Shown: positions 1 to 64,000 of the stretch, piece after piece | How positions within the stretch are numbered: position 1 is the first letter of the stretch | How the letters are laid out: each line of letters opens with the position of its first letter | Source of the DNA: Candidatus Latescibacterota bacterium | GTDB taxonomy: Bacteria; Latescibacterota; UBA2968; GCA-2709665 | Direction: 5' to 3' | Length of the DNA: 64,000 nucleotides | Assembly (NCBI GenBank): GCA_965222075.1 | Contig: OZ244937.1 | Span: forward strand, 4,000,001 to 4,064,000 | Program-made: the position numbers and the translations under genes | The notes under the pieces: model-generated | Told to the model about the DNA's origin: nothing | What the model saw: only the letters and a program-made list of their open reading frames with translations | Databases searched by the model: none

Positions 1-1
1 T

Positions 2-631
2 GCCGCAGAATACCACGACGGGCTGGCGCGGTTGAAAGAGGAGATCGAGGGGCCCAGGCTGATCCTTTGGCTGGGGTCGAATGTGGGGAATTTTGACCGG
101 CCGGATGCGGTGCGGTTCCTGGCGCGCGTGGGAGAGACGATGGCGGGGGGGGACCGTTTCCTGGTGGGGACGGACCTGCGCAAGGACCGGGCGGTGCTGG
201 AGGCGGCGTACGACGATACGCAGGGGGTCACGGCCCGGTTCAACCAGAACCTGCTGGCCCGGATCAACCGGGAGCTGGGTGGGCAGTTTGACCTGGCGCG
301 CTTCCAGCACCGTGCGGTTTACAAAGAGGCCGAAGGGCGAGTGGAGATCCACCAGGTGAGCACCTGCGCGCAGACAGTTGCGATCGAGGATCTGGATATG
401 GAGGTGGTGTTTGCCCAGGGCGAGGCGATCCACACGGAGAATTCATACAAGTATTCGATTGCAGAGATCGACGCCTTGGCCAAGGGAGCCGGGCTGGAGG
501 TGGAACGGCGGTGGTTTGACAGCGAGCGGCGGTTTGGGTTGAATATGTTGAAACGCAACCATGGGAATACAGGTGGACACAGATCGGCTGATCGTTGGTA
601 CCTGAATGTTCAGCCGCGATTTTATCAATGA
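2..631 (+). CDS. egtD: L-histidine N-alpha-methyltransferase (EgtD), 5'-truncated by window edge
   Basis: Motifs LGSNVGNF, GTDLRKD..LEAAYDD.QGVTARFNQNLL.RINRELG and IHTENSYKY; frame is open from position 2. Confidence 0.9.
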   Translation, partial: AAEYHDGLARLKEEIEGPRLILWLGSNVGNFDRPDAVRFLARVGETMAGGDRFLVGTDLRKDRAVLEAAYDDTQGVTARFNQNLLARINRELGGQFDLARFQHRAVYKEAEGRVEIHQVSTCAQTVAIEDLDMEVVFAQGEAIHTENSYKYSIAEIDALAKGAGLEVERRWFDSERRFGLNMLKRNHGNTGGHRSADRWYLNVQPRFYQ

Positions 632-1305
632 GACCAGCACTGGCGTTTGACAGGGTTTCCAAGGTCTACGATACGTTTGGCAGCAGCAGCCGGTTTGCGC
701 TGCGGGAGGTTTCGTTTGCAGTCCCGGAGGGACGGAAGGTGGCGGTTGTGGGGCGCAGCGGGAGCGGGAAGTCGACGCTTTTGCACTTAGCCGCGGGGAT
801 TGACGTGCCCACAAAGGGGGAGGTCCGGGTTCTGGACCGGGACTTAGGGGAACTGTCGGAAGAGACGCGGACCCTGCTTCGGCGGGACGAGATGGGGCTG
901 GTCTTCCAGTTTTTCTACCTGATGCCCCACCTGTCGGTGCGGGACAACGTGGCGCTTCCGGCGCTGATTGCGGGAGAGCGCCCGGTCGATTACGGGCCAA
1001 GAGTGCACGGACTGCTGGAGCGAGTGGGGCTGGCCGACCGGGCGGAGGATGCGGTGGAGAAGCTTTCGGGGGGGGAGATGCAGCGGGTGGCGATCTGCCG
1101 GGCGCTGCTGCGCCGGCCGAGGCTGCTGCTGGCGGATGAGCCCACCGGGAATTTGGACGACGAGAACGGGCAGATGGTGATGGACCTGATGCTGGCCTTG
1201 GCGTCGGAAGAGGGGACGACGCTGCTGTATGTGACCCACAGCCGGGAGTTTGCCGCCTTAGCCGACGAGATCTGGGAGCTTCACAGTGGCGTGTTGGAAA
1301 GATAA
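628..1305 (+). CDS. ABC transporter ATP-binding protein (LolD/AttE-like)
   Basis: Walker A GRSGSGKST, LSGGEMQRVAI, LLADEPTGNLD; ATGA overlap with the egtD stop. Confidence 0.93.
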   Translation: MRPALAFDRVSKVYDTFGSSSRFALREVSFAVPEGRKVAVVGRSGSGKSTLLHLAAGIDVPTKGEVRVLDRDLGELSEETRTLLRRDEMGLVFQFFYLMPHLSVRDNVALPALIAGERPVDYGPRVHGLLERVGLADRAEDAVEKLSGGEMQRVAICRALLRRPRLLLADEPTGNLDDENGQMVMDLMLALASEEGTTLLYVTHSREFAALADEIWELHSGVLER

Positions 1306-1334
1306 AAACAACTGAACGCTGATCCGGAGGCGAG

Positions 1335-3859
1335 GTGACCTGGTACTTTTTAAAGGCGCTTTTGATGCACGTTCGGGAGGGGCGGAGCCTCTATTTTTTG
1401 ACGGTGTTCGGAGTGGCGCTGGGGGTAGCGGCGGTGCTGTCGATTCAGATTATCAACCGGAATGCACTGGCCGCGTTTGAAGGGAGCGTAGCGGCGGTGA
1501 GCGGGGAGGCGGATTTCAGCGTGCTGGGGCGGACGCCCACGTTTTCCGAGGCGCTCTACGCCGAGGTCTTAGCCCAGGAGGGGGTGGCCGCAGCCTGGCC
1601 GCTCTACCGGGTGGAGGTGGCGCTTGCGGGTCGGGAGGCGTTTTTTTTGGAGGTGCTGGGGGTCGATTTCTTCGCACCGATGCGGGTGCCCTGGAAGGGG
1701 GCGCCGGGGGAGACGTCGGCGGCGCTTTTTCGGCCTGGGTGGGCGGCGGTGACGCCGGCGATAGCGGGGGCGATGGGGTGGGAGGTGGGGGATTCGGTGG
1801 AGGTGTCGAGCGGGTCGCAGCGGGTGTGGTTGGTGGTGGGGGCGCTGGTGGATTTTCAGGCGCTGAGTCCGCTGGCCAGCTCCAGGCTGGTGGTGATGGA
1901 TATTGCGCAGGCGCAGAGCCTGCTGGGACGGCGGGGGGAGCTTCACCAGATCGATGTGCAGGCGGGGAAGGGAGTGGACCGGGACGCGCTGATGGACCGG
2001 CTGCAGGACCGGCTGGGTGAGGGGGTGCGGGTGATGACGCCAAAGCAGCGGGAGCAGCAGGCCGTGGGACTGTTGGAGGCGTTTCGGCTGAATCTGACGG
2101 CGATGAGCCTGATCAGCCTGTTTGTGGGGATGTTTTTGGTTTACAGCAGTACGCAGGCCTCGCTGGTGCGGCGGCGGGCGGAGTTCGGGCTGCTCCGGTC
2201 GCTGGGGGCCACGCGGGGGCAGGTGCTGGTGTTGATTCTGGGGGAGGTGGTTCTCTTAGGCGTTCTGGGCGTTCTGTTGGGGTTGCCGATGGGGTACTGG
2301 GCGGCGGAGTCGAATGTGGCGATGGTCAGCGCCACGCTGGCGAACCTCTATCTGTTGGAGGAGATTTCGTCGCTGCAGATGCCCCTGTGGCTGTACGGTC
2401 TGGCGGGGTTGATCGGCATTGGCGGGGCGATGGGGGGGGCGCTGTTACCGGCGCTGGATATGAGCCGGCGGGATACCCGGTCGCTGCTTGCGGCTTTTAC
2501 CCTGCACGAGAAGATCGGCACTCTGGCCCCCCGCCTGTTTGCGATTGGGGTCTCTTTTTTGCTCCTTTCCGGGGTCTGGTACTGGATATGGGGGCAGGCG
2601 TGGCGCCTTCGGGGTTCGTGCTGGGCATCGCCCTGCTGATCGGGCTTCCGCTATTGACCCCGTTTGTGATTCAGCAGGCCTGCGGACGGATTCGGATCCG
2701 GGGGTTCGGGCTGGGGTACAGTTTGAAGGGGCTGGGGGTGCGGCTGCAAACGAGTGCTTTTGCGGTGGCTTCGCTGGGGATTGCGGTGAGTATGCTGATC
2801 GGGATTACGCTGATGATCGGGAGCTTCCGGCAGACGCTGGAGGTGTGGGTGGCCACGTCAATTCAGGCCGATATTTATATTTCACCGCAGTCGTGGCGGG
2901 GGAAGGGGAATGAGGCGTTCTTAGAACCGGCGCTGGCAGGGGCGCTGGCCGGCCATCCAGGGGTTGTGGCGGTTGACCGGCTGCGGGGGTTCCTGGCCTA
3001 TACAGGGGAGCAGCGGATCGTCCTGGCCGGGGTGGAGATGGGGCTGCCTGGAGGAGAAGCCCGGTTTCCGCTCCTGGACGGGGACAGGCAGGAAGCTTTC
3101 CGGCAGGTCCACGAGGGAGAGGCGGTGTTGATCGGAGAGACGCTGGCGCGCAAGGCGGGGGTGTGGGCGGGGGATGAGCTGCCGGTGTACGGCCCGGAGG
3201 GGGAGTTGCGGTTTCCGGTTGCAGGGGTGTATTACGATTACAGCACGGAGGGGGGGGCGGCGGTGATGGACCTGCGGACACTGGCGCGGCATTTTGGGCC
3301 CGGGCCGGTCAACAGCGTGGCGCTTTACCTGGCGCCGGGGAGGGACGCGGAGCAGGTGGTGGACGAACTGAAGGCCCGCTTCCCGGGAGCGCCGCTTGAT
3401 ATCCGGAGCAACCGCCGGCTCCGGGAGGAGGTGTTCAAGGTTTTCGACCAGACCTTTGCTGTGACCCGGATCCTGCAGGGGATGAGCCTGCTGATTGCAG
3501 TGTGCGGGATTGCGCTGATGCTGCTGGTGCTGGCCCGGGAGCAGGTGTCGGAGCTGGCGCTGTACCGCGCGGTGGGGGCGCGACGCCGGCAGATTTTCGG
3601 GATTTTTGTGGGCAAGGGGATGGGGATGGGGATGCTGGGCCTGGCGCTGGGCCTGGTGGGGGGCGTGGCCCTGGCAGGGGTGTTGATTTTTGTAATCAAT
3701 CGGGCGTATTTCGGGTGGACGATCCAGGTTTACTGGCCCTGGGGACCAGTCTTGCAGCAGGCGGCTACCATTCTGGGCGCGGCGGTCCTGGCAAGCCTCT
3801 ACCCGGCCCTGCGGGCGAGCCAGACGCCGGCGACCGAGCTGAGCCGGGACGATGTGTGA
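1335..3859 (+). pseudogene. FtsX/MacB-type double-domain ABC permease (AttF/G-like), frameshifted near 2600-2610 (real or sequencing error)
   Basis: ORF 1335-2639 (GVALGVAAVLSIQ, RRAEFGLLRSLGA) continues in another frame from SGFVLGIALL to 3859 (SIQADIYI, ELALYRAVGA). Confidence 0.8.
3779..3844 (+). repeat. 66-bp diverged direct repeat, copy 1 (permease 3' end)
   Basis: 53/66 nt identical to 9349-9414 by manual alignment. Confidence 0.9.
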
Positions 3860-3888
3860 CGTGTGGATGTGATCCAGGCGCTGACCGA

Positions 3889-3945
3889 TTATCACACGCG
3901 TCTTAACCGTCCAACACTCGAGGAATAAGCATGTCTGAACTTCCA
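3889..3945 (+). repeat. 57-bp diverged direct repeat, copy 1 (orphan copy of the phyH1/phyH2 junction)
   Basis: 52/57 nt identical to 7825-7881. Confidence 0.92.
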
Positions 3946-4364
3946 TCTCTTCCATGCGAGAGATGAAATTCCTCTCCGCTTGCCAATCGCAGAGGTACCC
4001 TGTGTTGTTCTCGGCGTTTCTGATAGATTTCAAAAAGCGCACCTTCAGCTTCATTAAAAGAGGCAATCGCTTGGTTCCACATTTTGGAACGATATGCTCT
4101 TATAGTGCGAATCGCTATATCAGACAAGGCATAATGGGTCCGCGGGCTGTTTGTGGGTAGGGTAAGGTCGTCAGGGTTCCGAACGACAAGGCCTGCCTGC
4201 TCAAATCTTCGGTGCTTGATATTATGCATCCATAGAAGCGGAACAGCGCGGTTTTGTTTAACTGCATCTTCATCTGTAAGAAATGGTCGAGCGTGAAAGG
4301 CTACCACCGGGCCTGTAGACACTTCCAATCCGTGCTGTTGTAGCGTACCGGTCCAGCTATCCAC
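3946..4364 (-). pseudogene. Fused fragments of a BsuBI/PstI-type methyltransferase and restriction endonuclease
   Basis: GLEVSTGPVVAF..VPLLW (MTase C-terminal part) joined to QAGLVVRNPDDLTLPTNSPRTHY..VPLRLASGEEFHLSHG (REase N-terminal part). Confidence 0.7.
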
Positions 4365-4597
4365 TTTTCTGTAACTCTGCCCGATAGCAGTAACAACTCG
4401 TCAAGATCGCAGTCCAAAACCTTTGTTAGACGTAGGATTAACGATTCAGATGGCAGAATTTTTCCAGCCTCGATTCGTGAAAAGTGGGCCGGATCAACTC
4501 CCACAGCGGATGAGAGTGACCGTAAGCTGATTTTTTTACGCCTTCTGAGGAGACGCATATATTCGCCACCGAGACCTACCGAGGGGGCTATCCGCAT
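4301..4597 (-). pseudogene. XRE-family HTH (RM controller or MTase N-terminus), truncated
   Basis: RLLRRRKKISLRSLSSAVGVDPAHFSRIEAGKILPS HTH_3 pattern; start uncertain. Confidence 0.7.
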
Positions 4598-4786
4598 GCT
4601 GCTTTCGAATGACAGCCATAAGGATGATGACATAATTTGGCAGGTACGTTCTACAACACGGTCACCATAGAAATTTCCAAACTCGGTTTTGAGTATTGGA
4701 AAAACGCAAAAGGTTCCCACGAAAAGAGGAGCGCGAAGTCGCCGCGATTCAGGGCGTCATTTTGAGACTTTCCCAGGAGGAACACC

Positions 4787-5056
4787 ATGACACAAACAAC
4801 CGAAAACGTAATACTCACAATTGAGCACGGCGTGTTTTACAGCAAAGAGGGCTTTGTGAGCGGCACCCCCATTTTCGTGGGGACCCGTGTGCCACTGAAG
4901 AATCTGTTTGATTATCTGGCGGGTGGGCACAATCTGGACGAATTTCTGGACGATTTCCCGGGTGTAAGCCGCGAGCAGGCAATAAGGACGCTTGATATGG
5001 CGAGGGAAGTCCTGGAGAGCATTGCTTATGAGACTGCTCAGTGCCAATGCAGCTAA
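4787..5056 (+). CDS. DUF433 antitoxin
   Basis: SGTPIFVGTRVP..LFDYL..G..LDEFLDDFPGVSREQ; AGGAGG RBS. Confidence 0.85.
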   Translation: MTQTTENVILTIEHGVFYSKEGFVSGTPIFVGTRVPLKNLFDYLAGGHNLDEFLDDFPGVSREQAIRTLDMAREVLESIAYETAQCQCS

Positions 5057-5150
5057 GAAGCCTGTTAGTTGGGCATGACGTTTGGACAGTAAGGTACATG
5101 GGATGGAGCAGCAAGAGCAATGGCGAACTCCTGGCATTCGCCAGCAGGAA
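5028..5150 (+). pseudogene. DUF5615 PIN-like toxin remnant
   Basis: MRLL then frameshift to VPMQLRSLLVGHDVWTVRYMGWSSKSNGELLAFA; catalytic LDE segment missing. Confidence 0.75.
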
Positions 5151-5454
5151 CGGGACGGCGTCTATCAGAAGTATCTCTTTGCGCCTGAGTCCAACGTAGC
5201 GGTCTCGTTCGATACCGCCTTCTCGTTCCAGGCCGGTATGTACCGGGATCAACAGCGTTATCGCGGCCGCTGGAAACCGCGGAAGCACTTTTCAGGTTCG
5301 GACCACGTTCCCGCCTTTGACGGCGCCGAAGACGGCGCGGACTATTGGTGCCCTTTGGGAGCGGGCGAGCGAGGGTAAGGGTCTGTTCGTTGTCGCGGAG
5401 AAAATGGTTGATGGAAAGGACGTGCGTGGGCAGTTGATTCGACACCTATCCTGA
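5140..5454 (+). pseudogene. Type III restriction (Res)-like helicase/nuclease C-terminal fragments
   Basis: YRGRWKPRKHF..DHVPAFDG, then another frame TIGALWERASEGKGLFVVAEK; family recalled, not searched. Confidence 0.55.
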
Positions 5455-5499
5455 AAAAACACCCTCAAAGCATGCGCTCATCCAACCGGGGAGTGATCT

Positions 5500-6957
5500 A
5501 TGGGCATCTTGCACGGACATATTATTGACAGTGCGACCGGCGAGCAAATCAGCGCCAAAGTTCACGTACTGACATCCGATGGCCATTTTTCCAATCCACG
5601 CCAGGCCATGCTCAAGCGAGGCCCCGGCACCCCTTTCTTCTTTTGCGACGGAGAATTCGAGGTTCGGGCTGCCCGTGGGCGCACCGACATTCTGGTCGAA
5701 CGCGGCACAGAATACGAACCTGTACGTACGGTGGTCGAAATGCCGGAACATGGCAGCAGAGACGTCGAAATCACCCTCAACCGCTGGTATTACCCCCAGG
5801 AAAACAACTGGTATCCCGGCAATACACACATTCACTACGACGAAAAAGAAACCCGCCCCGACGAGCGCCTGGCCATTGACTGCGGCGTTGAAGGCTACAA
5901 CGTCACTGTCGTCAGTGTTCTGGACAGAAGACAACTCCCTTATGCCAGCAACAAATATCCCATCGGCGTCATGAACGAATTCACCACTGCACATCACGTA
6001 CTCGACATCGGTGAAGAGAATCGCCACTACGGCGAAAACTCACCCTGGGGTTTTGGATACGGCCACGTCATGTTCCTCAACATCCGCAACCTCGTCCAAC
6101 CCGTCAGCCGGGGTCACATCCTCACCGCGCAATTCGACCCCGACTATCCTCCCCTGTGCTTTTGTTGCGACGAAGCACGCGATCAGGGTGGTATTGTAAT
6201 TTGGTGTCACAATGGTCGCGGAATGGAGGCCCCCATTGCAGCGGTGTTGGGCAAATTGGACGCCTTCAATCTTTTCGATCCCTTCTGGATGGACCCCGAG
6301 TACGATCTGTGGTACAAACTGCTCAATTGCGGCATCTCCTTGCCCGCCTCCACCGGCACCGACTGGTTCGTCTGCTCCAACAACCGGGTCTACGTCAACA
6401 CCAGAGACACGTTCTCCTACGAAAACTGGATTGCCGGTATGAAATCGGGCAATACGTTTATCACCAATGGCCCGGCCATTGATCTGAGCGTTAACGATCA
6501 GCCGATGGGTGCTACGGTCCGATTATCCAACGGGGGTTCGCTCGACATAGAATCCAGGTTCACATCCTTTTATCCCATCCACTGCGCTGAAATCGTGATG
6601 AATGGCCGCGTCATTCACAGCGAGAACTATCCCGAAGGCAAACGCGAGGGTGCCACTCGCCATCGGGTCAATGTCGACCGCGATGGCTGGATCGCTGCCC
6701 GACTCTGGGGTAACCAGCGCGACAGCTTCGACCAATCGATCTACGCCCACGGTAGCCCGGTTTATTTTGTCTGTGGCCGACCTCCCGCCGAACGAAACGA
6801 ATCCGCCCGGTACTTCCTCAACGGCATCGAAGACGCGCTCAAATGGATCGACACCTGGGGGCGTTACAACACCGATCAGCAACGCGAAGATGTCAAAGCA
6901 CTCTTTCGCCGTGGGCGAGAAGCTTACGCGGAACTCGTGAATGGAGGATCCCGATGA
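5500..6957 (+). CDS. CehA/McbA-family (PHP-like) metallohydrolase
   Basis: VERGTEYEP, WYPGNTHIH, WYKLLNCG..LPASTGTD, GNTFITNGP. Confidence 0.85.
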   Translation: MGILHGHIIDSATGEQISAKVHVLTSDGHFSNPRQAMLKRGPGTPFFFCDGEFEVRAARGRTDILVERGTEYEPVRTVVEMPEHGSRDVEITLNRWYYPQENNWYPGNTHIHYDEKETRPDERLAIDCGVEGYNVTVVSVLDRRQLPYASNKYPIGVMNEFTTAHHVLDIGEENRHYGENSPWGFGYGHVMFLNIRNLVQPVSRGHILTAQFDPDYPPLCFCCDEARDQGGIVIWCHNGRGMEAPIAAVLGKLDAFNLFDPFWMDPEYDLWYKLLNCGISLPASTGTDWFVCSNNRVYVNTRDTFSYENWIAGMKSGNTFITNGPAIDLSVNDQPMGATVRLSNGGSLDIESRFTSFYPIHCAEIVMNGRVIHSENYPEGKREGATRHRVNVDRDGWIAARLWGNQRDSFDQSIYAHGSPVYFVCGRPPAERNESARYFLNGIEDALKWIDTWGRYNTDQQREDVKALFRRGREAYAELVNGGSR

Positions 6958-7063
6958 CGGAATATGCGATAGATTGGGCTTTGTTGTATACCCTCTTAGT
7001 ACCTTCGTTAATCGCGCGTCGTCCGTACAAATATCAAAAACCTCCATCAAGACGAGTAACACC

Positions 7064-7864
7064 ATGACCGAAGACGAAAAATACCTCTTTGACCTCAACG
7101 GATATCTCGTCATCGAAAATGTTCTGACGGATGACGAACTCGCCCTGACAAACGAAGCGGTTGATCGCCACCTCGACCAGGGGCATATTCGCTCGCGTGA
7201 ACAGCGCCTTGACGGTGATTCGCCTGCCCTTGAAGGCACGCACGGCCGCGGCGAATTGACCGATCTCATCCACTGGAACGAACCCTGGTGCAATCCCTTT
7301 CGAGATATGCTGGCCCACCCTCGCATTGTGCCTTACCTCAACGAAATGCTCGGCCAGGGCTTTCGCATTGACCACCAGATGTTTCTGCTCTGGATGGACA
7401 AAGGCGCCGGAGGCTTTCGCTTCCACGGCTCCTCCGGTCCCGGGTTTGACCCCAACCAGTATTATATTTTCAAAAACGGCAGAATGCACAACGGACTCAC
7501 CGTCGTCTCATTCCAACTCACAGATGTCAACGCAGGTGACGGCGGTCTCTGTGTTATTCCAGGATCTCACAAAAGCAACTATCCCTGTCCGCAGGAAATG
7601 CGTCTCTACCAGAAACATCGGGAACACATTTGCCAGATCACCTGTAAGGCAGGTGATGTCATCATCTTCACCGAAGCCGTCACGCACGGCACCCTGCCCT
7701 GGACATCAGACCATCCACGTCGGTCAACGCTCACCCGCTACACCGCCGGCAACATGGCCTATGTTCGCGCCTATGACATACCCGAATGGGCAAATGAACG
7801 ACAACGTGCGGTTATGGAGCCCCCTTATCACACGCGTCTCAATCGTCCAACACTCAAGGAATGA
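7064..7864 (+). CDS. Phytanoyl-CoA dioxygenase (PhyH) family protein
   Basis: EKYLFDLNGYLVIENVL, DGGLCVIPGSHK, AGDVIIFTEAVTHG. Confidence 0.9.
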   Translation: MTEDEKYLFDLNGYLVIENVLTDDELALTNEAVDRHLDQGHIRSREQRLDGDSPALEGTHGRGELTDLIHWNEPWCNPFRDMLAHPRIVPYLNEMLGQGFRIDHQMFLLWMDKGAGGFRFHGSSGPGFDPNQYYIFKNGRMHNGLTVVSFQLTDVNAGDGGLCVIPGSHKSNYPCPQEMRLYQKHREHICQITCKAGDVIIFTEAVTHGTLPWTSDHPRRSTLTRYTAGNMAYVRAYDIPEWANERQRAVMEPPYHTRLNRPTLKE

Positions 7865-7881
7865 GCATGCCTGAACTTCCA
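7825..7881 (+). repeat. 57-bp diverged direct repeat, copy 2
   Basis: Matches 3889-3945. Confidence 0.92.
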
Positions 7882-8835
7882 CACCCAACTGAAGATCTCG
7901 AACAGGTCAAGACACAGCTCGACACGTATGGTTATGGTCTGCTTGCCCATGCACTGAATGCAGAGCATCTATCAAACATGAAAACCCGCCTGAAAGAACA
8001 GGCCATTGCCGAAAAGCAACGCGGACTCGCATTTGAAGACGGGGGTGCCAAACAGAACTGGGGCGATTTTCGAAACAAAAACGGGCAGGTGCGCGCCCGG
8101 GCATTTACGCAATCTGCAGGAGGCGTCAACCAGCGCGTGTGGATGCTGATCAACAAAGGCAAGGTATTTCGAGACATGCTTTCACACCCAGGTGTTCGCA
8201 ATATCGCAGACCATGCGCTTGGCAACGATTATTTGTTGTCGAGCCATTCGGCCAATATTGCCAAACCCGGCGGCGTAGCCATGCGCCTGCACACGGACCA
8301 GTGGTGGATGCCTATGCCAACGCGGCCGGACCGAACGCATTTGCCCGCGGGTTCGATTACCCGTGAGCAAACAGATGAAACCGATGCCGCATACATATGG
8401 CCGCGTGTGGTCGTCAACGTGGTCTGGATGATCGGCGATTTCACAGCAGAAAATGGCGGCACCCGTGTGGTGCCGAGCAGCCACCTTTGGGGACGACGCC
8501 CGGACAATCCCGATGACAACACAATCGAAACCACAGCCCTCGAAGGGCCGGCGGGCACGGTTGGATTCCTCGACGGACGCATCTGGCACGGTACAGGGGC
8601 CAATGTGAGCGATCAATTGCGCTGGGCCATTCTCACCACATTCTGTGGTCCCCAATTTCGTCCACAGGAGAACTTCACCGTGGGCACAGCCCCCGAAGTA
8701 CTGGCCAAAGCATCGCCCGATCTTCTGTCATTGCTCGGATTCAAAGTGTGGAATGCCTATGGCCGCGTCGAAAGTCCGGCAGTAGAATTTATCCGACCTG
8801 ATGAACAACCATTGGGCGAACTGCGCCCTGAGTAG
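7867..8835 (+). CDS. PhyH family dioxygenase
   Basis: LHTDQ, FTAENGGTRVVPSSH, DGRIWHG; start 7861 or 7867. Confidence 0.9.
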   Translation: MPELPHPTEDLEQVKTQLDTYGYGLLAHALNAEHLSNMKTRLKEQAIAEKQRGLAFEDGGAKQNWGDFRNKNGQVRARAFTQSAGGVNQRVWMLINKGKVFRDMLSHPGVRNIADHALGNDYLLSSHSANIAKPGGVAMRLHTDQWWMPMPTRPDRTHLPAGSITREQTDETDAAYIWPRVVVNVVWMIGDFTAENGGTRVVPSSHLWGRRPDNPDDNTIETTALEGPAGTVGFLDGRIWHGTGANVSDQLRWAILTTFCGPQFRPQENFTVGTAPEVLAKASPDLLSLLGFKVWNAYGRVESPAVEFIRPDEQPLGELRPE

Positions 8836-8900
8836 TACTTCGACAGGAGATTCCAAATTGCATTGCCCGTGTATGGCGGGGAACATTAGACGCAATCGGG

Positions 8901-8954
8901 GCTGGCTATGAACTGCCGATCCTCTGCACACCCGAAGAACTGCTTGGAGATTGA
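8901..8954 (+). pseudogene. PIN-domain toxin C-terminal remnant
   Basis: AGYELPILCTPEELLGD*, resembling the P.ICTPEEL end of a VapC-like PIN family. Confidence 0.55.
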
Positions 8955-8959
8955 TTGCG

Positions 8960-9220
8960 ATGAGGCAAATAAACGACAAAGAAACCACGGATGAGATTAT
9001 CCAGGAGACAAGAAGGATCAAAGAAGCCCTGGCAGAGTCTATGGATTTCGACCTTGATCGCATTATCGAAGAAATTCGAAAGATAAGAGATGCCCACGCG
9101 GCCAAGTTCCAGTTTGACTTACACGCGATCTGCGAAGACCTTCGCAAGAAAGAGAAGACCTGTGGTCACCCCATCGTATCTCTTCCGCCCAAACGTATTC
9201 TTAAAAAGCCGTCTGGGTAA
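8960..9220 (+). CDS. Small antitoxin-like protein, tandem chimera of two modules
   Basis: DEIIQETRRIKEALAESMDFDL followed by DRIIEEIRKIRDAHAAKFQFDL. Confidence 0.55.
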   Translation: MRQINDKETTDEIIQETRRIKEALAESMDFDLDRIIEEIRKIRDAHAAKFQFDLHAICEDLRKKEKTCGHPIVSLPPKRILKKPSG

Positions 9221-9348
9221 AGTGCCATAATCAAACTGAAAGGTCCTGGGACCATCCGGCCGAAGACTTCATCAAGACGATAGTGACCACACGGGTAAGA
9301 CGTGCTATCTCTGGGGAGATAGCTTTGAAGACCATTTTCATAACCGAT

Positions 9349-9414
9349 GCCGCCGTCCTGGCAAGTCTCCATCCGGCGCTACGGGCAAGCCGGACGCTGG
9401 CAACGGAGTTGAGC
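9349..9414 (+). repeat. 66-bp diverged direct repeat, copy 2 (orphan permease 3' end)
   Basis: Encodes AAVLASLHPALRASRTLATELS versus AAVLASLYPALRASQTPATELS. Confidence 0.9.
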
Positions 9415-9424
9415 AACTTTGAGA

Positions 9425-10543
9425 ATGAAAACGCAAAAGGTGAAGTGTCTGGTCGTTTTGACGTTGGTTGTGATAGCTGCAATTGCCCATGCTGAGGGTT
9501 GGAGGGCAGCGCGTCCGGATTACGGCTGGTCGTTTCCACAGGATCATTGGGCGCGGGCGGGGTATAAGACGGAGTGGTGGTATTTTACAGGGCATCTGGA
9601 ATCGGAGGAGGGGCGGCGGTTCGGGTATCAGTTCACGTTTTTCAGGGTGGGATTGATGCCGCAGCGGCCGGCGCTGGCGTCGGACTGGACGAGCCACAAT
9701 TTGATTATGGGACATGCGGCCATCAGCGATCTGAGTTCGGGGCGGCACGTCTTCAGCGAGGTGCTCTACCGGGCGGTACCAATGCTGGGCAGGTTCGGAA
9801 CGTATCCGGATTCGCTGATTGCGTGGAGTCGGGCGCCGGCGGGAACGGACGGACGGTGGACGCTGCGGTGGAACGGAGAGGCGTTCGATTTTGCGATGGC
9901 GGACCGGAAGGCGGGGATGGCGTTTTCGTTTTCGACCCGGCCGGTCAAGCCGCTGGTGTTCCAGGGGCCGAACGGGTACAGCCGGAAGGGGACAGGGCCG
10001 ATGTCGGCGAGCCAGTATTACAGTTTCACGCGGCTGCTGACGGAGGGGACGGTGACGGTGGGGGGGGAGACGTTCGGGGTGCGGGGGGAGAGCTGGATGG
10101 ACAAGGAGTTCGGGTCGAACCAGCTTGCGGAACACCAGGCCGGGTGGGACTGGTTCAGCCTGCGGTTGGCAGACGGCCGGGAGGTGATGCTCTACCTGCT
10201 GCGGGATACGTCGGGGAAGGTCGATTTCGCGCGGGGGACGGTGGTGTCGCCTTCGGGAGAGGCGCACTACCTGGCAGCGGCGGACTTTTCGGTGCGGGCG
10301 ACAAAGCGGTGGACGAGCCGGGAGACGGGGGCGACCTATCCGTCGCGGTGGGTCGTGGACCTGCCCGGGGAAGGGCTGCGGATGGAGGTGGCACCGGAGT
10401 TGGCAGATCAGGAGAACCAAAGCCGGGCGGTGGGGTTTTACTGGGAGGGGGCCGTGCGGGTGCTGACGGGTGAAGGGAAGCGGATAGGTCGGGGCTACGT
10501 GGAACTGGTGGGGTACGGGACGAAGAGGAAGCCGGCGATATAA
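9425..10543 (+). CDS. AttH/CrtC-like lipocalin-domain secreted protein
   Basis: Signal peptide; FPQDH..YKTEWWYFTGHL, SWMDKEF, GWDWFSL, YWEGAV, GYVELVGY. Confidence 0.9.
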   Translation: MKTQKVKCLVVLTLVVIAAIAHAEGWRAARPDYGWSFPQDHWARAGYKTEWWYFTGHLESEEGRRFGYQFTFFRVGLMPQRPALASDWTSHNLIMGHAAISDLSSGRHVFSEVLYRAVPMLGRFGTYPDSLIAWSRAPAGTDGRWTLRWNGEAFDFAMADRKAGMAFSFSTRPVKPLVFQGPNGYSRKGTGPMSASQYYSFTRLLTEGTVTVGGETFGVRGESWMDKEFGSNQLAEHQAGWDWFSLRLADGREVMLYLLRDTSGKVDFARGTVVSPSGEAHYLAAADFSVRATKRWTSRETGATYPSRWVVDLPGEGLRMEVAPELADQENQSRAVGFYWEGAVRVLTGEGKRIGRGYVELVGYGTKRKPAI

Positions 10544-10655
10544 AGGCAGGGATCAGGGTGGGGGCGCACGGCCGTACGCCTGCCTGCGATCTGCCTGCTG
10601 AAATTGTTCAGGGAGTTATACAGACGGATTCACAACCACCAAGGAGGGATAACGA

Positions 10656-11786
10656 ATGAGCAGCGACAGGGGACGCCGGATTTACGAGGAGATGGGCGTG
10701 AGGCCGATGATCAACGCCGCCGGGAACCAGACGGTGCTGGGGGGCTCGCGGCTTTCGCCTAAGGTCCAAGAAGCGATGGAAGACGCGAACCGGTACTATG
10801 TGGACATGGAGGAGATGCTGAAACGTTCGGGCGAAGTCGTCGCCGATATCCTGGGAGCGGAGGCGGCCCTGGTCACGCCCGGGTGCGCATCGGCGCTCGC
10901 GCTGGGTTCGGCAGCCTGCATGGCGGGCAGCGATCCGGAGAAAATGGAGCGGCTTCCCGATTCGACGGGTATGAAAAACGAGTTTCTGATTCAGAACAAG
11001 CAGCGCTACAAGTACGACCGCTGTGTGACCATTTTCGGGGGCAAGCTGGTGGAGGTTGGCGATGAGAATGGAACGACCGCTGCGCAGCTGGAGGCCGCTA
11101 TAGGCGATAAAACCGCCGGGCTCCTCTATCTCGCACCGGGAGGCGGAGAGGGCGTGGTGCCGCTTGAAGAAGCCCTGCGCATCAGCAAGGGGCGCGAGGT
11201 TCCCGTGATCGTGGATGCGGCGAGCCAGGTCTATCCCTTAGACCGGATGTGCGGATACATGCGCATGGGGGCCGACCTGGTGGGCTTTGGAGCGAAGTAT
11301 TTCGGGGCGTGCAATTCGACCGGGATTGTGTGCGGGCGCAAGAACCTGGTGGATGCGGCGTTCAACCACGGGTTCATCGGGTTCGAGACGGGACGGTGGC
11401 GCACGGTGGGAAGGCCGCTGAAGGTGGATCGGCAGGAAGTGGTCGCCGTTGTGGTCGCCCTGCGCGAGTGGTTTGAGATGGATCACGACGCCCGGTTTGC
11501 CGAACACGAGCGAAAGGCGCAGACAATTCAGGAGGCGCTGGAGGGGATCCCACACATTACCGTAACGCCGATTACGGATGCGCGGGGGCTGGGGAGCGGG
11601 CTGCGGGTAGCGCTCGACGAAGGGGCGCTGGGCAAGACCACCGACCAGGTCTTAGAGGCGCTGCGCTCGGGCAGTCCGGGCATCTGGATGTGGGACAACG
11701 GGAATGCGCTGAGCGTGGCCGTGCCCAACCTGACAGACGAGGATGTACAGGTTGTTGCCCAGCGGCTGCGGGAGGAGTTGGGGTAA
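10656..11786 (+). CDS. SelA-like / DgaE-family PLP-dependent enzyme
   Basis: GVRPMINAAG..T.LGGS, PVIVDAAS, GADLVGFGAKYF, GRPLKVDRQE. Confidence 0.85.
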   Translation: MSSDRGRRIYEEMGVRPMINAAGNQTVLGGSRLSPKVQEAMEDANRYYVDMEEMLKRSGEVVADILGAEAALVTPGCASALALGSAACMAGSDPEKMERLPDSTGMKNEFLIQNKQRYKYDRCVTIFGGKLVEVGDENGTTAAQLEAAIGDKTAGLLYLAPGGGEGVVPLEEALRISKGREVPVIVDAASQVYPLDRMCGYMRMGADLVGFGAKYFGACNSTGIVCGRKNLVDAAFNHGFIGFETGRWRTVGRPLKVDRQEVVAVVVALREWFEMDHDARFAEHERKAQTIQEALEGIPHITVTPITDARGLGSGLRVALDEGALGKTTDQVLEALRSGSPGIWMWDNGNALSVAVPNLTDEDVQVVAQRLREELG

Positions 11787-11917
11787 AAGCAGGGGTCGGT
11801 AGGGGTGGGTCTATGTGTCCGGCCGGTGGGGCTCCAGGAAAGTCCTGGATTCCTCTGGGCGAGAAAATTTGCTGCTCATTTGTGCAGTTTCATATCCTTC
11901 CAACTGTCAGAAAACGC

Positions 11918-11946
11918 TTGACATATAGTGAAACGTTGCTTAAGTT
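11918..11946 (+). promoter_or_regulatory. Sigma70-type promoter of the nurA-herA operon
   Basis: TTGACA-17 bp-TAAGTT. Confidence 0.55.
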
Positions 11947-12105
11947 TGGGACGAGTTAATTGAATTCAGTTAACATCAACATTCGGCCAGAGACAGAATC
12001 GATCGGTTCCTTCCATAAACGCTCCCCTTTTTGCCGGTTTTCCCCCTTCCGGCAGTGTTATTGCCACTTCTATCTTCTGTATTACCCTCTGGAGGCACCT
12101 TCCCT

Positions 12106-12660
12106 ATGCTGCAGCAGACCCGGCTCTATGTGTTTGCGGCTCCCAACAACATCCTGAGCGGCCGCGAACGGGGTAAAGAACACCTCGACAGGCTGATGGA
12201 CCACCTTCGCGAGTCCGATCCCGAGGCGGTGACCCCCCTCGATTTCTCCAGGATTGAATTTATCGATATCTCGTGCGCGGACGAATTTCTGACCAAGCTG
12301 CTGATGCGGATCGGCAGCGGGGAACTGGGCAACCGCTACGTCTACATCCAGGGGGCGAACCTTTCGGTTCGAGAGACGCTGGCGGCGGTACTGAGGCTGC
12401 GGGGGCTGGCCGCGCTGTTCAAGGAGGAAGACCGGGTGGAGGTGCTGGGCGAGTTGAAGACGCCCATCCGGGAGGCCCTGGAGGTGCTCTTGGAGAAGAA
12501 GAAGGGGACTTCCTCCGAGCTTGCCGAGGCCCTCCGGAAGAATGTCAATATCGCCTGCAACCGGCTAAACGCGCTGCAGCGGATGGGGCTGGTCTGCCGG
12601 GTGCGCGACATCAGCGTGGCCGGCGGAGGGCGGCAGTATTTTTACGAGTCGATTGTTTAA
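12106..12660 (+). CDS. STAS-like (DUF4325-type) domain + winged-helix regulator
   Basis: LDFSRIEFIDISCADEFL (STAS-like); C-terminal TSSELAEAL..NIACNRLNALQRMGLV..GGGRQYFY; GGAGG RBS. Confidence 0.7.
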   Translation: MLQQTRLYVFAAPNNILSGRERGKEHLDRLMDHLRESDPEAVTPLDFSRIEFIDISCADEFLTKLLMRIGSGELGNRYVYIQGANLSVRETLAAVLRLRGLAALFKEEDRVEVLGELKTPIREALEVLLEKKKGTSSELAEALRKNVNIACNRLNALQRMGLVCRVRDISVAGGGRQYFYESIV

Positions 12661-12740
12661 ACAGCTGCGAGTCGTGAGTTGTGAGCAGCGAGTGGCGGGG
12701 TGGCGGTAGGTATTTCCAGAGTTTCGGTAAGGAGCGTTGG

Positions 12741-13949
12741 ATGCTCGATTTCGGCGTGCTGAAGCGGCAGATCGACCGGATGGCGGTTGAGCGGAAGAAC
12801 CTGGAGAACGACTTTTTCCAGCGGATCGATCTGGCCCTGTCGGAGATGGACAGGTGGGAAGGCCCATGGGAGGCGCTGTCGGATAAGATCGCGTCCAGCC
12901 GGACGTCCTGGCTGGTGGCCCGGCCTGCCGGACCCTTTGGGGAGGCCCATCCCGTGCCGGAACGCCCGGCCAGGGTGACGGTGATTGCGTCCGACGGGTC
13001 GCAGATCTTTCCGGACCGGCACGAGGTGTCGAACTGCTACCTGATCAACATCGGGTACGTGGCGATCCACTACGGCACGGGGGAGCGCCCGGTGATGGCG
13101 AGCCGGCCCACGCTGTTTTACAGGGAGGAGGACCTCTACCAGGAGTGGGCAGGGCGGCGCACGACTGTAACACGGGAGGTGGTAGGGGTGAAACGGGGGG
13201 CGATGGAGTTCGAACAGGTGGCCGCGCTTTCGGAAGCGGCGCGGGCCGAGGGACGGACGGTGGTGGGGCTGTCGGACGGGACGCTGATCCTGTGGATGCT
13301 GGAGGGAAAGCCGTACGATTTCAGGCGGCAGACCCTGCAGTCCTATCTCCCGTCGTTCGAGCGGCTGCGAAAGGCGAGGGCGCCGGTGGCCGGGTACATC
13401 AGCGATCCGGGCAGCGCAGATGTGGTCAACGGGCTGCGGGTGGGACTGTGTCCGGAAAAGCCGCCGGACTGCGACCGATGCCCCTGGAAGACGCTTGAGG
13501 CGCAGCAGGCTTTAGAGGGTAGAGCAGAGGTCGGAATCCCTTGCGAGCCGATTGCGGGGGTGACCGACGATATTCTCTATGCCCGCAGGCTGAAGAAAGG
13601 GGAGCGGAGCGGGGTGTTTGGCAGCGCGTCCAAGATTCTGGCGGATTACGGCCCGCACCGAATCTGCTTTTTTTACGTGCATACGGGCGTGGAGATCGCC
13701 CGCATCGAGATTCCCCTGTGGGTGGCTGAAGACCGCGAGCTGCTGGACCTGGTACACGCCACAGTCTGCGACCAGGCGGAGAAGGGGCGCGGCTATCCGG
13801 TGGTGCTGTCCGAGGCGCACGAGCGGGCGGTGGTCCGCGTAGCGGACCGGGATATTTTCTACAGGTTTTTGAAAGATACGTTCGTGCAGAACGATATCAA
13901 GGCGGAGGTGTCGCTGAAGAGTCTGAAGAAAATCGCAGCGTCGGTGTAG
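12741..13949 (+). CDS. nurA: NurA 5'-3' nuclease
   Basis: ASDGSQIFPDRH, DGTLILW, ARIEIPLW, GYPVVLSEAHERAVV. Confidence 0.9.
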   Translation: MLDFGVLKRQIDRMAVERKNLENDFFQRIDLALSEMDRWEGPWEALSDKIASSRTSWLVARPAGPFGEAHPVPERPARVTVIASDGSQIFPDRHEVSNCYLINIGYVAIHYGTGERPVMASRPTLFYREEDLYQEWAGRRTTVTREVVGVKRGAMEFEQVAALSEAARAEGRTVVGLSDGTLILWMLEGKPYDFRRQTLQSYLPSFERLRKARAPVAGYISDPGSADVVNGLRVGLCPEKPPDCDRCPWKTLEAQQALEGRAEVGIPCEPIAGVTDDILYARRLKKGERSGVFGSASKILADYGPHRICFFYVHTGVEIARIEIPLWVAEDRELLDLVHATVCDQAEKGRGYPVVLSEAHERAVVRVADRDIFYRFLKDTFVQNDIKAEVSLKSLKKIAASV

Positions 13950-13975
13950 TTTCACTTTATTTTTCGTGAGGCGTT

Positions 13976-14569
13976 ATGGATAGGGTCGAAACTGTTGTTG
14001 ATAAATACATCGGCGAGGTGATCGAGAGTTCCACGTCGCAGTTTCTGGCGGAGAGCCGGGAGTTGAACAGGGCGCCGCCGTTCGGGTCGTTTGTGAAGAC
14101 GAGGTCCGAGCCGACGATTTACGGGCTGGTGTTCAACGTGTGTACGTACTCGATCGAGCCCAACCGGCGGCCGACGGCTTACGGGAAGACCGAGCACGAG
14201 CTCCGGATGGAGCAGCCCCAGATTTTTGAGCTGTTGAAGACGGAGTTCGAGGCGGTGATTATCGGGTACCAGGACGAGAAAGGGCCACAGCAGGTGCTGC
14301 CGCCGCAGCCGCCGCACATCCACAGCTTTGTGTTTCCCTGCACGGAGGCGGAGATCAAGGCGCTGACGGGCAACGGGGATTTTATGCGGTGCATTCTAAA
14401 CGGCTGCCGGCTGCCGTCCGACGATCTGATCATTGTCTCGGTGCGCAACGCCTGGCGGGCCCGGGCCTTTGATATGCCCTACCTGGTGTCGCTGGGCAAG
14501 GACCTCTGCCGGCTGATCCGGGATGACTACGACCGTCTGAGTTCGATTATGCGGAGGGTGTCGCAATAA
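13976..14569 (+). CDS. HAS-barrel domain protein
   Basis: IGEVIESST..F.A, PPFGSFVK, LPPQPPHIHSFV; lies between nurA and herA. Confidence 0.8.
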   Translation: MDRVETVVDKYIGEVIESSTSQFLAESRELNRAPPFGSFVKTRSEPTIYGLVFNVCTYSIEPNRRPTAYGKTEHELRMEQPQIFELLKTEFEAVIIGYQDEKGPQQVLPPQPPHIHSFVFPCTEAEIKALTGNGDFMRCILNGCRLPSDDLIIVSVRNAWRARAFDMPYLVSLGKDLCRLIRDDYDRLSSIMRRVSQ

Positions 14570-14684
14570 GACAGTCGCGGGTCACGAGTCTCCCTTCCCT
14601 GACCCCGGGCAGGCACGGGTGGGTGGGGTGGAAACTTGTGACTTTCGACCCGCGGCTCGTGAGTTGAGGAAGGAGTTCCGAAAA

Positions 14685-16352
14685 TTGGACGCTGACGGTT
14701 CCGGAAACGGCAGAGCAGGTCGCCGGAGCGAGATCGGGGTGATTACGAAGGGGTCGCTGACGGAAGGGGTGGAGATGAAGCTCAACCCCGACCGGAGCGT
14801 GGAGGACGTGAAGGCGGGGAAGTTCGTGGTGATCGAGGGGTTCAAGAATGAGTTTTTCTCGATGATTACGGATTTGAGCCTGGATGCGACCAACCCGGAG
14901 ATCCTGCTGTATCCGCCACACGATGGGGACCAACTCCTGCACAGCGTGCTGAACGGGTCGAGTACGTACGTGACGGTCTCCCTGCGGCCGATGCTGATGC
15001 TGGAAAAGGGGGAGCGGGTGGAAGATGACCACCGGCCGGTGAAGACGATTCCGAGCCATTTTTCCAAGGTGGTGGAGGCCGAGGAGGAAGATGTGTCCCG
15101 GGTGTTCGGGAGCGAGGCGAGGGATGCGCGGTATTTTAATATGGGGACGCCCTTGGATATGGAGACGCCGGTCTGCGTCAATCTGAACCGATTCGTGGAG
15201 CGGAGCAACGGGATCTTTGGGAAAACGGGTACGGGGAAGTCGTTTTTGACGCGGCTGGTGCTGTGCGGGCTGATCAAACAAAAAAAAGCGGTGAACCTGA
15301 TTTACGATATGCACAACGAGTACGGGTTCCAGGCCATGCAGGAGAGCGGATCGGGGAAAGGGGGGTTTGTGAAGGGGCTGAAGCAGCTCTTCGGCAACCA
15401 GGTGGCGCTGTTTTCGCTGGACCCGGAGTCGACGCGGAAGCGGGGACAGCAGCCGGACCACGAGGTCTATATTTCCTACAACCAGGTGGCGGTGGAAGAT
15501 GTGATCGCGCTTCAGGACGAGTTGCAGCTGAATCCAACGGCGGCCGAGTCGGCCTATCTGGTCTACGCGATGTACAAGAACCGCTGGCTACGGCAGCTGC
15601 TGTCGGTGGACGGGCCCGATATCGAGCAGTTTGCCGAGGATCTGGGGGCGAATAAGAGCTCGCTGTCGGCGCTGCACCGGAAGTTGAAACGGTTCGAGAG
15701 TTTTCCCTTTATGGTCGAGCGGCTGGACGGGTCCGATGCAGTGGATACGATGATGGACTACATCGACCGGGGCATTCACATCGTGCTGGAATTCGGGCGG
15801 CAGACGAGTATGCTGGCCTATCTGCTGGTGGCCAATATTATCTCCCGCCGGATCCACGAGAATTACGTGCAGAAGAGTGAGAGGTTCTACGCGACGCAGG
15901 ACCCCAAAGACCGGCCCCGGCACCTGGTGATTACGATTGAGGAGGCGCACAAGTTCCTGAACCCGGCTGCGGTCAAGCAGACGATTTTTGGCACAATCGC
16001 CCGGGAGATGCGGAAGTATTACGTGTCGCTGCTGGTGGTGGACCAGCGGCCGTCGGGCATCGACGAGGAGGTGCTGTCGCAGCTGGGGACGAAGATTACG
16101 GCGCTGTTGAACGACGAGAAGGATATCCAGGGGGTGCTGACGGGAGTATCGAACGCGGCAGGCCTGCGCAGCGTGCTGGCAAGCTTAGACTCGAAGCAGC
16201 AGGCGCTGGTGTTCGGGCATGCAGTGCCGATGCCGGTGGTAGTCCGCACGCGGGACTACGACGAGGCATTTTACAAAGCGATGGGAGACGTAGACGACCA
16301 GGAGAAGGCGGCGCAGGGAAAGGCGGCGGCAGCGGAGGTGTTCGGGGACTGA
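14685..16352 (+). CDS. herA: HerA helicase/ATPase (DUF87)
   Basis: ERSNGIFGKTGTGKS, DMHNEYG, ITIEEAHKFL, IAREMRKY, DQRPS; TTG start after GAAGGAG. Confidence 0.9.
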   Translation: MDADGSGNGRAGRRSEIGVITKGSLTEGVEMKLNPDRSVEDVKAGKFVVIEGFKNEFFSMITDLSLDATNPEILLYPPHDGDQLLHSVLNGSSTYVTVSLRPMLMLEKGERVEDDHRPVKTIPSHFSKVVEAEEEDVSRVFGSEARDARYFNMGTPLDMETPVCVNLNRFVERSNGIFGKTGTGKSFLTRLVLCGLIKQKKAVNLIYDMHNEYGFQAMQESGSGKGGFVKGLKQLFGNQVALFSLDPESTRKRGQQPDHEVYISYNQVAVEDVIALQDELQLNPTAAESAYLVYAMYKNRWLRQLLSVDGPDIEQFAEDLGANKSSLSALHRKLKRFESFPFMVERLDGSDAVDTMMDYIDRGIHIVLEFGRQTSMLAYLLVANIISRRIHENYVQKSERFYATQDPKDRPRHLVITIEEAHKFLNPAAVKQTIFGTIAREMRKYYVSLLVVDQRPSGIDEEVLSQLGTKITALLNDEKDIQGVLTGVSNAAGLRSVLASLDSKQQALVFGHAVPMPVVVRTRDYDEAFYKAMGDVDDQEKAAQGKAAAAEVFGD

Positions 16353-16361
16353 CCTGATGAC

Positions 16362-16416
16362 AAGCGCTCCAGGTGAGCACTCTCCGGCAACGGAGTAGTC
16401 AGGGGGGCGCTTTTTT
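16362..16416 (+). terminator. Putative intrinsic terminator after herA
   Basis: AAGCGCTCC...GGGGCGCTT stem followed by a T-run. Confidence 0.5.
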
Positions 16417-16516
16417 GGGGCAAGGTGTGCCTCTGTCCTCCGAATCCAGGTGCGTGGACAGCATTTATTTTACAGAAGGATAATTTAAACAGGAGCCGAA
16501 CAACCCTCTTCTCCCC

Positions 16517-17290
16517 TCATTCAGGTCCGGCCTTGTCCAGCCCGGGAAGAAGCACATATTTGACCCAGCCGAAATTCGGATCGATCTCGAGGGCCTTCTC
16601 AAAAGCCGCTCGCGCCAGGGCACCTTGATCCTGGTCCAGGTGGGCAATTCCCATCCAGGCGTAGGTCTCGCTGTGCCCCCAGACCGGCTGGAGTGGATCG
16701 GTTGGCCTTTCCCGGGCAAAGAGCGTCGCTGCCCGTTTGAATCCTTCCATCGCTTTTTCTTTGTTCCCTCCCCACATCCTGGGGGTGTTAAAATCGCCGA
16801 TGGCTGCGGCCAGCACCACGCGCGGATTGTCGGGGGCGAGCTGTTCGGCCTTCTCAAATGCCCGGCTCGACCTGGGTCCCAGCAGGATACCTTTTATAGG
16901 ACTCAAGCTGATTTGCCGTCCATAGACGCTGGAGAGCAGGGCATAGGCTTCGGCGGCTTCTGCATCGAACCGGGTCACCGTTTTCAGATGCTCGACGGCG
17001 CCTTTGAGGTGTGTGGAGGCCTGGTCTTTGTGGTCCTTTCCCTGATTTAACAGGAAGTTGGCGATCCGGTAGTCGGCCAGGGCCGTGTAGTAGTGGGCCC
17101 ACGCGGCCCGGAGGGTATCGGCGGTGGCACGTTCAAAGGTCGCCCGGGCCGCGAGCATCCGGTCGAGATCTTCCCCCCTCATCCCCGCTTGTAGCATCTG
17201 TTTTCCCCTGATAAGTAAGGTGTCAGCGGATTGTGCCAGAGCAGGAGACACGAGAGCGAGGCTGAGAGCGAGGAGAAGTAGACGTCTCAT
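16517..17290 (-). CDS. Secreted tetratricopeptide-repeat protein
   Basis: Signal peptide (ALA-Q); AEQLAPDNPR, TPRMWGG, FEKALEIDPNFGWV. Confidence 0.85.
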   Translation of the reverse strand: MRRLLLLALSLALVSPALAQSADTLLIRGKQMLQAGMRGEDLDRMLAARATFERATADTLRAAWAHYYTALADYRIANFLLNQGKDHKDQASTHLKGAVEHLKTVTRFDAEAAEAYALLSSVYGRQISLSPIKGILLGPRSSRAFEKAEQLAPDNPRVVLAAAIGDFNTPRMWGGNKEKAMEGFKRAATLFARERPTDPLQPVWGHSETYAWMGIAHLDQDQGALARAAFEKALEIDPNFGWVKYVLLPGLDKAGPE

Positions 17291-17335
17291 AGGCGTTCCT
17301 CCGAGTGGATGGACGAGTTTCAGGTGCGGGGTGGC

Positions 17336-19588
17336 TCAACGGTACAGATTGAAGGTAGCACCGAAGTAAACGGATCGGCGGAAGTAGGTCACGCGCGGGC
17401 GGCGTTCGGTATAGTCAATAGCGTAATCGTAGTCAAGCACATTGGCGCGGTTGAGCAGGTTGTTGATGGCCAGGTAGAAGATAGCCTGGTGTCCCTTCCC
17501 GAATGGAAGCAAATAGCTCAGACTCACATCCAGCCGGTGGAAGGGGGGCAGGCGCTCTGAGCCAATGCGGCCTTCGACAGGCAGGTAGTAGCTTCTGCCT
17601 TCTACGGGAACAGCATCCGTGACCGGTGTGATCGGACGCCCGGTGGCGTGTTTCAGAGTAAAACCGCCGCTGAGAGCGTCCGCCAGCCGCATCTTCGCCA
17701 CAAGCGTCAGGTTGTGCGTAATATCGAACGGCGAAGGAGCTTCTTCGTAGCGCACCGCATGCCCCAGGTGGCGGGGCTGCACCCGGCGCGACCGGAGCAG
17801 GCTATAGGCCACCCAGCCGTTGAAACGCGTGCGGAGGAAGCCGCCGTACTTGATGAACAGGTCCACGCCGGATGCCCTGCCTGTGCCGCCATTCGTGAAG
17901 TTTAAATCGGGGTGATCGAGGATCAGGTTGCGGTAGGGTTTGTAATAGGCCTCCAGTCGCATCATAATCTTATCGCGCTCGTGGTTCAACCCCGCGACCC
18001 AGTGTTGTGCGCGTTGGGGCCCCAGGTTGGGATTGCCGCTCGTGGCATCGTATTTAAACGGAGAGGGGAATTGGTGATAAATCCCCCAGCCCAGCCGCAG
18101 GTCCGTGTTTTTGGAGAACGGGTAACGCGTGGACAAACGCGGATCAACGACGAACCGGCCGGCCAGGGTGTGATGATCCGCACGAACTCCGGCATTGACG
18201 GCGATGCGGTGTGCGGGTTTGAAATCGACCTCGAAGTAGGCGCCGGTACGCTTCGCACCGTAGGAGATATTTAGTTCAAAGACCTCCGCTTGTGGATCGA
18301 GAATATCTTCCCGATAGGGTATCGTACCGAGAAATTGGTTGCCGATGTGCTCTATCTCAGCGCCGAAGCGGAGGGTTGCACGCGCGCTGAGGGCGCCTTC
18401 CAGATCCGCGCGAAATTTTGCGGTGAGATCGCCAGGCTTCAAGTCCAGATTGCCCAATTGCCGCCGCGCGGTGTAGCGGTTGAGCGAGGCACTGGTCTGG
18501 ACGAGCCAGTCCCCGAAGATATCGGTCCATTGGAGATTGTGAAGCCAGCTGGTGGTGCGATTCTGGTAGAGGCCTTCAAACGAAGGCTCGTCCACCCGCA
18601 CGCCCAATCGATCGTCCGTGTTAAAGCTGAAGAGCTTAAGACGTCCGGTAGGAGAGTACTGGTAAACCAGGTTGAGGTTGCCATCGTAGGCTCTTGGAAA
18701 GATGGTGAACTCATGGCGCTGGCCGTTGACGCGAAAGAGAAGGTCGGTGAAGCTGAGGTTGCCCGTGAAGCGCAGGCCGAATTTATCGGGGACGATAGGC
18801 GCATCGAAACCCAGAGAGCCGGCAGCCAGGCCGAGGTTGAGCGTATAGCGAGTTTGGCCGGGCAGGTTCTGGCTGTCCATCGCCAGCACGGCCGAGAGGG
18901 CGTTTCCATAACGTGCGGGGAAGCCGCCCGTAGAGAAAACCGTCCCCTTTACCATAAAGGGAGAAATGGTGCCGAATGCGCCTCCGGTGGGCGATTCGTA
19001 CTTGTAAGGATGAGTGACGGTGGCCTGGTCGAGCAGGATGAGGGTCTCGCTCACGTCACCGCCGCGTACGAACAAGCCGGCACCTTCGTCCACCATCGCC
19101 ACACCGGGGAAGGTCTTAATGGCCAGAAAGATATCGGCGGCGGCACCGGGAGTCGTAACGACATCCAGGGGAGAGAGGGTGACGGTCTCGGCCTCGCCGG
19201 TGGAATAGGTACTCGCGATGACGAAGGTCTCGCCCAGTTCAATGAGGGTTCTACGCAGCACTAAACGAACGGCCACGGTATCGCCGGGCGACAGGTGCAG
19301 GCTACGTCGGGCGGGTTCAAAACCAATAAAGGTGGCACGCAGCTCGCGTTTCCCCAGGTGTCGGGTGGCGAACCTGAAGCGGCCGTTGCTCCGCGTTACG
19401 GCGCCGTCGGTGGTGCCGATGATCTGCACGTTGGCAAAAGCCAGTGGCTTTCCCTTGCCGTCTACAACTTTTCCCTGTACGATCGCCAGGCCCTGTGCCT
19501 GGACGGCCAAAGGAAAACAGGCGCAGAAAAGGAGGAGAATCAACACAAACGTATTGTACTCCATAGTTATGATGGGATTAACCACCAT
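17336..19588 (-). CDS. TonB-dependent receptor with carboxypeptidase-regulatory N-domain
   Basis: GKVVDGKGKPLAFANV, plug FPGV..GLFVRGG, FSTGGFPARYGNALS, PRLS, RLDVSL. Confidence 0.9.
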   Translation of the reverse strand: MVVNPIITMEYNTFVLILLLFCACFPLAVQAQGLAIVQGKVVDGKGKPLAFANVQIIGTTDGAVTRSNGRFRFATRHLGKRELRATFIGFEPARRSLHLSPGDTVAVRLVLRRTLIELGETFVIASTYSTGEAETVTLSPLDVVTTPGAAADIFLAIKTFPGVAMVDEGAGLFVRGGDVSETLILLDQATVTHPYKYESPTGGAFGTISPFMVKGTVFSTGGFPARYGNALSAVLAMDSQNLPGQTRYTLNLGLAAGSLGFDAPIVPDKFGLRFTGNLSFTDLLFRVNGQRHEFTIFPRAYDGNLNLVYQYSPTGRLKLFSFNTDDRLGVRVDEPSFEGLYQNRTTSWLHNLQWTDIFGDWLVQTSASLNRYTARRQLGNLDLKPGDLTAKFRADLEGALSARATLRFGAEIEHIGNQFLGTIPYREDILDPQAEVFELNISYGAKRTGAYFEVDFKPAHRIAVNAGVRADHHTLAGRFVVDPRLSTRYPFSKNTDLRLGWGIYHQFPSPFKYDATSGNPNLGPQRAQHWVAGLNHERDKIMMRLEAYYKPYRNLILDHPDLNFTNGGTGRASGVDLFIKYGGFLRTRFNGWVAYSLLRSRRVQPRHLGHAVRYEEAPSPFDITHNLTLVAKMRLADALSGGFTLKHATGRPITPVTDAVPVEGRSYYLPVEGRIGSERLPPFHRLDVSLSYLLPFGKGHQAIFYLAINNLLNRANVLDYDYAIDYTERRPRVTYFRRSVYFGATFNLYR

Positions 19589-21275
19589 CCAGCCCCGGCA
19601 GCAGAACGTCTCTCACCCAGCCATTGTCAGGGTTCACTTCGAGCGCTTTGGCAAAAGCTTCCCTTGCTCCGTCGACATCGTCCTCCCCTTGCCGAATGAT
19701 TCCGAGCCAGGCGTAGACTTCGTCGTGGCCCCAGGAGGGCAGACGGGGATCGCCGACCTCCTGTTTTGAGAATAGCTCAGCAACTCGTTCGAGCTTCTCA
19801 ATGGCCCGTTGCCTGTCTCCTCCCCACATTGGGGGGGTATGATAGTCGCTCATACCATCGAGAAAGACGACCCGGGGATTATCACCCTCTATCCGCTTGG
19901 CCTTTTCAAGAACGCTCTTTGCTTGAGGCCCCAGCACCATGCCCAGGTGAGGCTTTAATCCTATTTTGTGTCCATAGACACTGGCCAGAAGGGCGTGAGC
20001 GTCACTGAAGCTGTCTTCCAACTCAATCGCCTTCTTGAGGTGATCGATAGCCTGGTCGATGCATGCCAGACGTGTGGTCTTATCGTTGGACTGAGCATTG
20101 AATAGTGTGGCCAGGCGGTATTCGGACAACCCAAGATAGTACAAAGCAAATGCCTCGTGCTCCCCATTCTGTCTGACACGTTCAAAGAGCTTCTGCGCTT
20201 CATATATCTTATCAATATCCGATTCATTTATCCCCGCCTGGAGCAGATCTTTCCCTTGAATTAAGAGAGAATCAGACCCTTGCTTCTTTTCAAGATGCCC
20301 GTGGCTGTAGCGCATATATCGCCTTCCTGTGGCTAACAGGTACACATCTTCAAGATCGGCGGATCGTACGGCGAACTGTTTTACCCCAAGGTCTCTCACC
20401 CGCTTCACTACCGACTCTTCGAAGCCCTCACCATTGCCATACACGCAGGTCCTCCGGGAGCTTAAATCGACATGCGTCACCCCAGGACAATCCTCCAGGG
20501 CTTCGGGACTGACCTCGGCATTTATCTCTACTTTCAGGTCTAACTGAAACCTCTCGAGAAGCTGTTGCACCGATCCCGAGGCAATAATCCGGCCGCTATT
20601 CATAACGCAGATCACATCGCTTTGCTGTTGCGCTTCCTGCATGTTGTGGGTCGTCATAACAATGGTAAGACCTTGACGGCGGTACTGGTCCAGGATCTCC
20701 CACAGTTCCCGGCGCAAATGCGGGTCCAGGTTGCTCGCCGGCTCATCCAGGATCAAGAGCGCAGGATTGCCCACCAGTGCAATGGCAATGAGAAGTCTTC
20801 GCCTTTCCCCTCCCGACAGGTCTTTGTAGGCCGTTTTCTGCTGTCGCTGCAACTCGAATACATTGAGTAACTCACCGGGATCAACAGGATTTTCGTACAT
20901 GCTCGCATATAGCCGCAAAGCCTCATTGACCCGAATATCAGCATAAAGGGAATCCTCCTGAAACTGGATGCCAATCCGACGCAGCAGATCCTTGCGACGC
21001 AGCAGATTATGGGCGAGTTCGCCAAATAAGAACACATCTCCGAGGTCGGGCTTTTTCAATCCAACGACACAATCTATGATGGACGTCTTACCGGCGCCGT
21101 TGGGACCAACCAGGCAGAAAACCTGCTGTGGGTATACGGCAAAACTGACGTCACTGACGGCGACGAGTTTGCCGTAGGTCTTGCGCAGTGATTTCACTTC
21201 TAAGACGGGCGATATCTGATCTCTACAGCCGTCGTCTGAGCCCAAAGTGCTCCGGGTGGGTGGTGTTGAGGTCAT
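19578..21275 (-). CDS. ABC-2 type ATPase fused to a C-terminal TPR domain
   Basis: GPNGAGKT, LSGGERRR, LDEP, LEDVYL, then a TPR region paralogous to 16517-17290. Confidence 0.85.
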   Translation of the reverse strand: MTSTPPTRSTLGSDDGCRDQISPVLEVKSLRKTYGKLVAVSDVSFAVYPQQVFCLVGPNGAGKTSIIDCVVGLKKPDLGDVFLFGELAHNLLRRKDLLRRIGIQFQEDSLYADIRVNEALRLYASMYENPVDPGELLNVFELQRQQKTAYKDLSGGERRRLLIAIALVGNPALLILDEPASNLDPHLRRELWEILDQYRRQGLTIVMTTHNMQEAQQQSDVICVMNSGRIIASGSVQQLLERFQLDLKVEINAEVSPEALEDCPGVTHVDLSSRRTCVYGNGEGFEESVVKRVRDLGVKQFAVRSADLEDVYLLATGRRYMRYSHGHLEKKQGSDSLLIQGKDLLQAGINESDIDKIYEAQKLFERVRQNGEHEAFALYYLGLSEYRLATLFNAQSNDKTTRLACIDQAIDHLKKAIELEDSFSDAHALLASVYGHKIGLKPHLGMVLGPQAKSVLEKAKRIEGDNPRVVFLDGMSDYHTPPMWGGDRQRAIEKLERVAELFSKQEVGDPRLPSWGHDEVYAWLGIIRQGEDDVDGAREAFAKALEVNPDNGWVRDVLLPGLDGG

Positions 21276-21277
21276 TT

Positions 21278-22051
21278 CTATACCTCCCACCTGAATGTTC
21301 TTAAGGAAACCAGGTATGCCAGTACAGTAATTCCCGCAAGAAACAGCAATGAGTTCACATGCTGAGAGACCGGGTCTCCGAGCCAGATACCGGAGAAGGT
21401 CTCTACGACATGGGTCAAAGGAGAAGCGTTGCTCAACTTCTGCAACCATTCCGGAAACAATTGCCGAGGAAAAGTAGCCCCTGATATAAAAAACATGGTG
21501 AGAAACAGAAATTTGCCCAACGCCTGGATGCTTCTTGGGGATTTAGATAGCCCACTTACAAAGAAGCCCAGAGCGAAAAAGCACGCGGTACAGACTACAG
21601 CTACGAACAGAACAGGAGCCCAATGCCCACGAAAATTGATATCAAAGACACATTCTGCTACAACAGCCAGGATCAATGAAGATATCACTAAAACGACAAA
21701 TTGGACCGCAGCGTGGGCACAAAGATAGCTCCCAAGTGAGACGGGGCTTACGACGTAACGCTTTAGAACGCCAATCTGACGGTAGGAAGCCAGAAAGTGG
21801 GTTAGATTGACAAGGCCGGCTTGTCCAACGTATGCTGCCATTAGCGCAGGTGCATAAAAATCCATATAGCGCAGGTCAGAGTGGTCCCACAGAGGAGAGT
21901 CCCCAAAAAGAGAACCGAATAATAGAAAGAGCAGTACAGGGAAAACGAAGGTAAAGAAGGCTGCTACCGGTTGACGAAGGAACAATTTGCTCTCTATAAC
22001 CCACAGCGTAAAGAAGCTGCGAAACCATACGCTTCTACCAGAAGATGCCAT
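21278..22051 (-). CDS. ABC-2 type permease
   Basis: KLFLRQP.AAFFTFVFP, FISGATFP..LFPEWLQ..PLTH. Confidence 0.9.
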   Translation of the reverse strand: MASSGRSVWFRSFFTLWVIESKLFLRQPVAAFFTFVFPVLLFLLFGSLFGDSPLWDHSDLRYMDFYAPALMAAYVGQAGLVNLTHFLASYRQIGVLKRYVVSPVSLGSYLCAHAAVQFVVLVISSLILAVVAECVFDINFRGHWAPVLFVAVVCTACFFALGFFVSGLSKSPRSIQALGKFLFLTMFFISGATFPRQLFPEWLQKLSNASPLTHVVETFSGIWLGDPVSQHVNSLLFLAGITVLAYLVSLRTFRWEV

Positions 22052-22184
22052 CTTAGCCAGAATCCTATTGGGGCACCCATGATGATGAAAATAGTTGCAT
22101 TAACAGACTTGTACTGTAACGTCCGCCGTCCGTACACGCCCTCTCACGCGTTTCGCCTCTGCGATCCCACCACCACCACGCCTG

Positions 22185-22211
22185 CCTGTCTGCGTGCGAC
22201 GCACAGGCAGG
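22185..22211. repeat. CCTG-ended mini-palindrome (27 bp)
   Basis: CCTGTCTGCGTGCGACGCACAGGCAGG. Confidence 0.9.
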
Positions 22212-22389
22212 CGGGCTGGCGCCCCTAACTTGCCGACTCCCCCGGGTTGGTGTGGGGTGAAGGGGCTTTTCCGCGCAGATCCCCCCAGCACCTGCGCCCA
22301 AAAACGCCCAAAAGGTCCGCAGGGCACAAACGCCTGCTTACACCACAGGCGCAGTTCGCGGAAAAGCAGCCCCCGCGGCGTTTGAGCGG

Positions 22390-22422
22390 CCTGCCTGCAG
22401 CGCGGTGCGCCGCGCAGGCAGG
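22390..22422. repeat. CCTG-ended mini-palindrome (33 bp)
   Basis: CCTGCCTGCAGCGCGGTGCGCCGCGCAGGCAGG. Confidence 0.9.
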
Positions 22423-22749
22423 CGCCCTTCTTTTTCGGCCTTTTTCTTGGGCGAACCAGTAGTTTCCGGTTAGGATTTTGCAGAGGGGAGACAGCGAGGT
22501 CACAGAAGGCTTGATAAAAGGCGCTCTCCATGAAAGATTAGAGTTGTCAGTAAAAGACTCTACCCTTTCAAAGGAGGTGCCCATGTCGATCCTGTCCTGT
22601 TCCCCACTGTCTCCCATGGTAGAAGAAAAAGGATTTCCTAAAGGATCGCCAACATTTTCTGTCCTGCTTGGGCCTTTGGAAGCTTGCTTACCTTATCTGA
22701 CTCCGTTGGAATCAGGTAGCAACAAGCCGTTGACTTACACGTTTGCGCA

Positions 22750-22778
22750 CCTGTCTGCGTAAGGAACGCACAGGCAGG
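22750..22778. repeat. CCTG-ended mini-palindrome (29 bp)
   Basis: CCTGTCTGCGTAAGGAACGCACAGGCAGG; removal restores ..FAHQIRGL.. Confidence 0.92.
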
Positions 22779-22821
22779 TCAAATTCGGGGCTTAGTGTAT
22801 TATCATACAGAGACTTGCACG

Positions 22822-22854
22822 CCTGCCTGCCGCGCCGAACGCGGCGCAGGCAGG
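22822..22854. repeat. CCTG-ended mini-palindrome (33 bp)
   Basis: CCTGCCTGCCGCGCCGAACGCGGCGCAGGCAGG; removal restores ..ETCTSAQD.. Confidence 0.92.
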
Positions 22855-22889
22855 TCTGCTCAGGATCTGCTTTTCGCGGCAAGATGTGA

Positions 22890-22916
22890 CCTGTCTGCGT
22901 GCAACGCACAGGCAGG
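22890..22916. repeat. CCTG-ended mini-palindrome (27 bp)
   Basis: CCTGTCTGCGTGCAACGCACAGGCAGG. Confidence 0.92.
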
Positions 22917-23021
22917 TGGGTTTGTGAACCGATTGCTGGTGCCCCCATCAGGTCTTGGTAAGAGCACTTTTTATGAAGCCAATGCCAGTCGGGGCAGCAC
23001 TCAGATGATCGAGTTGGTGGA

Positions 23022-23048
23022 CCTGTCTGCGTGCAACGCACAGGCAGG
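23022..23048. repeat. CCTG-ended mini-palindrome (27 bp)
   Basis: Identical to 22890-22916. Confidence 0.92.
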
Positions 23049-23657
23049 TCGACTTTCTAAGAAAGCCGCCAAATGCGTAGGCCGCTCTTACGCTGAGCTT
23101 GGCCATTTGGTGGTCATCGACGGGAGCCTGATTGGTGCGTGTTTGTCCATGACCTGGGCAGACGTATCTTGGAGATGTGCGCAAGGCCAAGATGCACTTA
23201 GGCTTGGATCTTTCCGGCTCGATTCCAAGAAAGATGATCCTGACCGAAGGGAGAGGCGCGGAAAGACCGTTTGTCTCTCATCTTCTAAAAGAAGGTGAAA
23301 CCGGCGTTCTGGATCGGGGCTACCAGGACCATCAGCGGTTTGATGCCTGGATTGCAGAAGGCAAGCACATAGTGGTGCGCTTGAAGAAGAACACCAAATG
23401 GGAAGTCATAGAAGCCCTACCATTTGAAAAAGGCACATCTATCTTCTTTTTTTCCAAAGTCTTACTGGGTGATCCCGTGCACAGGATGACCCATCCAGTC
23501 TACCTAATAGGCTTCGAAAGTCGAGGCAAAACATACTGGATCGCTACCGACAGAGAGGACCTGACCGCAGAGCAAATCGCCTTCATTTTCTCGCTTAGAT
23601 GGCAAGTTGAAACCTTCTTCGCCTGGTGGAAAAAGCACCTCAAGGTCTATCATCTCA

Positions 23658-23711
23658 CCTGCCTGTGCGTTGCACGCTTGCCTGCGCGCAGCGCGCAAGC
23701 AGGCAGACAGG
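23658..23711. repeat. Nested mini-palindromes (27 bp outer + 27 bp inner at 23677-23703)
   Basis: Outer is the exact reverse complement of the 22890 copy; inner CTTGCCTGCGCGCAGCGCGCAAGCAGG; removal restores ..YHLISRNPHG.. Confidence 0.92.
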
Positions 23712-23900
23712 TCTCCAGAAACCCTCACGGTGTCCTGGTGCAATTGCTTTCTGGACTGATCACTTATCTTCTGTTGGTGATCTATTTCCATCAACGCTAT
23801 GGACAACGGCCTTGTGTGAAATATCTGCGACAGTTGAGATGGGATATCCGACATGAAACCCAGCCACCGACCCTTGTGCATATCTACCTGGTGATACAGA

Positions 23901-23929
23901 CCTGCCTGCGCCGCAGCGCGGCAGGCAGG
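23901..23929. repeat. CCTG-ended mini-palindrome (29 bp)
   Basis: CCTGCCTGCGCCGCAGCGCGGCAGGCAGG; removal runs the frame to the TAA inside the right TIR. Confidence 0.9.
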
Positions 23930-24023
23930 CAGATACGCGGTTATCTCCACTGATTTTCCTATGGCTTTTGAACCCAGCAATTTTCTAACCGGAAATTGCT
24001 GGGGCGAACAAGAAAAAGGCCAA

Positions 24024-24052
24024 GAGTAAAAGAAAGGTTATTTTCTAAGCAG
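24024..24052. repeat. 29-bp dispersed repeat, copy 1
   Basis: GAGTAAAAGAAAGGTTATTTTCTAAGCAG, 28/29 to 31725-31753. Confidence 0.9.
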
Positions 24053-24091
24053 TTTCTCACACCCACCCTATTTCCGAGCCTCCCTCTGCAT

Positions 24092-24499
24092 TCAGAGCCT
24101 GGCACCCCGGATCACCGTCTGCAGGGCGTCAAGGTGGGTCCGCAAGGCCGTCCTGCCCTTCTCCGTGAGGCTGTACCAGCTCACCGGCTTGCGATTTTCA
24201 AACTGCTTGGACACACCCACGTACCCGGCATCCTCCAGTTTACGCAGGTGCGCTCCCATATTCCCATCCGTCTCCTTGAGAAGCTGCTTCAGGCTGGTAA
24301 ACGACATCGCGTCTGTGTCGGCCAGCAGCACACACACACCGAGCCGGCTGCGGTGTTCCAGCAGCTTGTCCAGCCATGCCAGGCCTTTGGAAGTAACTTC
24401 AGCGGGTTGCGCCATCTTTTCTCTGTCTACACGCTCTCGAATATCGGAGCACGCCAGGCCTTTGGAAGTGACTTCAGCGGGTTGCGGTGGCTTTGTCAT
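24092..24499 (-). CDS. Winged-helix (ArsR/MarR-like) transcriptional regulator
   Basis: RLGVCVLL..SFTSLKQLLKETDGNMGAHLRKLEDAGYV..YSLTEKGR; alternative start 24415. Confidence 0.88.
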   Translation of the reverse strand: MTKPPQPAEVTSKGLACSDIRERVDREKMAQPAEVTSKGLAWLDKLLEHRSRLGVCVLLADTDAMSFTSLKQLLKETDGNMGAHLRKLEDAGYVGVSKQFENRKPVSWYSLTEKGRTALRTHLDALQTVIRGARL

Positions 24500-25058
24500 C
24501 CTTCGGTTTCATCCCTATCGTGCTGGCAACAAGACTGGCGGCCGTGGCCAGGCCGACGGTTGTCCAGGGGTAAGGCTCGATGTAGTCGACGGCGGCCGAT
24601 CCGAGAATGAGCAGGATGCCCGGCCAGAGGGTGCGCCGGTCCAGGTGCAGGCCGCCCAGAAAAAGGACCGCGCCACAGATGAGCGCGAAGAACTGGCTGA
24701 TGACCCAGCCGTCGAACCCGTGAGAGACCGCAATAGAAAGCACAGCAACGCCCGCGACGAAGATACTGCCCCAGTGCAAGGCGTGTTTGGCCCCCAGACG
24801 GCGGCTGAGCACCCCGCGTTCCTTTGCCGACCGGGCGCCGAGCCAGAGGCTGAGCAGGAACCCGAGCAGAGGGGCAACACTCCAGAACAGGGCCGAGGCA
24901 TCCACGTAGAAGTCGTTCAGTCCGTATCCGACGCTGATGATCACGGCCCACACGACGGAAATCCCTACCGAACGATACTGGCCCCGTTCCCGCTGTTCCA
25001 CCGCCTGTCGGACGAACAATACGTCCTCTTCGAGCTTCTGCTTCATATTGGCGTCCAT
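24474..25058 (-). CDS. Multi-pass membrane protein
   Basis: About 6 hydrophobic segments; overlaps the regulator start. Confidence 0.75.
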   Translation of the reverse strand: MDANMKQKLEEDVLFVRQAVEQRERGQYRSVGISVVWAVIISVGYGLNDFYVDASALFWSVAPLLGFLLSLWLGARSAKERGVLSRRLGAKHALHWGSIFVAGVAVLSIAVSHGFDGWVISQFFALICGAVLFLGGLHLDRRTLWPGILLILGSAAVDYIEPYPWTTVGLATAASLVASTIGMKPKDDKATATR

Positions 25059-25122
25059 CGGAACCTCCTTACAAGAATACCTGCGCCCCGTCGCCCTAAA
25101 TGGTTCAAAATATTTTAGAGTT

Positions 25123-25157
25123 CTCTATAAAATAGAGTTAAAAGACACCATTGTCAA
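25123..25157 (-). promoter_or_regulatory. Promoter with overlapping palindromic operator
   Basis: Minus-strand TTGACA-17-TATTTT; CTCTAT-AAA-ATAGAG inverted repeat over the -10. Confidence 0.6.
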
Positions 25158-25331
25158 CCCCTTTTTCTATTTTTTTACAGTAAAGTAAAAACCACCAACT
25201 TTCGTCCGTCGTCCGTCGTCTGCTTTCCCATTGCGCCCATATTCCCTTTATATTATATTGACTTTTCCGTATTTATTGGTGTTCATCAATGGTCATCGGT
25301 GGTTGGTTTTTTTTGCGCATTCGGAGAAGCA

Positions 25332-26639
25332 ATGCCAAATGCAGGCGCAATAGGCGTCGGCCTCCTCGGCATGGGCGTCGTGGGCGGCGGTGTCGTCCGC
25401 CTCCTCCAGGAACGCACTGCCCACTTCCGCGAGGTCCGGGGCGTGGACCTGGCCCTCCGCCGCGTCGCCGTGCGAGACCTTTCCAAGCCCCGGTCCGTGG
25501 AACTCCCCAAAGCCCTCCTCACCGACCGTGCCGAAGATGTGGTGGACGACCCAGAGGTCCAGATTGTCATCGAGGTCATCGGCGGCATCGACCCTGCCGG
25601 CAGCCTCTGCCTGCGTGCGCTCAAGATCGGAAAAGACGTCGTCACCGCCAACAAAGCCCTCCTCGCCGAACAGGGTGGAGACCTCTTCAAGGCCGCGGCG
25701 CAACACAGCGCCCACCTTGCTTTTGAGGCCAGCGTCTGCGGCGGCATCCCCATCATCCGCGCCCTCACCGACGGCCTGGTTGCCAACCGCATCCAGTCCA
25801 TCTACGGCATCCTCAACGGAACCACGAACTACATCCTCACCCGCATGACCGATGAGGGGGGCGGCTTTGAGGAGATGCTCGGCCAGGCCCAGGAGAAAGG
25901 CTACGCCGAAGCCGACCCCACCATGGACATTGACGGCACCGACGCCGCACAAAAGCTCGCCATCCTCTGTCGCATCGCGTTCCGGGTCAACCTTTCCCAC
26001 CAACAAATCCTCAAAGAGGGCATCGCCCACACCTCCCCGCTGGACATCGACTTTGCCCGGGAACTCGGCTACACGATCAAATTGCTGGGCATCGCCAAGG
26101 CGGTCGGAGACCGGATCGAGGCCCGGGTGCACCCCGCCCTGGTCCCCTCCGGCGCCCTCTTAGCCAACATCAAAGACGAGTTCAACGCCGTTGAAATCGT
26201 CGGCAACGCCGTTGGCCCGCAGGTCTTTTATGGTCGGGGCGCCGGGCAGTTGCCCACCGCAAGCGCCGTGGTCTCCGACCTCCTCGACCTGGCCGAACAC
26301 CGCCTCACGGGCCGCACCCCCGGCACTTCCCCCTTAGCCGCCCTCCAGGAGGCCGCACCGATCCCTCCCGGTGAAATCGAAACAAGCTTTTACTGCCGGT
26401 TTACCGTCTACGACCGTCCCGGCGTCCTCGCCCGGATCGCCCGCATTTTCTCAGAAGAACGGATCAGCATCGCCACCGTCATCCAGCACGGGCGGTCGGA
26501 AACAGAAGAGGGCACGGTCCCCCTGATCATGACCACCCACGAGGCCCGGGAAGCCGCCATGCGCCGGGCCGTGGCGAAAATTGACCGCCTGCCCATCATC
26601 ACGGAAAAATCCCGGATCATCCGCATCGAAGAACTGTAA
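25332..26639 (+). CDS. hom: Homoserine dehydrogenase with ACT domain
   Basis: GLLGMGVVG, VVTANKAL, EASVCGGIPII, GILNGTTNYIL, DRPGVLARI. Confidence 0.96.
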   Translation: MPNAGAIGVGLLGMGVVGGGVVRLLQERTAHFREVRGVDLALRRVAVRDLSKPRSVELPKALLTDRAEDVVDDPEVQIVIEVIGGIDPAGSLCLRALKIGKDVVTANKALLAEQGGDLFKAAAQHSAHLAFEASVCGGIPIIRALTDGLVANRIQSIYGILNGTTNYILTRMTDEGGGFEEMLGQAQEKGYAEADPTMDIDGTDAAQKLAILCRIAFRVNLSHQQILKEGIAHTSPLDIDFARELGYTIKLLGIAKAVGDRIEARVHPALVPSGALLANIKDEFNAVEIVGNAVGPQVFYGRGAGQLPTASAVVSDLLDLAEHRLTGRTPGTSPLAALQEAAPIPPGEIETSFYCRFTVYDRPGVLARIARIFSEERISIATVIQHGRSETEEGTVPLIMTTHEAREAAMRRAVAKIDRLPIITEKSRIIRIEEL

Positions 26640-26664
26640 TCCGACAATCCAGGCGGTTGTATGG

Positions 26665-26696
26665 CAACAGAGGGGACCGGACGGTCCCCCCTGTTG
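26665..26696. terminator. Hairpin between convergent hom and gyrA
   Basis: CAACAGAGGGGACCG-GA-CGGTCCCCCCTGTTG. Confidence 0.6.
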
Positions 26697-26729
26697 GGGA
26701 TTTTCCCTGGTATGTCAAACAGCCGGCGC

Positions 26730-29216
26730 CTATCCCGGATGCCCCTCTCCGTTTGGACCTGCTTCTGCCGAAACCCCCTCCCCACCAAACTCTCCGTTCT
26801 GGAGTACCACACGCGCCACGCCAATCATCCGGTCGTTTTCCTCTAAGTTGATCAGCTTCACCCCCTGAGTGTTCCGCCCGATCACACTGATATCCCGAAT
26901 CGGCAGCCGGATCAGGATTCCCTGCTGGGAAATAATCATCAACTCGTCCTCGTCCACCACCTCTTTCACCGCAACCACCTCACCGTTCCGTTCGGTCGTC
27001 TTGATGTTGATCACGCCCTTGCCGGCCCGCTGTGTGAGCCGATAGTCCGAAACCTCTGTCCGCTTGCCAAATCCATTGGCGCAAACCGTAAGCAGCGTCC
27101 CCTCCCGCCCCATCACCACCATCCCCACCACCACGTCATCCTCTCCCAGCGTGACCCCTTTCACGCCCTGGGTGCCCCGGCCCGTATCCCTCACATTCCG
27201 CTCCGGGAACCGGACCGCCTGGCCCTGCTTTGTCGCCAGGATCACATCGTGTGATCCATCAGTAACCGCAGCCTCAATAAGCCGGTCGTCCTCTAAGATA
27301 TTCATCGCAATAATCCCACCCCGCCGCGGCCGGCTGTAGGCCGAAAGCGCCGTCTTTTTCACCAGCCCGTTTTGAGTAACCTGAATCAAGAAATGGTCGT
27401 CGTCAAACTCCCGCACCGGCACGATGGCCGCGACATTGTGCGCCTTATCGATGTCGATCAGATTCACCACCGGGCGGCCCCGGGCGGCCCGGCTTCCCTG
27501 CGGTATCTCGTGCACCTTCAGCCAGTGGCAGTGCCCCCGGTCCGTCAGGAAGAGGATATAGCTGTGCGTGGAAGCAATAAACAGGTGCTCGACGAAGTCC
27601 TCCTCTTTGGGTTTTACCCCGGTCACCCCTCGCCCTCCCCGGCGCTGGCGCCGGTAGGCGCTCACCGGGATCCGCTTGATATACCCGGCGTGGGAAATGG
27701 TGATGACCATGTCCTCTTCGGCAATCAGATCCTCGATGTCGAACTCCGACGCCGAAAACACGACCTCACTCCGCCGCTCGTCCGCATACTGTTCCCTGAC
27801 CTCCTCAAGTTCCGATTTGACCATCTCCATGCGCTTGGGCCGGTTCTCCAGGATCGAACCGAGCCGCTCGATCTCCTGGATCAGTTTTGCATATTCGTCC
27901 TCGATCTTCTGCTGCTCCAGGTTGGTCAGCCGCTGCAGCGTCATCGACAGAATCGCCTGCGCCTGGCGCTCCGAAAGCACAAGCCGGTCCATCAGCGCCT
28001 TCCGTGCACCGGCCGGATTCGCCGACCCCCGGATGATGCCCACCACAAGGTCGATATCATCCAGCGCCGCCTTCAATCCTTCTAAGATATGCGCCCGGGC
28101 TTCGGCCACCCCAAGCTCGAACCGCGTGCGCCGCACCACCACCTCGTGGCGGTGATCGATATAGCATTTGAGCATCTCCTTCAAGTTCAGCTTCTTCGGT
28201 TGGCCGCCCACCAGCGCAATCATATTCGCAGCAAAGGTGCTTTCAAGCTGGGTGTGTTTGTAAAGCTGGTTCAGAACCACCTCCGAATTGGCATCCCGCT
28301 TCAACTCCACAACAATCCGCATGCCGTCCCGGCCGGATTCGTCCCGGATGTTTGAGATCCCGTCAACCTTCTTGTCGCGGACCAGATCCGCCATCTTTTC
28401 CAGCAGATTGGTCTTCACGACCATGTAAGGGATCTCTGTAACCACGATATTCTCTCGCCCGTTCTTCAAACCCTCAACAAAGGCCCGCGCCCGGACCCGG
28501 ATGAGCCCCTTGCCGGTGTGGTAGGCCTCTCTCACACCGCTGATGCCGTAGATAATGCCTCCCGTGGGAAAATCGGGCGCCTTGACCGACTCCATCAGCC
28601 CGTCTACATCTAAGTCCGGATTGTCGATCAGGGCCACCAGCCCGTCGGCCACTTCGGCCAGGTTGTGCGGGGGAATCGCCGTGGCCATAGTCACCGCAAT
28701 GCCCACCGCCCCGTTGCAAAGCAGGTTCGGCATCCGCGCAGGCAGCACGGCCGGTTCTTCCAGCCGCTCGTCGTAATTCGGCCTGAAGTCGACCGTCTCC
28801 TTGTCGATATCCGCCAGCATTTCATAGCCGGCTCCGGCCATCCGGGCTTCGGTGTAGCGCATGGCGGCGGGAGGATACCCATCGATCGATCCGAAGTTTC
28901 CCTGCCCGTCCACGAGCGGGTAGCGCATTTTAAAATTCTGGGCCAGATGTACCAGTGTAGGATAGACAATCGCCTCCCCGTGGGGGTGGTAATTCCCCGA
29001 CGTGTGCCCGGCGATGTTGGCGCACTTTCGATGCTGCCGGTTAGGCGCCAGCCCCAGGTCGTTCATCGCCACCAGAATCCGCCTCTGGGACGGCTTCAGC
29101 CCGTCTCGCACATCGGGCAGCGCCCGGTTGACCAGCGTACTCATCGAGTAGTCCAGCATGGACTTCTTGATCTCGTCCCCAATATCGACCGGAACAATCC
29201 GCTGTCGCTGCATCAT
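26730..29216 (-). CDS. gyrA: DNA gyrase subunit A
   Basis: [24 protein letters not shown], GyrA-box QRRGGRG. Confidence 0.98.
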
Positions 29217-29336
29217 AGCCTGGTCCTTCTCCCTGTTGTACGTTGGAAGCGAACGGGGTGGATGGGATGGGCCTTTTGCCCCCTGCCCTTTCACCTTACA
29301 AACCGTTATTGCTTTCCCTCACACCACCGCTACCGC

Positions 29337-31334
<1,998 letters not shown>

Positions 31335-31342
31335 TTAGATTG

Positions 31343-31687
31343 TCATGCTTTCCCAAACCGAATCGACCGCACCACCTCCCGGCCGACCGACCGATTGAGC
31401 CGTTCACGGATCCGCTCCCGCTCAAACAAAAGCCGGTGTCGCCAGGCGTCTTGCCTCACCAAAACCCGCAACTCTCCCCGGCGAATCGTATCCGGACGGG
31501 TTACCTGCCCCCCCACCTCCCCGACCACTTCCGCCACAACAACAGGCCACAACAACAGGGCGCGCTGTTCTAAGATCTTGGTCTCGATCCCCAGCTCGTC
31601 AATCACACGCCGCAGCCCATCTCCCAGCGACACCGGAGCCGATGTCCTCCAAACCTCCCACCCGATACTCCGCCCTCGCTTCGCCAC
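31343..31687 (-). CDS. dciA: DUF721 / DciA helicase loader
   Basis: W..VV..VGGQVTRP..I..G.L.V; canonical position between recF and gyrB. Confidence 0.8.
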   Translation of the reverse strand: MAKRGRSIGWEVWRTSAPVSLGDGLRRVIDELGIETKILEQRALLLWPVVVAEVVGEVGGQVTRPDTIRRGELRVLVRQDAWRHRLLFERERIRERLNRSVGREVVRSIRFGKA

Positions 31688-31724
31688 TGCCTGACCTCGC
31701 TTAATACAGTCTGTTATGTTCCCT

Positions 31725-31753
31725 GAGTAAAAGAAAGGTTATTTTCCAAGCAG
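31725..31753. repeat. 29-bp dispersed repeat, copy 2
   Basis: GAGTAAAAGAAAGGTTATTTTCCAAGCAG. Confidence 0.9.
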
Positions 31754-31764
31754 CCTCAAAAAGC

Positions 31765-32850
31765 CTACAACTCCACCAGACGGAAGCCCTGCGCCCCAAA
31801 AGTCAGATCCGGATCCCGGGCCGAGGTGAGCACCACCTGCCCGAAAGACGTGACCAGGTCCATCAGCGAAAGCGCACGACTTCGGTCCAATTCTGAGAAA
31901 ATATCGTCCATCAACAGCACGGGTCGGCGCTGCGTCCGGGCCTCTAAAAAGGCCCCCTCGGCCAGCTTCCATGCCAACAAGACGCTCTTGAGCTGCCCCT
32001 GGGAGGCAAACTGATGCGCCCCCCGCCCGTCCAGTGTAAAAACCAGATTGTCCCGATGGGGACCGCTCAACGTAAACCCCAGGCCCACCTCTTCTGCACG
32101 TCGTTCATCCAGCGCCGAGGCCAGGATCTCCCGGCCCTGGTCCCGTTTGGCGGGTGGCACCAGGCTGCGGTAGACCGTGTGAAGCTGCTCGGACGTAGAG
32201 GCAATCCGCCGATAATACGCTTCGATCATCGGCTGGGTCTCATCCAGCGCGTCCATCCGGTGCTGGATAATCCGCGCGCCGTGCTCGGCAAGCTGCGCAT
32301 CCCAGGGGGCCAGTTGCGCAGGGTCGGAAAGCAGCTGCGTTCGACGGTCTCTCAGGAGTCGATTTCGCTGGGCAAGCACCCGGTAGTAGTGCTTCAGATC
32401 CGAAAGATAGGAGGCGTTCGACTGGGAAACGAGAATATCCAGAATGCGTCGGCGTTGCAGGGGGTCGCGCAGCACCAGATCCACATCTTCGGGAGAGAAA
32501 AGAACAGCGTTGAAGGCGCCAACCAAGCAGGAGAGGCGAGAAAGAGGGTGGTCTTTGAGATAGGCCTTCTTTTTTCCAACACGTGAATCGTATGCAATCC
32601 GAATGGGAAGCGACTGATCTTCGCGTTCCACAACCGCGTCGACACTGAAGTAGTTTGCTCCCCAACGCAGGACGTGCCGATCTTTTGCGCCCCGGCCGGA
32701 CTTGGCAATGGCCAGAAAGTAGATCGCCTCTAAGAGATTCGACTTGCCCCGCGCATTGTCACCGCATACAGCCGTCTTGTCTTTGTCGAAGGTAAATTCG
32801 GCTTGCTCGAAGTTCCTGAAATTCGCCAGCTTAAGCGCCGAAATGTACAA
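31765..32850 (-). CDS. recF: DNA replication/repair protein RecF
   Basis: NFRNF, GDNARGKSNLLEAI, GPHRD, SQGQ, LLMDDIFSELD. Confidence 0.97.
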   Translation of the reverse strand: MYISALKLANFRNFEQAEFTFDKDKTAVCGDNARGKSNLLEAIYFLAIAKSGRGAKDRHVLRWGANYFSVDAVVEREDQSLPIRIAYDSRVGKKKAYLKDHPLSRLSCLVGAFNAVLFSPEDVDLVLRDPLQRRRILDILVSQSNASYLSDLKHYYRVLAQRNRLLRDRRTQLLSDPAQLAPWDAQLAEHGARIIQHRMDALDETQPMIEAYYRRIASTSEQLHTVYRSLVPPAKRDQGREILASALDERRAEEVGLGFTLSGPHRDNLVFTLDGRGAHQFASQGQLKSVLLAWKLAEGAFLEARTQRRPVLLMDDIFSELDRSRALSLMDLVTSFGQVVLTSARDPDLTFGAQGFRLVEL

Positions 32851-32863
32851 GGGAAATCATCCG

Positions 32864-34051
32864 TCAGTCGCTAAGACGAAGCGGCATAAGCAAACAGAGA
32901 TAATCTTCGCCCTCCGGCTGATCCGCGGGTCGGATAATCCCGGCGGTAACAGGACTGTCCAGTTCGAACATAACCTGCTCTGAGTCGATCCGCCGAAGGA
33001 TGTCCTGAAGGTAGGCGGAGTTGTATCCGATCGCCATTTCTTCGTCGTTATAATCGGCCTCTAAGACCTCCCGGGCCTCTCCACCGATCTCCTGGCTGGT
33101 CGCCGAAAGTTCAATCTCATTTGCGTTTAGCCTGAAACGGACCTGGTGATTCTGAGAACTCGACAGAATAGAGACCCGTCGCACAGCAGGCGAAAGGAGA
33201 CTGTTGGAGACCTTCAGCCGTTTTCCATTGGCCTGCGGGATCACCTGTTCATAATCTACATAGGGGCCCTCAATCAGACGGGAGAAAAGGCGTATCCCCC
33301 CGCCCCCTTCCGTCCCATTCGCGCCAGACATCGAGAGGCTGAACATCAGGTGATTCTGCCCAAACTGCACCCGGTCCAGCTTACCCCCCGCCGACATCAA
33401 CTTCACAAGGTGATTGAGCGCCCGGGTCGGAACGATAGCCTCGGTACCCCCGCCCGACGGGGACGCCGGCATCGCTTTGGAATACTTGACCAGACGAGCA
33501 CCATCCGTTGCGACCATGGTCATACGGCCCTCCCCCACCTGCCACAGCACCCCATTGAGCACCGGCCGCGTCTCATCCCTTGAAACCGCAAAGGCCGTCC
33601 TGAAGATCATATCCCGGAGCAGGTGCCCGTCCTCCGACGCCTCGTCCGTTCCGGAAAACGCCATGTCAGGGCCCTCGATTTCCCCGGGCAGATCTGGAAA
33701 ATCGTCTGCAGACACAGACATAAGGGCATACGTCCCCTCAGCGCCCCCCTGCCTCTTTATAGTCACCCGTTCCGACTCGGCGTGCAACTCAACCGCTTCC
33801 TCCGGCAATTCCCGAACGATCTCTGCAAACTTCCGGGCAGGTACCGTTGTCGAACCGGGGACCTCCACCGAGGCCGAAACCCCACACAGAATAGAGATAT
33901 CCAGATCGGTGGCGGAAAAACGTATCCCCTCGGTCTCGCTCACATCAACCAGGATGTTTGAGAGCACCGGCAAGGCCGTTTTGGACGGCACAATGTCTAA
34001 AACGGCGTTCACACCCCTGAGCAATTCGTCCCGATCGATCACAACCTTCAT
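32864..34051 (-). CDS. dnaN: DNA polymerase III beta clamp
   Basis: LPVLSNIL, ATDLD, DETRPVLNG, VATDG, SRLIEG.Y, LLMPLR. Confidence 0.97.
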   Translation of the reverse strand: MKVVIDRDELLRGVNAVLDIVPSKTALPVLSNILVDVSETEGIRFSATDLDISILCGVSASVEVPGSTTVPARKFAEIVRELPEEAVELHAESERVTIKRQGGAEGTYALMSVSADDFPDLPGEIEGPDMAFSGTDEASEDGHLLRDMIFRTAFAVSRDETRPVLNGVLWQVGEGRMTMVATDGARLVKYSKAMPASPSGGGTEAIVPTRALNHLVKLMSAGGKLDRVQFGQNHLMFSLSMSGANGTEGGGGIRLFSRLIEGPYVDYEQVIPQANGKRLKVSNSLLSPAVRRVSILSSSQNHQVRFRLNANEIELSATSQEIGGEAREVLEADYNDEEMAIGYNSAYLQDILRRIDSEQVMFELDSPVTAGIIRPADQPEGEDYLCLLMPLRLSD

Positions 34052-34589
34052 GGTCCCCAACCCCCTCAGCGATAAAAGGCCTTTAAAAGCAGAGTGAATC
34101 TCCCCGCACAAAGCGCGGGGCATCTCAGCTGAGAATGCTCCAGAGCATTCAATATACGCATTCATCCAGAGGCGAGATGAATACAATAATTAAACGCTTA
34201 TGCCAAAATCTCTCCTCTGGTTCTTGCACTGAGCAGTACTGTGTGGCACTACCGCAATTGATTTCCCGCCAAAATCTTCCATGAACCCAAAAAGGGGCTT
34301 AAAACCACCAAAAACAAGCCGCGTTTTCGCCCCCCCTGTATTCTGACGTAATATACTGATTTTTATCGAAGTTGTCAATATATTTTTGCCGATCTATCCC
34401 CCTTTCGGAAGGGGCAAAAATCACACGACAACAATACCCTTATAACCCTGGCCACTGTGATTGGTTCATATAAGATTTTTTACCCGTCTTTTACCATTCC
34501 GTTCCGTTTCCCAAGCCGCGAACGCTCCGCGTCTCCAATACGCCGATCCAATCCATTCACAAACCAGAGGACAGCTGTACATATTCCCA

Positions 34590-35000
34590 ATTTGATATTA
34601 TCCACACAGAACACATGTGGATAACATGGCCGCTTTTTCTCACCTCCAGTCGGAGATATATAAAACAACACATTATTTACAAACATGTTACACGAATTGT
34701 GCACAGTCCTGTGCACAGCCCGCCTCGATGTGAAAAACAATCTGGACACAGTGTGGATAGAATCTGTGGAAATCCTGTTCACAATCCACACTGTGGATAA
34801 CACCCCATTTTTGCACACGCATTTCACACAGCATTCACACACACAGTTCTGCCTTCATTCCCCGATCACCAGTAGCCTGCCAAAGGATTTGGACCACAGC
34901 CCACGTTATCCACCCTTTCCACAGAGTCGTTGTTGTCGTTGTTTTTATCTTGACTTGATACTTATTTATGGAAAAGATAGAAGCTTTGTGAGAAACCCAA
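34590..35000. other. Chromosomal replication origin oriC
   Basis: DnaA boxes TTATCCACA 34598, TGTGGATAA 34616 and 34792, TGTGGATAG 34752, tandem TTATCCACC/CTTTCCACA 34906-34923, then trinucleotide repeats and an AT-rich tract; dnaA-dnaN intergenic. Confidence 0.92.
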
Positions 35001-35086
35001 CAAAAAAAGGGTTGAAACCTGAATCAGAAAGTCAGATTTCAACCTTTCGCAAAATTGAAAGAATAATGTGTAAAAGCAACGGTGTT

Positions 35087-36475
35087 CTAAGCAACCAACC
35101 GACCCTGAATATGATCCCGCAATTGGGCGATCATATCTCCAAATCCCGGATCTTTGTTAAGCTTCTGTTCTACATTCCTGCAAGCGTAGATGACCGTGGT
35201 ATGGTCCCGGTTTCCAAAATGGCTTCCAATTGCCTTCAACGGCGCGCCCGTCAGGGACTTGCACAGGTACATACCTGCGTGGCGGGCCGCTGTAATTTCC
35301 TGCTTCCGGGTGGACCCGATGAGCGTCTCGATGGGAATATGAAAGAAATCAGCTGTCGCCTTCTGGATCTCCTCAATTCCGATCGAAGGTGTCGCACGCG
35401 TTGAGCGCCTCAGCAGGGCCTGGCGGGCCAGGTCAATAGAAACGGTCTGATGCTTATGGGCCGCAAACGCAACCAGACGGGTCAACGCCCCTTCCAACTC
35501 CCGGATATTCGAGTCGATTTGCACTGCCAGAAACCGCGCCACATCGTGAGACAGGTCAATCCCCCGTTCCTCAGCCTTCTGATTCAAAATAGCAATCCGG
35601 GTCTCTAAATCGGGGACCTCGATATCTGTCACCAGCCCCCACTGCAATCTGGATATCAAACGGTCCTCAAACCCCTTAAGCGTAGCGGGAGGTCGGTCAG
35701 AACTGATCACCACCTGTTTGTCATTCTGAGAAAGCGCATTGAAGGTATGAATAAACTCCCGCTGACACCCCTCGGTTTGCACATAAAATTGGATGTCGTC
35801 AATCAAGAGTACATCGGCTTTGCGATAGGTTTTCACAAACTCTGAGTGATCGTTCTGCCTCATCGAAGCAATATAGTCCGAAATAAATTGTTCTGCCGTC
35901 ACATAGACCACACGCTCCGCCGTCCTGTTCCGAACGCAAAAATCGCCGACCGCCTGGAGCAAGTGGGTCTTTCCCAGACCGACGCCCCCATAGATAAACA
36001 GGGGGTTGAACGCCGTCTGGCCGGGAGATTCCGCCACTGACCGCGCAGCGGTAAAGGTGAACTCATTGCTCCCCCCAACCACAAACTGTTCAAATCGGTA
36101 TCGGGGATTCAGGGGAAATACGGGCTTAACCTCCCCTGGCACATCCCGTTGGGGAGCCGGGGGCACGAGCGGTTCTGTCGGGTCGGCCAGAGAAAAATCC
36201 ACGGGTCCCTGTGCCTGCCCCGGTTCCTCTCTGACAACGAACACCAGAAAGGGTTTCCAGGTCGTCTCTTCCTCAAGCGTGGACTGGATCAACCACGAGT
36301 AGTGCTCTTCCAGCCAGTCCGCAAAAAAAGAGGTGGGAACCTCAATAACCGCCTTCTCTGCGCAGATGTGCTTTGAAGACGTCGGACCAAACCACGTCTG
36401 GAAACTCTGGGGTTGGATCTTGCGTTTGATCGACTGCAGGCACCGGGCCCAAAGGTCGGATGGGTTGTCTAACAT
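35087..36475 (-). CDS. dnaA: Replication initiator DnaA
   Basis: FNPLFIYGGVGLGKTHLL, LLIDDIQF, NIRELEGAL, RDHTTV. Confidence 0.99.
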   Translation of the reverse strand: MLDNPSDLWARCLQSIKRKIQPQSFQTWFGPTSSKHICAEKAVIEVPTSFFADWLEEHYSWLIQSTLEEETTWKPFLVFVVREEPGQAQGPVDFSLADPTEPLVPPAPQRDVPGEVKPVFPLNPRYRFEQFVVGGSNEFTFTAARSVAESPGQTAFNPLFIYGGVGLGKTHLLQAVGDFCVRNRTAERVVYVTAEQFISDYIASMRQNDHSEFVKTYRKADVLLIDDIQFYVQTEGCQREFIHTFNALSQNDKQVVISSDRPPATLKGFEDRLISRLQWGLVTDIEVPDLETRIAILNQKAEERGIDLSHDVARFLAVQIDSNIRELEGALTRLVAFAAHKHQTVSIDLARQALLRRSTRATPSIGIEEIQKATADFFHIPIETLIGSTRKQEITAARHAGMYLCKSLTGAPLKAIGSHFGNRDHTTVIYACRNVEQKLNKDPGFGDMIAQLRDHIQGRLVA

Positions 36476-37182
36476 AGGGCAAACACATCCACACCACTAA
36501 TGAGGCAAAACCCTCATCCGTAAGGAGAAGATCACCAGATTGGAAAAAGGTAAGATTATCGGCCTTTGTCCTCGCTTAGACCGCAGACGATGGTGGGAGG
36601 TATCCAAAAGGACGCGTCGTGTCCTGAGACAGGCGGCGCGATAAGGCCTGTACAAGCACCCAAAACAAGCTGGATACAGTCCGTTAGTCTGGGGGAAATG
36701 CAGCAAGACAGGGAAAACAAAAACCTGAGGGAGACCCCGGTGGACAGCCCATCCGGGGGGTAGGATGACAAGAAATTACGGAATAGAGAACCAAATGTCA
36801 AGCCCTTTTTGGCGCAGTCAAAAAAGGGAAATCTACCTGATTGGTATTGGTAATTTTGGATGCAACCACAGTGGCCGGCAATTCTTTTATCGTCCGGATA
36901 TGATCTGTTAAGCCAGCCGCCATAGCCGGTGAGCGGGGCAGCCAACATCGCTTGCCCTGCTTGTGTTCAACCCGCAAGGGTTTGATTTTTTCCAACAGCA
37001 CGTCCAATGTGCCAGACATAGGTCCCCAGGGCATCGATCTGAACCCGTAGTGAGGGCAAAGGTTTGTAAAAGCAGAGAACAACATATATGCACATGAAAT
37101 ACAAGATAATGCGATAAATAAATTTTATCCTACAATATATTGTATATACCGGTCTAAAAAATATCGCCTGGTTCGGTTCAAG

Positions 37183-37191
37183 TTGTCCACA
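37183..37191 (+). promoter_or_regulatory. DnaA box upstream of dnaA
   Basis: TTGTCCACA (1 mismatch to consensus). Confidence 0.45.
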
Positions 37192-37227
37192 ACAGTGTCC
37201 AGTTGGGGTTTTTGCTACAATTCTGGG

Positions 37228-37277
37228 CCTGCCTGTCCGGGGGACCTGTCTGCCGACGAGGCAGGCAGACAGGCAGG
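37228..37277. repeat. Nested CCTG mini-palindromes (29 bp outer + 21 bp inner at 37245-37265)
   Basis: CCTGCCTGTCCGGGGGA[CCTGTCTGCCGACGAGGCAGG]CAGACAGGCAGG. Confidence 0.88.
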
Positions 37278-37364
37278 CGTTTTTTGACATAAGCTCTTGT
37301 TTTAATAGGCTGATAACCTATGCAATGTTCACCCGGTCCCCTCCCCCGCCTAAACCAAAAAGCC

Positions 37365-37393
37365 TTGACAAAGTCCTCCTGCTCATCTATATT
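37365..37393 (+). promoter_or_regulatory. Sigma70 promoter of the rpmH operon
   Basis: TTGACA-17 bp-TATATT. Confidence 0.7.
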
Positions 37394-37478
37394 CATAACT
37401 CTCTGTGCGTCATCCGGATACCTGTAAACAGAAGACACCCAATCCTCACTTTATCGCCCTTTGAAAGGCATACCCCCA

Positions 37479-37613
37479 ATGAAACGGACGTTTCAGCCCA
37501 GCAAACGAAAGCGAAAAAACAAGCACGGCTTTCGGCACCGGATGAGCAGCCCCGGCGGACGTCAGGTACTCAACCGACGACGCCGTAAAGGGCGCAAACG
37601 CCTTTCCGCTTAA
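37479..37613 (+). CDS. rpmH: 50S ribosomal protein L34 (absent from the ORF track)
   Basis: [44 protein letters not shown]. Confidence 0.98.
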
Positions 37614-37616
37614 TCT

Positions 37617-37946
37617 GTGGGCAGGCCCAACCTCAGGCTGCGGGGAGAAATTCGGAAGCTCTTCAACAGGGGGCGGCTCTATCGGGGCCGGTGGATGACC
37701 GTTCGCATCTGCGACACCGACCTGAGCGCTACCCTCATTTCCGTGAGAAAACGTTTCGGAGGTGCTGTTGTGAGAAACCGGGCACGCCGGCGGCTTCGTG
37801 CCCTCTGCCGCGAGTTGAACCCGCAGCGACACCCCGGACAGCTGCTCCTGGTCTCCATCAGGGACCACGCCCGGGGCAGGGGCTATCGAGACCTCCGAAT
37901 CGATCTCATCTCCGCTTTTAAATCCCTCGGTCTTCTCGACCAGTGA
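37617..37946 (+). CDS. rnpA: RNase P protein component
   Basis: [17 protein letters not shown]; synteny. Confidence 0.92.
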
Positions 37947-38152
37947 AACAGGTCGCCATCTGGCTCATACGCGGCTACATCGTCGCCATCTCTCCACTCC
38001 TCCCTCCCCGCTGTCGATACCAGCCAACCTGCTCTCATTACGCCCTCGAAGCCATCCACCGCTACGGATTTCTGTACGGCGGCACCCTCGCCTTGCGCCG
38101 GCTCCTGCGCTGTCACCCCTGGGGGGGCTCAGGCTGCGACCTCGTTCCATAA
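37943..38152 (+). CDS. yidD: Membrane protein insertion efficiency factor
   Basis: [24 protein letters not shown]. Confidence 0.95.
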
Positions 38153-38176
38153 CCCCACGCCTAAGGAAACCGCACA

Positions 38177-39865
38177 ATGGACAGACGGACTGTGCTGGCC
38201 TTCGTCCTGATCGGCCTGATCATCATCCTTACTCCCTATTACATCAAGTGGCTCTCAGGCGACCGTCTCCCGCCACCACAGGATCGGTGGGAAGGCCCGG
38301 CCGAAACCAGGCGGACCTCGCCTCCAGTCTCCCAGGCCCCACCATCGATAACCCACCCGCCGGCCGGTGAAAAGACGCCGCCCCCTTCGGATAAGGCCCC
38401 TCCGGAGACCTCGGCGCCCCCCCCCCCTTCCGACTTTACCCCAGAGCAGGTGCTCGTCGAAACGGACCGTTATCTGGCCACCTTTACCACCCGCGGCGGC
38501 CGGCTCACCAGCCTGAAACTGAGGGACTATCGGCACCGAAACGGGGACTGGCTTGAGCTGATCAGGCCCGGCAGCGCAGGGCTGGGGCTCTCGCTGGACG
38601 GTGGGTCGCTGGACGAATTTGAGTTCAAACCCAACCGGAGTGACCTCTCCCTCCACGGCCCCCAACAGGGGGAACTTGTCTTTCGGGCCCGCCCCAACGG
38701 GGTATGGGTGGAGAAGCGTTTCCGGTTTCAGGGCAACAGGTACCGCATCGATATGGGGCTTGTGGTCTCAGGCGCGCAACGGGGGGCGAAACTGGGCGTT
38801 GGGTGGTCCGGGGGCCTGGCCGATACCGAAGCGAATCCCCAGGAGGATGTCGTCCACGCAATGGCGGTCACCCGTGTCGGGGGCGAGGTTGAAACGTGGG
38901 ATGCCCCAGACCTGGGGCCTGAAGTCACCCCACCCTCTGGGAGACTTTCCTGGGTCGGCCTGCGCAACAAATATTTCCTGGCCGCCCTCATCCCCCCTGA
39001 AGGCCGCTACGATTTGAACCTGCAAGGCCGGGTGGAAGTGGGGGCTGAACACTATACCGTCGAAGTTGTTACGGACGTTGACCGGGGGGCCTTTGAATTT
39101 GGGGTCTACGTCGGACCGATTTCCTACGACCTCCTCAGGTCCCAAAACAGAGACCTGTCGGGTAAGCACCAGGAGCTGGAACTGGATGAGTTTATGGACT
39201 ACGGCCCGTTCCTGCGGTCCATCTTCAAACCCATCACCATTCTGATCCTCAAGGCCTTTCTCACCCTGCACCAGATCATTCCCAACTACGGGCTGGTCAT
39301 TATCGTCTTTTCGATTCTGATCAAGATCGTCCTCTTCCCGATGACCCACAAGAGCCTGGAAGCCTCTGCCAGGATGCAGCAGCTTCAACCCAAACTCGCG
39401 GCCCTGAAGGAGAAATACCCCGACGACAAGCAGAAGGTGGGCCAGGAGACGATGAAGCTCTACAAGGAGGAGGGGGTCAACCCGCTTGGGGGATGCCTGC
39501 CCATGATCCCGCAGATGCCCATCCTCTTCTCCCTCTTCAACGTCTTCCGCGGCGCCATCGAGCTCAGGCAGTCCGAGTTTGCCCTCTGGATCGACGACCT
39601 CTCCCAGCCCGACCGTCTCACCATCGGCGGCATCGAAATCCACGTGTTGCCCCTCCTGATGGCGGTCTCGACCTTCCTCCAGTCCAAAATGACGATGAAG
39701 GACCCCAAGCAGGCGATGATGGTCTACATCATGCCTGTCTTCATGACCTTCATCTTCTGGAGCTTCTCCTCGGGGCTGGTCCTCTACTGGACCATGTTCA
39801 ACATCCTCACCGTACTCCAGCAGCAAGTAATGGAAAAGACAAAAGCGACGCTGTCCAGGACATGA
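38177..39865 (+). CDS. yidC: Membrane protein insertase YidC
   Basis: NYGLVII, LYKEEGVNPLGGCLP, LWIDDLSQPD, GLVLYW. Confidence 0.97.
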   Translation: MDRRTVLAFVLIGLIIILTPYYIKWLSGDRLPPPQDRWEGPAETRRTSPPVSQAPPSITHPPAGEKTPPPSDKAPPETSAPPPPSDFTPEQVLVETDRYLATFTTRGGRLTSLKLRDYRHRNGDWLELIRPGSAGLGLSLDGGSLDEFEFKPNRSDLSLHGPQQGELVFRARPNGVWVEKRFRFQGNRYRIDMGLVVSGAQRGAKLGVGWSGGLADTEANPQEDVVHAMAVTRVGGEVETWDAPDLGPEVTPPSGRLSWVGLRNKYFLAALIPPEGRYDLNLQGRVEVGAEHYTVEVVTDVDRGAFEFGVYVGPISYDLLRSQNRDLSGKHQELELDEFMDYGPFLRSIFKPITILILKAFLTLHQIIPNYGLVIIVFSILIKIVLFPMTHKSLEASARMQQLQPKLAALKEKYPDDKQKVGQETMKLYKEEGVNPLGGCLPMIPQMPILFSLFNVFRGAIELRQSEFALWIDDLSQPDRLTIGGIEIHVLPLLMAVSTFLQSKMTMKDPKQAMMVYIMPVFMTFIFWSFSSGLVLYWTMFNILTVLQQQVMEKTKATLSRT

Positions 39866-39877
39866 GGAACCCATTCC

Positions 39878-41239
39878 GTGCGCCCCTCCGATCGAGATAC
39901 CATCGTGGCGGTGACCACCCCCCCAGGCGAAGGGGCGATCGGCATCGTGCGCTTGAGCGGCCCTCAGGCCGTTGAGATCGCCGCCCCGTGCTTCCGGTCT
40001 GGACAGAAGCTGCACGAGGTCGCGAACCGGCGGCTGACCTATGGGCGGTTTGTGATTGGGGACCAGGACCTCGACGAGGTCCTGGTCGCTGTGATGAGGT
40101 CCCCCCGCACCTACACCGGTGAAGATCTCGTCGAATTCAACTGCCATGGGGGGGCCCTGTTGCTTCGGCGTGTCGTCGAAGCCCTCGTGGACGGAGGCGC
40201 CCGGATCGCCGAACGGGGAGAGTTCACCAGGCGGGCCTTCTTAAACGGTCGGATCGATCTGACCCAGGCCGAGGCTGTGGCCGACCTGATCGCCGCCCGA
40301 TCCGACCTGAGCCTGCGGTCCGCCTATTTTCAACTGCGAGGGGGGCTGAGGGTCAGGTTTGAATCGATGGCCGAAGATCTGCGCCAGGCCCTGGCCCTGC
40401 TGGAGGCGGGCCTGGATTTCTCCGAGGATGTCGAGATCGACCCTCAGACCGTGCGCCTGCCCCTCAGTCGGGCGGCCGAAGGGGTGGACCGTCTAATTGC
40501 ATCCTACACCCGGGGCAAGATCGTCCGAGACGGCGCCCTGGTCACCTTTGCCGGCAGGCCCAATGTTGGCAAGTCCAGCCTCCTGAACCGGCTTCTGGAA
40601 GAGGACCGCGCCATCGTCACCCCCATCCCTGGAACCACCCGCGACACGATTGAAGAGGCTGTCACCCTGGATGGACTCCGGATCACCCTGGTTGATACGG
40701 CCGGCATTCGCAAGGCCGGGAACCCCGTGGAACGGGAGGGCACACGCCGGTCCCAACGGTCGATTGAACAGGCCGACCTGGTCCTCCTCGTGGTCGACGC
40801 ATCGGAGGCCCCCAGGAACAGGGACCTCAGGCTGATTCAGGACCTGCAGGGGCGGTCGGCGCTCCTGGTATTGAACAAACGCGATATGGGCAGCCACCCC
40901 GCCTGGGAGGCCACGCGCCGGGAAAACCAGCGAATCCCGGTTTCCGCCCTCACCGGCCAGGGCATCGACGGCCTGCGGGCAGCGGTCCGCACCGCCGTTC
41001 TGGCCGGCCTTCCCCCTCAGGAAGCCGAAGTGTTGACCCACGAACGCCATGTGGAATCCCTCGTACGTGCGGGGGGTGCCCTCAACAGGGCTGAGGAGAC
41101 GCTCCGGGCTGGCCTCCCTGGAGAATTGGTTGCCATGGAGCTTAGAGAGGCCCTCGACGCCTTGGGCGAGATCATCGGCGAGACCACCTCGGACGCGATA
41201 CTCGACCGGATCTTCCAGACCTTCTGTGTTGGGAAATAG
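39878..41239 (+). CDS. mnmE: tRNA modification GTPase MnmE
   Basis: DTIVAVTT, GEFTRRAFLNGRIDL, GRPNVGKSS, FCVGK. Confidence 0.98.
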   Translation: MRPSDRDTIVAVTTPPGEGAIGIVRLSGPQAVEIAAPCFRSGQKLHEVANRRLTYGRFVIGDQDLDEVLVAVMRSPRTYTGEDLVEFNCHGGALLLRRVVEALVDGGARIAERGEFTRRAFLNGRIDLTQAEAVADLIAARSDLSLRSAYFQLRGGLRVRFESMAEDLRQALALLEAGLDFSEDVEIDPQTVRLPLSRAAEGVDRLIASYTRGKIVRDGALVTFAGRPNVGKSSLLNRLLEEDRAIVTPIPGTTRDTIEEAVTLDGLRITLVDTAGIRKAGNPVEREGTRRSQRSIEQADLVLLVVDASEAPRNRDLRLIQDLQGRSALLVLNKRDMGSHPAWEATRRENQRIPVSALTGQGIDGLRAAVRTAVLAGLPPQEAEVLTHERHVESLVRAGGALNRAEETLRAGLPGELVAMELREALDALGEIIGETTSDAILDRIFQTFCVGK

Positions 41240-41243
41240 GGTA

Positions 41244-41259
41244 TGTTCCACGTGAAACA
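41244..41259. promoter_or_regulatory. parS site
   Basis: TGTTCCACGTGAAACA. Confidence 0.93.
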
Positions 41260-41286
41260 CCAGGGCTGGAGAAGCAGAACCGGAGA

Positions 41287-41302
41287 TGTTTCACGTGGAA
41301 CA
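41287..41302. promoter_or_regulatory. parS site
   Basis: TGTTTCACGTGGAACA. Confidence 0.93.
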
Positions 41303-41346
41303 TGGCAAAACGGTGCGTGGGGAGCTTGGATGGAACAGGAGGAACC

Positions 41347-42024
41347 GTGTTGGACGATCGGGCTTTTGCAGCCGCGGCAGGCACCCTGGGGTGTCCCCTC
41401 TCGTCGGAACAGATCGACCGGTTTCGGCGCTATGAAGACCGCCTTCAGGATTGGTCCGGGCGGGTCAGGCTGGTCTCCCGAGGCGATCGAGACCGTTTGA
41501 GAGAACGTCATTTTCTCGACTGCCTGGCGGTTGTGCCCTATCTTGCCCAGGCTCCTTTCCGCCTCCTGGATCTGGGTAGTGGCGCCGGGCTTCCGGGAAT
41601 TCCTATCAAAATCGCCCGACCCGACATCCAGGTGGACCTGCTCGAAGCGACGCGGATGAAGGCGCTCTTTCTCCGGGGCATTCGAGAGGACCTCGGCATG
41701 GGCGGCCTGAAGGTGATCCGTGCCCGGGCGGAGGAAATTGCACGAAAGGCCGCCCACCGGGCGTCCTACCGGGTGGTGTCCATCCGTGGGGTCGGTCCGT
41801 TGCCCCTGCTCTGGGCCTTGGCCGCACCCTTCCTTCAACCCGGCGGAGTGCTCGTGGCATTTAAAGGTCCCGGCGCCCTAAGCGAGTTCGGAGACGCCCC
41901 CCCTGCTGGCGTTACCGCCACCGAGCAGGTCCTGCGCATCCCGACCCTCAAGCGGGCACGGGCGTTCGTTTTTGTGGGATTCGAGGGGGGGGGAAGATTA
42001 ACGGATGGAGATTCTCTGCTGTGA
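41347..42024 (+). CDS. rsmG: 16S rRNA m7G527 methyltransferase
   Basis: RHFLDCL, LDLGSGAGLPGIP, RAEE; GTG start after AGGAGG. Confidence 0.95.
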   Translation: MLDDRAFAAAAGTLGCPLSSEQIDRFRRYEDRLQDWSGRVRLVSRGDRDRLRERHFLDCLAVVPYLAQAPFRLLDLGSGAGLPGIPIKIARPDIQVDLLEATRMKALFLRGIREDLGMGGLKVIRARAEEIARKAAHRASYRVVSIRGVGPLPLLWALAAPFLQPGGVLVAFKGPGALSEFGDAPPAGVTATEQVLRIPTLKRARAFVFVGFEGGGRLTDGDSLL

Positions 42025-42076
42025 GGGTTCAAGTTCAAGCCGTTAAGTACGTACCAAAAAGTGTTCACAGTACTGC

Positions 42077-42577
42077 TCAAGTGATCCCGGCCATGGCCTT
42101 GGCCGCGTTCAGGAGGGCCTCCCACTGCTGGGGGCCCATCTGTTTGATGATCTGGATCAGGTGGGGAATGTCCCGGTCTGACATCTCAACCCCCTCTGCC
42201 AGGGCGTCCCTCCACCTGTCGTCTTTCAGCGCTTTGCGGATTTTGGGCCGCTCCAGGGCCTCCAACAGCGATGCGTCCAGGAGCCCCCTGTCGGCCACGA
42301 GCCGGCTGGTGACCGGGTCCGCGAGGAGTTTTTCCATCTGCCGAAAGAGGGCCCGAGCCTCTTTTTCCTGCGCCCGCTCCCGGTAGGCCGCGATCAGGAG
42401 GTTCCGGGAGTCCAGCTCCAGGGCCTTGGCCATCTGCACACAGCGTGCGTCGGAGGGCACGCGTTCGCCCTTTTCGATCTGTCCGATATAGGTTCCCCAC
42501 ACCCCGATCTGTTTCCCCAGGGTCTGCTGGCTGAAACGACCTTTTCTCGCCTGTTTGATAATGTCGCCGAACCCCAT
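42077..42577 (-). CDS. XRE-family HTH regulator
   Basis: FGDIIKQAR..SQQTLGKQIGV..YIGQIEKGERVPS. Confidence 0.85.
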   Translation of the reverse strand: MGFGDIIKQARKGRFSQQTLGKQIGVWGTYIGQIEKGERVPSDARCVQMAKALELDSRNLLIAAYRERAQEKEARALFRQMEKLLADPVTSRLVADRGLLDASLLEALERPKIRKALKDDRWRDALAEGVEMSDRDIPHLIQIIKQMGPQQWEALLNAAKAMAGIT

Positions 42578-42694
42578 TGCGCCTCCTGCCTCCGGTTGGT
42601 CTCTGTTTTCAGATCCTTCTTTAATATCATATCAAAACTCGATTCTGGCAAGCCAAAATCAAAGGGCACGAGCGGCCGATCATGAAGATTAGGC

Positions 42695-42784
42695 TTGACA
42701 ACACACACTTGAGAGCGTATATTTTAAACGTGCCCTCTTATTTCTCCCCACGAAGGAGGGCACACACACAAACTTGTGTGTGTG
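42695..42784 (+). promoter_or_regulatory. Promoter with CACACA..TGTGTG palindrome
   Basis: TTGACA-17-TATATT (42695-42723); CACACACACAAACTTGTGTGTGTG at 42761-42784. Confidence 0.6.
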
Positions 42785-43031
42785 ATGTTGGGCTGTAAGG
42801 CCCATAAAAATAAAGAGATATGAAGTTTGTACTAATCGTGGAAGCAAATTTCACATCTCTTCCTCGGTGGGGAGGGTAAGATCAGACTTGCTCTTTTCCC
42901 CTTTCTCCCCTGATCTTTTTAATCTACCCTCCCCACATCTCTATCCTTTTTTTCTCTCCCATTTCTCTATCTGTGCGTTGTCTGTTGACCCCCTGGTCAG
43001 GGGGGTGTCTCTCAAGGGCAGGAGATCGTCT

Positions 43032-43379
43032 ATGGCGCTTGAGGCCGAAGCGCTTGACCTCATCAGAAAAACAGTTCAGGAAGCCGTGGTAGCGGCCCAG
43101 GAGCGGTTGGCCCAGATGGTGGCCAGGCAGTTCGTCGAGCTCAGGGTGGATCTTCAGGACATCCAGGAATCCCTGCGCAAGTCCGGCAACCGACAGGCCC
43201 AGATGGAGGCCGACGTGGCCGATGTGGGGCGGACCTGCGAGGTCTTAAAGCGCCGGCTGCAGGACCTCCACACCGAGTTGACCGACGGGGGGGCGTCCGC
43301 CCGGGAGTTTACACACCGGATGGATCACCTGGAACGCGACGTGGCAGATGTTCGGCGGCGTCTCTCTTCCGCGGTCTAA
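43032..43379 (+). CDS. Coiled-coil hypothetical protein
   Basis: AGGAG RBS; heptad-rich helical sequence. Confidence 0.7.
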   Translation: MALEAEALDLIRKTVQEAVVAAQERLAQMVARQFVELRVDLQDIQESLRKSGNRQAQMEADVADVGRTCEVLKRRLQDLHTELTDGGASAREFTHRMDHLERDVADVRRRLSSAV

Positions 43380-43399
43380 CGGTCTCTTGGCAGGGAACA

Positions 43400-43437
43400 A
43401 GCAAGGGGCGGTCTGGAATGCCAGGCCGCCCCTTGCT
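43400..43437. terminator. Hairpin between convergent genes
   Basis: AGCAAGGGGCGGTCTGG-AATG-CCAGGCCGCCCCTTGCT. Confidence 0.7.
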
Positions 43438-43452
43438 GTGTGTGCCCGGGGT

Positions 43453-44307
43453 TTAGACCACCGGATTTTCGAGGCGGCCGATAGAGTCGATTTCGCAGAC
43501 TACGTTGTCTCCCGATTTGAGCCAGAGTTGGGGGGTACGGCCCATACCCACGCCCGATGGCGTGCCGGTAAAGATGAGGTCACCGGGGGTCAGGGTAAAG
43601 ACGTGGGAGAGGTAGGCGACGAGTTGCTGGATCTTGAAGATGAGCTGATCGGTGCAGGATGCCTGCACGGTCTCTCCATTTAGGATACAGCGGATGCCCA
43701 GGGCATGGGGGTCGGGCACCTCGTCAGAGGTGACCAGGTCGGGGCCAATCGGCGCAAAGGTGTCGAACGTCTTACCCAAAAGCCACTGCCCCGCAGGCTT
43801 TTCGAGCTGGTAGTCCCGGGCGCTGACGTCGTGACCCACAGTGTAGCCTGCCACGTGATCCAGGGCGTCCGATTCGGAGATATTTCTGCCTGCCCTGCCA
43901 ATTACGGCAACCAGTTCCACCTCGTAATCGACCTTCTGGCTGGTGGTGGGCAACCGGATGGCCTCGCCGGGACCGGCGATCACAGTCGCGTATTTGGCGA
44001 AGACCACCGGTTCGGAGGGGATGGGCATGTTGCTTTCAGCGGCGTGGTCCGCATAGTTGAGGCCGATGCAGATGATCTTTTGGGGGTTGGAGATCGGGGC
44101 AAGGACGTTGACCTCGGCGGCGCTGAGGGCAGGCTCCCCCACCTCCAGCGCCTTCTGCGCCCTGTCGAGGGCAGACCGGCCTGCGCCGAGGAAACCCAGC
44201 ATGTCGGCGGGGATCGAGGGATCGGCGCGGCTGATGTCAACAACCCTATCCCCGGACCGGGCACCGATGCGGCGCTGGCCGTCGTGTTCGAATGTGAGGA
44301 GTCGCAT
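43453..44307 (-). CDS. Fumarylacetoacetate hydrolase family protein
   Basis: KIICIGLNYADH, DYEVEL, DVSARD, GKTFDTF, GDLIFTGTP. Confidence 0.95.
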   Translation of the reverse strand: MRLLTFEHDGQRRIGARSGDRVVDISRADPSIPADMLGFLGAGRSALDRAQKALEVGEPALSAAEVNVLAPISNPQKIICIGLNYADHAAESNMPIPSEPVVFAKYATVIAGPGEAIRLPTTSQKVDYEVELVAVIGRAGRNISESDALDHVAGYTVGHDVSARDYQLEKPAGQWLLGKTFDTFAPIGPDLVTSDEVPDPHALGIRCILNGETVQASCTDQLIFKIQQLVAYLSHVFTLTPGDLIFTGTPSGVGMGRTPQLWLKSGDNVVCEIDSIGRLENPVV

Positions 44308-44648
44308 GGCAGGTTTTCCTTTCCCGGTAGATCAGAGCTGTTGGGCGCGACCGCTTCAGTTTGGGGGGTCAGTCTCTACGGCTGTCGGACAAGAAGCGGG
44401 TTTACAGAAGGCTGCGGAGCGCTTCGGTCTGTTTGGATTTGTTGAGATCAAGAGAGAGGGAAAGTTACGGTTCGGGGGAGCCGGTGTCAAGCGATTTCGG
44501 GTCAACGCGGGTGAAGCGGGGGACAGGGCGCGCCATCGCGGTGCGAAATCCTTGCGTCGGGAAGATAAATATTGTACCTTTCCCGTCTGTTTCCTCAAGA
44601 CGGTGGATGCCGTGTTGCGATGTGATCCTGTAGATGTGGAGATGCCCC

Positions 44649-46043
44649 ATGTCCGAGTTTAAACCGCAGGCCCCCCAGGATGGGGGGAAGATCACCATGG
44701 CGGACGGCGTGCTGAACGTTCCCGACCGTCCGATCATTCCCTTTATCGAAGGTGACGGCACCGGTCCCGATATCTGGCGGGCGGCCTCGGCCGTGCTGGA
44801 TGCCGCGGTGGAGAAGGCCTACGGCGGGAGACGAAAAATCGTCTGGATGGAGGTGCTGGCGGGTGAGAAGGCCTTCAACCGGCTTGGAGCCTGGCTACCG
44901 GACGAAACCGTTGAGGCCTTCAAGGCGTATTTGGTGGGCATCAAAGGGCCGCTGACTACGCCTGTGGGGGGCGGCATCCGGAGTCTGAATGTGGCCCTGC
45001 GGCAGACGCTGGATCTCTACGTGTGCCTGCGGCCGGTGCGCTGGTTCAACGGGGTGCCCAGTCCTGTCAAACATCCAGAAGACGTGGACATGGCGATCTT
45101 CCGGGAGAACACCGAGGATATTTACGCCGGGATCGAGTGGGCGGCCAGTACAGAGGAGGTGAAAAAGGTCATCAACTGGCTGCAGACCGCTATGGGGGTC
45201 AACAAGATCCGGTTTCCGGAGACCTCAGCCATCGGAATCAAACCGATCTCTGAGGAGGGGAGCAAACGTCTGATCAGGGCTGCTATTAGCTACGCCCTTG
45301 ACAACAACCGGAAGAGCGTCACCTTGGTACACAAGGGCAATATCATGAAGTTCACCGAAGGGGCTTTTGCAGCCTGGGGCTACGAGTTGGCAGCCACTGA
45401 GTTCCGCAAGCAGACCGTAAGCCTGAGCGAGAGCTGGATCCTGGGCAACAGGGAGCGCGATGCGTCAATCTCGGTGGAGGAAAACGCACGCGCTGTGGCG
45501 CCTGGCTACGATATGATGCCCCCCCAGCGGCAGGAAAAGGTCCGCGCCGACGTTGAGGCAGCCCTGGCGCTGTGGGAGACCCACGGCAATGGGAAGTGGA
45601 AGGACAAGCTCTTGATTAAGGATACGATCGCAGACATTACGCTCCAGCAGGTGCTGACACGCGCGAAGGAGTTCGACGTGGTGGCGACGATGAACCTCAA
45701 CGGCGATTACCTCTCGGATGCGCTGGCCGCACAGGCCGGCGGCATCGGCATCGCGCCGGGGGGAAATATCAATTACGACACCGGACACGCAATCTTTGAG
45801 GCGACCCACGGCACGGCGCCCAAATATGCCGGTCAGGACAAGGTGAACCCGGGGTCGGTGGTCCTTTCCGGCGAGATGATGCTGCGGCATATGGGTTGGA
45901 CCGAGGCGTGCGATTTGATTGTCGCAGGGCTGGAGAAGACGATTGCGTCCAGGGTGGTCACGTACGATTTTGCGCGGTTGATGGACGGGGCCACGGAAGT
46001 GAAGTGCTCCGAGTTCGGGCAGGCGGTGATTGAGAATATGTAG
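44649..46043 (+). CDS. icd: NADP-dependent isocitrate dehydrogenase
   Basis: [49 protein letters not shown]. Confidence 0.97.
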
Positions 46044-46061
46044 GGCCAGCCGGAGAGCGAT

Positions 46062-46100
46062 GTTATTCACATCATTTTCCACAATGTGAATAACTTTTGT
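46062..46100 (+). terminator. icd terminator hairpin whose arms are DnaA boxes
   Basis: GTTATTCACAT...ATGTGAATAAC followed by a T-run. Confidence 0.55.
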
Positions 46101-46110
46101 TTTGATTCTG

Positions 46111-46461
46111 TAGAATTTCCGGTTAAAATTTTGCTGGGGTCAAAAAGCTGTTAAAATATCCGTAAGGTATTTCTAAACAAAATGTTAAGCATAAAAACTT
46201 GCTTCGACACGACCGATATCTACCTTGGATAACCCTGCCAAACGGCGCTCTCGGAACCCATCGCCTTCGGGATGACGCCCAGATTGCTCGAACTTTGATT
46301 GCGCCGAAAGGCCCAAATCGTCCAAAAGGCCGTTGAAAGGCCTCGTTTGTAATTTTTCGCTCGGAATCCTTAAGCAGGATGGTATGGCAAGAAAGGCTTT
46401 AGTTAACCTTTGTTTCTAATTGTCTTATTAAAGCAAGCAATTTTCTAACCGGAAATTACTG
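46111..46461. mobile_element. Non-autonomous IS4-type MITE (~350 bp)
   Basis: Ends (TAG)AATTTCCGGTTA / GCAATTTTCTAACCGGAAATTACTG match the IS4 TIRs; GATTCTG on both flanks; no ORF. Confidence 0.8.
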
Positions 46462-46905
46462 GATTCTGTAGAAAAAATAGGGTTATAACCGGACGAACTT
46501 TTTTCTTTGAATTCAGCCCGCCCCCTGAGTTTGAGAAAAAGCCACTGAATTCAAACAGGTCTTGTATTTTAACGACTTATTGTTTTCAAGCCCTTAAGCA
46601 CTTATCCAAAAAGTGTTCACGGTATTGTGGAAAAGAATCCATCTGTTTTTCTTGAAGAGCGCATGACGCCTGTGAGTTATTCCCATTTATCTTGAAATAT
46701 GTGGAAACCGGTGTGGAAAATTGGAGATCGGGCGGTGGCGAACCAGCGCTGAGCGGGAAGGGCATAGAACCCGAAATTCCGGTATTTCGGGGGGGGGCGG
46801 GGGAGAAGAATTCGCTTGCTACCCCCTCTGAATTGTTCTATATTTAAGTAAATTTCGAGCTATTTGGCACACGAGAATCACCATTTAGCCCAGGGATAAG
46901 GGCGC

Positions 46906-47490
46906 GTGCTTGAAAAGGTCAAAGACGATGTCGCCGAACTGATTCAGCCCTCGACGCAATATCTGGTGAAGAAGCGGTTTGGACCCGATGCCTTAACAAT
47001 GATCGGGTTTGCGTTAAATTTAGTGGCCGCTACTCTCTTCGGGGTTGATTATTTCCGGTGGGCCGGGCTGATGGTCCTGTTGGCCGGTGTTTTCGACTTC
47101 TTGGATGGGCAGGTGGCACGCGCTGGCAGAACCGCCACCACTTTCGGGGCCATACTGGATTCTACGGTTGATCGGTATTCGGAGATCTTCGTCTGGTTCG
47201 GCATTGTGGTCAGTTTTATCCGGGCGGGGTCTTTCTGGACCAGTTCCGCACTCTTTTTTGCGTTGGCCGGATCTTTGATGGTCAGCTATGTGCGTGCCCG
47301 GGCAGAGGGGTTGGGTGAGGAATGCAAGGTGGGGTTTATGCAGCGGCCCGAGCGGGTGGTCGCGATTGGCGTTGGGGCGCTGGTGGGCGAAATCGGACTG
47401 ATGGTGGCGATCTGGGCGATTGCGATTCTGTCGAACTATACGGCTCTGCAGCGGGTGTTGCATATCCGAAAACGTTCAAAACCCTTGTGA
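46906..47490 (+). CDS. CDP-alcohol phosphatidyltransferase
   Basis: DFLDGQVAR..FGAILDSTVDRYSE, MVSYVRARAEGLG, RPER. Confidence 0.93.
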   Translation: MLEKVKDDVAELIQPSTQYLVKKRFGPDALTMIGFALNLVAATLFGVDYFRWAGLMVLLAGVFDFLDGQVARAGRTATTFGAILDSTVDRYSEIFVWFGIVVSFIRAGSFWTSSALFFALAGSLMVSYVRARAEGLGEECKVGFMQRPERVVAIGVGALVGEIGLMVAIWAIAILSNYTALQRVLHIRKRSKPL

Positions 47491-47635
47491 AGTTGGAGGG
47501 ATGGAAAAATCGGTGTGTGTTGGGAGATGTGGCCCGGGTATTCGCCGGGTTCTTTTTTTGTCAGGGAGGGCCACGGAGCAGCCCTCGCTCCACCTTGGGG
47601 TGGGATTTTGTGATTTGCATAAAGGTTGAGGTCGG

Positions 47636-48265
47636 GTGGCCGGATTTTTTGTGACGTTTGAGGGGATCGACAAGAGTGGGAAGACGACCCAGGCGGAATT
47701 GTTGGCCGGGAAGCTCCGGGAAAAGGGTCGGGATGTGGTTTTCACTCAGGAACCGGGGGGGACGGGGCTGGGTCGGGAAATCCGACATCTGGTGCTGGGT
47801 TGGAGGCCCCAGGCGGCGGTGGTTCCTCTTGCCGAGATGCTCCTGTTTGCGGCAGATCGGGCGCAGCACGTGGCGGAGGTGATCCGGCCTGCGCTGGAGG
47901 CGGGGAAGATCGTGATCTCCAACCGCTTTGTCGATTCCACAATCGCCTACCAGGGCTACGGCAGGGGGATGGACCTGGTGCAGTTGCGGGCCATCCAGGA
48001 GGTGGCTTCGGACGGGTTGTGGCCCAACCTGACCGTGCTGGTTGACATAGATGTTGCCACGTCGCGGGAGCGGGGGGGGGCTTCAGATCGGCTGGAAGCG
48101 GAGAACGATCTCTTTTTTGAGCGGATTCGTGAAGGGTATCTGGCGCTCGGGCGGACCGAGCCGAACCGGATCTTCCGCGTTGAGGGCCGCCTTTCCGTAG
48201 AGGTGGTATCCCAACATATTTATGCAGAAGTGAGCAACCGCCTGGGGATGGACAACGGGCTGTAG
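47636..48265 (+). CDS. tmk: Thymidylate kinase
   Basis: FEGIDKSGKTTQ, EPGGT, LFAADRAQH, STIAYQG. Confidence 0.96.
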   Translation: MAGFFVTFEGIDKSGKTTQAELLAGKLREKGRDVVFTQEPGGTGLGREIRHLVLGWRPQAAVVPLAEMLLFAADRAQHVAEVIRPALEAGKIVISNRFVDSTIAYQGYGRGMDLVQLRAIQEVASDGLWPNLTVLVDIDVATSRERGGASDRLEAENDLFFERIREGYLALGRTEPNRIFRVEGRLSVEVVSQHIYAEVSNRLGMDNGL

Positions 48266-48377
48266 AGGGAACGCCTGGGAAAGCGAAATTGTCAGGGAGC
48301 AGGAGATACTTTCGGATTTCGGATTGAAGTGCCTCTACTCCGCAATCCACAATCCGCAATTCGGTTGGAGGTGCTGG

Positions 48378-50291
48378 ATGTTTGGACCATACCACAGAAG
48401 GCTCTGGATCGGCCTGATGCTGATTGGGTTGCTGGCTTATGTAACCTTAGATTCAAGGCTGGTTAAGGGCGAAGATGCGTATGCCGCCGTGGAACGAAGT
48501 ATGGACGAGTACGCAGAGACCCTCAAGCTGCTCACACAGAGCTATTTCAAGCCTCTGGAGACGGAGGAGCTCACCACTTCTGCCATTGAGGGGATGCTCG
48601 GCGACCTGGATCCTTATACCCAGTATCTTGGCCCGAAGGCGCTTGAACAGCTCCGGATCGAGACGCAGGGGAAGTTCGGAGGGTTGGGCATTACCATCAG
48701 TTTGAGAAATAAAGTGCCGGTGGTCATGAGTGTGATCGAAGGCACACCTGCGGATACGGCAGGCCTTGTTGTGGGCGACCGTATTGTGAAGATTGAAGGG
48801 CAACCCACGGCCGGAAAAACGCTCCAGGAGGTGGTGGATGTGCTGCGGGGCACACCGGGGATGGGGGTGAGAATTACCCTTGATCGGGCGGGTCGGCCTG
48901 TGCCCTTTGACCAGCTGATCATCCGGGCGCGGATCCGGATTGAGAGTGTAAGGGTGGCTGAGGAGATCGAGCCGGGGATCGGATACATTTCGATGTCGGG
49001 GGTTCTGGGCAGTCGGTTCTCGGAGACGACGCCCCGGGAGTTGGACCAGGCACTCAGGAAGCTGAAGGCGCAGAACATCCGGGGAATGATCCTGGATCTG
49101 CGGGAAAACCCCGGCGGATTGTTGAACCAGGCCGTTGCGGTTGCAGATAAGTTCTTGGGCAAAGGCCAGCTGGTAGTGACCACCAGGGGACGCATGGCCT
49201 CCCAAAACGAGGAGTATCGAACCGAAGAGCCGTCGCTGATTCAAGACACCCCCCTGGTGGTGTTGGTCAACCGCTACAGCGCCAGCGCCTCGGAGATTGT
49301 CGCCGGGGCCATTCAGGATTCGGACCGGGGACTGATTCTGGGCACCCCGACGTTTGGAAAGGGATCGGTGCAGACGGTCAAGTATATCGGAAGGAATAAG
49401 GGCATCAAGCTGACCACGGCCGCCTACTATACACCCAGCGGCCGAAGCATTCACAAGTCCGCGAACGCGAAGCAAGCGCGCGGGCGGTGGCGAGGGATAA
49501 CGTTGACACTTGAGGATACACGTCGGATTTCGGCTTATCAGGTTTTGAGACTCATTGGCGAGGCCGACCGGCGGGAGGATGCACTGGCGGAGCTCAGGGA
49601 AAGGTTCGATTTGAACGAGGAACAGGCAGCACAGGTTATGGATATCCGTTTGGACCAACTTGTGGGCCTGGGGCTGCGTGAGCATGTCGGCGGGCCTGAA
49701 GGGGACGACCCGGAGAAGGCGTTCAAAACCGCGGGGGGCCGCACGGTTTATGGCGGTGGGGGCATTACCCCCGATGTGAAGGTCGAGCCGACACAGCGGC
49801 CGGGGTTGTTGATTGCGCTGGCCAGGGCAGGGCTCTTTTTCGATTTTGCCGTCGATTACGCTGCGACCCATTCTTTTCCGGAAGGGCCGGAGGATTTCAC
49901 GGTGGATGAGGAGGTTGTGAAGGCCTTCCGGGCGTTTTTAGCCGATACCTCAAAGACGGGGGACTTCCACCATCAGACCCTGGGTGAGATTCGGTTGCAG
50001 GAGTTGGAGGAGGCGCTTGAGGAGTCAGACCTCTTCGACGGGGAAGCACGGGGGGCGATGGAACGGTTGCGCGGGGTGGTGGTGGGCGAGCGGGAGGCGG
50101 AATTTGAAAAGGCAAAACCTTATATCCGGCTTGAGATTGAACGTCAGTTGGCCAACCGGGTGTGGGGAGACAGGGCCAAACTTCTGGCCTCTTTAAAGGG
50201 GGACAAGCAGTTTCAGGAGGCGGTGCGGATTTTAAAAGATCCGGAACTCTACAAGAAGAAGATGAACCTGACGCTCGTTTCGATGGAGTAG
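48378..50291 (+). CDS. S41 C-terminal processing peptidase (CtpA-type) with a GyrA-like insert
   Basis: LDPYT, GKFGGLG (PDZ), LDLRENPGG, SASASEIVAG, TFGKGSVQ, YYTPSGR, GGITPDV. Confidence 0.93.
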   Translation: MFGPYHRRLWIGLMLIGLLAYVTLDSRLVKGEDAYAAVERSMDEYAETLKLLTQSYFKPLETEELTTSAIEGMLGDLDPYTQYLGPKALEQLRIETQGKFGGLGITISLRNKVPVVMSVIEGTPADTAGLVVGDRIVKIEGQPTAGKTLQEVVDVLRGTPGMGVRITLDRAGRPVPFDQLIIRARIRIESVRVAEEIEPGIGYISMSGVLGSRFSETTPRELDQALRKLKAQNIRGMILDLRENPGGLLNQAVAVADKFLGKGQLVVTTRGRMASQNEEYRTEEPSLIQDTPLVVLVNRYSASASEIVAGAIQDSDRGLILGTPTFGKGSVQTVKYIGRNKGIKLTTAAYYTPSGRSIHKSANAKQARGRWRGITLTLEDTRRISAYQVLRLIGEADRREDALAELRERFDLNEEQAAQVMDIRLDQLVGLGLREHVGGPEGDDPEKAFKTAGGRTVYGGGGITPDVKVEPTQRPGLLIALARAGLFFDFAVDYAATHSFPEGPEDFTVDEEVVKAFRAFLADTSKTGDFHHQTLGEIRLQELEEALEESDLFDGEARGAMERLRGVVVGEREAEFEKAKPYIRLEIERQLANRVWGDRAKLLASLKGDKQFQEAVRILKDPELYKKKMNLTLVSME

Positions 50292-50403
50292 AGGTGTGAA
50301 ACGTGAAAGATGCTCACGCCGGACCGGGTGTCTTCCGGATGCGATGCAATCGCAAACAGCGTTTCCTCGTGACCGGCCATGGGCGATCTTCTTTCCATCG
50401 ATC

Positions 50404-51738
50404 CTATCCCTTTGGCCTCCACGTCTCCGACAGCGGCCGGTGTGTAAACGTCCGTGCCTCCTCACCGCTGTATTCTCCCACGATCTGCCCCTCCCCCTCC
50501 ACGATATACTTGTAGATCACCAGCCCCTCCAGCCCTACCGGCCCCCGGCTGTGCAGCCGGTTGGTGCTGATCCCCACCTCGGCGCCCAGCCCGTACCGGA
50601 ACCCGTCCGCAAACCGGGTGGACGCATTGTGCAGCACCGAGGCCGCATCCACCCTCTGCAGGAACCGGGACGCGGCCGACCGGTCCTCGGTCACAATCGC
50701 ATCGGTGTGGTGGCTCCCGTACCGGTTGATATGGTCCATTGCGCTTTCCAGATCATTCACCACCTTCACCGAAACGATCAGGTCCAGGTATTCCGTCGCC
50801 CAGTCCGCCTCCGTCGCCGCAGCCACCTCCTCCCCCCCCAGCTTCCGGGTCGCTTCGTCCCCCCGAACTTCCACGCCGTTTTCACACAGGATCCGGACCA
50901 TATCCGGCAAAAACGCCTCCGCGATCTCCCGGTGCACCAGCAGCGTCTCCGCGGCATTGCACGCCGCCATATACTGTGTTTTCGCGTCTAAGCAGACCCG
51001 TTTCGCTTTCTTCAGATCCGCAGCCGAATCCACGTACACGTGGCAGATCCCATCCGCGTGTCCCATCACGGGAATCTTCGTATTTGCCATAATGTACTGA
51101 ACCAATTCATTCCCCCCCCTGGGGATAACCAGATCGATCAAATCGTGCAGATCCAGAATCGCCCGCACCTCCTCCCTTGCCTCCAACAGGTGCATCCAGC
51201 CCTCCGGGATGCCCGGCAGCCCCCGCGTTGCCTTCCGCATCACCTCTGCCAGCGCACGGTTCGTCTGAAGCGCCTCGCTCCCCCCTTTCAGCAGCACCGC
51301 ATTGCCCGACTTGAGGCAGAGCGTCGCAATTTGCACCATCGCATCCGGCCGCGACTCAAAAATCACCCCGATCACCCCGATCGGCACCGACACCCGGTAA
51401 AGCTTCAACCCCTCGTCTAACTCCGTCGCCATCAGCGTTCTTCCAATCGGCTCCGGCTGGTCCACCACGCTGCGCACGCCCACCACAATCTCCTTGTGCA
51501 GATTCTCCTCATCCACCTTCAACCGTTTGACCAGCGCCAGCGTCAGCTTTCCCTCTGCAACCAGCCCTTCCGCCGCCGCCAGGTCCCGCCGGTTCGCCTC
51601 CAGGATGCGTTCTGCGTTCGCCTCCAGCGCGCCCGCCATCGCCTCCAGGGCCGCGTTCCGTTCTCCCTCGGACGCCTGTCCCAGCGCCAGCGCCGCAGCC
51701 CGAGCCGCCTGTGCGCCCGCACGAATATCGTCAGCCAT
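50404..51738 (-). CDS. proA: Gamma-glutamyl phosphate reductase
   Basis: PIGVIGVIFESRP, IPRGG, ACNAAETLL, GAEVGIST..HSRGPVG. Confidence 0.97.
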   Translation of the reverse strand: MADDIRAGAQAARAAALALGQASEGERNAALEAMAGALEANAERILEANRRDLAAAEGLVAEGKLTLALVKRLKVDEENLHKEIVVGVRSVVDQPEPIGRTLMATELDEGLKLYRVSVPIGVIGVIFESRPDAMVQIATLCLKSGNAVLLKGGSEALQTNRALAEVMRKATRGLPGIPEGWMHLLEAREEVRAILDLHDLIDLVIPRGGNELVQYIMANTKIPVMGHADGICHVYVDSAADLKKAKRVCLDAKTQYMAACNAAETLLVHREIAEAFLPDMVRILCENGVEVRGDEATRKLGGEEVAAATEADWATEYLDLIVSVKVVNDLESAMDHINRYGSHHTDAIVTEDRSAASRFLQRVDAASVLHNASTRFADGFRYGLGAEVGISTNRLHSRGPVGLEGLVIYKYIVEGEGQIVGEYSGEEARTFTHRPLSETWRPKG

Positions 51739-51786
51739 ATTGACCTCCTGCGAACTTGCAATCGCCTGCCGTCCGGATTGATCTCG

Positions 51787-52830
51787 TCAAACCTTCACCC
51801 CCAGCTTCCTGGCCAGCCCCACGATCCGCTCCCAGACCGTCTCCTCAACCGGGATGCCCGCCTTTAGCCGCTCCTCCCGCGTCCGGTGCGACCGCTCACC
51901 CGGGGCCAGCACCTCGTCGAATCCCGGCGCCGGTGTTGCCGCCTTAACATAATCGATAAACCGCCCCACCTCCGCCTCAAACGCATCCAGCGGCCGGAAC
52001 GCGTCGATCCGGATCGCCTGCACGAACAGCGCGTTGCCCGTCACCTCCGAGTTCGCACGCGAGCACCCCGCAGGCGAAAGCGCTCCTGACAGAATATCCA
52101 GCACGAACGCCAGCCCCGACCCCTTGTGCCCCACCGCCCCTCCAAAAGGCAGCAGCGCCCCCCTGGGCTCTGTCAAAAACGTGTTCGGGTCGGTCGTCGG
52201 ACGCCCCTCCGCATCCATCATCCACCCCTCCGGCATAGACTCCCCCCGCGCCAACACCACCCGGACCTTCCCCCCGGCGGCCACCGCCGTCGTCAAGTCC
52301 AGCACCACCGGAAAATCCCGGTCTGTCGGAAACGCCATCGCGATGCAGTTGGCCGCCAAAACCCGCCCGATGCCGCCCCAGGGCGGCATCGCCAAGTCCG
52401 CCCCGTGCCCATTGTTGGCCACCATCCCCACCATCCCCGCCGCCGCCGCCGCGGGCGGATACGCCCCAACCCGCCCCACGTGGTTGCACCGGTGCACCGT
52501 CACCAGCCCCACGGACGCCTCCCGGGCCTTCTCCACGGCAATCCGCATCGCCTCCACCGCCGTCACGTGCCCGAACCCCCAGTTCCCGTTCACAACCGCC
52601 GTCGCCGCCGTCTCCCGCTCCACCTCCACCACCGCCCCCAGCACAATCTGCCCCGACTCGATACCGTCCACATATTGCGGCATCCGCAGCACGCCGTGGG
52701 AATCGTGCCCCACCAGGTTCGACTCTACCAGCTTCCCCGCCACGATCTCCGCCTCCTCCGGACTTGCCCCCACACGCTCGTAAACCTCCCGCCCGATTCT
52801 CCGAAGCTCATCCGCCGAAACCGTCGGCAT
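51787..52830 (-). CDS. Ldh_2 (malate/L-lactate/sulfolactate) family oxidoreductase
   Basis: GHDSHG, NHVGRVG, LLPFGG..GHKGSGL, PGER. Confidence 0.92.
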   Translation of the reverse strand: MPTVSADELRRIGREVYERVGASPEEAEIVAGKLVESNLVGHDSHGVLRMPQYVDGIESGQIVLGAVVEVERETAATAVVNGNWGFGHVTAVEAMRIAVEKAREASVGLVTVHRCNHVGRVGAYPPAAAAAGMVGMVANNGHGADLAMPPWGGIGRVLAANCIAMAFPTDRDFPVVLDLTTAVAAGGKVRVVLARGESMPEGWMMDAEGRPTTDPNTFLTEPRGALLPFGGAVGHKGSGLAFVLDILSGALSPAGCSRANSEVTGNALFVQAIRIDAFRPLDAFEAEVGRFIDYVKAATPAPGFDEVLAPGERSHRTREERLKAGIPVEETVWERIVGLARKLGVKV

Positions 52831-52914
52831 CAGGTCCTCCTTTATAAGAACAGGTTCATCCCCGCCTCCCGCCTCCCGCCTCCACTCCGGTTCAAAGTTC
52901 AAACTTCCCCTCCC

Positions 52915-54771
52915 CTATGCCCCATACGCCGCTTCAATCTCCTGCTCATACCTTTTCACAATCTCTTTTGGCACCACCTTCTTCAACCCCCGTGTCAGTG
53001 TCCCCGTCTCCTCGCTCAGCGCCTCCGGCAGCACCAGCACCTTCTGGGGGCGCTCGTGGCCGGGGAGTCCCACCCGGGTCGCCTCCTTCAACAGCGCCTC
53101 CCGAATCCGCTCGGCAACGGCCGGATGCGTGCGCAGGGCCTCCTCGTCCTGGGTGGGTAGATCCGGAATATCGGCCTGGTTTTTCGCCTCTTCGACACTG
53201 ACCGTCACCACCGGCAGGGGGAAGTCCCGCTTCTGGTCGCCGCAGACCAGCACGTGCTCGATCAGGGAGACGCGGGCGTAGAGACGCTCGAGCTGTTCGG
53301 GGTTCACAAACTCCCCGTTTCGGAGCTTGAACTGCCGGCCCACGCGTCCCCGAAACGTCAGGTATCCCTCCGAATCGATATCGAACAAATCGTCGGTCCG
53401 GTACCAGACCTTCCCTGTTTCGTCCTTGACCAGAGTCTTCGCCGTCTGTTCGGGATCGTTTAAGTACTCCTTCATCACATTCGACCCGTGCACCCAGAGT
53501 TCGCCCACCGCTCCGCCGCTGCCGCGATAGGTTTCGGTCGCCGGGTCTGCATACCCCACCTCCTGCCCGCTCTCATCCACCAGCTTCACCTCAACATACG
53601 GCCGCCCCACCGTTCCCACCCGCCGACCTTTCAGGTGGTTCACGGCAACCAGCGAACAGCTCTCCGTGGTGCCGTATCCCTCAAACGTCGTAATATCAAG
53701 CACATCGTGGAAGAAATCCAGCGCTTCCGGATCGGCCTTGGCCGACCCTACAATCAGCAGCTCCAGCCGCCCGCCCACCCGATCGGCCAGCCGGCCCCGG
53801 ATCTGTCCCACCACCTTCTTTCCCACCGTCCCGTACACCAGCCGGTCTGCCAGAGATGCCTGGCCCCGCGCCAGCTTCTGCTTGGCTCGGACCGCCCGCC
53901 CGATCAGCCGGCCCCGGGTGCCTCCGGCCTCGATCTCCTTGCGCACATTGCCGTAGACCTTATCCAGAATAAGCGGCACCGTCAAAAAGCCGTGGGGCTC
54001 GGAATGGCGGATATCGGTCAGCACCCGGTCCGGCGACCGCGCCAGATCTATCGTCCACCCCTTCGCTAAGGGATAGTAAATATTGATCACTCCCATCGTA
54101 TGGTAATCGGGGGCCGACTTAAAGAAGACCAGAGACTCCCGCTTGCTGATCACATCCCAGATCCCTTTCAGATTGGCCATAATATTCCTGTGGGTCTGCA
54201 CCGCTCCTTTCGGCAAACCCGAGGATCCGGATGTATAGATCACCTTCGTCTCGTCGTCCGGCAGAACCTCAACCTCGGGAAGCGACGCCTCCCCGCCGGC
54301 CTTGACCAAGTCGAAGAACGACCGGACGCCTTCGGCCTGGCCCTCGGTAAGAACCATCTGCGGAGGGTTTTCCAGGCGCGGCCGGATGCGTTCCACCTGG
54401 TCCTGGCTCTTGCGGTCCACAAACAGCAAAACAATCCCGGAATGGTTGACCTTGTACACCAGAATATCGTCCGGAAGCTTATTGCACAGCGGCACCGAAG
54501 AAAGCCCCAGCAGGTCTGTCGCAAGGAAAATCAGCAGCGGCTCTAAGCCCCCATCGGTCAAAATCCCTACCCGCTGACCCTTTTCAAAGTTAAGCTGCGC
54601 AAGCCCCGACGCAAGCCGGTCCCGCTGCTCCCTCAGCTGCTGGTAGGCCATAGGCACATACCGAAGTCCCTGCTCACCCGGCTCGTCCGACTGCCGTAGA
54701 ATGCGAACCGCCGTCCGGTCGGCATACCGTTCAAAACTCTCGTTCATCAGTTCCTTAAGCGTCTGGCTCAC
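52915..54771 (-). CDS. Long-chain fatty acid-CoA ligase (AMP-binding)
   Basis: IYTSGSSGLPKG, EGYGTTE, GSNVMKEY, WYRTDD. Confidence 0.9.
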   Translation of the reverse strand: MSQTLKELMNESFERYADRTAVRILRQSDEPGEQGLRYVPMAYQQLREQRDRLASGLAQLNFEKGQRVGILTDGGLEPLLIFLATDLLGLSSVPLCNKLPDDILVYKVNHSGIVLLFVDRKSQDQVERIRPRLENPPQMVLTEGQAEGVRSFFDLVKAGGEASLPEVEVLPDDETKVIYTSGSSGLPKGAVQTHRNIMANLKGIWDVISKRESLVFFKSAPDYHTMGVINIYYPLAKGWTIDLARSPDRVLTDIRHSEPHGFLTVPLILDKVYGNVRKEIEAGGTRGRLIGRAVRAKQKLARGQASLADRLVYGTVGKKVVGQIRGRLADRVGGRLELLIVGSAKADPEALDFFHDVLDITTFEGYGTTESCSLVAVNHLKGRRVGTVGRPYVEVKLVDESGQEVGYADPATETYRGSGGAVGELWVHGSNVMKEYLNDPEQTAKTLVKDETGKVWYRTDDLFDIDSEGYLTFRGRVGRQFKLRNGEFVNPEQLERLYARVSLIEHVLVCGDQKRDFPLPVVTVSVEEAKNQADIPDLPTQDEEALRTHPAVAERIREALLKEATRVGLPGHERPQKVLVLPEALSEETGTLTRGLKKVVPKEIVKRYEQEIEAAYGA

Positions 54772-54782
54772 TTTTCCCTCCT

Positions 54783-54955
54783 TCACTTCGGTCGGCCGCC
54801 CCGCCACAGATCGTACTGTGGACTTGCGTACCGACCGAAAAATTCCTCCAGTTGCGTTGGAAGCTCCTGAACGATCGATTCATCTTCTGAATCCCCGGCA
54901 AGGTTGTTCCGCTCGCCGGAATCGTTCACCGTATCGTACAACTCGTCTGGATGAA
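54783..54955 (-). pseudogene. Sulfatase C-terminal remnant
   Basis: PDELYDTVNDSGERNNLA..LEEFFGRYASPQYDLWRGG*. Confidence 0.65.
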
Positions 54956-54961
54956 TATTCC

Positions 54962-56422
54962 CTACCGGCCGCCAAACAGTTTTCCGATCAGACCCCACCC
55001 GCTGATGCCCGCAAAAACAACCAGAACCCCGGCCGACACGGCCGCGCCGATCACCATCGGAAGCCGGGTCCGGTAGGCGGGTGGAAGCTTGAAATTCAAA
55101 TACAGGGCGGCAAGCATAATCAGCGCGATGGAGAAATTCGCCAAGATGAAACCCGCGATTTGCGTCAGGATGTCGAATGGAATGTTGAGCCAGACAATAA
55201 CCATCGTAGCGGTGAATATGTAGGCGCAAATAACGCGCCGGATTTTATGGTAATCCCACTCGCGGTCGGGCCAAATTGCCTGAAAGAACTCCTGTGTCAC
55301 CCGGGCGTAGATCTCGGGCAGCGCCTGCAGCGTCCCCCACAGCGCTGCGATAATACAAATATAGTAGACCCACACCAGCGATGGGTGGATATTGCTCCAG
55401 ACGTGGGCCTGGTTCGTCAGCAGGGTCCAACCCTCAAATCGGGTCTCAAGCGGGTACAGAACCGCAGCCCCGGACAACATAAACGCCCCCGTCACCACGA
55501 GCAGAACGACTGCGCCCGTGCCCACATCCCACCGCAGGGGCGCAACAAGCTGCCGCAGCCGGCTCACCTCCTCCGGACTGTCGGGCAGATAGTTGATTGC
55601 ATCGTGTGTGAACGCATGCTGGCGGATCGCTTCAATCTTCCTATGGCACGTCAGCCCCCAGCCGTGCAACCCAATCCAGTTGGCGTAAACAATATATGAC
55701 ATTACCGACCCACCGACGTATCCGAAGGTCGTCGCCATGGTCAACATCGGGTGCTTGATCGTATCTTCCGGCGCCCAGGAGGGAAATGGCGGCAGGTGCC
55801 CAAAGCTGAGACTTCCCCAAAACGCTTCCCAGAAACCGGGACGCACCATCAGCGTGCCGATAATCGTCCCGCTGACAAGAATACAGCAGATCGCGATCTG
55901 CTGTTTCTCCAACCTCTCAAACGAAAGCCGCAGTCCAAGGGTCAACGCAAGCCCGATGAAGCAGGACGTAATCATATTCTCCCAGACAGGCTCCAAAACC
56001 CACGCCGGCAGAACACTTTGAAGCAGAAAGTGAAACAGGTCGCCGCAGGGTTTGGCAATCGGCACCCAGGCCAGCGGCGCGCCCAGCATCTCCGAAGCCA
56101 CAAGCGCAAGCAGCAGCCACCCGCGCGGCCCCGGCAGCCGCACCAGGCGGTGCCCGATGTATTCGCCGCTGATCGCCGTATAGCGTCCAACCAGATAAGT
56201 GACGAACACCCCCTTGACAACGCAGCTGAGCAGCACGAGCCACAGCAGCCCGTAGCCTGCCCACGCGCCCGCCCGAACCACGACAATCGTCTCGCCCGCC
56301 CCAATGCTCACCGACGCCACGATCGCCGCAGGTCCGAAAACCGCGAATAGCCCGACCAGCTTCTTCGCCGACCACCCCTCGGCAAAAATGCCGCTGACGG
56401 GCGGGATATCTATTTTGTCCAT
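54962..56422 (-). CDS. Nramp/MntH-like transporter
   Basis: FGPAAIVASVSIGAGE..GAWAGYGLLW; about 11 hydrophobic segments. Confidence 0.85.
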   Translation of the reverse strand: MDKIDIPPVSGIFAEGWSAKKLVGLFAVFGPAAIVASVSIGAGETIVVVRAGAWAGYGLLWLVLLSCVVKGVFVTYLVGRYTAISGEYIGHRLVRLPGPRGWLLLALVASEMLGAPLAWVPIAKPCGDLFHFLLQSVLPAWVLEPVWENMITSCFIGLALTLGLRLSFERLEKQQIAICCILVSGTIIGTLMVRPGFWEAFWGSLSFGHLPPFPSWAPEDTIKHPMLTMATTFGYVGGSVMSYIVYANWIGLHGWGLTCHRKIEAIRQHAFTHDAINYLPDSPEEVSRLRQLVAPLRWDVGTGAVVLLVVTGAFMLSGAAVLYPLETRFEGWTLLTNQAHVWSNIHPSLVWVYYICIIAALWGTLQALPEIYARVTQEFFQAIWPDREWDYHKIRRVICAYIFTATMVIVWLNIPFDILTQIAGFILANFSIALIMLAALYLNFKLPPAYRTRLPMVIGAAVSAGVLVVFAGISGWGLIGKLFGGR

Positions 56423-56449
56423 CCTTGTGTACTCCTTACACCATGGCCT

Positions 56450-57462
56450 CTACAGAACCTGAAGACTCAGTTCATACCGCGCAACATCCGGAGAAAAGGG
56501 CAGCGTCACCACCAGAAGGGCCTCCTCCACCGTCGCCTCTCCGGCTTTCCGATACGGATTGTGCGGCACCGCAGGCCAGACCACCCGGGCCCCCTGCGGC
56601 AGCGAAAGCCGCCAGCCGGCGTGTTCGATCCAGTCTCCGTCACCCTCTGCGGCTCGCTCTATGGCGTCTTCTCCCAACACAAGAGAATCTCCGGATGCAA
56701 ACCGGAGCGCCTGCCCCGGGTGCGGAATCAGCGTCACGTGTCCCTCAACCGGTATACCTGAGTTCGCCGTCGCCTCAAAAGCCAGCGTCATTCCTGGTCT
56801 CGCCCTGAGGGGCCAGCGTAACCGTGCAGGTCTCCTCCCCGTATTTCAGGGTCAGGCCAGACGCATCTTCACCCGTACGGTAAGAGGCGCCCTCGGGCGC
56901 GTGGATCAGCCCTTCGCGCGGGCTGAAATCGGGGTGCTCGTCTCCCGGCGTGTGCGCGAGCAACGAGGAATCTCCCACCGTAAAAGTGCTCCACAGAGGC
57001 TGCAATTTCGTATTTCCTCCTCCAACAATCAGCCCTGTGCGGTCGTGAAAAACACTCACGAAATTCTGCCGGTCCTGCCCCCACCGGTTCTGGGGGATCT
57101 CGACCACAAAGGCGGAAAGGCAAAAAACCAGGGCCGGCGCCGCTGGGTCATCGCCTCGTCCCCCATGCGGTACAGATGCCGCTCCCGGCCCGCGGGCGTC
57201 TCCTCAACCTCCCCCTCTCCTCCATAAAGAAGCAGATGGGCCGCATAGTCGGCGGTAAAAGATCCCCCGGCCTGCAGTGGTAGTGCGAACTCTCCTCCAG
57301 GCTCCATGCCGCAGCCAGGGCAAGCATCACATTCTGATCCGTGGAAATCCAGGGCTCCGTCCCGAACTGGCCGTTCTCCTTTTGAGACGCCGGAATATCC
57401 GGCACGGCCGCGTCCAGCGGTTCCAGCAGCTGCGGCTCAGGCTTCCATGTCGTTGCCATCAC
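56450..57462 (-). pseudogene. Fragmented hypothetical gene (4 overlapping frames)
   Basis: Codon-biased pieces FGTEPWISTDQNV / RERHLYRMGD / NRWGQDRQNFVSVFH..IVGGGNTKLQP / WPAVPHNPYRK. Confidence 0.65.
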
Positions 57463-57473
57463 CCCTCCCTTTT

Positions 57474-58241
57474 TTACGCATCACAGGCGGCAATAAATGC
57501 CCCGGATGTCGCCGTATATCCCACCGCATACTCCGTCCACAGAATCATCCGCCTGGTAAACGCCATCTCCTCCAGTTCCTCCGGCAGTTCCAGCGCCATT
57601 GCACAATCGCGCAGCAGCAGAATCCGGTAATTCAGATTCATCGCATCGATCATCGTACAGTGTAAACAGATATCCAGCGCAAACCCCACGCACACCAGCG
57701 TCTTGATATTCAGATTGCGCAGCAACCCGTCCAGCCGCGTCTCGAAAAACCCGCTGTACGCGTGCTTGCGGATAAAATAGTCTTCGGGCCGGGGCTCGAT
57801 CACCTTCGAGAACTTTACGGCCGTTGAGTTCCCGTACACATACTCGCGCGGATCGACCCTATCCTCCGATCCCCACGCTTCCCAGTCCAGATCGCACGAC
57901 CGCTGTGCCGTCCTGGCCAGTTCCGACCGGTTGATCGCAATTCTGGGCGCGCTGTTGTTCAAATAGATCACTGGCAGTCCCGCCCTGCGCGCCGCATCCA
58001 TCGCCGGGCGGATGTGGTTGACCACAATATCTTTTTCCGTCTCAAAACTCGCGCTCAGGCTCATCGACGGGTATTCATGCGGCTTGCCCTCATCGTCCGG
58101 CGAAAACCCCAGCCCGTAAACATCCACAACCAGAAAAGCCGTCGTCTCCGTATCCAGTTCCAGCATCTCCTCCGCGTGCCCCAGAAATTTCTCGGGTGGA
58201 AAGAGCCGGTAATAGCGCCCCTTAATCTTCAATATTGCCAT
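57474..58241 (-). CDS. Isochorismatase-family cysteine hydrolase
   Basis: TAFLVVDV, KHAYSGFFETRLD, GFALDICL. Confidence 0.9.
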   Translation of the reverse strand: MAILKIKGRYYRLFPPEKFLGHAEEMLELDTETTAFLVVDVYGLGFSPDDEGKPHEYPSMSLSASFETEKDIVVNHIRPAMDAARRAGLPVIYLNNSAPRIAINRSELARTAQRSCDLDWEAWGSEDRVDPREYVYGNSTAVKFSKVIEPRPEDYFIRKHAYSGFFETRLDGLLRNLNIKTLVCVGFALDICLHCTMIDAMNLNYRILLLRDCAMALELPEELEEMAFTRRMILWTEYAVGYTATSGAFIAACDA

Positions 58242-58259
58242 ACCTGGTCACTCCAGACT

Positions 58260-58865
58260 TTATGATGAACCCCGGGCCGGCGCCAGCCAGCCCTTCCGGA
58301 CCGCATCCTCAACCATCGCCCTGGCGCGCGTCCAGAGCTCCGGCGCACCCTCCACCATGTGGCGGTTATACGCAATCACCTGATCGGAGCACACCCCGTG
58401 TCTCTTCCACGCCGCGCCTTCACTCCGGTAGTTGAGCAGCAGCGGCTGGAACCTGTCCAGTGCCGCGGCGAACCGGGCCTCAGGCGTCTCCCTGCCCTCG
58501 AACTCTTCCCAGAGCGCATACAACTCGGCCGCCAGATCTTCGGGCAGCAGGTTGAAAATCCGGTCCGCCGCCTCTCTCTCCCGCTCCTCCTTATCCTCAT
58601 TGCCTTTCTCATCGTACGCAAATGTATCCCCCGCATCGATCTCCACGAGGTCGTGGACCAGCAGCATCTTCACCACCAGCAACAGATCCACCTCCTCCCG
58701 CGCGTACTCCAACAGCAGAACCGCCATCACCGCCAGGTGCCAGGAATGCTCCGCATCGTTCTCCTGCCGGGGTGCATCCAGCAGCAGCGTTTGCCTCAGC
58801 ACCTGTTTGAGCTTATCGATCTCAACGATAAATTCAATCTGTTGTGTCAGCCTGTCGGAGCCCAT
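58260..58865 (-). CDS. HD-domain phosphohydrolase (5'-deoxynucleotidase-like)
   Basis: ENDAEHSWHLA, LVHDLVEIDAGD, ALDRFQP. Confidence 0.92.
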   Translation of the reverse strand: MGSDRLTQQIEFIVEIDKLKQVLRQTLLLDAPRQENDAEHSWHLAVMAVLLLEYAREEVDLLLVVKMLLVHDLVEIDAGDTFAYDEKGNEDKEEREREAADRIFNLLPEDLAAELYALWEEFEGRETPEARFAAALDRFQPLLLNYRSEGAAWKRHGVCSDQVIAYNRHMVEGAPELWTRARAMVEDAVRKGWLAPARGSS

Positions 58866-59008
58866 TCGCCTATCCCACCTCCGGGACAATCCGCCATCGT
58901 CCCTTCCAGCCGGTATGTCCCCACCCCTTCAACCGGACCACCTCCGAAAAATCCCCGTTCCTCCCATCCTCCCCACCCCTGTCTGTTTCCGAGTTTAACC
59001 TGGAACGA

Positions 59009-59797
59009 CTACCTCTCCCCCCGCGGCAGCGGCCACGACTCCCCGGCCATAAATCCTCCGTCCACATAAATCTTCACCCCCGTCACATAATCAGACGCCG
59101 GTGAGGCCAGAAACACCGCCGTTCCCACCATATCTTCCGGCGTCGCCAGGCGTCCCAGAGGCGTCCGGCCCTCACCCCAGGCCCGCATCGTCGGATCGGC
59201 CCAGAGCTTCTCCGTCAGCGGCGTTAGCACAAACCCGGGGCAGATCGTGTTCACCTGGATATTGTGAGGCGCCAGCTCCAGCGCCTGCGCCCTGGTCAGC
59301 TGTCCCACGGCCCCCTTCGTCGCCGTATACACCGACACACTGTGCAGCGCCGTGCCCGTGGTCAAAGACCCGATATTGATTACCTTCCCCTGCCTGCGCG
59401 GGATCATATGCCGGGCCGCCGTCTGCGTCAAAAAATAAAGCCCTTTCAGATTCACGGCCACAATTCGGTCGTAGTGTTCCTCCGTCACCTCTTCCAGCGG
59501 CTCCCGGATATTCATCCCCGCATTGTTTACCAGAATATCGATCTGCCCGTACTGTTCCAGCGTTGTCTCCACCCCCCGGCTCACCGACGCCAGGTCCGCC
59601 ATATCCACCTCCACGGCCAGCGCATCTCCTCCCGCCGCCTGAATCGCCAATGCTGCTTCGTCCAGCTGGGACCGGGTGCGCGCCGCACACACCACCTTTG
59701 CCCCGTGCGCCGCCAGCCCCTCGGCAATCCCCCGCCCGATGCCTCGCCCTGCGCCGGTAACCAGCGCAACACGTCCTTCCAGAGAAAACAGATTCAC
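59009..59797 (-). CDS. SDR oxidoreductase (gluconate 5-DH/KduD-like)
   Basis: TGAGRGIG, NNAG, YTATK. Confidence 0.93.
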   Translation of the reverse strand: MNLFSLEGRVALVTGAGRGIGRGIAEGLAAHGAKVVCAARTRSQLDEAALAIQAAGGDALAVEVDMADLASVSRGVETTLEQYGQIDILVNNAGMNIREPLEEVTEEHYDRIVAVNLKGLYFLTQTAARHMIPRRQGKVINIGSLTTGTALHSVSVYTATKGAVGQLTRAQALELAPHNIQVNTICPGFVLTPLTEKLWADPTMRAWGEGRTPLGRLATPEDMVGTAVFLASPASDYVTGVKIYVDGGFMAGESWPLPRGER

Positions 59798-59969
59798 GAT
59801 TCTCCCCTTTTTGATTACCGTTATGCGTTTACCGGTAAACCCATCCCGAAGCCGACCTTCTTACGGGGCCAACAGTGCCGAAGGTGCAATTCTTCTCTCG
59901 TCCAACGGAATATATGCAAATATTCCGATCCGAACAACCCTCTCCCGGCCACGCTCCCCTGTTGCGCTT

Positions 59970-60003
59970 AAAAAAAACCGGCCTCACAGCAATGTGAGAC
60001 CGG
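59970..60003 (-). terminator. Intrinsic terminator
   Basis: Minus strand CCGGTCTCACA-TTGC-TGTGAGGCCGG-T8. Confidence 0.8.
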
Positions 60004-60030
60004 GATGTTTTCATATCTACCTGCTGGATC

Positions 60031-60654
60031 TCATCGGAAAAACATCGACACTCCGGCGGTCACAATATGCCGCGTCACGTGCTGTCCATCGGCAAAAAGG
60101 ACCGTAAACGCGTACTGCGAGGTCATCGCCGTCCGACTGGAGATGAATTTCCGCACGCCTGCGCCGCCGCCCACCTCGCTCACATCCCCCCAGCCGAAAT
60201 CACGCCCCCCGAAAACCTCCACAAACGGGTAGGTCCGCTTCTCTATCTGGTAGGGGATATTATAGCGATAGAACCCGGTCAGTGAGGACCCGAACCCCTG
60301 GTCAACAGACAGGATGCGCCCGGTCACCCGGTGGGTATCCCCGGGTGTGCCGACCACAACCTCCCGTCGGTTCGCCCGGTCCCAGGCCCGGTTGCCCATC
60401 ACAAACGTCCCGCCGAGCTGATGTGTCCGGGTCAGAGCATACGCCATCGTCACACCTGCGCGGTAAACCAGCGCACTGCCCGAAAAGCGTAAGGACATCA
60501 TCGGGCTGATCTCCAGGCGTCCGGCCTGCATCGGCCCGCCCACCCCGAAGATCTCCACCTCTTCCGGCTCCTCCTCCGGCGCCAGAAAATCGGCCCGGAC
60601 GGCCCCGCCGGAAACCAGCAACACCACCGTTAGAAACAGGACGATTCGTCTCAT
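60031..60654 (-). CDS. Outer-membrane beta-barrel protein
   Basis: Signal peptide, alternating strands, C-terminal AGVSMFFR. Confidence 0.7.
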   Translation of the reverse strand: MRRIVLFLTVVLLVSGGAVRADFLAPEEEPEEVEIFGVGGPMQAGRLEISPMMSLRFSGSALVYRAGVTMAYALTRTHQLGGTFVMGNRAWDRANRREVVVGTPGDTHRVTGRILSVDQGFGSSLTGFYRYNIPYQIEKRTYPFVEVFGGRDFGWGDVSEVGGGAGVRKFISSRTAMTSQYAFTVLFADGQHVTRHIVTAGVSMFFR

Positions 60655-60857
60655 TGAACCCACCTCCTGGGAAAAAGATGGAAAACCTGCCTGCCGGGTA
60701 CATCACTTAGACGCCTTGAACGCCCGATTGTTCCTCAAAGATTCGACCCCCCAACCCCGGTTCGCACCGGTTCCAGGGCCGTGCTGGGCCGGCTGCTATC
60801 TGCTGCCTGCTCCACATTGCCCCCAACTCCTGTCAACAGACGTTTCATACATCCCCG

Positions 60858-61949
60858 CTAAAATACAATCAGCCCCCGGGCCACCTCACCCTCGGCCAGG
60901 GCGCGGAATGCCTCGTTCGCCTCTTCCAGCGAAAAGCGCCGCGTAATCAGCTCGTCGATCTTCAGCTTGCCGGCCATGTAGAGGTCCACCATCCGGGGAA
61001 AATCCTCCCACGTCCGGGCGCTGCCGTACTTGCACCCGCGCAGCATCCTTTCCTCGTTTTGCAATTTCCAGGTGTCGAATGTCACCGTTGACCCCGTGGG
61101 CGGAAGCCCGATCAGCACGCAGGTCCCCCCAGGCGCCAGGCAGTTCCACGCCTGATTGATCACGCTTGCCTCGCCCACCGCCACAAAAGTATAGTCGGCG
61201 CCTCGCCCTGTCAGATCTTTAATCGCCTCCACCGGGTCCTCTTTCGACGCATCGATCCCGTGCGAAGCGCCCATAGACCGGGCATAGTCCAGCTTGGCCG
61301 GGTTCACATCCACGGCGATAATCGGATGCGCGTCCACCAGCACCCCGCCCTGGACCACATTGAGCCCGATGCCCCCGCTACCGAACACCGCCATACTCGC
61401 CCCGGGCGGCACCGCTGCCGTGTTGATCACCGCGCCCACGCCCGTCATCACCGAACAGCCGATCAGCGCGGCGACCTCTAAGGGCATATCTTTCCGGATC
61501 GGAACCGCGCACGACGCCGGCATCACCGAATAGGACGCATAGGAGGCCACATGCCCATAGTGGTACACCGGCTTGCCGCCCAGCGACATCCGTGTCGCAC
61601 CGTCCATCAGCGTGCCCAGGCTTGGCACCCCGCGCTCGCACAGCTGCGACCGTCCCGTCACGCAGTAGTGGCAGCGCCCGCAGGAAGGCGCCCAGGAAAG
61701 AATCACGTGGTCGCCCACTTCCACATGGCGGACTCCCGGCCCCACCTCCTCCACCACCCCCGCTCCCTCGTCTCCCAGCACGATCGGCATGGGATACCCT
61801 TTCCAGCTCCCGTCCGCCGCGTGCAGACAGCTGTGGCACACCCCGCTGGCGGCCATTCGCACCACCACCTCATCCTCCTTCGGCGGCGCCAGCTCCAGGT
61901 CTTCGGTTTCCAGTGGCTGCCCCTGCTCAAAAAGCACCGACGCCCGCAT
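60858..61949 (-). CDS. Zn-dependent alcohol dehydrogenase (class III-like)
   Basis: GVCHS, GDEGAG, CGRCHYC, LIGCSVMTG, GSGGIG. Confidence 0.93.
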   Translation of the reverse strand: MRASVLFEQGQPLETEDLELAPPKEDEVVVRMAASGVCHSCLHAADGSWKGYPMPIVLGDEGAGVVEEVGPGVRHVEVGDHVILSWAPSCGRCHYCVTGRSQLCERGVPSLGTLMDGATRMSLGGKPVYHYGHVASYASYSVMPASCAVPIRKDMPLEVAALIGCSVMTGVGAVINTAAVPPGASMAVFGSGGIGLNVVQGGVLVDAHPIIAVDVNPAKLDYARSMGASHGIDASKEDPVEAIKDLTGRGADYTFVAVGEASVINQAWNCLAPGGTCVLIGLPPTGSTVTFDTWKLQNEERMLRGCKYGSARTWEDFPRMVDLYMAGKLKIDELITRRFSLEEANEAFRALAEGEVARGLIVF

Positions 61950-62038
61950 GATCAAGCTCCTTTCCCGGTAGAGAAAATCGGTAACAATACGATGCTCTGA
62001 ACCTTGAAATCCTGTTATTTTCCTGGAAGCTCTGAAAT

Positions 62039-62803
62039 CTATATACACCCCGGCACGGACTGCCCCCGCACCAGCATCGCGTCATTCTGCTCGGAAGGCC
62101 CGGTGTACCGGCACTTAGCGCTGACGTAGTGCGTGGCATAGCCCCGCCGCCGCTGGTCCGTCAGATTGGGCTGGCTGCTGTGGAGAATCAACCCATGGTG
62201 AAAGCTGCAGCTGCCTGCCTTCAGCTCCACCGGCCGCTCTTCGGGCAGGCGTCCCTCTAAGGACATCCGCTCGTAGTCCTCCCACTCCGCCTTTTCGAGA
62301 ATTCCGAACTTATGCGTGCCGGGCAGCATCCACAGACACCCGTTCTCGATCGTCGCATCCGTCAGCGCAGCCCAGCAGCTCACCATATCGGGCGGATCGA
62401 TGAAAAAACCCAGCGGCATATCCTGGTGGTAGCGTTGCCGCGAGCCGACCTTCGGCGGCTTCATAAAGAACTGGTCCTGGTAGAGCTTAACGTCCGGCCC
62501 TAAGAGCGACTCAATCGCATCCAGAACCTTCGGATTCCGGGCGTGGGCCTCAAACACCTCATCACAGAAGGCCAAGTGGCTCATCTTCCGCAGGGAATTC
62601 CCGTACGTATCGGCCACAGCCTTCCCTTCGGCCACGTCGGGCTCCACCTGGAGCCGCCTCTTCAAGATGTGTGGCGCCTGTCCGCTGGCCACCCATTCTG
62701 CGTGCTGCAGCACCGTGCTGACTTCCTCCTGGTCGAGCAGGTTCTCTACAACGAGAAACCCCTCCTCCCAGAACTGCGCCACTTGTTCTTCAGACAGCTT
62801 CAC
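62039..62803 (-). CDS. PhyH family dioxygenase
   Basis: YHQD, ATIENGCLWMLPGTH, HGLILHSS. Confidence 0.9.
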   Translation of the reverse strand: MKLSEEQVAQFWEEGFLVVENLLDQEEVSTVLQHAEWVASGQAPHILKRRLQVEPDVAEGKAVADTYGNSLRKMSHLAFCDEVFEAHARNPKVLDAIESLLGPDVKLYQDQFFMKPPKVGSRQRYHQDMPLGFFIDPPDMVSCWAALTDATIENGCLWMLPGTHKFGILEKAEWEDYERMSLEGRLPEERPVELKAGSCSFHHGLILHSSQPNLTDQRRRGYATHYVSAKCRYTGPSEQNDAMLVRGQSVPGCI

Positions 62804-62964
62804 TGAGGCACCCTCCTTTCTGGCAATGTACGGAAAAATCCGCCCATCCGCAGCAGAAAAATGGACGCATCCATCCGCAGCGGACAAAACGCTTGGGGTC
62901 GTGGGAATTACACCCTCGGATACGCCCATCCTGAACTTGAACAAACACTATAAAAACGACGCAC

Positions 62965-62993
62965 TTGACACCCATACTGCAATGCACTATTAT
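62965..62993 (+). promoter_or_regulatory. Sigma70 promoter
   Basis: TTGACA-17 bp-TATTAT. Confidence 0.65.
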
Positions 62994-63200
62994 AGCACCA
63001 GGGCCCAATGGATCAACCGTGACGTACGCACCGGCAAACAAACCCATCGCGTCTCCATCACGGGCAGGCTGTGCAAGAAAACGGCGTAGAACTCGGAACG
63101 CTTCTCTCACTTCACCTTTTACACCCTCCCTCAACACCTTCATCACAGAGGACCCTGTGGAAGGCCATCTCCCCGACCTCTACCAGGGGAGCATATAACG

Positions 63201-64000
63201 ATGGATATTCTGATCATCGGTGGTACACGCTACATGGGCCGGATTGCGGTTCAGAAACTCCTTGAACGGGGAGATCGGGTAACCGTGTTCTCAAGGGGAA
63301 ACACCCGGCCTGAATGGTGGGATCAGGTCGAGCATATCCAGGGAGACCGCCAGGACCGACCGGACTTCAATGCGAAACTCCGGACAAAATCGTTTGACGC
63401 GGTCATCGATACCCAGGTATTCCGAAAAGAAGACGTGGAATCCGCCGAAGAGACCTTCCGGGGCCGCATCGGCCGCTACCTGATGGTCAGCACCGGATCG
63501 GTCTACCTGGACGGCAAGCTGGACTTTGCCACCCACTGCCCCTTTAAGGAATCGGATGTCAGCTGGTCCGCTCTGGACTACACCTATCCTCAAGGCGAGG
63601 ACCCCTATGGTGTGGGCAAACGCCACTGTGAAAAATGGCTTCAGGAAAACAGCAAAATCCCCTACACGGTCGTCCGTATCCCGGCGGTCATGGGCTGGGA
63701 CGATCCCACGGGACGGATGTGGTGGTGGGTACAGCGCGCCCTGGACGGACGCGGGGTGATCATCCCACTGGAGGACCGGGCCCCGTTTCGCACCCTGTAT
63801 TCCGTGGATGCGGCGGCCAACTTCCTGCGCGCCATCGACGCGCCGGCTGCGGCCAACCAGACCTACCACACCGCCATGCAGGAAGTCATGACCATCGAAC
63901 GCTGGGCGCAGCTCATCTGGGAAGCGGCCGGTCATACCTGCACGATCACCCACGTACCAAAGGACGTCATCCGCAAACAGCAAAACCTGAAACCCTACGC
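63201..64000 (+). CDS. NAD-dependent epimerase/dehydratase, runs off the window (absent from the ORF track)
   Basis: MDILIIGGTRYMG..GDRVTVFSRG, VSTGSVY, YGVGK. Confidence 0.9.
   Translation, partial: MDILIIGGTRYMGRIAVQKLLERGDRVTVFSRGNTRPEWWDQVEHIQGDRQDRPDFNAKLRTKSFDAVIDTQVFRKEDVESAEETFRGRIGRYLMVSTGSVYLDGKLDFATHCPFKESDVSWSALDYTYPQGEDPYGVGKRHCEKWLQENSKIPYTVVRIPAVMGWDDPTGRMWWWVQRALDGRGVIIPLEDRAPFRTLYSVDAAANFLRAIDAPAAANQTYHTAMQEVMTIERWAQLIWEAAGHTCTITHVPKDVIRKQQNLKPY

Follow-up and report, generated by a model that had tools for sequence, protein, structure and literature searches.

REP sequences are imperfect palindromes of 20-40 nt that occur in hundreds of copies, mostly extragenic and occasionally in frame within genes. 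They are patchy between relatives; in the accounts cited, no target-site duplication (TSD) is reported for them, and they are thought to be moved as single-stranded DNA (ssDNA) hairpins by a Y1 HUH enzyme (PMC3733652, PMC6006769). The feet of REPs are described as the tetranucleotides needed for cleavage (PMC6006769). In the Pseudomonas work cited, doublets but not singlets were seen to excise (PMC3116915). Class 3 TnpAY1 genes (Quentin et al. 2018, PMC6006769), which that paper describes from Planctomycetes, Acidobacteria, and Proteobacteria, have flanking hairpins with a 5' CnGA foot and up to ~600 copies per genome. CGTC-tagged REPs are abundant small palindromes, some of them within ORFs, which in the words of their description "apparently lack a dedicated transposase" (Di Nocera et al. 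2013, PMC3733652).

There is as yet no agreed account of how REP-like palindromes spread: mobility of single hairpins is unseen in the best-studied families, and several families have no known enzyme. The cyanobacterial small dispersed repeats (SDRs), which Elhai et al. described in 2008, are reportedly mobile, hairpin-forming, 21-27 nt long, and often nested, and their insertions are said usually to take the place of a target stretch of about the same length. Rickettsia palindromic elements (RPEs) are several times longer than 20-40 nt. IS200/IS605 elements insert 3' of a short word resembling their own 3' cleavage word, and do so with strand specificity. As described in the sources cited, IS200/IS605 elements leave no TSD and recognise hairpins (PMC6006769), while RPEs are selfish palindromes that occur in frame within functional genes (PMC3733652).

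The window analysed here is a 64-kb stretch (4.000-4.064 Mb) of a 5.36-Mb Latescibacterota genome (G000). It contains a family of imperfect hairpins with the feet CCTGYCTG and CAGRCAGG and a core that is variable yet self-complementary. All 11 copies named in the original prediction are present. The pattern CCTGYCTG-N4-24-CAGRCAGG has 9 matches in the window and none in 100 dinucleotide-preserving shuffles (mean 0.00, maximum 0); the copies beyond these 9 belong to the nested pair at 23658-23711 and, as the 37228 partner, to the composite at 37228-37277. Genome-wide it gives 228 matches, or 219 copies once duplicates that share an end are removed. Their length is 20-40 nt with peaks at 27 and 33, a wider range than the 21-33 bp first proposed. 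Identical 25-36-mers are found at many unrelated sites of the genome, and 201 of the 219 copies have unique flanks.

Like REPs, these are short imperfect palindromes of high copy number that are predominantly extragenic, in some cases in frame in genes, patchily distributed, and without TSD. Unlike REPs, they carry no GTAG, GTGG, or CGTC tetranucleotide, and both feet are of the CCTGYCTG/CAGRCAGG type. There are no inverted doublets at fixed short spacing, which sets them apart from REPINs and BIMEs, and single hairpins are the inserted unit, in contrast to Pseudomonas REPs. CGTC REPs differ in their tag, and exact boundaries and empty sites are not among the features that the cited description gives for them (PMC3733652). 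The family is palindromic and in frame in genes as RPEs are, but most of its copies are extragenic; it is small, hairpin-forming, and nested as SDRs are, but its insertion is purely additive. A MITE of a DDE transposon is unlike it in size (the present elements are <40 nt), in having a TSD, and in having a parent element. No Rfam match was obtained at E values up to 1. Titles and abstract openings in the literature gave no description of a repeat family of this kind in Latescibacterota or with CCTGCCTG and CAGGCAGG ends.

Several forms can be distinguished. T-form elements end in CCTGTCTG...CAGGCAGG; for the flank analysis in G000 the element is written 5'-CCTGCCTG..CAGACAGG-3'. The elements fold as hairpins by DNA folding, and subfamilies with different cores keep identical mismatch positions in the stem (T.G at position 5 and C.A at position 9). 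A variant subtype with CTTGCCTG...CAAGCAGG ends is present in 8 copies in the genome, four alone and four nested in other elements. Stretches resembling a 54-mer, in which one element lies within another, recur in G000 and in a second genome, G019; the inserted unit tolerates cargo, since a nested element recurs as a composite. Distances between neighbours in G000 are broad, with 28 of 218 gaps below 200 bp and mixed orientations.

Most window copies lie in or beside an IS4-family insertion sequence with terminal inverted repeats (22438-24022, plus strand), which carries seven elements and a 1-nt frameshift near 23164. The IS matches PF01609, and its insert-free homologue P0009 scores 162 bits against NF033592 (cut-off 115). 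Blastn against the genome found no second copy of it in G000, so it is single-copy there. The frameshift base is missing from all contigs of four public runs, and the frameshift is unrelated to the palindromes. Adjoining the IS is a multi-copy repeat (22068-22459) that shares its end sequence and has more than 40 partial copies in the genome (blastn; 14-mer counts). This repeat hosts two elements. The upstream one is a 27-nt T-form element (22185-22211, plus strand; flanks G^C; DNA fold -6.7 kcal/mol) with the paralogous empty site ...gcgcgcctg^cgggctggcg. The other, at the edge of the repeat, is a 33-nt element with symmetric ends (22390-22422; flanks G^C; fold -15.5 kcal/mol, z -3.25); it has 23 paralogous empty sites (gagcgg^cgccct), and its 33 nt are skipped by contigs of all four public runs.

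Within the transposase gene, a 29-nt element on the plus strand (22750-22778) interrupts FAH^QIR with A^T flanks. It is a decayed 30-mer: public contigs contain the 30-nt version, with an extra base at 22765, the IS DNA of genomes G001 and G004 lacks the element, and 24 of 26 homologues are empty at this position. A 33-nt element at TCT^SAQ (22822-22854; G^T) is skipped by one contig of run X11. The 27-nt T-form element at RCD^GF (22890-22916, plus strand; A^T) is missing from P0001, a protein with a 100% match to the window's C-terminal ORF. An identical 27-mer lies at LVD^RLS (23022-23048, plus strand; A^T), and in P0003 a second element is nested within the counterpart of this copy. At YHL^ISR there is a 54-nt composite on the minus strand (23658-23711). 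Its outer 27-mer (23658-23676 and 23704-23711), the reverse complement of the 22890 copy, is split at G^C by an inner 27-nt element (23677-23703) of the variant subtype; this inner element is the variant-ended copy listed in the original prediction. The outer part is present without the inner element in five homologues (P0003-P0007), and in three of the four public runs there are contigs that pass straight from 23657 to 23712. A 29-nt element towards the 3' end of the gene (23901-23929; A^C) shifts the frame; it is not found in the G001 IS DNA, it has 30-nt variants in public contigs, and the C-terminus at this site is changed in P0001-P0004 and P0008. Removal of the inserts was proposed to restore the transposase frame; the inserts at 22750 and 23901 are 29 nt long and break it. 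Outside the IS, a 50-nt composite or nested pair lies at 37228-37277 (plus strand; fold -17.4 kcal/mol, z -3.86); a T-run follows.

The palindromes are real insertions. The inserted unit starts at the first C and stops at the last G, sits at a purine/pyrimidine junction, and is purely additive. In DNA alignments of the host IS with related IS copies of G001 and G004, all six inserts are exactly absent. The empty sites read GCGCA^TCAG, TGTGA^TGGG, GTGGA^TCGA, TCTCA^TCTC, and ACAGA^CAGA, plus CACG^TCTG with a 1-nt ambiguity, and none of the six has a TSD or a deletion. At the protein level, a 26-row alignment of homologues shows clean gaps at the five in-frame sites in 19-24 of the 26 rows. Sites 1, 2, and 3 are each filled in 1 homologue, empty in 24, and uncovered in 1; sites 4 and 5 are covered in every row, with 4 filled and 22 empty at the former and 7 filled and 19 empty at the latter. 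Genome-wide, paralogous empty sites are available for 60 of the 219 copies in G000. All are exact, with neither TSD nor target loss in any of the 60 filled/empty pairs. IS copies with 96-100% identity differ in which sites are occupied, and so do near-identical strains. The public-run comparison, made on the covered parts of assembled short contigs of four runs, includes exact joins across the 54-nt pair in contigs from three studies. Insertion without TSD had been predicted, and it is borne out by these comparisons.

Mobility is strongly supported. The proposal of a minimal non-autonomous mobile element gains support from the filled/empty alleles, the polymorphic occupancy, and the repeated identical 25-36-mers; the family is among the smallest mobile DNAs known. 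It is very improbable that the elements are immobile, i.e., native or selected structures such as terminators or protein-binding sites, or palindrome assembly artefacts. The former would suit their enrichment in non-coding DNA (both flanks are non-coding in 142 of the 219 copies of G000, compared with 534 of 3000 random sites, or 18%, as judged by a purpose-made codon-usage classifier) and the terminator-like T-run after the 37228-37277 composite. The latter would suit the errors that long-read assemblies may make at hairpins, the 29-nt copies of the window having 30-nt counterparts in public contigs. Both are contradicted by exact filled/empty pairs inside conserved coding sequence, by the paralogous empty sites, and by the fact that assemblies made independently, as well as contigs of four studies, contain the same elements; the absence of an Rfam match also speaks against a native structure.

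The junctions follow a simple rule. In the window they are A^T four times, G^C four times, A^C twice, and G^T once, a recount identical to the original tally. Genome-wide, 177 of 226 strict copies are flanked by purine^pyrimidine (R^Y), whereas R-Y steps have a frequency of 23.6%. A purine is found at -1 in 206 of the 226 and a pyrimidine at +1 in 197, and C^G and T^A flanks are absent from these copies. Complementarity of the flanks beyond +-1 is at the background level, so that a palindromic target is not required. As for the outcomes by which the original prediction could have failed, native occurrence of the inserted peptides in homologous transposases, TSDs in empty alleles, absence of an R^Y bias, and membership in a known class were none of them found, the last as judged against the GTAG and CGTC classes.

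R^Y alone describes the target incompletely in G000. The asymmetric subfamily lies mostly 3' of C-N-S-R: C is found at -4 in 72 of 90 copies, compared with a genomic C content of ~30%, and in 42 of the 51 non-nested copies, while the mirror position +4 is G in just 31 of 90. Position -2 is never A in these 90 copies. On the 5' side of the C-form element (n=90), the 4-mers seen most often are CCGA (18), CAGA (9), CGCG (7), CCCG (6), and CCCA (6), and these resemble the element's own 3' CAGA/CAGG. This oriented C-N-S-R^Y target in G000 is new here. The family shares with IS200/IS605 elements, including PATEs, the absence of a TSD; a target word resembling the element's 3' word, as seen in G000, may be another common feature, as may hairpin recognition and strand specificity. 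Together CCGA, CAGA, and CGGA make up 30 of the 90 flanks, which, with the high copy number, recalls the hairpins of class 3 TnpAY1 genes as the cited paper describes them. Unlike in class 3, the CnGA-like tetranucleotide belongs to the target and not to the element. In other genomes the corresponding counts are raw, with duplicates kept, and many G019 copies lie within one larger repeat. Counted in this way, G at +4 after the T-form is found in 14 of 104 copies in G019, 10 of 92 in G009, 23 of 93 in G024, 19 of 61 in G020, and 39 of 80 in G021, against mirror controls of 8/104, 28/92, 31/93, 8/61, and 8/80, respectively. For G019, G009, and G024 these raw counts do not bear out the oriented rule.

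The R^Y preference on both sides, together with a G000 asymmetry that is not seen in G019 or G024, would also fit an enzyme outside the HUH/Y1 group. This could be a nuclease or recombinase that acts as a dimer, cuts duplex DNA flush at R^Y, and ligates in a blunt palindromic duplex, or a housekeeping replication or repair enzyme. We regard such a mover as unlikely, if still worth serious thought. The one-sided C at -4 in G000 argues for strand-specific recognition, and conserved asymmetric stem mismatches are typical of the recognition of single-strand hairpins. Moreover, flush insertion of duplex DNA that leaves no TSD is not known from any bacterial enzyme. Replication orientation in G000, with origin and terminus placed by GC skew, shows a weak bias, the T-form being on the leading-strand sequence in 57 cases vs 36 (p=0.04). 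The replication-strand bias of IS608 is reportedly much stronger.

The family is patchily distributed over one Latescibacterota order, from 0 to more than 200 copies per genome. G009 and G021 have at least 228 copies each and G024 has 117, and all nine high-copy genomes are rich in T/C-form elements. The patchiness extends to close relatives, and identical subfamilies are found in different genera. Both features are consistent with a non-HUH enzyme as well: if a housekeeping enzyme present in all these genomes were the mover, presence or absence of the family would reflect the history of invasion and not the distribution of the enzyme. A search with a 33-mer and its flanks gave no match in plasmid and phage collections. 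A pattern scan of IMG/VR returned at least 120 stretches; 49 of 132 inspected matches are palindromic, but they include no exact counterpart of a G000 element and mostly occur singly. They are treated as chance matches.

No cognate enzyme was found in these searches. The Y1/HUH genes found in G000 are located at 1.86, 2.07, 3.02, and 3.24 Mb, all outside the window, and the prediction that the window does not encode the enzyme holds as far as tested. The only intact transposases in G000 of types that leave no TSD are Y1 enzymes (one IS200, two RAYT-like); TnpB and IS110 are lacking, and a single IS91-like gene is broken. The profiles PF01797 and RAYT (A2) detect no extra Y1 gene in G000 and nothing like class 3, a further difference from that group, although neither is a class 3 profile. 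An autonomous parent was sought by looking for a CCTGYCTG end 150-6000 bp from a CAGRCAGG end, with a match at 14 or more of the 16 terminal bases. All 18 pairs of this kind consist of separate small elements and were rejected. No HUH-like ORF is present between neighbouring elements in 18 intervals of 350-1600 bp in G000, and six clusters in G003 contain nothing suggestive by eye. Two clusters in G000 (318-320 kb and 496-500 kb) have ORFs broken by many elements. They were rejected as enzyme genes, as the ORFs read by eye like decayed IS copies.

Neighbourhoods of Y1/RAYT genes were inspected at loci L001, L002, and L039-L059, with ~1.5 kb or more fetched on each side. The intact IS200 of G000 (L001) has its own, unrelated hairpins, and one element is found ~150 bp from the broken IS200 (L002). 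Among the RAYT-like loci, only L039 in G021 has a strict CCTG element, the orthologous site in G009 being empty; none is present beside the genes of L040-L059. The family is therefore unlike a REPtron, in which a RAYT is flanked by its own elements. It also differs from IS200/IS605 in having one hairpin with cleavage at the stem base in place of separate left- and right-end hairpins, and in the absence of a long element with the same termini, the absence of TnpB, the unrelated IS200 hairpins of G000, and the weak strand bias. Hairpins of other families with GTAG feet are seen by eye at most of the loci viewed (L039-L042, L046, L047, and L056).

None of the RAYT or IS200 genes examined co-distributes with the family. 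RAYT genes above the NCBIfam cut-off are present in six of the nine high-copy genomes and absent from G000, G019, and G024, and they are also found in G004, G005, and G007, which have 0-3 copies. Orthologues of the RAYT at 3.24 Mb of G000 are confined to G009, G012, G017, and G019. Genomes with 0-6 copies commonly encode IS200 TnpA. It is improbable, though less so than immobility, that resident GTAG-type RAYTs cross-mobilise the elements by tolerating a different foot, with no dedicated enzyme. Some RAYT-like gene is present in all 12 genomes of family f1 with at least 16 copies, a G021-type RAYT is confined to high-copy genomes (G002, G003, G009, G018, G020, and G021), and G000 also has a separate GTAGGGGC REP family of ~200 copies. 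A split-HSP search found empty sites for 0 of 83 of these REPs. However, the CCTG elements have no GTAG foot, the sole RAYT-like gene of G024 (117 copies) is of a type also present in G022 (0 copies), and G006, G010, and G022 have RAYT-like matches yet only 0-2 copies. In addition, each tnpA-REP is described as tied to its own REP family (PMC6006769).

Scar-free insertion, template copying, the cleavage rule, the strand asymmetry in G000, the hairpin structure, the candidate Y1 genes, and the published class 3 parallel together suggest that the family is a REP-like transposon made of a single hairpin, an orphan that is mobilised in trans, probably in ssDNA form and by an HUH-type enzyme. We give this reading a probability of about 50%. 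The element would move as one DNA strand folded into a hairpin, and we infer, by analogy with the "peel and paste" of IS200/IS605- or RAYT-like enzymes, that the mover may be a trans-acting HUH/Y1 strand-transferase. The enzyme would cut 3' of C-N-S-R both in the target and in the CAGA-CAGG end of the element itself, and the T.G and C.A mismatches at positions 5 and 9 may mark the active strand. The mover would presumably not be a RAYT flanked by its own REPs. Several observations go against an HUH enzyme. A single hairpin cut at both feet differs from the two-hairpin LE/RE arrangement of IS200/IS605, the symmetric R^Y preference also fits a two-fold symmetric enzyme acting on duplex DNA, and the weak replication-strand bias, the failure of the C-N-S-R rule to recur in other genomes, the lack of co-distribution, and the lack of a cognate enzyme point the same way. 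A mover that is not of the HUH type would account for the absence of a co-distributing Y1 or RAYT subfamily and of a RAYT consistently flanked by elements.

A bolder and tentative proposal is that the transposing unit is the lone hairpin of 20-40 nt, which no mobile DNA of demonstrated boundaries would match for smallness; that the mover lies outside the known Y1/RAYT families and is either a strand-transferase of a new kind or an enzyme co-opted from replication or repair; and that a stop-free length divisible by three is an adaptation to life inside genes. Such a mover would explain the lack of a co-distributing transposase. The family is unusually clean material for asking how REP-like palindromes spread: its boundaries are base-exact from dozens of filled/empty pairs, its R^Y cleavage rule is simple and in one genome is joined by an oriented 4-nt target word, and its nested composites show tolerance of cargo. 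Sister genomes with 0 to more than 200 copies offer the kind of contrast that a search for the enzyme by phylogenetic profiling calls for.

In G000, the length is divisible by three in 180 of the 219 copies, and 198 have no stop in any of the six frames. Under the orphan REP-like transposon reading, these two properties would allow insertions within genes to persist. For orientation with respect to adjacent genes, the G000 numbers are too small to read. Genome annotation is affected by the family. Elements add peptides of 9-19 residues to proteins (e.g., LSACNAQAG and LPARSAQAG), and family copies also interrupt CRISPR repeats and IS elements.

The 11 short palindromes of the original prediction are all present, at window 22185-23929 and 37228-37277, with 5' CCTGYCTG and 3' CAGRCAGG ends. 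Nine of them match the regular expression for the family (100 shuffles of the window give none), and the remaining two are members of nested pairs. Seven of the 11 lie within one IS4-family insertion sequence (IS) at about 22438-24022, and two are in a multi-copy repeat adjoining it. The source genome (G000), a single 5.36 Mb contig with 59% G+C, has one copy of this host IS. Its transposase matches PF01609, and NF033592, scored on P0009, a homologue without inserts, gives 162 bits (cut-off, 115). The genome holds more than 40 partial copies of the adjoining repeat (up to ~390 bp; 22068-22459 and 23996-24054). This repeat has the IS terminal sequence (GGCCTTTTTCTTGGGCG...) in common with the host IS and resembles a MITE that arose from it. 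A 33-nt element occupies the same site in some copies of this repeat, and 23 copies are empty. In 37228-37285, CGTTTTTT comes immediately after the composite element, which could thus serve as an intrinsic terminator.

Insertion of these CCTG elements is additive and scar-free, and the inserted unit is set by its two feet. That no target-site duplication (TSD) is made was borne out by aligning the IS of the window with its counterparts in G001, a member of the same genus, and in G004, another related genome. Six insertions, comprising seven elements, are absent there. The empty sites are GCGCA^TCAG, CACG^TCTG, TGTGA^TGGG, GTGGA^TCGA, TCTCA^TCTC, and ACAGA^CAGA (^, insertion point), and target bases are neither duplicated nor lost at any of the six. 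Boundaries are unambiguous at A/T flanks, where the element extends from its first C through its last G.

The transposase has 3947 homologues at E<=0.001, with a typical length of 401 aa, and 26 of the best 120 were taken into a protein alignment. The rows were scored at the five in-frame sites of the transposase, at 22750, 22822, 22890, 23022, and 23658 (sites 1-5). Sites 1-3 are each filled in one row, empty in 24, and not covered in one; site 4 is filled in four and empty in 22, and site 5 is filled in seven and empty in 19, both with full coverage. Among near-identical IS copies element occupancy is nested and polymorphic, and the family has been active recently. The C-terminal ORF of the window has a 100% match in P0001, yet P0001 is without the site-3 element. 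CCTG elements also tolerate inserted cargo: site 5 has the outer 27-mer alone in P0003-P0007 and both outer and inner elements in the window, and site 4 of P0003 is a nested pair. In public contigs (four runs, four studies), 23657 is joined to 23712 in three runs, skipping exactly the 54 nt, 22387 to 22421 in four runs (33 nt skipped), and 22820 to 22854 by a contig in one run. Since these contigs are short, assembled, and maybe from other copies or strains, they show that DNA of the empty form exists and do not imply its origin within one cell line. A single additional base in the IS at 23164-23165 (GACGTATC; GAC-TATC in relatives) breaks the transposase frame in two. This base is missing from all aligned contigs of the four runs and from the 100% matching P0001, and therefore may be a consensus error or unique to this assembly.

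Genome-wide, G000 has 228 regular-expression matches (219 without shared-end duplicates; 108 distinct sequences), whose lengths peak at 27 and 33. A paralogous empty site exists within G000 for 60 of the 219 copies, and all of these are exact insertions. The purine^pyrimidine (R^Y) junction rule, noticed earlier in the window, holds in the genome-wide flank tabulation: 177 of 226 strict copies follow it vs a background of 23.6%, and no copy has C^G or T^A flanks. Beyond ±1, flank complementarity does not rise above background, so an extended palindrome is not what is targeted. The units are singlets, REPIN-like doublets not being the pattern, and are frequently nested within other elements. 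Based on a simple codon-usage classifier made for this analysis, both flanks are non-coding for 142 of 219 copies vs 534 of 3000 random sites, a strong enrichment, and the frame is kept in 19 of 21 clearly intragenic copies. Of the 219 copies, 180 have a length divisible by three, as do 82 of the 108 distinct sequences. Stop codons are absent from all six frames in 198 of 219 copies, compared with 55% after core shuffling.

Two more ORFs of G000 (contig C1, 318170-319207 and 496598-497899) each have four or more in-frame CCTG elements, encoding peptides such as LPAARCLAQAG and LPARSAQAG. On visual inspection these ORFs resemble decayed transposase genes; should they be dead IS copies, the main sinks for CCTG elements would be copies of that kind. 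An identical 27-nt element has also inserted, both times at G^C, in repeats one and two (C1, 2492830-2492856 and 2492929-2492955) of a CRISPR-like array at 2.4928-2.4965 Mb, whose ~49 repeats, each 36 nt long, recur every 71-77 bp. A second array, at 1.659-1.677 Mb, has ~89 repeats ending GATTGAAAC.

About 40% of the G000 family is asymmetric: one strand, the T-form, reads CCTGTCTG...CAGGCAGG, and the opposite strand, the C-form, reads CCTGCCTG...CAGACAGG. When 90 unique G000 sites are written in C-form orientation, position -4 is C in 72 (42 of 51 without nested sites), -2 is never A, -1 is a purine in 86, and +1 is a pyrimidine in 82. Position +4, the mirror of -4, is G in just 31. The top 4-mers 5' of the C-form are CCGA, CAGA, CGCG, CCCG, and CCCA. 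By this profile and these 4-mers, the target word C-N-S-R is similar to CAGA-CAGG, the 3' end of the element itself. One-sidedness is weaker in one symmetric subfamily (21/39 vs 9/39) and absent in another (27/50 vs 23/50). Raw counts, not de-duplicated, from five related genomes do not reproduce the C-N-S-R rule: G at +4 after the T-form occurs in 14/104 (G019), 10/92 (G009), 23/93 (G024), 19/61 (G020), and 39/80 (G021), and the mirror control gives 8/104, 28/92, 31/93, 8/61, and 8/80, respectively. The oriented word is therefore given here as a feature of G000 rather than of the family as a whole. The +1 pyrimidine persists among the flanks listed, with C in every distinct G019 right flank and about three quarters pyrimidine in G024 by hand tally. 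In G019, an unchanging 8 nt follows every copy of one 36-mer, indicating that this 36-mer rides in a larger repeat.

Among 41 relatives, which are non-independent samples and include fragmented MAGs where repeats are underestimated, copy counts range from 0 to at least 228. High-copy genomes are G000, G002, G003, G009, and G018-G021, from three genera of one family (f1), and G024 from a second family (f2) of the same order; many of their sister genomes have 0-6 copies. In a count over 168 genomes of the phylum, Candidatus Latescibacterota, those outside this order have at most 8 copies each. G047 has 8 copies, mostly on short contigs, with some 27-mers identical to those of G000. Such G000-identical elements are few in distant families, on contigs C1, C17, C130, C195, C208, C295, C511, and C527 of G047 and C277 of G064, and could reflect mis-binned contigs or horizontal transfer.

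The CCTG element may move as one hairpin-folded strand, transferred by an HUH-type enzyme acting in trans; we give this reading a probability of about one half. HUH transposases are the bacterial class known to insert without TSD beside a short word. Fixed stem mismatches give the element a strand, and the G000 target is a one-sided 4-nt word like the element's own 3' word, both of which point to such an enzyme. It is also reported in PMC6006769 that high-copy hairpins with a CnGA foot accompany class 3 TnpAY1 genes. Against the HUH reading, the searches made found no cognate gene and no co-distribution, replication-strand bias is weak (57 vs 36, p=0.04), the oriented word is not reproduced in other genomes, and the architecture is that of one hairpin. 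The family resembles IS200/IS605 derivatives in lacking a TSD and, in G000, in having a target word, but lacks their two-end architecture. In size, copy number, extragenic bias, and behaviour it is like REPs, but it fails the defining tests of the GTAG and CGTC REP classes, REPtrons, and REPINs. REPs within ORFs are already known from PMC3733652 and PMC6006769. No description of the CCTG family was found in the literature searched, including passages of PMC12306157. What makes this family valuable is that its insertions are documented to the base and that copy number differs sharply from one sister genome to the next.

The Y1 genes of G000 are one intact IS200 TnpA gene with unrelated hairpins, one broken IS200-like gene, and, at 3.242 Mb and 1.859 Mb, two distant RAYT-like genes that score 56 and 47 bits, respectively, with NF047646 (cut-off 80). 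The same genome was searched for TnpB and IS110-type genes, with none found, and for IS91-like genes, found only as a broken gene. RAYT-like genes are accompanied by GTAG-footed hairpins of their own: a GTAGCACAAACTGTCAGTTTGTG hairpin 3' of the 3.24 Mb gene, GTAGGGGC-type REPs within and around the 1.86 Mb gene (~200 copies genome-wide), and GTAGGGCAGGGATGCCC-type hairpins around G021-type RAYTs. Across G000 the CCTG family is accompanied by a REP family of the classical type with GTAG feet (GTAGGGGC...GCCC; 218 occurrences of the word, both strands); examples of such REPs are in the fetched stretches L047 (1365-1970) and L056, the latter from G024.

When copy number is compared with candidate enzymes, no Y1/RAYT subfamily co-distributes with CCTG elements. 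Genomes with 0-6 copies frequently have an IS200 TnpA. The RAYT at 3.24 Mb has orthologues in G009, G012, G017, and G019 only, and each of the nine high-copy genomes is rich in T/C-form elements. RAYTs above the curated cut-off occur in 9 of 41 genomes (six high-copy and three with 0-3 copies), and are absent from G000, G019, and G024. By the RAYT profile, G024, which has 117 CCTG elements, has a single gene, and this is of the same type as that in G022, which has 0 elements. No long element with the same ends was found in G000, and no HUH-like ORF was found between elements in the G000 intervals or, by eye, in G003 clusters. Among the stretches fetched around Y1/RAYT loci (L001, L002, L039-L059), a strict CCTG element lies beside an intact RAYT only in L039 (G021), where a 27-nt element is right beside the RAYT insert and the orthologous G009 site is empty; L002 has one element ~150 bp from a broken IS200.

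RAYT-like HUH/Y1 domains also exist in frame within ORFs of 1203-1441 aa that look like DNA methyltransferases (L039 15927-19682; L041 1356-5015, from G020; L045 1998-6320, from G003). These are, in effect, whole REPtrons inserted in frame in a gene. The G003 ORF has two such inserts, each bounded by REP-encoded peptides.

Follow-up and report, generated by a model that had tools for sequence, protein, structure and literature searches.

REP-like palindromes inserted repeatedly into an IS4 transposase gene and enriched in transposase DNA of an uncultured Latescibacterota-type genome

REPs are short (20-40 nt), GC-rich, imperfect and bulged palindromes that occur in hundreds of copies, mainly in extragenic DNA and often adjacent to one another, with some in genes and with several subfamilies in a genome (PMC3733652, PMC3116915, PMC3337134). 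REPs tagged with CGTC apparently have no dedicated transposase (Di Nocera et al. 2013, PMC3733652), REPs that lie wholly within ORFs and encode extra residues have been reported (PMC3733652), and REPINs have been described as vertically inherited (bioRxiv 10.1101/2022.05.22.493013). Insertion sequences (ISs) can target REPs, as does ISPpu9 in the REPs of Pseudomonas putida (PMC8450116, PMC12288879; also Tobes and Pareja 2006, as cited in PMC3184786), and the palindromic elements of Rickettsia (RPEs) insert in frame into genes that stay functional (cited in PMC3733652, PMC3184786). The palindromes that we describe here, from the 5.36-Mb genome of an uncultured Latescibacterota-type bacterium, are similarly short, GC-rich, bulged, high in copy number and mainly extragenic, but unlike REPs and REPINs they have neither a GTAG nor a CGTC tag at either end, and no single-copy RAYT gene flanked by palindromes accompanies them. 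In contrast to the vertical inheritance of REPINs, the family is patchy among relatives, even within a genus (0 to 246 pattern matches per genome), and the 12 pairs of neighbours lying <50 bp apart, compared with REPIN doublets on spacing only, have no preferred spacing. Its members resemble RPEs in lying in frame within genes, but RPEs are roughly 100-150 bp in size, whereas the units here are of 25-36 nt. Cyanobacterial mobile palindromic units of ~20-30 nt, entering one another and genes, were reportedly described by Elhai et al. in 2008; these small dispersed repeats differ in sequence from the present family and come from another phylum.

The family has the outer stem CCTG[C/T]CTG...CAG[G/A]CAGG, and its members fold as bulged hairpins, for which the DNA folding energies range from -7.5 to -18.6 kcal/mol. 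A strict pattern identified 223 merged loci in the genome and 2 in a third-order Markov simulation, which excludes chance, and the corresponding counts with at most one mismatch were 288 and 22. Most units are of 27 or 33 nt, and as such are mostly multiples of three. While 143 of the 223 loci fall outside gene calls, in a fraction amounting to 14.5% of the genome, 79 are internal to genes, and 67 of these have a length that is a multiple of three; the beta-sandwich domain of atpC is 11 residues longer through a palindrome, two NtrC-type regulators contain two palindromes each, and palindromes are also inserted into one another. The position before the insertion is typically a purine (A in 97 and G in 106 of 223) and the position after it a pyrimidine (C in 103 and T in 90). 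Genome-wide, the flanks from -8 to -1 and from +1 to +8 contained no target motif beyond S-R^Y-S; so widespread a signal does not account for clustering, and a restrictive target motif was therefore rejected. A preference for low-GC or foreign DNA was also rejected, as GC content near palindromes equals that at class-matched random positions. The original prediction had suggested that the elements target DNA exposed as single strands; the replication-strand bias that would be expected from this and from an IS608-like mechanism was not significant (59:41, p=0.09; 60:52, p=0.51), and neither was retained. These features are consistent with the palindromes being very small REP-like mobile elements that would insert precisely between a purine and a pyrimidine, with no target duplication.

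Candidates for the mobilising enzyme were sought among known transposases. Searches for the RAYT domain PF01797 (Y1_Tnp) in this genome and 41 relatives gave two matches in this genome. One is an IS200-type gene of 147 aa, whose flanking hairpins are unrelated and which lies 12.9 kb from the closest palindrome; the other is a fragment that is interrupted by a stop codon and has one palindrome at a distance of 295 bp. Across the 41 genomes there was no relation between the count of Y1_Tnp and the number of palindromes (139 palindrome matches and no Y1_Tnp in G019, 2 palindrome matches and 32 Y1_Tnp in G004), and with neither flanking nor correlation a link to RAYTs was set aside. An IS110-type transposase (PF01548) had no match in this genome, and no parent IS with matching ends was found, the ends of ISKra4 being unrelated and solo half-sites having no common extension. 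With no IS of matching ends, and no duplication at the six sites described below, the palindromes are also distinct from MITEs. The family does offer clean pairs of filled and empty sites for tracing its mobilising enzyme.

The densest accumulation of these palindromes lies in an IS4-family element in the window, the whole stretch of 64,000 nt that was analysed (Table 1; coordinates are window positions unless given as genome positions). This is the sole full copy of this IS4 in the genome. Its transposase matches PF01609 (E 1.7e-18, 67.5 bits against a cut-off of 23) and, through a C-terminal piece of 258 aa, the IS4 family model NF033592 (117.8 bits against a cut-off of 115), and the element has the terminal inverted repeats and target-site duplication of the family. 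Relatives hold intact homologues of 414-434 aa; the frame in the window is not intact. A search of Rfam with positions 21900-24200 gave no match at E <= 1.

Table 1. Positions in the window of the IS4 element, its target repeat and the associated palindromes.
Feature	Position	Strand	Description
Element-H, left part	22064..22456		multicopy non-coding repeat; genome self-comparison segment 4022064-4022456
Left palindrome 1	22181..22211		31 nt, 27-mer core from 22185
Left palindrome 2	22390..22422		33 nt
Element-H hairpin, left stem	22437-22448		12-nt stem
Element-H hairpin loop = left target duplication	22449-22456		GGGCGAAC, 8 bp
IS4-family insertion sequence	22457..24001	+	1545 bp, of which palindromes 199 nt
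Terminal inverted repeats of IS4	22457-22481 and 23977-24001		25 bp each
Transposase reading-frame remains	22583..23953	+	frame disrupted by two 29-mers and one 1-nt insertion
Insertion 1	22750..22778	+	29 nt, frameshifting
Insertion 2	22821..22853	+	33 nt, in frame; boundary ambiguous by 1 nt
Insertion 3	22890..22916	+	27 nt, in frame
Insertion 4	23022..23048	+	27 nt, in frame; identical to insertion 3
1-nt insertion	23164	+	sole non-palindrome lesion on the window's side
Insertions 5 and 6	23658..23711	+	54 nt in total, in frame
Insertion 7	23901..23929	+	29 nt, frameshifting, near C-terminus; variant unique within genome
Right target duplication	24002-24009		GGGCGAAC
Element-H hairpin, right stem	24010-24021		
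Compound palindrome locus	37228..37277		other member in the window, outside the IS4 and Element-H region
MITE from this IS4	46114..46462		same terminal repeats

The IS4 is inserted into the hairpin loop of Element-H, a repeat present at least 49 times in the genome, as counted from 49 hairpins whose flanks are conserved, and with dozens of matches in three other genomes (G001, G002 and G003). The loop is duplicated as the target site, and hairpins with the same loop, uninterrupted by the IS, occur elsewhere in the genome. Two of the five MITEs derived from this IS4 also sit in this loop; the five copies are 83-95% identical, have the same ends as the IS4 and their own 8-11-bp duplications, and contain no palindromes. 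Such use of the loop of one repeated hairpin is reminiscent of the ISs that target REPs, with the difference that the known direction is from IS to palindrome, whereas here palindromes also enter the IS. No report of palindromes inserting into ISs was found in the literature searched, nor was mention of a concentration in transposase genes found in the text of PMC3733652, as distinct from its list of target ORFs (Additional file 3). Two palindromes just left of the IS, which the original prediction had taken as extra hits, are instead residents of Element-H, the target of the IS. The first recurs between the same flanks in another Element-H copy, at genome position 854411, where its offset (-249) is unchanged. 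The second has an exact 33-mer counterpart at offset -47, with matching context, in 11 of the 49 copies. Across 49 stretches of ~560 bp around Element-H, 22 palindromes were counted. It is likely that the target preference of the IS4 itself led it into this hairpin loop, in a repeat that already bore two palindromes.

Within the IS4, a MAFFT alignment of positions 22437-24021 with intact copies of the IS from two relatives, G001 of the same genus (open frame of 434 aa) and G004 of the same family (418 aa), has six gaps common to both copies, each matching a palindrome in the window. This is in agreement with the earlier count from the sequence of seven elements at six sites, comprising two frameshifting 29-mers and five in-frame 27- or 33-mers. 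Defined in this way by empty homologues, the insertions are clean, with no target duplication at any of the six sites. Palindromes are the dominant type of indel in the IS4 (six sites against one other), the IS4 region is the densest 1585-bp interval of the genome (six merged loci), and the Poisson probability of at least five there at intergenic density is 8.5e-6. The IS copy in G001 was rejected as an orthologous site, since it lies on a 2.8-kb contig with a right flank unlike that of the window and is probably another locus, and a search of G001 for orthologous empty sites of two palindrome-rich loci gave no DNA at E <= 1e-30.

Closely related sequence from other samples has empty or variant sites. 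One contig of run X1 lacks both insertion 1 and insertion 2, contigs of X16 and X15 have at the first of these sites a version one letter longer and with a different loop, and a contig of X15 spans the filled site of insertion 2 with 0 differences. Contigs of X15 and X19 join 23657 directly to 23712, across insertions 5 and 6, although this is weak, the shorter side having only 30 letters; joints with <31 letters on one side, and uncovered stretches, were not counted as absence. Near the 1-nt insertion at 23164, all covering contigs in the four runs have one letter fewer, at 23164 in X15, X16 and X19 and at 23162 in X1. With the palindromes ignored, the frame has no stop codon in 401 compared codons, and on its own branch dN/dS is 0.16 at a dS of 0.063 (0.21-0.23 in intact copies), which argues that the insertions entered a gene that was under selection, or had been so until very recently. 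Judged by this signature, the IS4 of the window does not appear to be old dead DNA. It is therefore improbable that the IS4 is simply a slow neutral sink in which palindromes accumulated at the ordinary rate of junk DNA; this would fit the greater number of palindromes in degenerate than in intact ISs and their absence from young ISKra4 copies, but not an element whose decay is limited to the palindromes and one 1-nt insertion and whose sites are empty or variant in such closely related sequence. More probably, the in-frame copies built up in a transposase that was still intact, a single local lineage supplying several of them, and the two 29-nt variants and the 1-nt insertion may then have disrupted the frame only recently.

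The excess in transposase DNA is real across the genome and extends beyond one IS, in line with part of the original prediction. The 26 transposase-like loci, from an IS census that was partly steered by cluster positions and so carries ascertainment bias, contain 26 of the 223 palindrome loci, or 1.31/kb, which is 8-fold the density of other intergenic DNA (0.166/kb) and about 11-fold that of gene-free gaps >1.2 kb (0.12/kb; 22 in 183.5 kb); coding DNA has 0.015/kb. Nine of the 15 clusters of at least three palindromes overlap transposase remnants, according to a tally from the cluster list and family searches, and one further cluster includes part of an IS4-derived MITE. At least seven transposase families have been hit (IS4, ISKra4-like, IS982, IS1182-like, IS701-like, IS5/DUF4096 and DDE_Tnp_1 fragments), and palindromes also adjoin rve fragments. 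Elsewhere in the window, scans with the strict or 1-mismatch pattern found no palindrome except the compound locus, and as such the IS4-derived MITE and the tracts at 3.9-5.5 kb and 54.8-57.5 kb have none. This absence was correctly noted at the outset; that the two tracts are pseudogenes could not be confirmed, and they are thus a weak control, since the first contains a DUF433 ORF (4766-5053, E 1.6e-11) and the second an open 495-aa ORF (54965-56449) with a sub-threshold match to Nramp (25.4 bits, cut-off 29.8).

Such an excess could reflect true targeting, by an insertion machinery that prefers transposase or IS DNA and progressively disables ISs. In addition to the densities above and the range of families hit, this is suggested by the seven hits that the IS4 took with no signature of relaxed selection, and by the predominance of palindromes among indels both in the IS4 and in an ISKra4-like element (copy B, below). 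We nevertheless consider true targeting doubtful. Four ISKra4 copies, three of them at 99.9-100% identity, have no palindromes in 6.3 kb, and the IS4-derived MITEs have none. In G009, whose genome has 241 pattern matches, the 12.7 kb of DDE-transposase DNA contains none. Furthermore, the 143 loci without a gene call lie in ordinary intergenic DNA, some clusters are without any IS found (for example, genome 4120107-4120570), the insertion sites have neither a shared motif beyond S-R^Y-S nor a significant strand bias, and an IS can still multiply with in-frame copies in it. It also seems unlikely that the palindromes prefer transposase genes or mobile DNA with insertion at a rate near a tenth of the per-site substitution rate. 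If preferential integration were true, palindromes would be the main mutational force on ISs in these genomes, with one selfish element policing another, in a previously undescribed interaction in which tiny non-coding hairpins colonise and eventually break ISs, and which would bear on how compact genomes keep their IS load low.

The explanation that we favour, although it may as easily prove wrong as right, is that transposase genes are tolerant, host-dispensable DNA in which palindromes have also spread locally. The transposase gene would have tolerated insertions because the host does not need a transposase, and the genome-wide excess could arise from this tolerance together with co-location, short-range spread and occasional hitch-hiking on transposing ISs, without any mechanism aimed at transposons. 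A gradient of density, from intact to degenerate ISs and from coding to intergenic DNA, fits tolerance: there are 0/kb in the four ISKra4 copies, ~0.5/kb in single-copy ISs with an open frame and ~2.3/kb in degenerate ISs, and within genes the density falls from 0.061/kb in the lowest decile of coding score to 0.0096/kb in the top quartile. By our own arithmetic, five to seven insertions in 1.35 kb at dS <= 0.063 correspond to ~60-80 per kb per unit dS, and the rate in ISKra4-like copy B is ~70 per kb per unit dS. A rate like that of the IS4 predicts thousands of insertions across the 770 kb of intergenic DNA, against an observed 128, such that either >90% would have been purged or the rate outside IS DNA is lower, and tolerance alone may not be enough. 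The low density in long gene-free gaps (0.12/kb) may also count against tolerance. So does the lack of palindromes in the five diverged IS4-derived MITEs (~2 kb in total), where ~2.7 would be expected at the density of old ISs (P(0) ~0.07). The excess in transposase DNA is also not replicated in every genome: G021 has 18 palindromes in 21.9 kb of such DNA, G003 1 in 3.9 kb, G019 1 in 3.0 kb, G024 0 in 2.2 kb and G009 0 in 12.7 kb. Even if tolerance accounts for the excess, this is a REP-like family without a recognisable RAYT in a poorly studied lineage, its precise insertions, most of them a multiple of three in length, extend to essential genes, atpC among them, the dominant type of indel in dispensable DNA is a palindrome, and palindromes and ISs carry and target each other.

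Short-range spread is suggested by the insertions themselves. Three of the seven elements in the IS4 are the same 27-mer: insertions 3 and 4 have it in one orientation, and the outer 27-mer of insertions 5 and 6, which is split by a diverged inner 27-mer at 23677-23703, has it as the reverse complement. Insertion 1 is a loop variant of this lineage that is unique within the genome. A 1-nt variant of the same lineage sits 240 bp upstream, and may represent a local donor. The proposal that the elements hop locally is thus in part sustained, by the assignment of four of seven elements to one lineage, in a test that was post hoc, and by like neighbours; the similarity of neighbours across the genome (8 identical within 2 kb against 2.26 when shuffled, p=0.006) is inflated by duplicated segments.

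Palindromes are also carried along when ISs move, as in the five-copy IS of G021 described below. Two paired ISKra4-like copies, 96.6% identical, share two palindromes, and copy B alone has gained four more, which account for four of four internal indels in this copy and are a further sign of local spread. Such travel on IS copies, together with the patchiness of the family among relatives, might suggest that the palindromes of the IS4 were gained in a previous host or replicon and arrived with it, as was originally considered. This is very unlikely, since of the 14 homologous loci fetched from relatives (G001, G004, G029 and two distant MAGs) none carries a palindrome, the two pattern matches in the whole genome of G004 are background, the IS4-derived MITEs have none, the variants in the IS4 are common variants of its own genome, and the sites are polymorphic among near-identical sequences. 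No copy of the same IS with the same insertions was found in another lineage or plasmid in the collections searched.

Whether these insertions harm the ISs that carry them bears on a further explanation, in which host lineages with palindrome-damped or broken transposases are favoured and hits in ISs are kept. The enrichment is specific to transposase genes, and GC-rich hairpins of the folding energies given above could impede expression. Selection on the host would not account for six further hits after the first inactivating one, and five of the seven insertions in the IS4 are in frame; as such, we regard it as quite improbable. The idea that palindromes are a way of inactivating transposons likewise finds no support in the four palindrome-free ISKra4 copies, nor in an IS of ~1310 bp in G021 that multiplies with two palindromes aboard. 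Its five copies are 99.8-100% identical, and each contains a 27-mer and, in frame within the ORF, a 36-mer, which means that in-frame palindromes are compatible with transposition and need not inactivate an IS.

The IS4 element was initially delimited as 22437-24021 by a 45-nt inverted repeat; the region contains pieces of a DDE transposase (PF01609, E 1.7e-18) that score 117.8 bits with the IS4-family model NF033592 (cut-off 115), and it holds the only full copy in the genome, a single contig of 5.36 Mb with 59.3% GC. Among named records, the nearest to carry this IS are Candidatus Latescibacterota MAGs. A protein search of this genome and 40 relatives found transposase homologues in 9 of the 41, with open frames of 434 aa in a member of the same genus (G001, 92% identity), 418 aa in a member of the same family (G004, 89%) and 414 aa in eight copies in G029 (68%). 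In an alignment with the window copy, the G001 and G004 elements both have six gaps, every one of them corresponding to a window palindrome of the 25-36-nt REP-like hairpin family, and this matches the original observation of seven elements at six sites (two frameshifting 29-mers and five 27/33-mers). The sole lesion on the window's side of the alignment that is not a palindrome is a 1-nt insertion near 23164. The palindrome junctions show no duplicated bases, and the insertion flanks are A^T at four sites, G^T at one and A^C at one; genome-wide, the pattern is purine^pyrimidine bordered by G or C. All of the palindromes fold into bulged hairpins (DNA energies -7.5 to -18.6 kcal/mol), and a comparison of the region with Rfam families gave no match. 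Both frameshifting 29-mers are variants unique in the genome. Within IS4, one 27-mer occurs three times and a fourth element is its loop variant, a repetition with a post hoc binomial P(>=3 of 7) of ~0.004 at a variant frequency of ~12 in 225. Homologous copies at 14 loci fetched from relatives contain no palindromes.

Features of the IS4 element and of Element-H, the repeat around it (window positions unless marked as genome)
Feature	Position	Description
IS4 true ends	22457 and 24001	flanked by the duplicated loop
Palindrome insertion	22750-22778	29 nt, frameshifting
Palindrome insertion	22821-22853	33 nt
Palindrome insertion	22890-22916	27 nt
Palindrome insertion	23022-23048	27 nt
Nested palindrome pair	23658-23711	54 nt: 27-mer at 23677-23703 within another 27-mer
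Palindrome insertion	23901-23929	29 nt, frameshifting
Element-H parts around IS4	22064-22456 and 24002-24060	non-coding repeat
Element-H further copies, examples	genome 3772596 and 3992715	

To the left of IS4 lies one copy of a multicopy repeat, here named Element-H, that is present at least 49 times in this genome and dozens of times in three relatives (G001, G002 and G003). Element-H terminates in a hairpin whose stems are 12 bp and whose loop is 8 nt, and because a copy of this loop, GGGCGAAC, flanks IS4 on each side, IS4 inserted into it. Two of the five IS4-derived MITEs have likewise inserted in the Element-H hairpin loop, and IS4 appears to target this hairpin. Targeting of REPs by IS elements is described in published work (PMC3184786; PMC8450116; PMC12288879). 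Of the 49 Element-H copies, 11 have the 33-mer of 22390-22422 at an equal offset with matching surroundings, and the 31-mer at 22181-22211 is common to one other copy, so that both palindromes to the left of IS4, although present as originally reported, came with the target and are residents of Element-H rather than additional insertions beside the IS. A derivative of IS4 with the same 25-bp ends, the MITE at 46114-46462 is genuine, and its reported freedom from palindromes extends to all five copies (83-95% identical). Elsewhere in the window, only 37228-37277 matches the family, a compound locus of overlapping units in a ~1.1-kb gap between gene calls. Both 3.9-5.5 kb and 54.8-57.5 kb are indeed palindrome-free, but the supposed status of these tracts as dead DNA was not confirmed; one contains a DUF433 ORF and the other an uninterrupted 495-aa ORF whose Nramp match is sub-threshold.

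If the palindrome columns are left out and the intact G001 copy sets the reading frame, the window IS4 has no stop among 401 codons, and a three-taxon split gives a dN/dS of 0.16 on its own branch (dS 0.063), compared with 0.23 and 0.21 for the intact copies' branches. The window IS4 is not old junk, and it follows that the palindromes went into a gene under purifying selection until very recently. Contigs from four public metagenome runs (X1, X15, X16 and X19) were compared with the region; they are short and the best-matching runs may include the genome's source sample, and as such we take them as evidence only of young, variable insertion sites. The two leftmost sites are both empty in one X1 contig, in which 29 letters are left out and 33 nt then skipped, and the second site is spanned in its filled form by an X15 contig with zero differences. 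At the first site, one X16 and one X15 contig have a palindrome that is longer by one letter and differs in its loop, and the palindrome at this fixed position seems subject to rapid change or replacement; a minor X1 form there is two letters shorter. The 1-nt insertion, one of the causes of the broken transposase frame, may be specific to the strain or have arisen in assembly; every covering contig in all four runs has one letter fewer (placed at 23164 in X15, X16 and X19, and at 23162 in X1).

With the outer stem CCTG[C/T]CTG...CAG[G/A]CAGG as its definition, the palindrome family comes to 223 merged genomic loci versus 2 in a third-order Markov simulation, or 288 versus 22 with one mismatch allowed. 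Relative to calls from a home-made and crude codon-score caller (4030 genes, 85.5% of the genome), 143 loci are intergenic, 79 lie within genes and one crosses a gene edge, and the length is divisible by three in 67 of the 79. The palindromes are like REPs in form and distribution and like RPEs in their in-frame habit. Unlike REP-RAYT systems, they have no GTAG or CGTC tag and no RAYT, and as they also lack target duplication we assign them to none of REP-RAYT, RPE and MITE. Published work describes REPs within genes as well as REP classes for which no transposase is known (PMC3733652), and a literature search, outside supplementary target lists, found no report of REP-like elements concentrated within transposase genes. 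No RAYT was found in the genome, where the sole intact Y1 gene is of IS200 type with unrelated hairpins, and Y1 presence across genomes does not correspond to palindrome number. Genome-wide we found no IS with ends matching the palindromes, no fixed doublet spacing, no low-GC preference and no significant replication-strand bias (59:41, p=0.09; 60:52, p=0.51). Neighbours less than 2 kb apart are identical in 8 cases versus 2.26 after shuffling (p=0.006), a difference inflated by duplications.

No other 1585-bp stretch of the genome is as dense in palindromes as IS4, for which the Poisson P(>=5) is 8.5e-6 given intergenic density and 0.038 given that of the other IS remnants; its load is extreme, yet it is a member of a class. 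Nine of the 15 clusters of at least three palindromes overlap transposase-homologous DNA (tallied from the cluster list and family searches), comprising IS982 (E 9e-37), a pair of ISKra4-like copies, adjoining IS1182-like and IS701-like remnants, a DUF4096/IS5-like remnant, a duplicated DDE_Tnp_1 fragment, rve fragments and the window IS4, and a tenth contains an end fragment of the IS4-derived MITE. The excess first noticed in the window holds genome-wide: 26 transposase-like loci have 26 palindromes in 19.9 kb (1.31/kb), versus 128 in 770 kb of other intergenic DNA (0.166/kb) and 69 in 4.56 Mb of other coding DNA (0.015/kb), in a census for which some Pfam families were picked since clusters pointed there and in which the 1604k/4161k fragments, the ISKra4-like pair and a segmental duplication are non-independent. 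Gene-free gaps longer than 1.2 kb have 22 in 183.5 kb (0.12/kb), and four ISKra4 copies (three at 99.9-100% identity, one at 92.9%) have none in 6.3 kb (0/kb). The ~3.6-kb copies of the duplication (88% identity; genome 498960-502489 and 2827002-2830627, in fetched loci L017 and L021), which include a sigma-54 regulator, each have an rve-type transposase fragment with palindromes alongside, and some clusters are thus paralogous.

The ISKra4-like pair (copy A, genome 2831200-2833000, in L021; copy B, 3463500-3465400, in L023) is 96.6% identical with two palindromes in common. Copy B has four extra clean insertions of 27, 27, 25 and 25 nt and copy A none, and these are the only internal indels of at least 3 nt between them. 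By our own rough arithmetic, 5-7 insertions in 1.35 kb at dS <= 0.063 give IS4 a rate of ~60-80/kb per unit dS, and copy B gives ~70 in the same unit. The same rate over the 770 kb of intergenic DNA predicts thousands of palindromes where 128 are present, and therefore either most insertions elsewhere have been purged or IS DNA receives more. We favour, at about even odds, a combination in which host-dispensable genes would tolerate palindromes, including in-frame ones while the transposase is still functional, an IS would be co-located with them by targeting a palindrome-bearing repeat, and palindromes would spread over short range and occasionally hitch-hike on IS copies. A genuine preference of the palindromes for transposase DNA, under which IS DNA would receive more, is a serious but less likely rival. 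In the DNA around DDE_Tnp_1 matches, the palindrome counts are 18 in 21.9 kb in G021, many being copies of one event, 0 in 12.7 kb in G009, 1 in 3.9 kb in G003, 1 in 3.0 kb in G019 and 0 in 2.2 kb in G024, such that the transposase excess is not universal. Accumulation in a slow sink, host selection and a previous host are weaker readings.

Hitch-hiking, as in the favoured combination, is seen in G021, where an IS5-like element of ~1310 bp (~933-2250 of locus L057) has five copies (L057-L061) of 99.8-100% identity, every one with a 27-mer 63 nt upstream of its 260-aa ORF and an in-frame 36-mer inside it. As all five carry both, palindromes ride on a recently transposed IS and do not necessarily disable it, which does not support the suggestion that they serve to inactivate transposons. 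Raw pattern matches number 242 here and 246, 241, 140, 139 and 133 in five others of the 41 genomes, many of which have 0-6, and the spread within one genus is 0 to 246; a reversed-pattern control gave 0-2. Identical subfamily sequences turn up in different genera among these genomes, and this recurrence and the patchiness suggest bursts or horizontal spread of the palindrome mobiliser.

A 33-nt palindrome lies in frame in atpC (ATP synthase epsilon; genome 390140-390577) at genome 390299-390331 (L016:1800-1832), where it lengthens the Pfam beta-sandwich domain by 11 residues (residues 4-94 on profile positions 1-80). The paralogous NtrC-type sigma-54 regulators at genome 498904-500409 and 2829124-2830653 have two palindromes each. 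At genome 1139014-1139359 (L019), three identical 27-nt palindromes spaced 153-166 bp apart lie in intergenic DNA, in what looks like a tandem duplication of a palindrome-containing unit.

Follow-up and report, generated by a model that had tools for sequence, protein, structure and literature searches.

A GyrA/ParC C-gate-like helical module inserted in a CtpA/CtpB-type S41 protease of Latescibacterota

To our knowledge, the C-gate has so far been treated as private to type IIA topoisomerases. In M. tuberculosis GyrA it comprises residues 401-444 and is the primary dimer interface, according to the accessible text of the study (PMC2923608). The arginines R416, R425, R427 and R428 of the S. 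pneumoniae gyrase C-gate form a basic patch that faces the DNA cavity, as stated in the available part of another report (PMC8368997). Among S41 proteases, it is the oligomeric state that controls activity (PMC8764530, in the portion available). We found no published description of a C-gate module in an S41 protease, in a literature search that was thin on subscription journals, and the accessible part of a survey of PDZ-protein architectures makes no mention of topoisomerase or gyrase (PMC6411480). A link between gyrase and CtpA through a secreted pentapeptide-repeat protein (EMBO J 2026, PMC12864828) was considered and rejected, as the available part of that article contains one speculative sentence on CtpA-type proteases.

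The protease gene and its insert

The DNA analyzed here, referred to as the window, is a stretch of 64,000 nucleotides from a Candidatus Latescibacterota bacterium (contig OZ244937.1, positions 4,000,001 to 4,064,000). It carries a gene for a CtpA/CtpB-type S41 protease of 637 aa plus stop, read from the ATG at 48378, and the features of this gene are collected in Table 1. An in-frame TTG at 48324 would give a 655-aa form (ORF 48324..50291, + strand). The 637-aa form matches a database record at 100% identity, and the relatives begin at the corresponding Met. Peptidase_S41 (PF03572) scored 165 bits against a cut-off of 24 in Pfam, and TIGR00225 (prc) scored 301.6 bits against a cut-off of 218.6 and, therefore, passed the family cut-off.

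The hydrophobic N-terminal helix is preceded by HRR and is probably a signal anchor or a signal peptide; the remainder of the protease would then lie outside the cytoplasm. Both the N-terminal sequence and the family membership argue for export. PF22694 was matched in 51 of the 51 aligned relatives. A PDZ domain is present before the S41 core, with the PDZ_6 match covering residues 115-170. The Ser/Lys dyad is also present, and S303 lines up with a serine of P. aeruginosa CtpA that is changed in chain 7rqh relative to 7rpq; the protease-dead P. aeruginosa CtpA is S302A, according to the accessible text of PMC8764530. S303 and K328 are thus the predicted Ser/Lys catalytic dyad of the putative protease. 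One insert-bearing relative that lacks the C-terminus also lacks PF28547. The neighbors of the protease gene are a thymidylate kinase and an aldehyde-dehydrogenase-family gene on the other strand, and there was no adaptor gene among the neighboring genes.

The insert lies between YYTPSGRSIH, the last S41 core motif, and GGGGITPD, which is conserved. The original prediction had placed a helical segment resembling the GyrA C-gate at 49533-49673 (+). This stretch translates exactly to AYQVLRLIGEADRREDALAELRERFDLNEEQAAQVMDIRLDQLVGLG, inside ORF 48324..50291, and sits between YYTPSGRSIHK and FKTAGGRTVYGGGG in the protease as described. The C-gate-like module of Table 1 is this segment with three residues added. 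Solved S41 structures align to residue 378 of the 655-aa form and no further. The strands of the beta-hairpin were predicted at 375-378 and 382-385 in the full-length model and at 16-19 and 23-26 in the insert-only model. They are followed in the full-length model by helices at 386-395, 399-410 and 414-422 and a short fourth one at 425-429. The flanks at 363-373 and 429-440 had pLDDT <50 in the full-length model and are likely flexible tethers. The insert-only model was of middling confidence, with a mean pLDDT of 65 and a core at 75-88.

Table 1. Positions in the window of the protease features and of the gyrA gene used for comparison
Feature	Position	Strand	Basis
S41 C-terminal processing protease gene	48378..50291	+	Pfam Peptidase_S41 E 1.2e-48
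N-terminal hydrophobic helix, residues 5-29 of 637-aa form, HRRLWIGLMLIGLLAYV	48390..48464	+	helix in full-length model
CtpB_N-like N-terminal helical region, residues 33-84	48474..48629	+	PF22694 28.5 bits vs cut-off 27
PDZ domain, residues 92-174	48651..48899	+	PDZ_6 E 4.4e-13, PDZ E 6.2e-10, PDZ_2 E 1.5e-09
S41 catalytic core, residues 201-360	48978..49457	+	Pfam match
Ser303	49284-49286	+	inside S41 core, invariant in 51 sequences
Lys328	49359-49361	+	inside S41 core, invariant in 51 sequences
Whole insert, residues 360-458, ~99 residues	49455..49751	+	alignments; between YYTPSGRSIH and GGGGITPD
Predicted beta-hairpin of insert, residues 375-385, GITLTLEDTRRIS	49500..49532	+	strands in two models
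GyrA/ParC C-gate-like helical module, residues 386-435	49533..49682	+	hhalign, PDB profile search, NCBIfam gyrA, Foldseek, VIA-align
C-terminal all-helical domain, residues 476-634	49803..50279	+	PF28547 CHD_PDZ-protease in relatives; helices in model
gyrA, comparison partner	26730..29294	-	translation; PF00521 E 4.9e-154
GyrA C-gate segment	27906..28055	-	insert-profile match, model positions 23-72, E 1.1e-4

Profile-level likeness to the GyrA/ParC C-gate

Profiles of 46 inserts and 27 GyrAs were compared with hhalign, and a match was found at the GyrA region that had been named originally (Prob 97.4, E 9.6e-12, score 80.3), with a weak extension into the beta-hairpin of the insert. The controls gave E 0.23 for the reversed profile and E 0.081 with a score of 18.9 for the best of 40 column shuffles. 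Reciprocally, a 68-column profile of the GyrA C-gate matched the 637-column protease alignment at residues 386-435 (Prob 97.5, E 7.6e-12), and its next-best place in that alignment was at E 0.062. None of the other GyrA or protease helices in the hhalign runs did better than E 0.06-0.43. When 15 inserts were aligned with the single GyrA of the same genome, the match had Prob 62.7 and E 7.2e-05.

The HMM of 15 inserts was also used in an hmmsearch of 177,635 PDB sequences. At E <=10, 36 of the 50 listed rows were GyrA/ParC or gyrase fusions, and at E <=0.01 all 22 of 22 rows were topoisomerases (GyrA/ParC), the best match being S. aureus GyrA 380-427 at E 5.9e-07. Positions 400-446 of the M. 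tuberculosis GyrA chain were matched in this search, and they correspond to residues 401-444, so the C-gate is the part of GyrA that the insert matches. The shared profile of ~50 residues reads I..vi..I..a.....A...L...F.L...QA..il...L..L.GL. The insert of this protease, searched alone against 18,950 NCBIfam models, had gyrA TIGR01063 (E 6.2e-06), PRK05560 (1.3e-05) and PRK05561 (0.0013) as its top three. The TIGR01063 match covers ~45 residues and reaches 20-24 bits against a cut-off of 877, and PF00521 was not listed for the protease in Pfam. The protease is not a topoisomerase. Pfam DNA_topoisoIV reached 4 of the 51 relatives only, at a best E of 0.032, and the protease of the window was not listed. 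A phmmer search with this 97-residue insert alone against 1.84 billion representatives returned four matches at E <=0.001, of 638, 266, 264 and 137 aa; none was GyrA or of GyrA length.

The likeness had originally been put forward as an ungapped alignment between the segment and the GyrA of the window. The quoted GyrA stretch is indeed present in the gyrA gene, which has gyrB directly upstream on the same strand. The register held up as well, being that of hhalign (47 columns, 26% identity, no gaps), but BLASTP did not bear out the significance of the pair. The alignment was not returned when the same-genome GyrA was compared with the protease (best E 2.4, elsewhere) or with the 47-mer (best E 5.6, elsewhere). 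As a pair of single sequences, the insert and the same-genome GyrA are not alike beyond chance.

One possible explanation is that the likeness is convergent or accidental, and that the insert is an ordinary helical linker particular to this lineage, with an amphipathic pattern that fits the GyrA motif by coincidence. The match is confined to a short helical segment of about 50 residues, the pairwise identity to the same-genome GyrA of 26% is invisible to BLASTP, and the fold-search scores of the insert are modest, all of which would suit this explanation. We consider it very improbable, since the profile scores lie far above those of the shuffled and reversed controls and the other GyrA and protease helices fared so much worse in the same hhalign runs. 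Also, GyrA/ParC was practically the sole family picked out in three independent libraries, namely the PDB sequences, NCBIfam and the six-frame scans of 67 genomes. The match to GyrA/ParC is thus significant and specific at the profile level in hhalign, PDB, NCBIfam and genome scans.

PqqD-type domains consist of a beta-hairpin and then three helices, and the insert models show the same order. The insert could be a PqqD/RRE-like winged-helix peptide-binding domain that grips a substrate or an adaptor by strand addition and steers cleavage, in which case the likeness to GyrA would reflect a deeper common origin or a common helical pattern. PqqD was the top Pfam match of the insert (E 0.0058, 17.4 bits), and NCBIfam gave PqqD_rel_X at E 0.0017 and lasso PqqD at E 0.026. 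In hhalign, the insert profile matched a profile built from 30 of the phylum's PqqD domains with Prob 90.6, E 1.3e-06 and a score of 35.6, compared with E 0.022 for the best of 30 shuffles, and the best place of the PqqD profile in the whole protease alignment was the insert (E 2.2e-04, next 0.15). However, the scores stay below the curated cut-offs, with 17.4 bits against a cut-off of 23.4 in Pfam and 19.3 bits against one of 35 for TIGR04353, and the GyrA match was more than twice as strong in the same hhalign test (80.3 against 35.6). No PqqD/RRE chain was found among the 50 PDB rows at E <=10 or among the fold-search matches listed, and PqqD appeared at E <=1 in only 2 of the 51 relatives. 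PqqD-family genes occur in 138 of 151 genomes of the phylum, yet no PqqD-family frame was matched by the insert HMM at E <=0.01 in 61 genomes, setting aside one marginal 92-aa frame. These data make a PqqD/RRE-like domain unlikely.

Distribution and proposed origin of the insert

The insert was present in 46 of the 51 aligned relatives and in 26 of the 61 sampled genomes of the phylum. The other insert-bearing relatives were labeled Latescibacterota, among the matches listed, and a word-seeded search with the insert region returned 5 close relatives only. Relatives that lack the insert have a short linker in its place: the distance between the two motifs was 43-55 residues in four insert-less loci compared with 95-109 in insert-bearing ones. 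An ordinary variable loop was rejected as an explanation, since the site is variable but the insert is conserved and predicted to fold. What the insert-bearing relatives share is a conserved mini-domain and not a common variable loop.

A six-frame scan of the organism's own 5.36-Mb genome with the insert HMM gave two matches at E <=10, the insert (3.6e-35) and GyrA (1.1e-4). Across 61 genomes of the phylum, 72 matches were found at E <=0.01. Full-length insert matches in frames of 626-729 aa made up 26 of these, and 45 were located at model positions ~23-72 in GyrA-type frames of 509-900 aa; the last one was marginal, in a frame of 92 aa. The matches in GyrA-type frames fell inside PF00521 matches in 25 of the 45 cases, and the other 20 were in genomes outside the PF00521 scan. 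The insert HMM was also run on five genomes of other phyla, and its 6 matches there all fell inside PF00521 matches. Taken with the profiles and the fold searches, this distribution supports a helical module of the GyrA/ParC C-gate type inserted in an S41 protease, and the observation of a C-gate-like insert is confirmed as real.

In a FastTree phylogeny of the 51 proteases with the insert columns removed, the 5 insert-less sequences formed one clade (support 0.999) that was nested among the insert-bearing ones under midpoint rooting with no outgroup. One gain or one loss of the insert would fit this tree. GyrA was found in nearly all genomes searched and the insert is confined to one clade, suggesting that a type IIA topoisomerase gene was the source of the module. 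It is from this distribution that we infer the direction of the transfer, from topoisomerase to protease. The same-genome GyrA was among the poorer GyrA matches to the insert HMM, with 24.6 bits compared to as many as 40.3 in insert-less lineages, and the GyrAs of the insert-bearing clade scored 23.9-30.2 bits compared to up to 40.3 elsewhere in the phylum. A recent duplication of the resident gyrA was rejected because the GyrAs of the host clade are the poorer matches, and for the same reason there is no sign that the insert was recently copied from it.

Predicted pairing and comparison with known systems

Foldseek and VIA-align both put gyrase/topo IV first for the insert model, with modest scores. 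All 31 of 31 rows listed by Foldseek against the PDB were gyrase (28-38% identity, rmsd 3.7-4.1); the best had E 0.087, prob 1.00 and 53 columns, and no listed row was at E <=0.001. An ESM Atlas look-up with residues 372-435 returned nothing at a score >=0.9.

Two copies of insert residues 12-78, the excised module only, were predicted to pair with an ipSAE of 0.45, compared to 0.01 for the best of 3 controls. Among solved proteins, 20 of 30 same-chain pairs and 1 of 23 single chains scored at least 0.45. At least 89% of the contacts agreed between the pairing runs, and the partner pLDDT was at least 66. The insert is thus predicted to homodimerize through the face equivalent to that of the C-gate, and this one pairing prediction points to a possible role for the insert in oligomerization. 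The prediction may also be a memory of the many solved gyrase dimers. The tightest predicted contacts were at insert residues 61-67, which appear to align with R425/R427/R428 of S. pneumoniae GyrA in a mapping taken from chain positions 387-434 in the PDB search. The predicted interface columns were barely more conserved than the rest, with a mean entropy of 1.83 compared to 2.00 bits elsewhere.

On balance, we lean toward an exported or anchored CtpA/CtpB-type protease in which a captured C-gate homologue would act as a self-association knob. The protease, which would be exported or held in the membrane, consists of the anchor helix, the CtpB_N-like region, the PDZ domain, the Ser303/Lys328 core and the C-terminal helical domain. 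In one clade, an autonomous mini-domain of ~65 residues would have been spliced into the variable loop between the core and the C-terminal region. This mini-domain would be a beta-hairpin with three to four helices on flexible tethers, and its helical part would be a homologue of the GyrA/ParC C-gate, the small globular primary dimer interface, captured from a type IIA topoisomerase gene. The module would no longer deal with DNA, because it is predicted to be located outside the cytoplasm and appears to keep only one of the four arginines examined in the S. pneumoniae C-gate. The knob would pair two protease chains via the face that pairs two GyrA chains, and this pairing would add to or reshape the variable C-terminal oligomerization contacts that govern CtpA/CtpB assembly and activation.

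Another possible explanation is that the insert is a C-gate homologue that does not pair with itself and docks on its own PDZ domain, on the C-terminal helical domain or on a partner protein (a lipoprotein adaptor, for example), where it would serve as a regulatory plug or docking site. The flexible tethers on both sides (pLDDT <50 at 363-373 and 429-440) would suit a mobile docking element, and the predicted interface columns show no clear excess of conservation over the others. In the available text of PMC8764530, CtpA requires the adaptor LbcA, and in CtpB the PDZ domain acts as the gate. However, the pairing prediction favors self-pairing (0.45 compared to 0.01 for the best control) and no adaptor gene is adjacent to the protease gene, so we regard docking without self-pairing as doubtful.

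A bolder version of the self-association knob would have the C-gate-like knobs of two chains act as a reversible latch on the entry to a self-enclosed proteolytic chamber, the part that the C-gate plays for DNA in gyrase, and would also make the insert a surviving intermediate from a time when the C-gate arose from a PqqD/RRE-like winged-helix peptide-binding module. The insert might be such an intermediate because the beta-hairpin wing is kept and the GyrA and PqqD profiles both match. As a whole, we judge this version quite unlikely.

A C-gate in an envelope protease would mean that a part of a topoisomerase has been put to an unusual use outside DNA metabolism, and would be a new way to assemble S41 proteases. 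As a free-standing and conserved insert, it would mark the C-gate as a unit that folds and pairs independently and can be moved in evolution, and make it a candidate minimal dimerization module for study or engineering. It could also provide a DNA-free setting in which to study what opens or shuts a C-gate. Should the weak three-way link with PqqD/RRE domains prove real, it would have a bearing on how the topoisomerase gate arose.

Compared with the GyrA/ParC C-gate (S. aureus GyrA about 380-430, M. tuberculosis GyrA 401-444), the insert has the same profile of ~50 residues, the same order of three helices in its models and a predicted homodimer through the equivalent face. The other topoisomerase parts, namely the winged-helix domain with the catalytic tyrosine, the tower and the long coiled coil, are absent from it. 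In GyrA the C-gate sits at the tip of two long coiled-coil helices, whereas in the insert the module is preceded by a beta-hairpin and followed by a low-confidence linker. The insert also has a predicted extracytoplasmic location, unlike the C-gate of GyrA/ParC. The basic patch also appears not to be kept: R416, R425, R427 and R428 of S. pneumoniae would map to E56, R65, D67 and Q68 of the insert, and the commonest residues at these four positions in 46 inserts were E (41%), R (35%), G (28%) and Q (41%).

The protease shares the N-terminal helical region, the PDZ domain, the Ser/Lys core and the C-terminal region with P. aeruginosa CtpA (7rpq, E 8e-75) and B. subtilis CtpB (4c2c, E 4.4e-46), which were matched over residues 57-379 of the 655-aa form. 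In the solved CtpA/CtpB proteins the core motif leads straight into the C-terminal dimerization region, whereas here the insert of ~99 residues lies between the two. The PF28547 helical domain of ~160 residues is another difference, as the solved CtpA/CtpB sequences did not align to this part, and so is the lack of an adjacent adaptor gene. Compared with PqqD/RRE domains (PF05402), the insert is of similar size and has strands followed by three helices, although only two strands are predicted. Its profile likeness to them is weak, above that of the shuffles but much weaker than the match to GyrA. The same PqqD profile finds its best place in GyrA at the C-gate (E 0.0012, next best 0.12).

The S41 protease and its insert

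The original prediction placed a GyrA C-gate-like segment within an S41 protease, and the translation of the window at this site is identical to the sequence it quoted (Table). The protease likely begins with ATG 48378; the resulting 637-aa protein agrees with the recorded one and with the starts of its relatives. Residue numbers refer to this form unless stated otherwise.

Table. Features of the protease and of the gyrase gene cluster
Feature	Position	Strand	Basis or note
ORF holding the segment	48324..50291	+	
C-gate-like segment	49533-49673	+	
CtpB_N-like region	residues 33-84		Pfam
PDZ domain	residues 92-174		Pfam
Peptidase_S41	residues 201-360		Pfam, E about 1e-48
Antisense open frame	48453-49871	-	472 aa
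Antisense open frame	48614-49195	-	193 aa
dnaN	32864..34186	-	
recF-like	31765..32850	-	
gyrB	29337..31277	-	
gyrA	26730..29294	-	
GyrA C-gate	27906-28055	-	

The protease itself is an ordinary member of its family. It scored 301.6 bits with the NCBIfam model for C-terminal processing peptidases, whose cut-off is 218.6, and its closest solved relatives were Pseudomonas aeruginosa CtpA (7rpq, E 8e-75) and Bacillus subtilis CtpB (E 4.4e-46). Ser303 and Lys328 are unchanged throughout 51 relatives, and Ser303 pairs in the alignment with the serine that sets apart the inactive CtpA chain. The sequence carries a hydrophobic N-terminal helix after HRR, which suggests an exported or membrane-anchored enzyme. 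The core is followed by the insert (residues 360-458), a conserved GGGGITPD motif and a helical domain of about 160 residues corresponding to PF28547 (CHD_PDZ-protease; a family precomputed for the relatives). One protein, P0007, has the insert and lacks the C-terminus with its PF28547 domain. The gene is flanked by a thymidylate kinase gene and an aldehyde-dehydrogenase-family gene, and the two open frames antisense to it are most likely artefacts of base composition.

Likeness of the insert to the GyrA C-gate

The GyrA stretch quoted in the original prediction is present in the window's gyrA. As a single pair, the proposed match did not exceed chance, since BLASTP of the protease or insert segment against the window GyrA did not report the alignment; with profiles of relatives, it was recovered. 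A phmmer search of 1.84 billion representatives with the insert matched four proteins, none of GyrA length. The protease alignment comprised the 51 relatives, 46 with the insert, and the GyrA profile comprised 27 sequences from genomes of the same phylum. Three of 30 GyrA sequences were left out, two whose longest frame was on the wrong strand and one second, ParC-like paralogue. With hhalign, the 46 inserts matched the 27 GyrAs exactly at the predicted GyrA region (Prob 97.4, E 9.6e-12, score 80.3), while the reversed profile gave E 0.23 and the best of 40 column shuffles 0.081 (median 0.42). In the reciprocal run, a 68-column C-gate profile found residues 386-435 of the 637-column protease alignment at E 7.6e-12. 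The second-best site reached only 0.062, so the other helices of the two proteins do not match. The ungapped register was also reproduced when A3, an alignment of 15 inserts built solely from window and locus DNA, was compared with the single window GyrA (Prob 62.7, E 7.2e-05). Once relatives are included, the likeness of the insert to GyrA, judged from sequence, clearly exceeds chance.

This likeness is largely confined to topoisomerases. The A3 HMM, searched against 177,635 distinct PDB sequences, returned 50 rows at E <= 10, of which 36 were GyrA, ParC or gyrase fusions; topoisomerases made up all 22 rows at E <= 0.01, led by Staphylococcus aureus GyrA 380-427 (5.9e-07). The matched Mycobacterium tuberculosis GyrA rows cover chain positions 400-446, and the paper on that structure (PMC2923608) places the C-gate at residues 401-444 and terms it the primary dimer interface. 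Among 18,950 NCBIfam models, the three that best matched the single window insert were gyrA models (E 6.2e-06, 1.3e-05 and 0.0013). A six-frame scan of the bacterium's own 5.36-Mb genome with the insert HMM matched only the insert and the GyrA C-gate. The same scan of 61 genomes of the phylum gave 72 matches at E <= 0.01. Full-length inserts in frames of 626-729 aa accounted for 26. Another 45 came from frames of 509-900 aa and covered model positions ~23-72; 25 of these 45 lie within PF00521 matches and the remaining 20 are in genomes outside the PF00521 survey. In five genomes of other phyla, 6/6 matches lay within PF00521 matches. The one remaining match of the 72, which is marginal (E 0.0096), is a 92-aa open frame (G047:C79:21370-21504, reverse strand), the sole match in the 61 genomes that is neither protease nor GyrA-size frame.

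A PqqD/RRE-like function is retained as a less likely rival explanation. PqqD (PF05402), a winged-helix peptide-binding family, was the top Pfam match for the insert, under the cut-off at E 0.0058. The insert profile matched 30 PqqD domains from the phylum (Prob 90.6, E 1.3e-06, score 35.6; best of 30 shuffles E 0.022), and the PqqD profile found the insert as its top site in the whole protease alignment (E 2.2e-04; second 0.15). However, this score is less than half of that for GyrA, PqqD-type models rank below the gyrA models in NCBIfam, and no PqqD chain was among the matches listed in the PDB searches with the insert. The C-gate itself was the PqqD profile's top site in the whole GyrA alignment (positions 424-465, E 0.0012; second 0.12), and the C-gate profile matched the PqqD domains (L144-L173) at E 2.9e-05. 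These matches may point to a remote relationship of the topoisomerase C-gate to winged-helix domains of the PqqD/RRE type, and possibly to the deeper origin of the C-gate. The profile matches, controls and specificity scans support the insert as a GyrA/ParC C-gate-type module.

Distribution, origin and gyrase genes

With the whole protease as query, a match was found in 60/61 genomes of the phylum. In 26 loci (families f1, f2, f13 and f4), which align full-length, the motifs on either side of the insert site are 95-109 residues apart; in four others that were read, the distance is 43-55 residues. Among the matches listed in a GTDB-wide scan, at least eight loci have the full-length insert (six Latescibacterota/Latescibacteria, two uncultured bacterium), and Bacteroidota, Acidobacteriota, Gemmatimonadaceae and other loci have short linkers. 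Some database relatives carry Gemmatimonadota labels. An unrooted tree made without the insert columns unites the five insert-less sequences as a single clade with support 0.999, so that either a single gain or a single loss is enough. One insert-less orthologue (L058, G016:C133:2266-3336) has a TAG stop within the match.

The GyrAs of the host clade are among the weaker matches of the insert HMM, and the window GyrA has a differing 11-residue stretch where the insert retains D.RL..L.GL. The module is therefore not, as read from these alignments, a recent copy of the resident gyrA. In GyrA of the host clade the C-gate motif is altered from the usual DMRLQRLTGLE, and in some sister genomes the GyrA C-gate has 6-27 additional residues just ahead of the LSE.QA helix (window GyrA and loci L022, L025, L026 and L028).

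The dnaN, recF-like, gyrB and gyrA cluster (26730-34186, reverse strand) looks like a replication-origin neighbourhood and lies 15-21 kb upstream of the protease gene. Many members of the class have the C-gate match and the insert match on one contig, separated by 13-30 kb. In one sister-family genome (G052:C1:1162036-1165654), the insert-bearing protease gene begins only ~1.6 kb downstream of a GyrA-size frame (887 aa) with a C-gate match, and the two seem adjacent; in other members of that genus the distance is 20 kb or runs to megabases. Outside the window lies a second, shorter gene resembling a type IIA topoisomerase A subunit (L031, G000:C1:4128616-4129839; 640-aa frame, PF00521 E 2e-109). 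Of the 31 genomes surveyed, this genome and the five of family f2 were the only ones in which it was seen. The C-gate region of this second gene has diverged strongly, and the insert HMM did not match it in the own-genome scan.

Predicted fold and a proposed role in self-pairing

In the full-length model (pLDDT 79.3), the insert forms strands at 375-378 and 382-385 and helices at 386-395, 399-410, 414-422 and 425-429, flanked on both sides by stretches with pLDDT below 50. The insert-only model has the same fold (mean pLDDT 65, core 75-88). All chains listed by Foldseek against the PDB were gyrases (best E 0.087, prob 1.00, 53 columns, 28-38% identity), none reaching E 0.001.

From the chain positions of the PDB rows, we infer that Streptococcus pneumoniae GyrA R425, R427 and R428 align with insert R65, D67 and Q68, and R416 with E56 (A3 numbering). 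Of these four positions, only 65 is often arginine (35% among 46 inserts), so the insert does not retain the basic patch that faces DNA, in keeping with a role away from DNA.

When residues 12-78 of the insert were co-folded as two copies, the score was 0.45 and the highest of three controls scored 0.01, although this result covers only the excised module and possibly reflects memory of solved gyrase dimers. The co-fold mark was reached by 20/30 proteins solved as same-chain pairs and 1/23 solved as single chains. Contact agreement between runs was at least 89% and partner pLDDT at least 66. The tightest predicted contacts fall at insert 61-67, where the interface arginines of GyrA align, and the predicted-interface columns are hardly above the others in conservation. 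Because of the possible memory, the excised module and this weak conservation, self-pairing is only a predicted role of the insert, if the most likely one. The role originally proposed, a topoisomerase module co-opted by an exported protease, is plausible.

No description of a C-gate-like insert in an S41 protease was found in the searchable literature, and the combination of the two is new. In CtpA and CtpB, whose alignments to the protease end at YYTPSGRSIH, the region after the core is described as a divergent dimerisation region that sets oligomer and activity (PMC8764530). The insert is located at the corresponding junction, where pairing with itself would join two protease chains.
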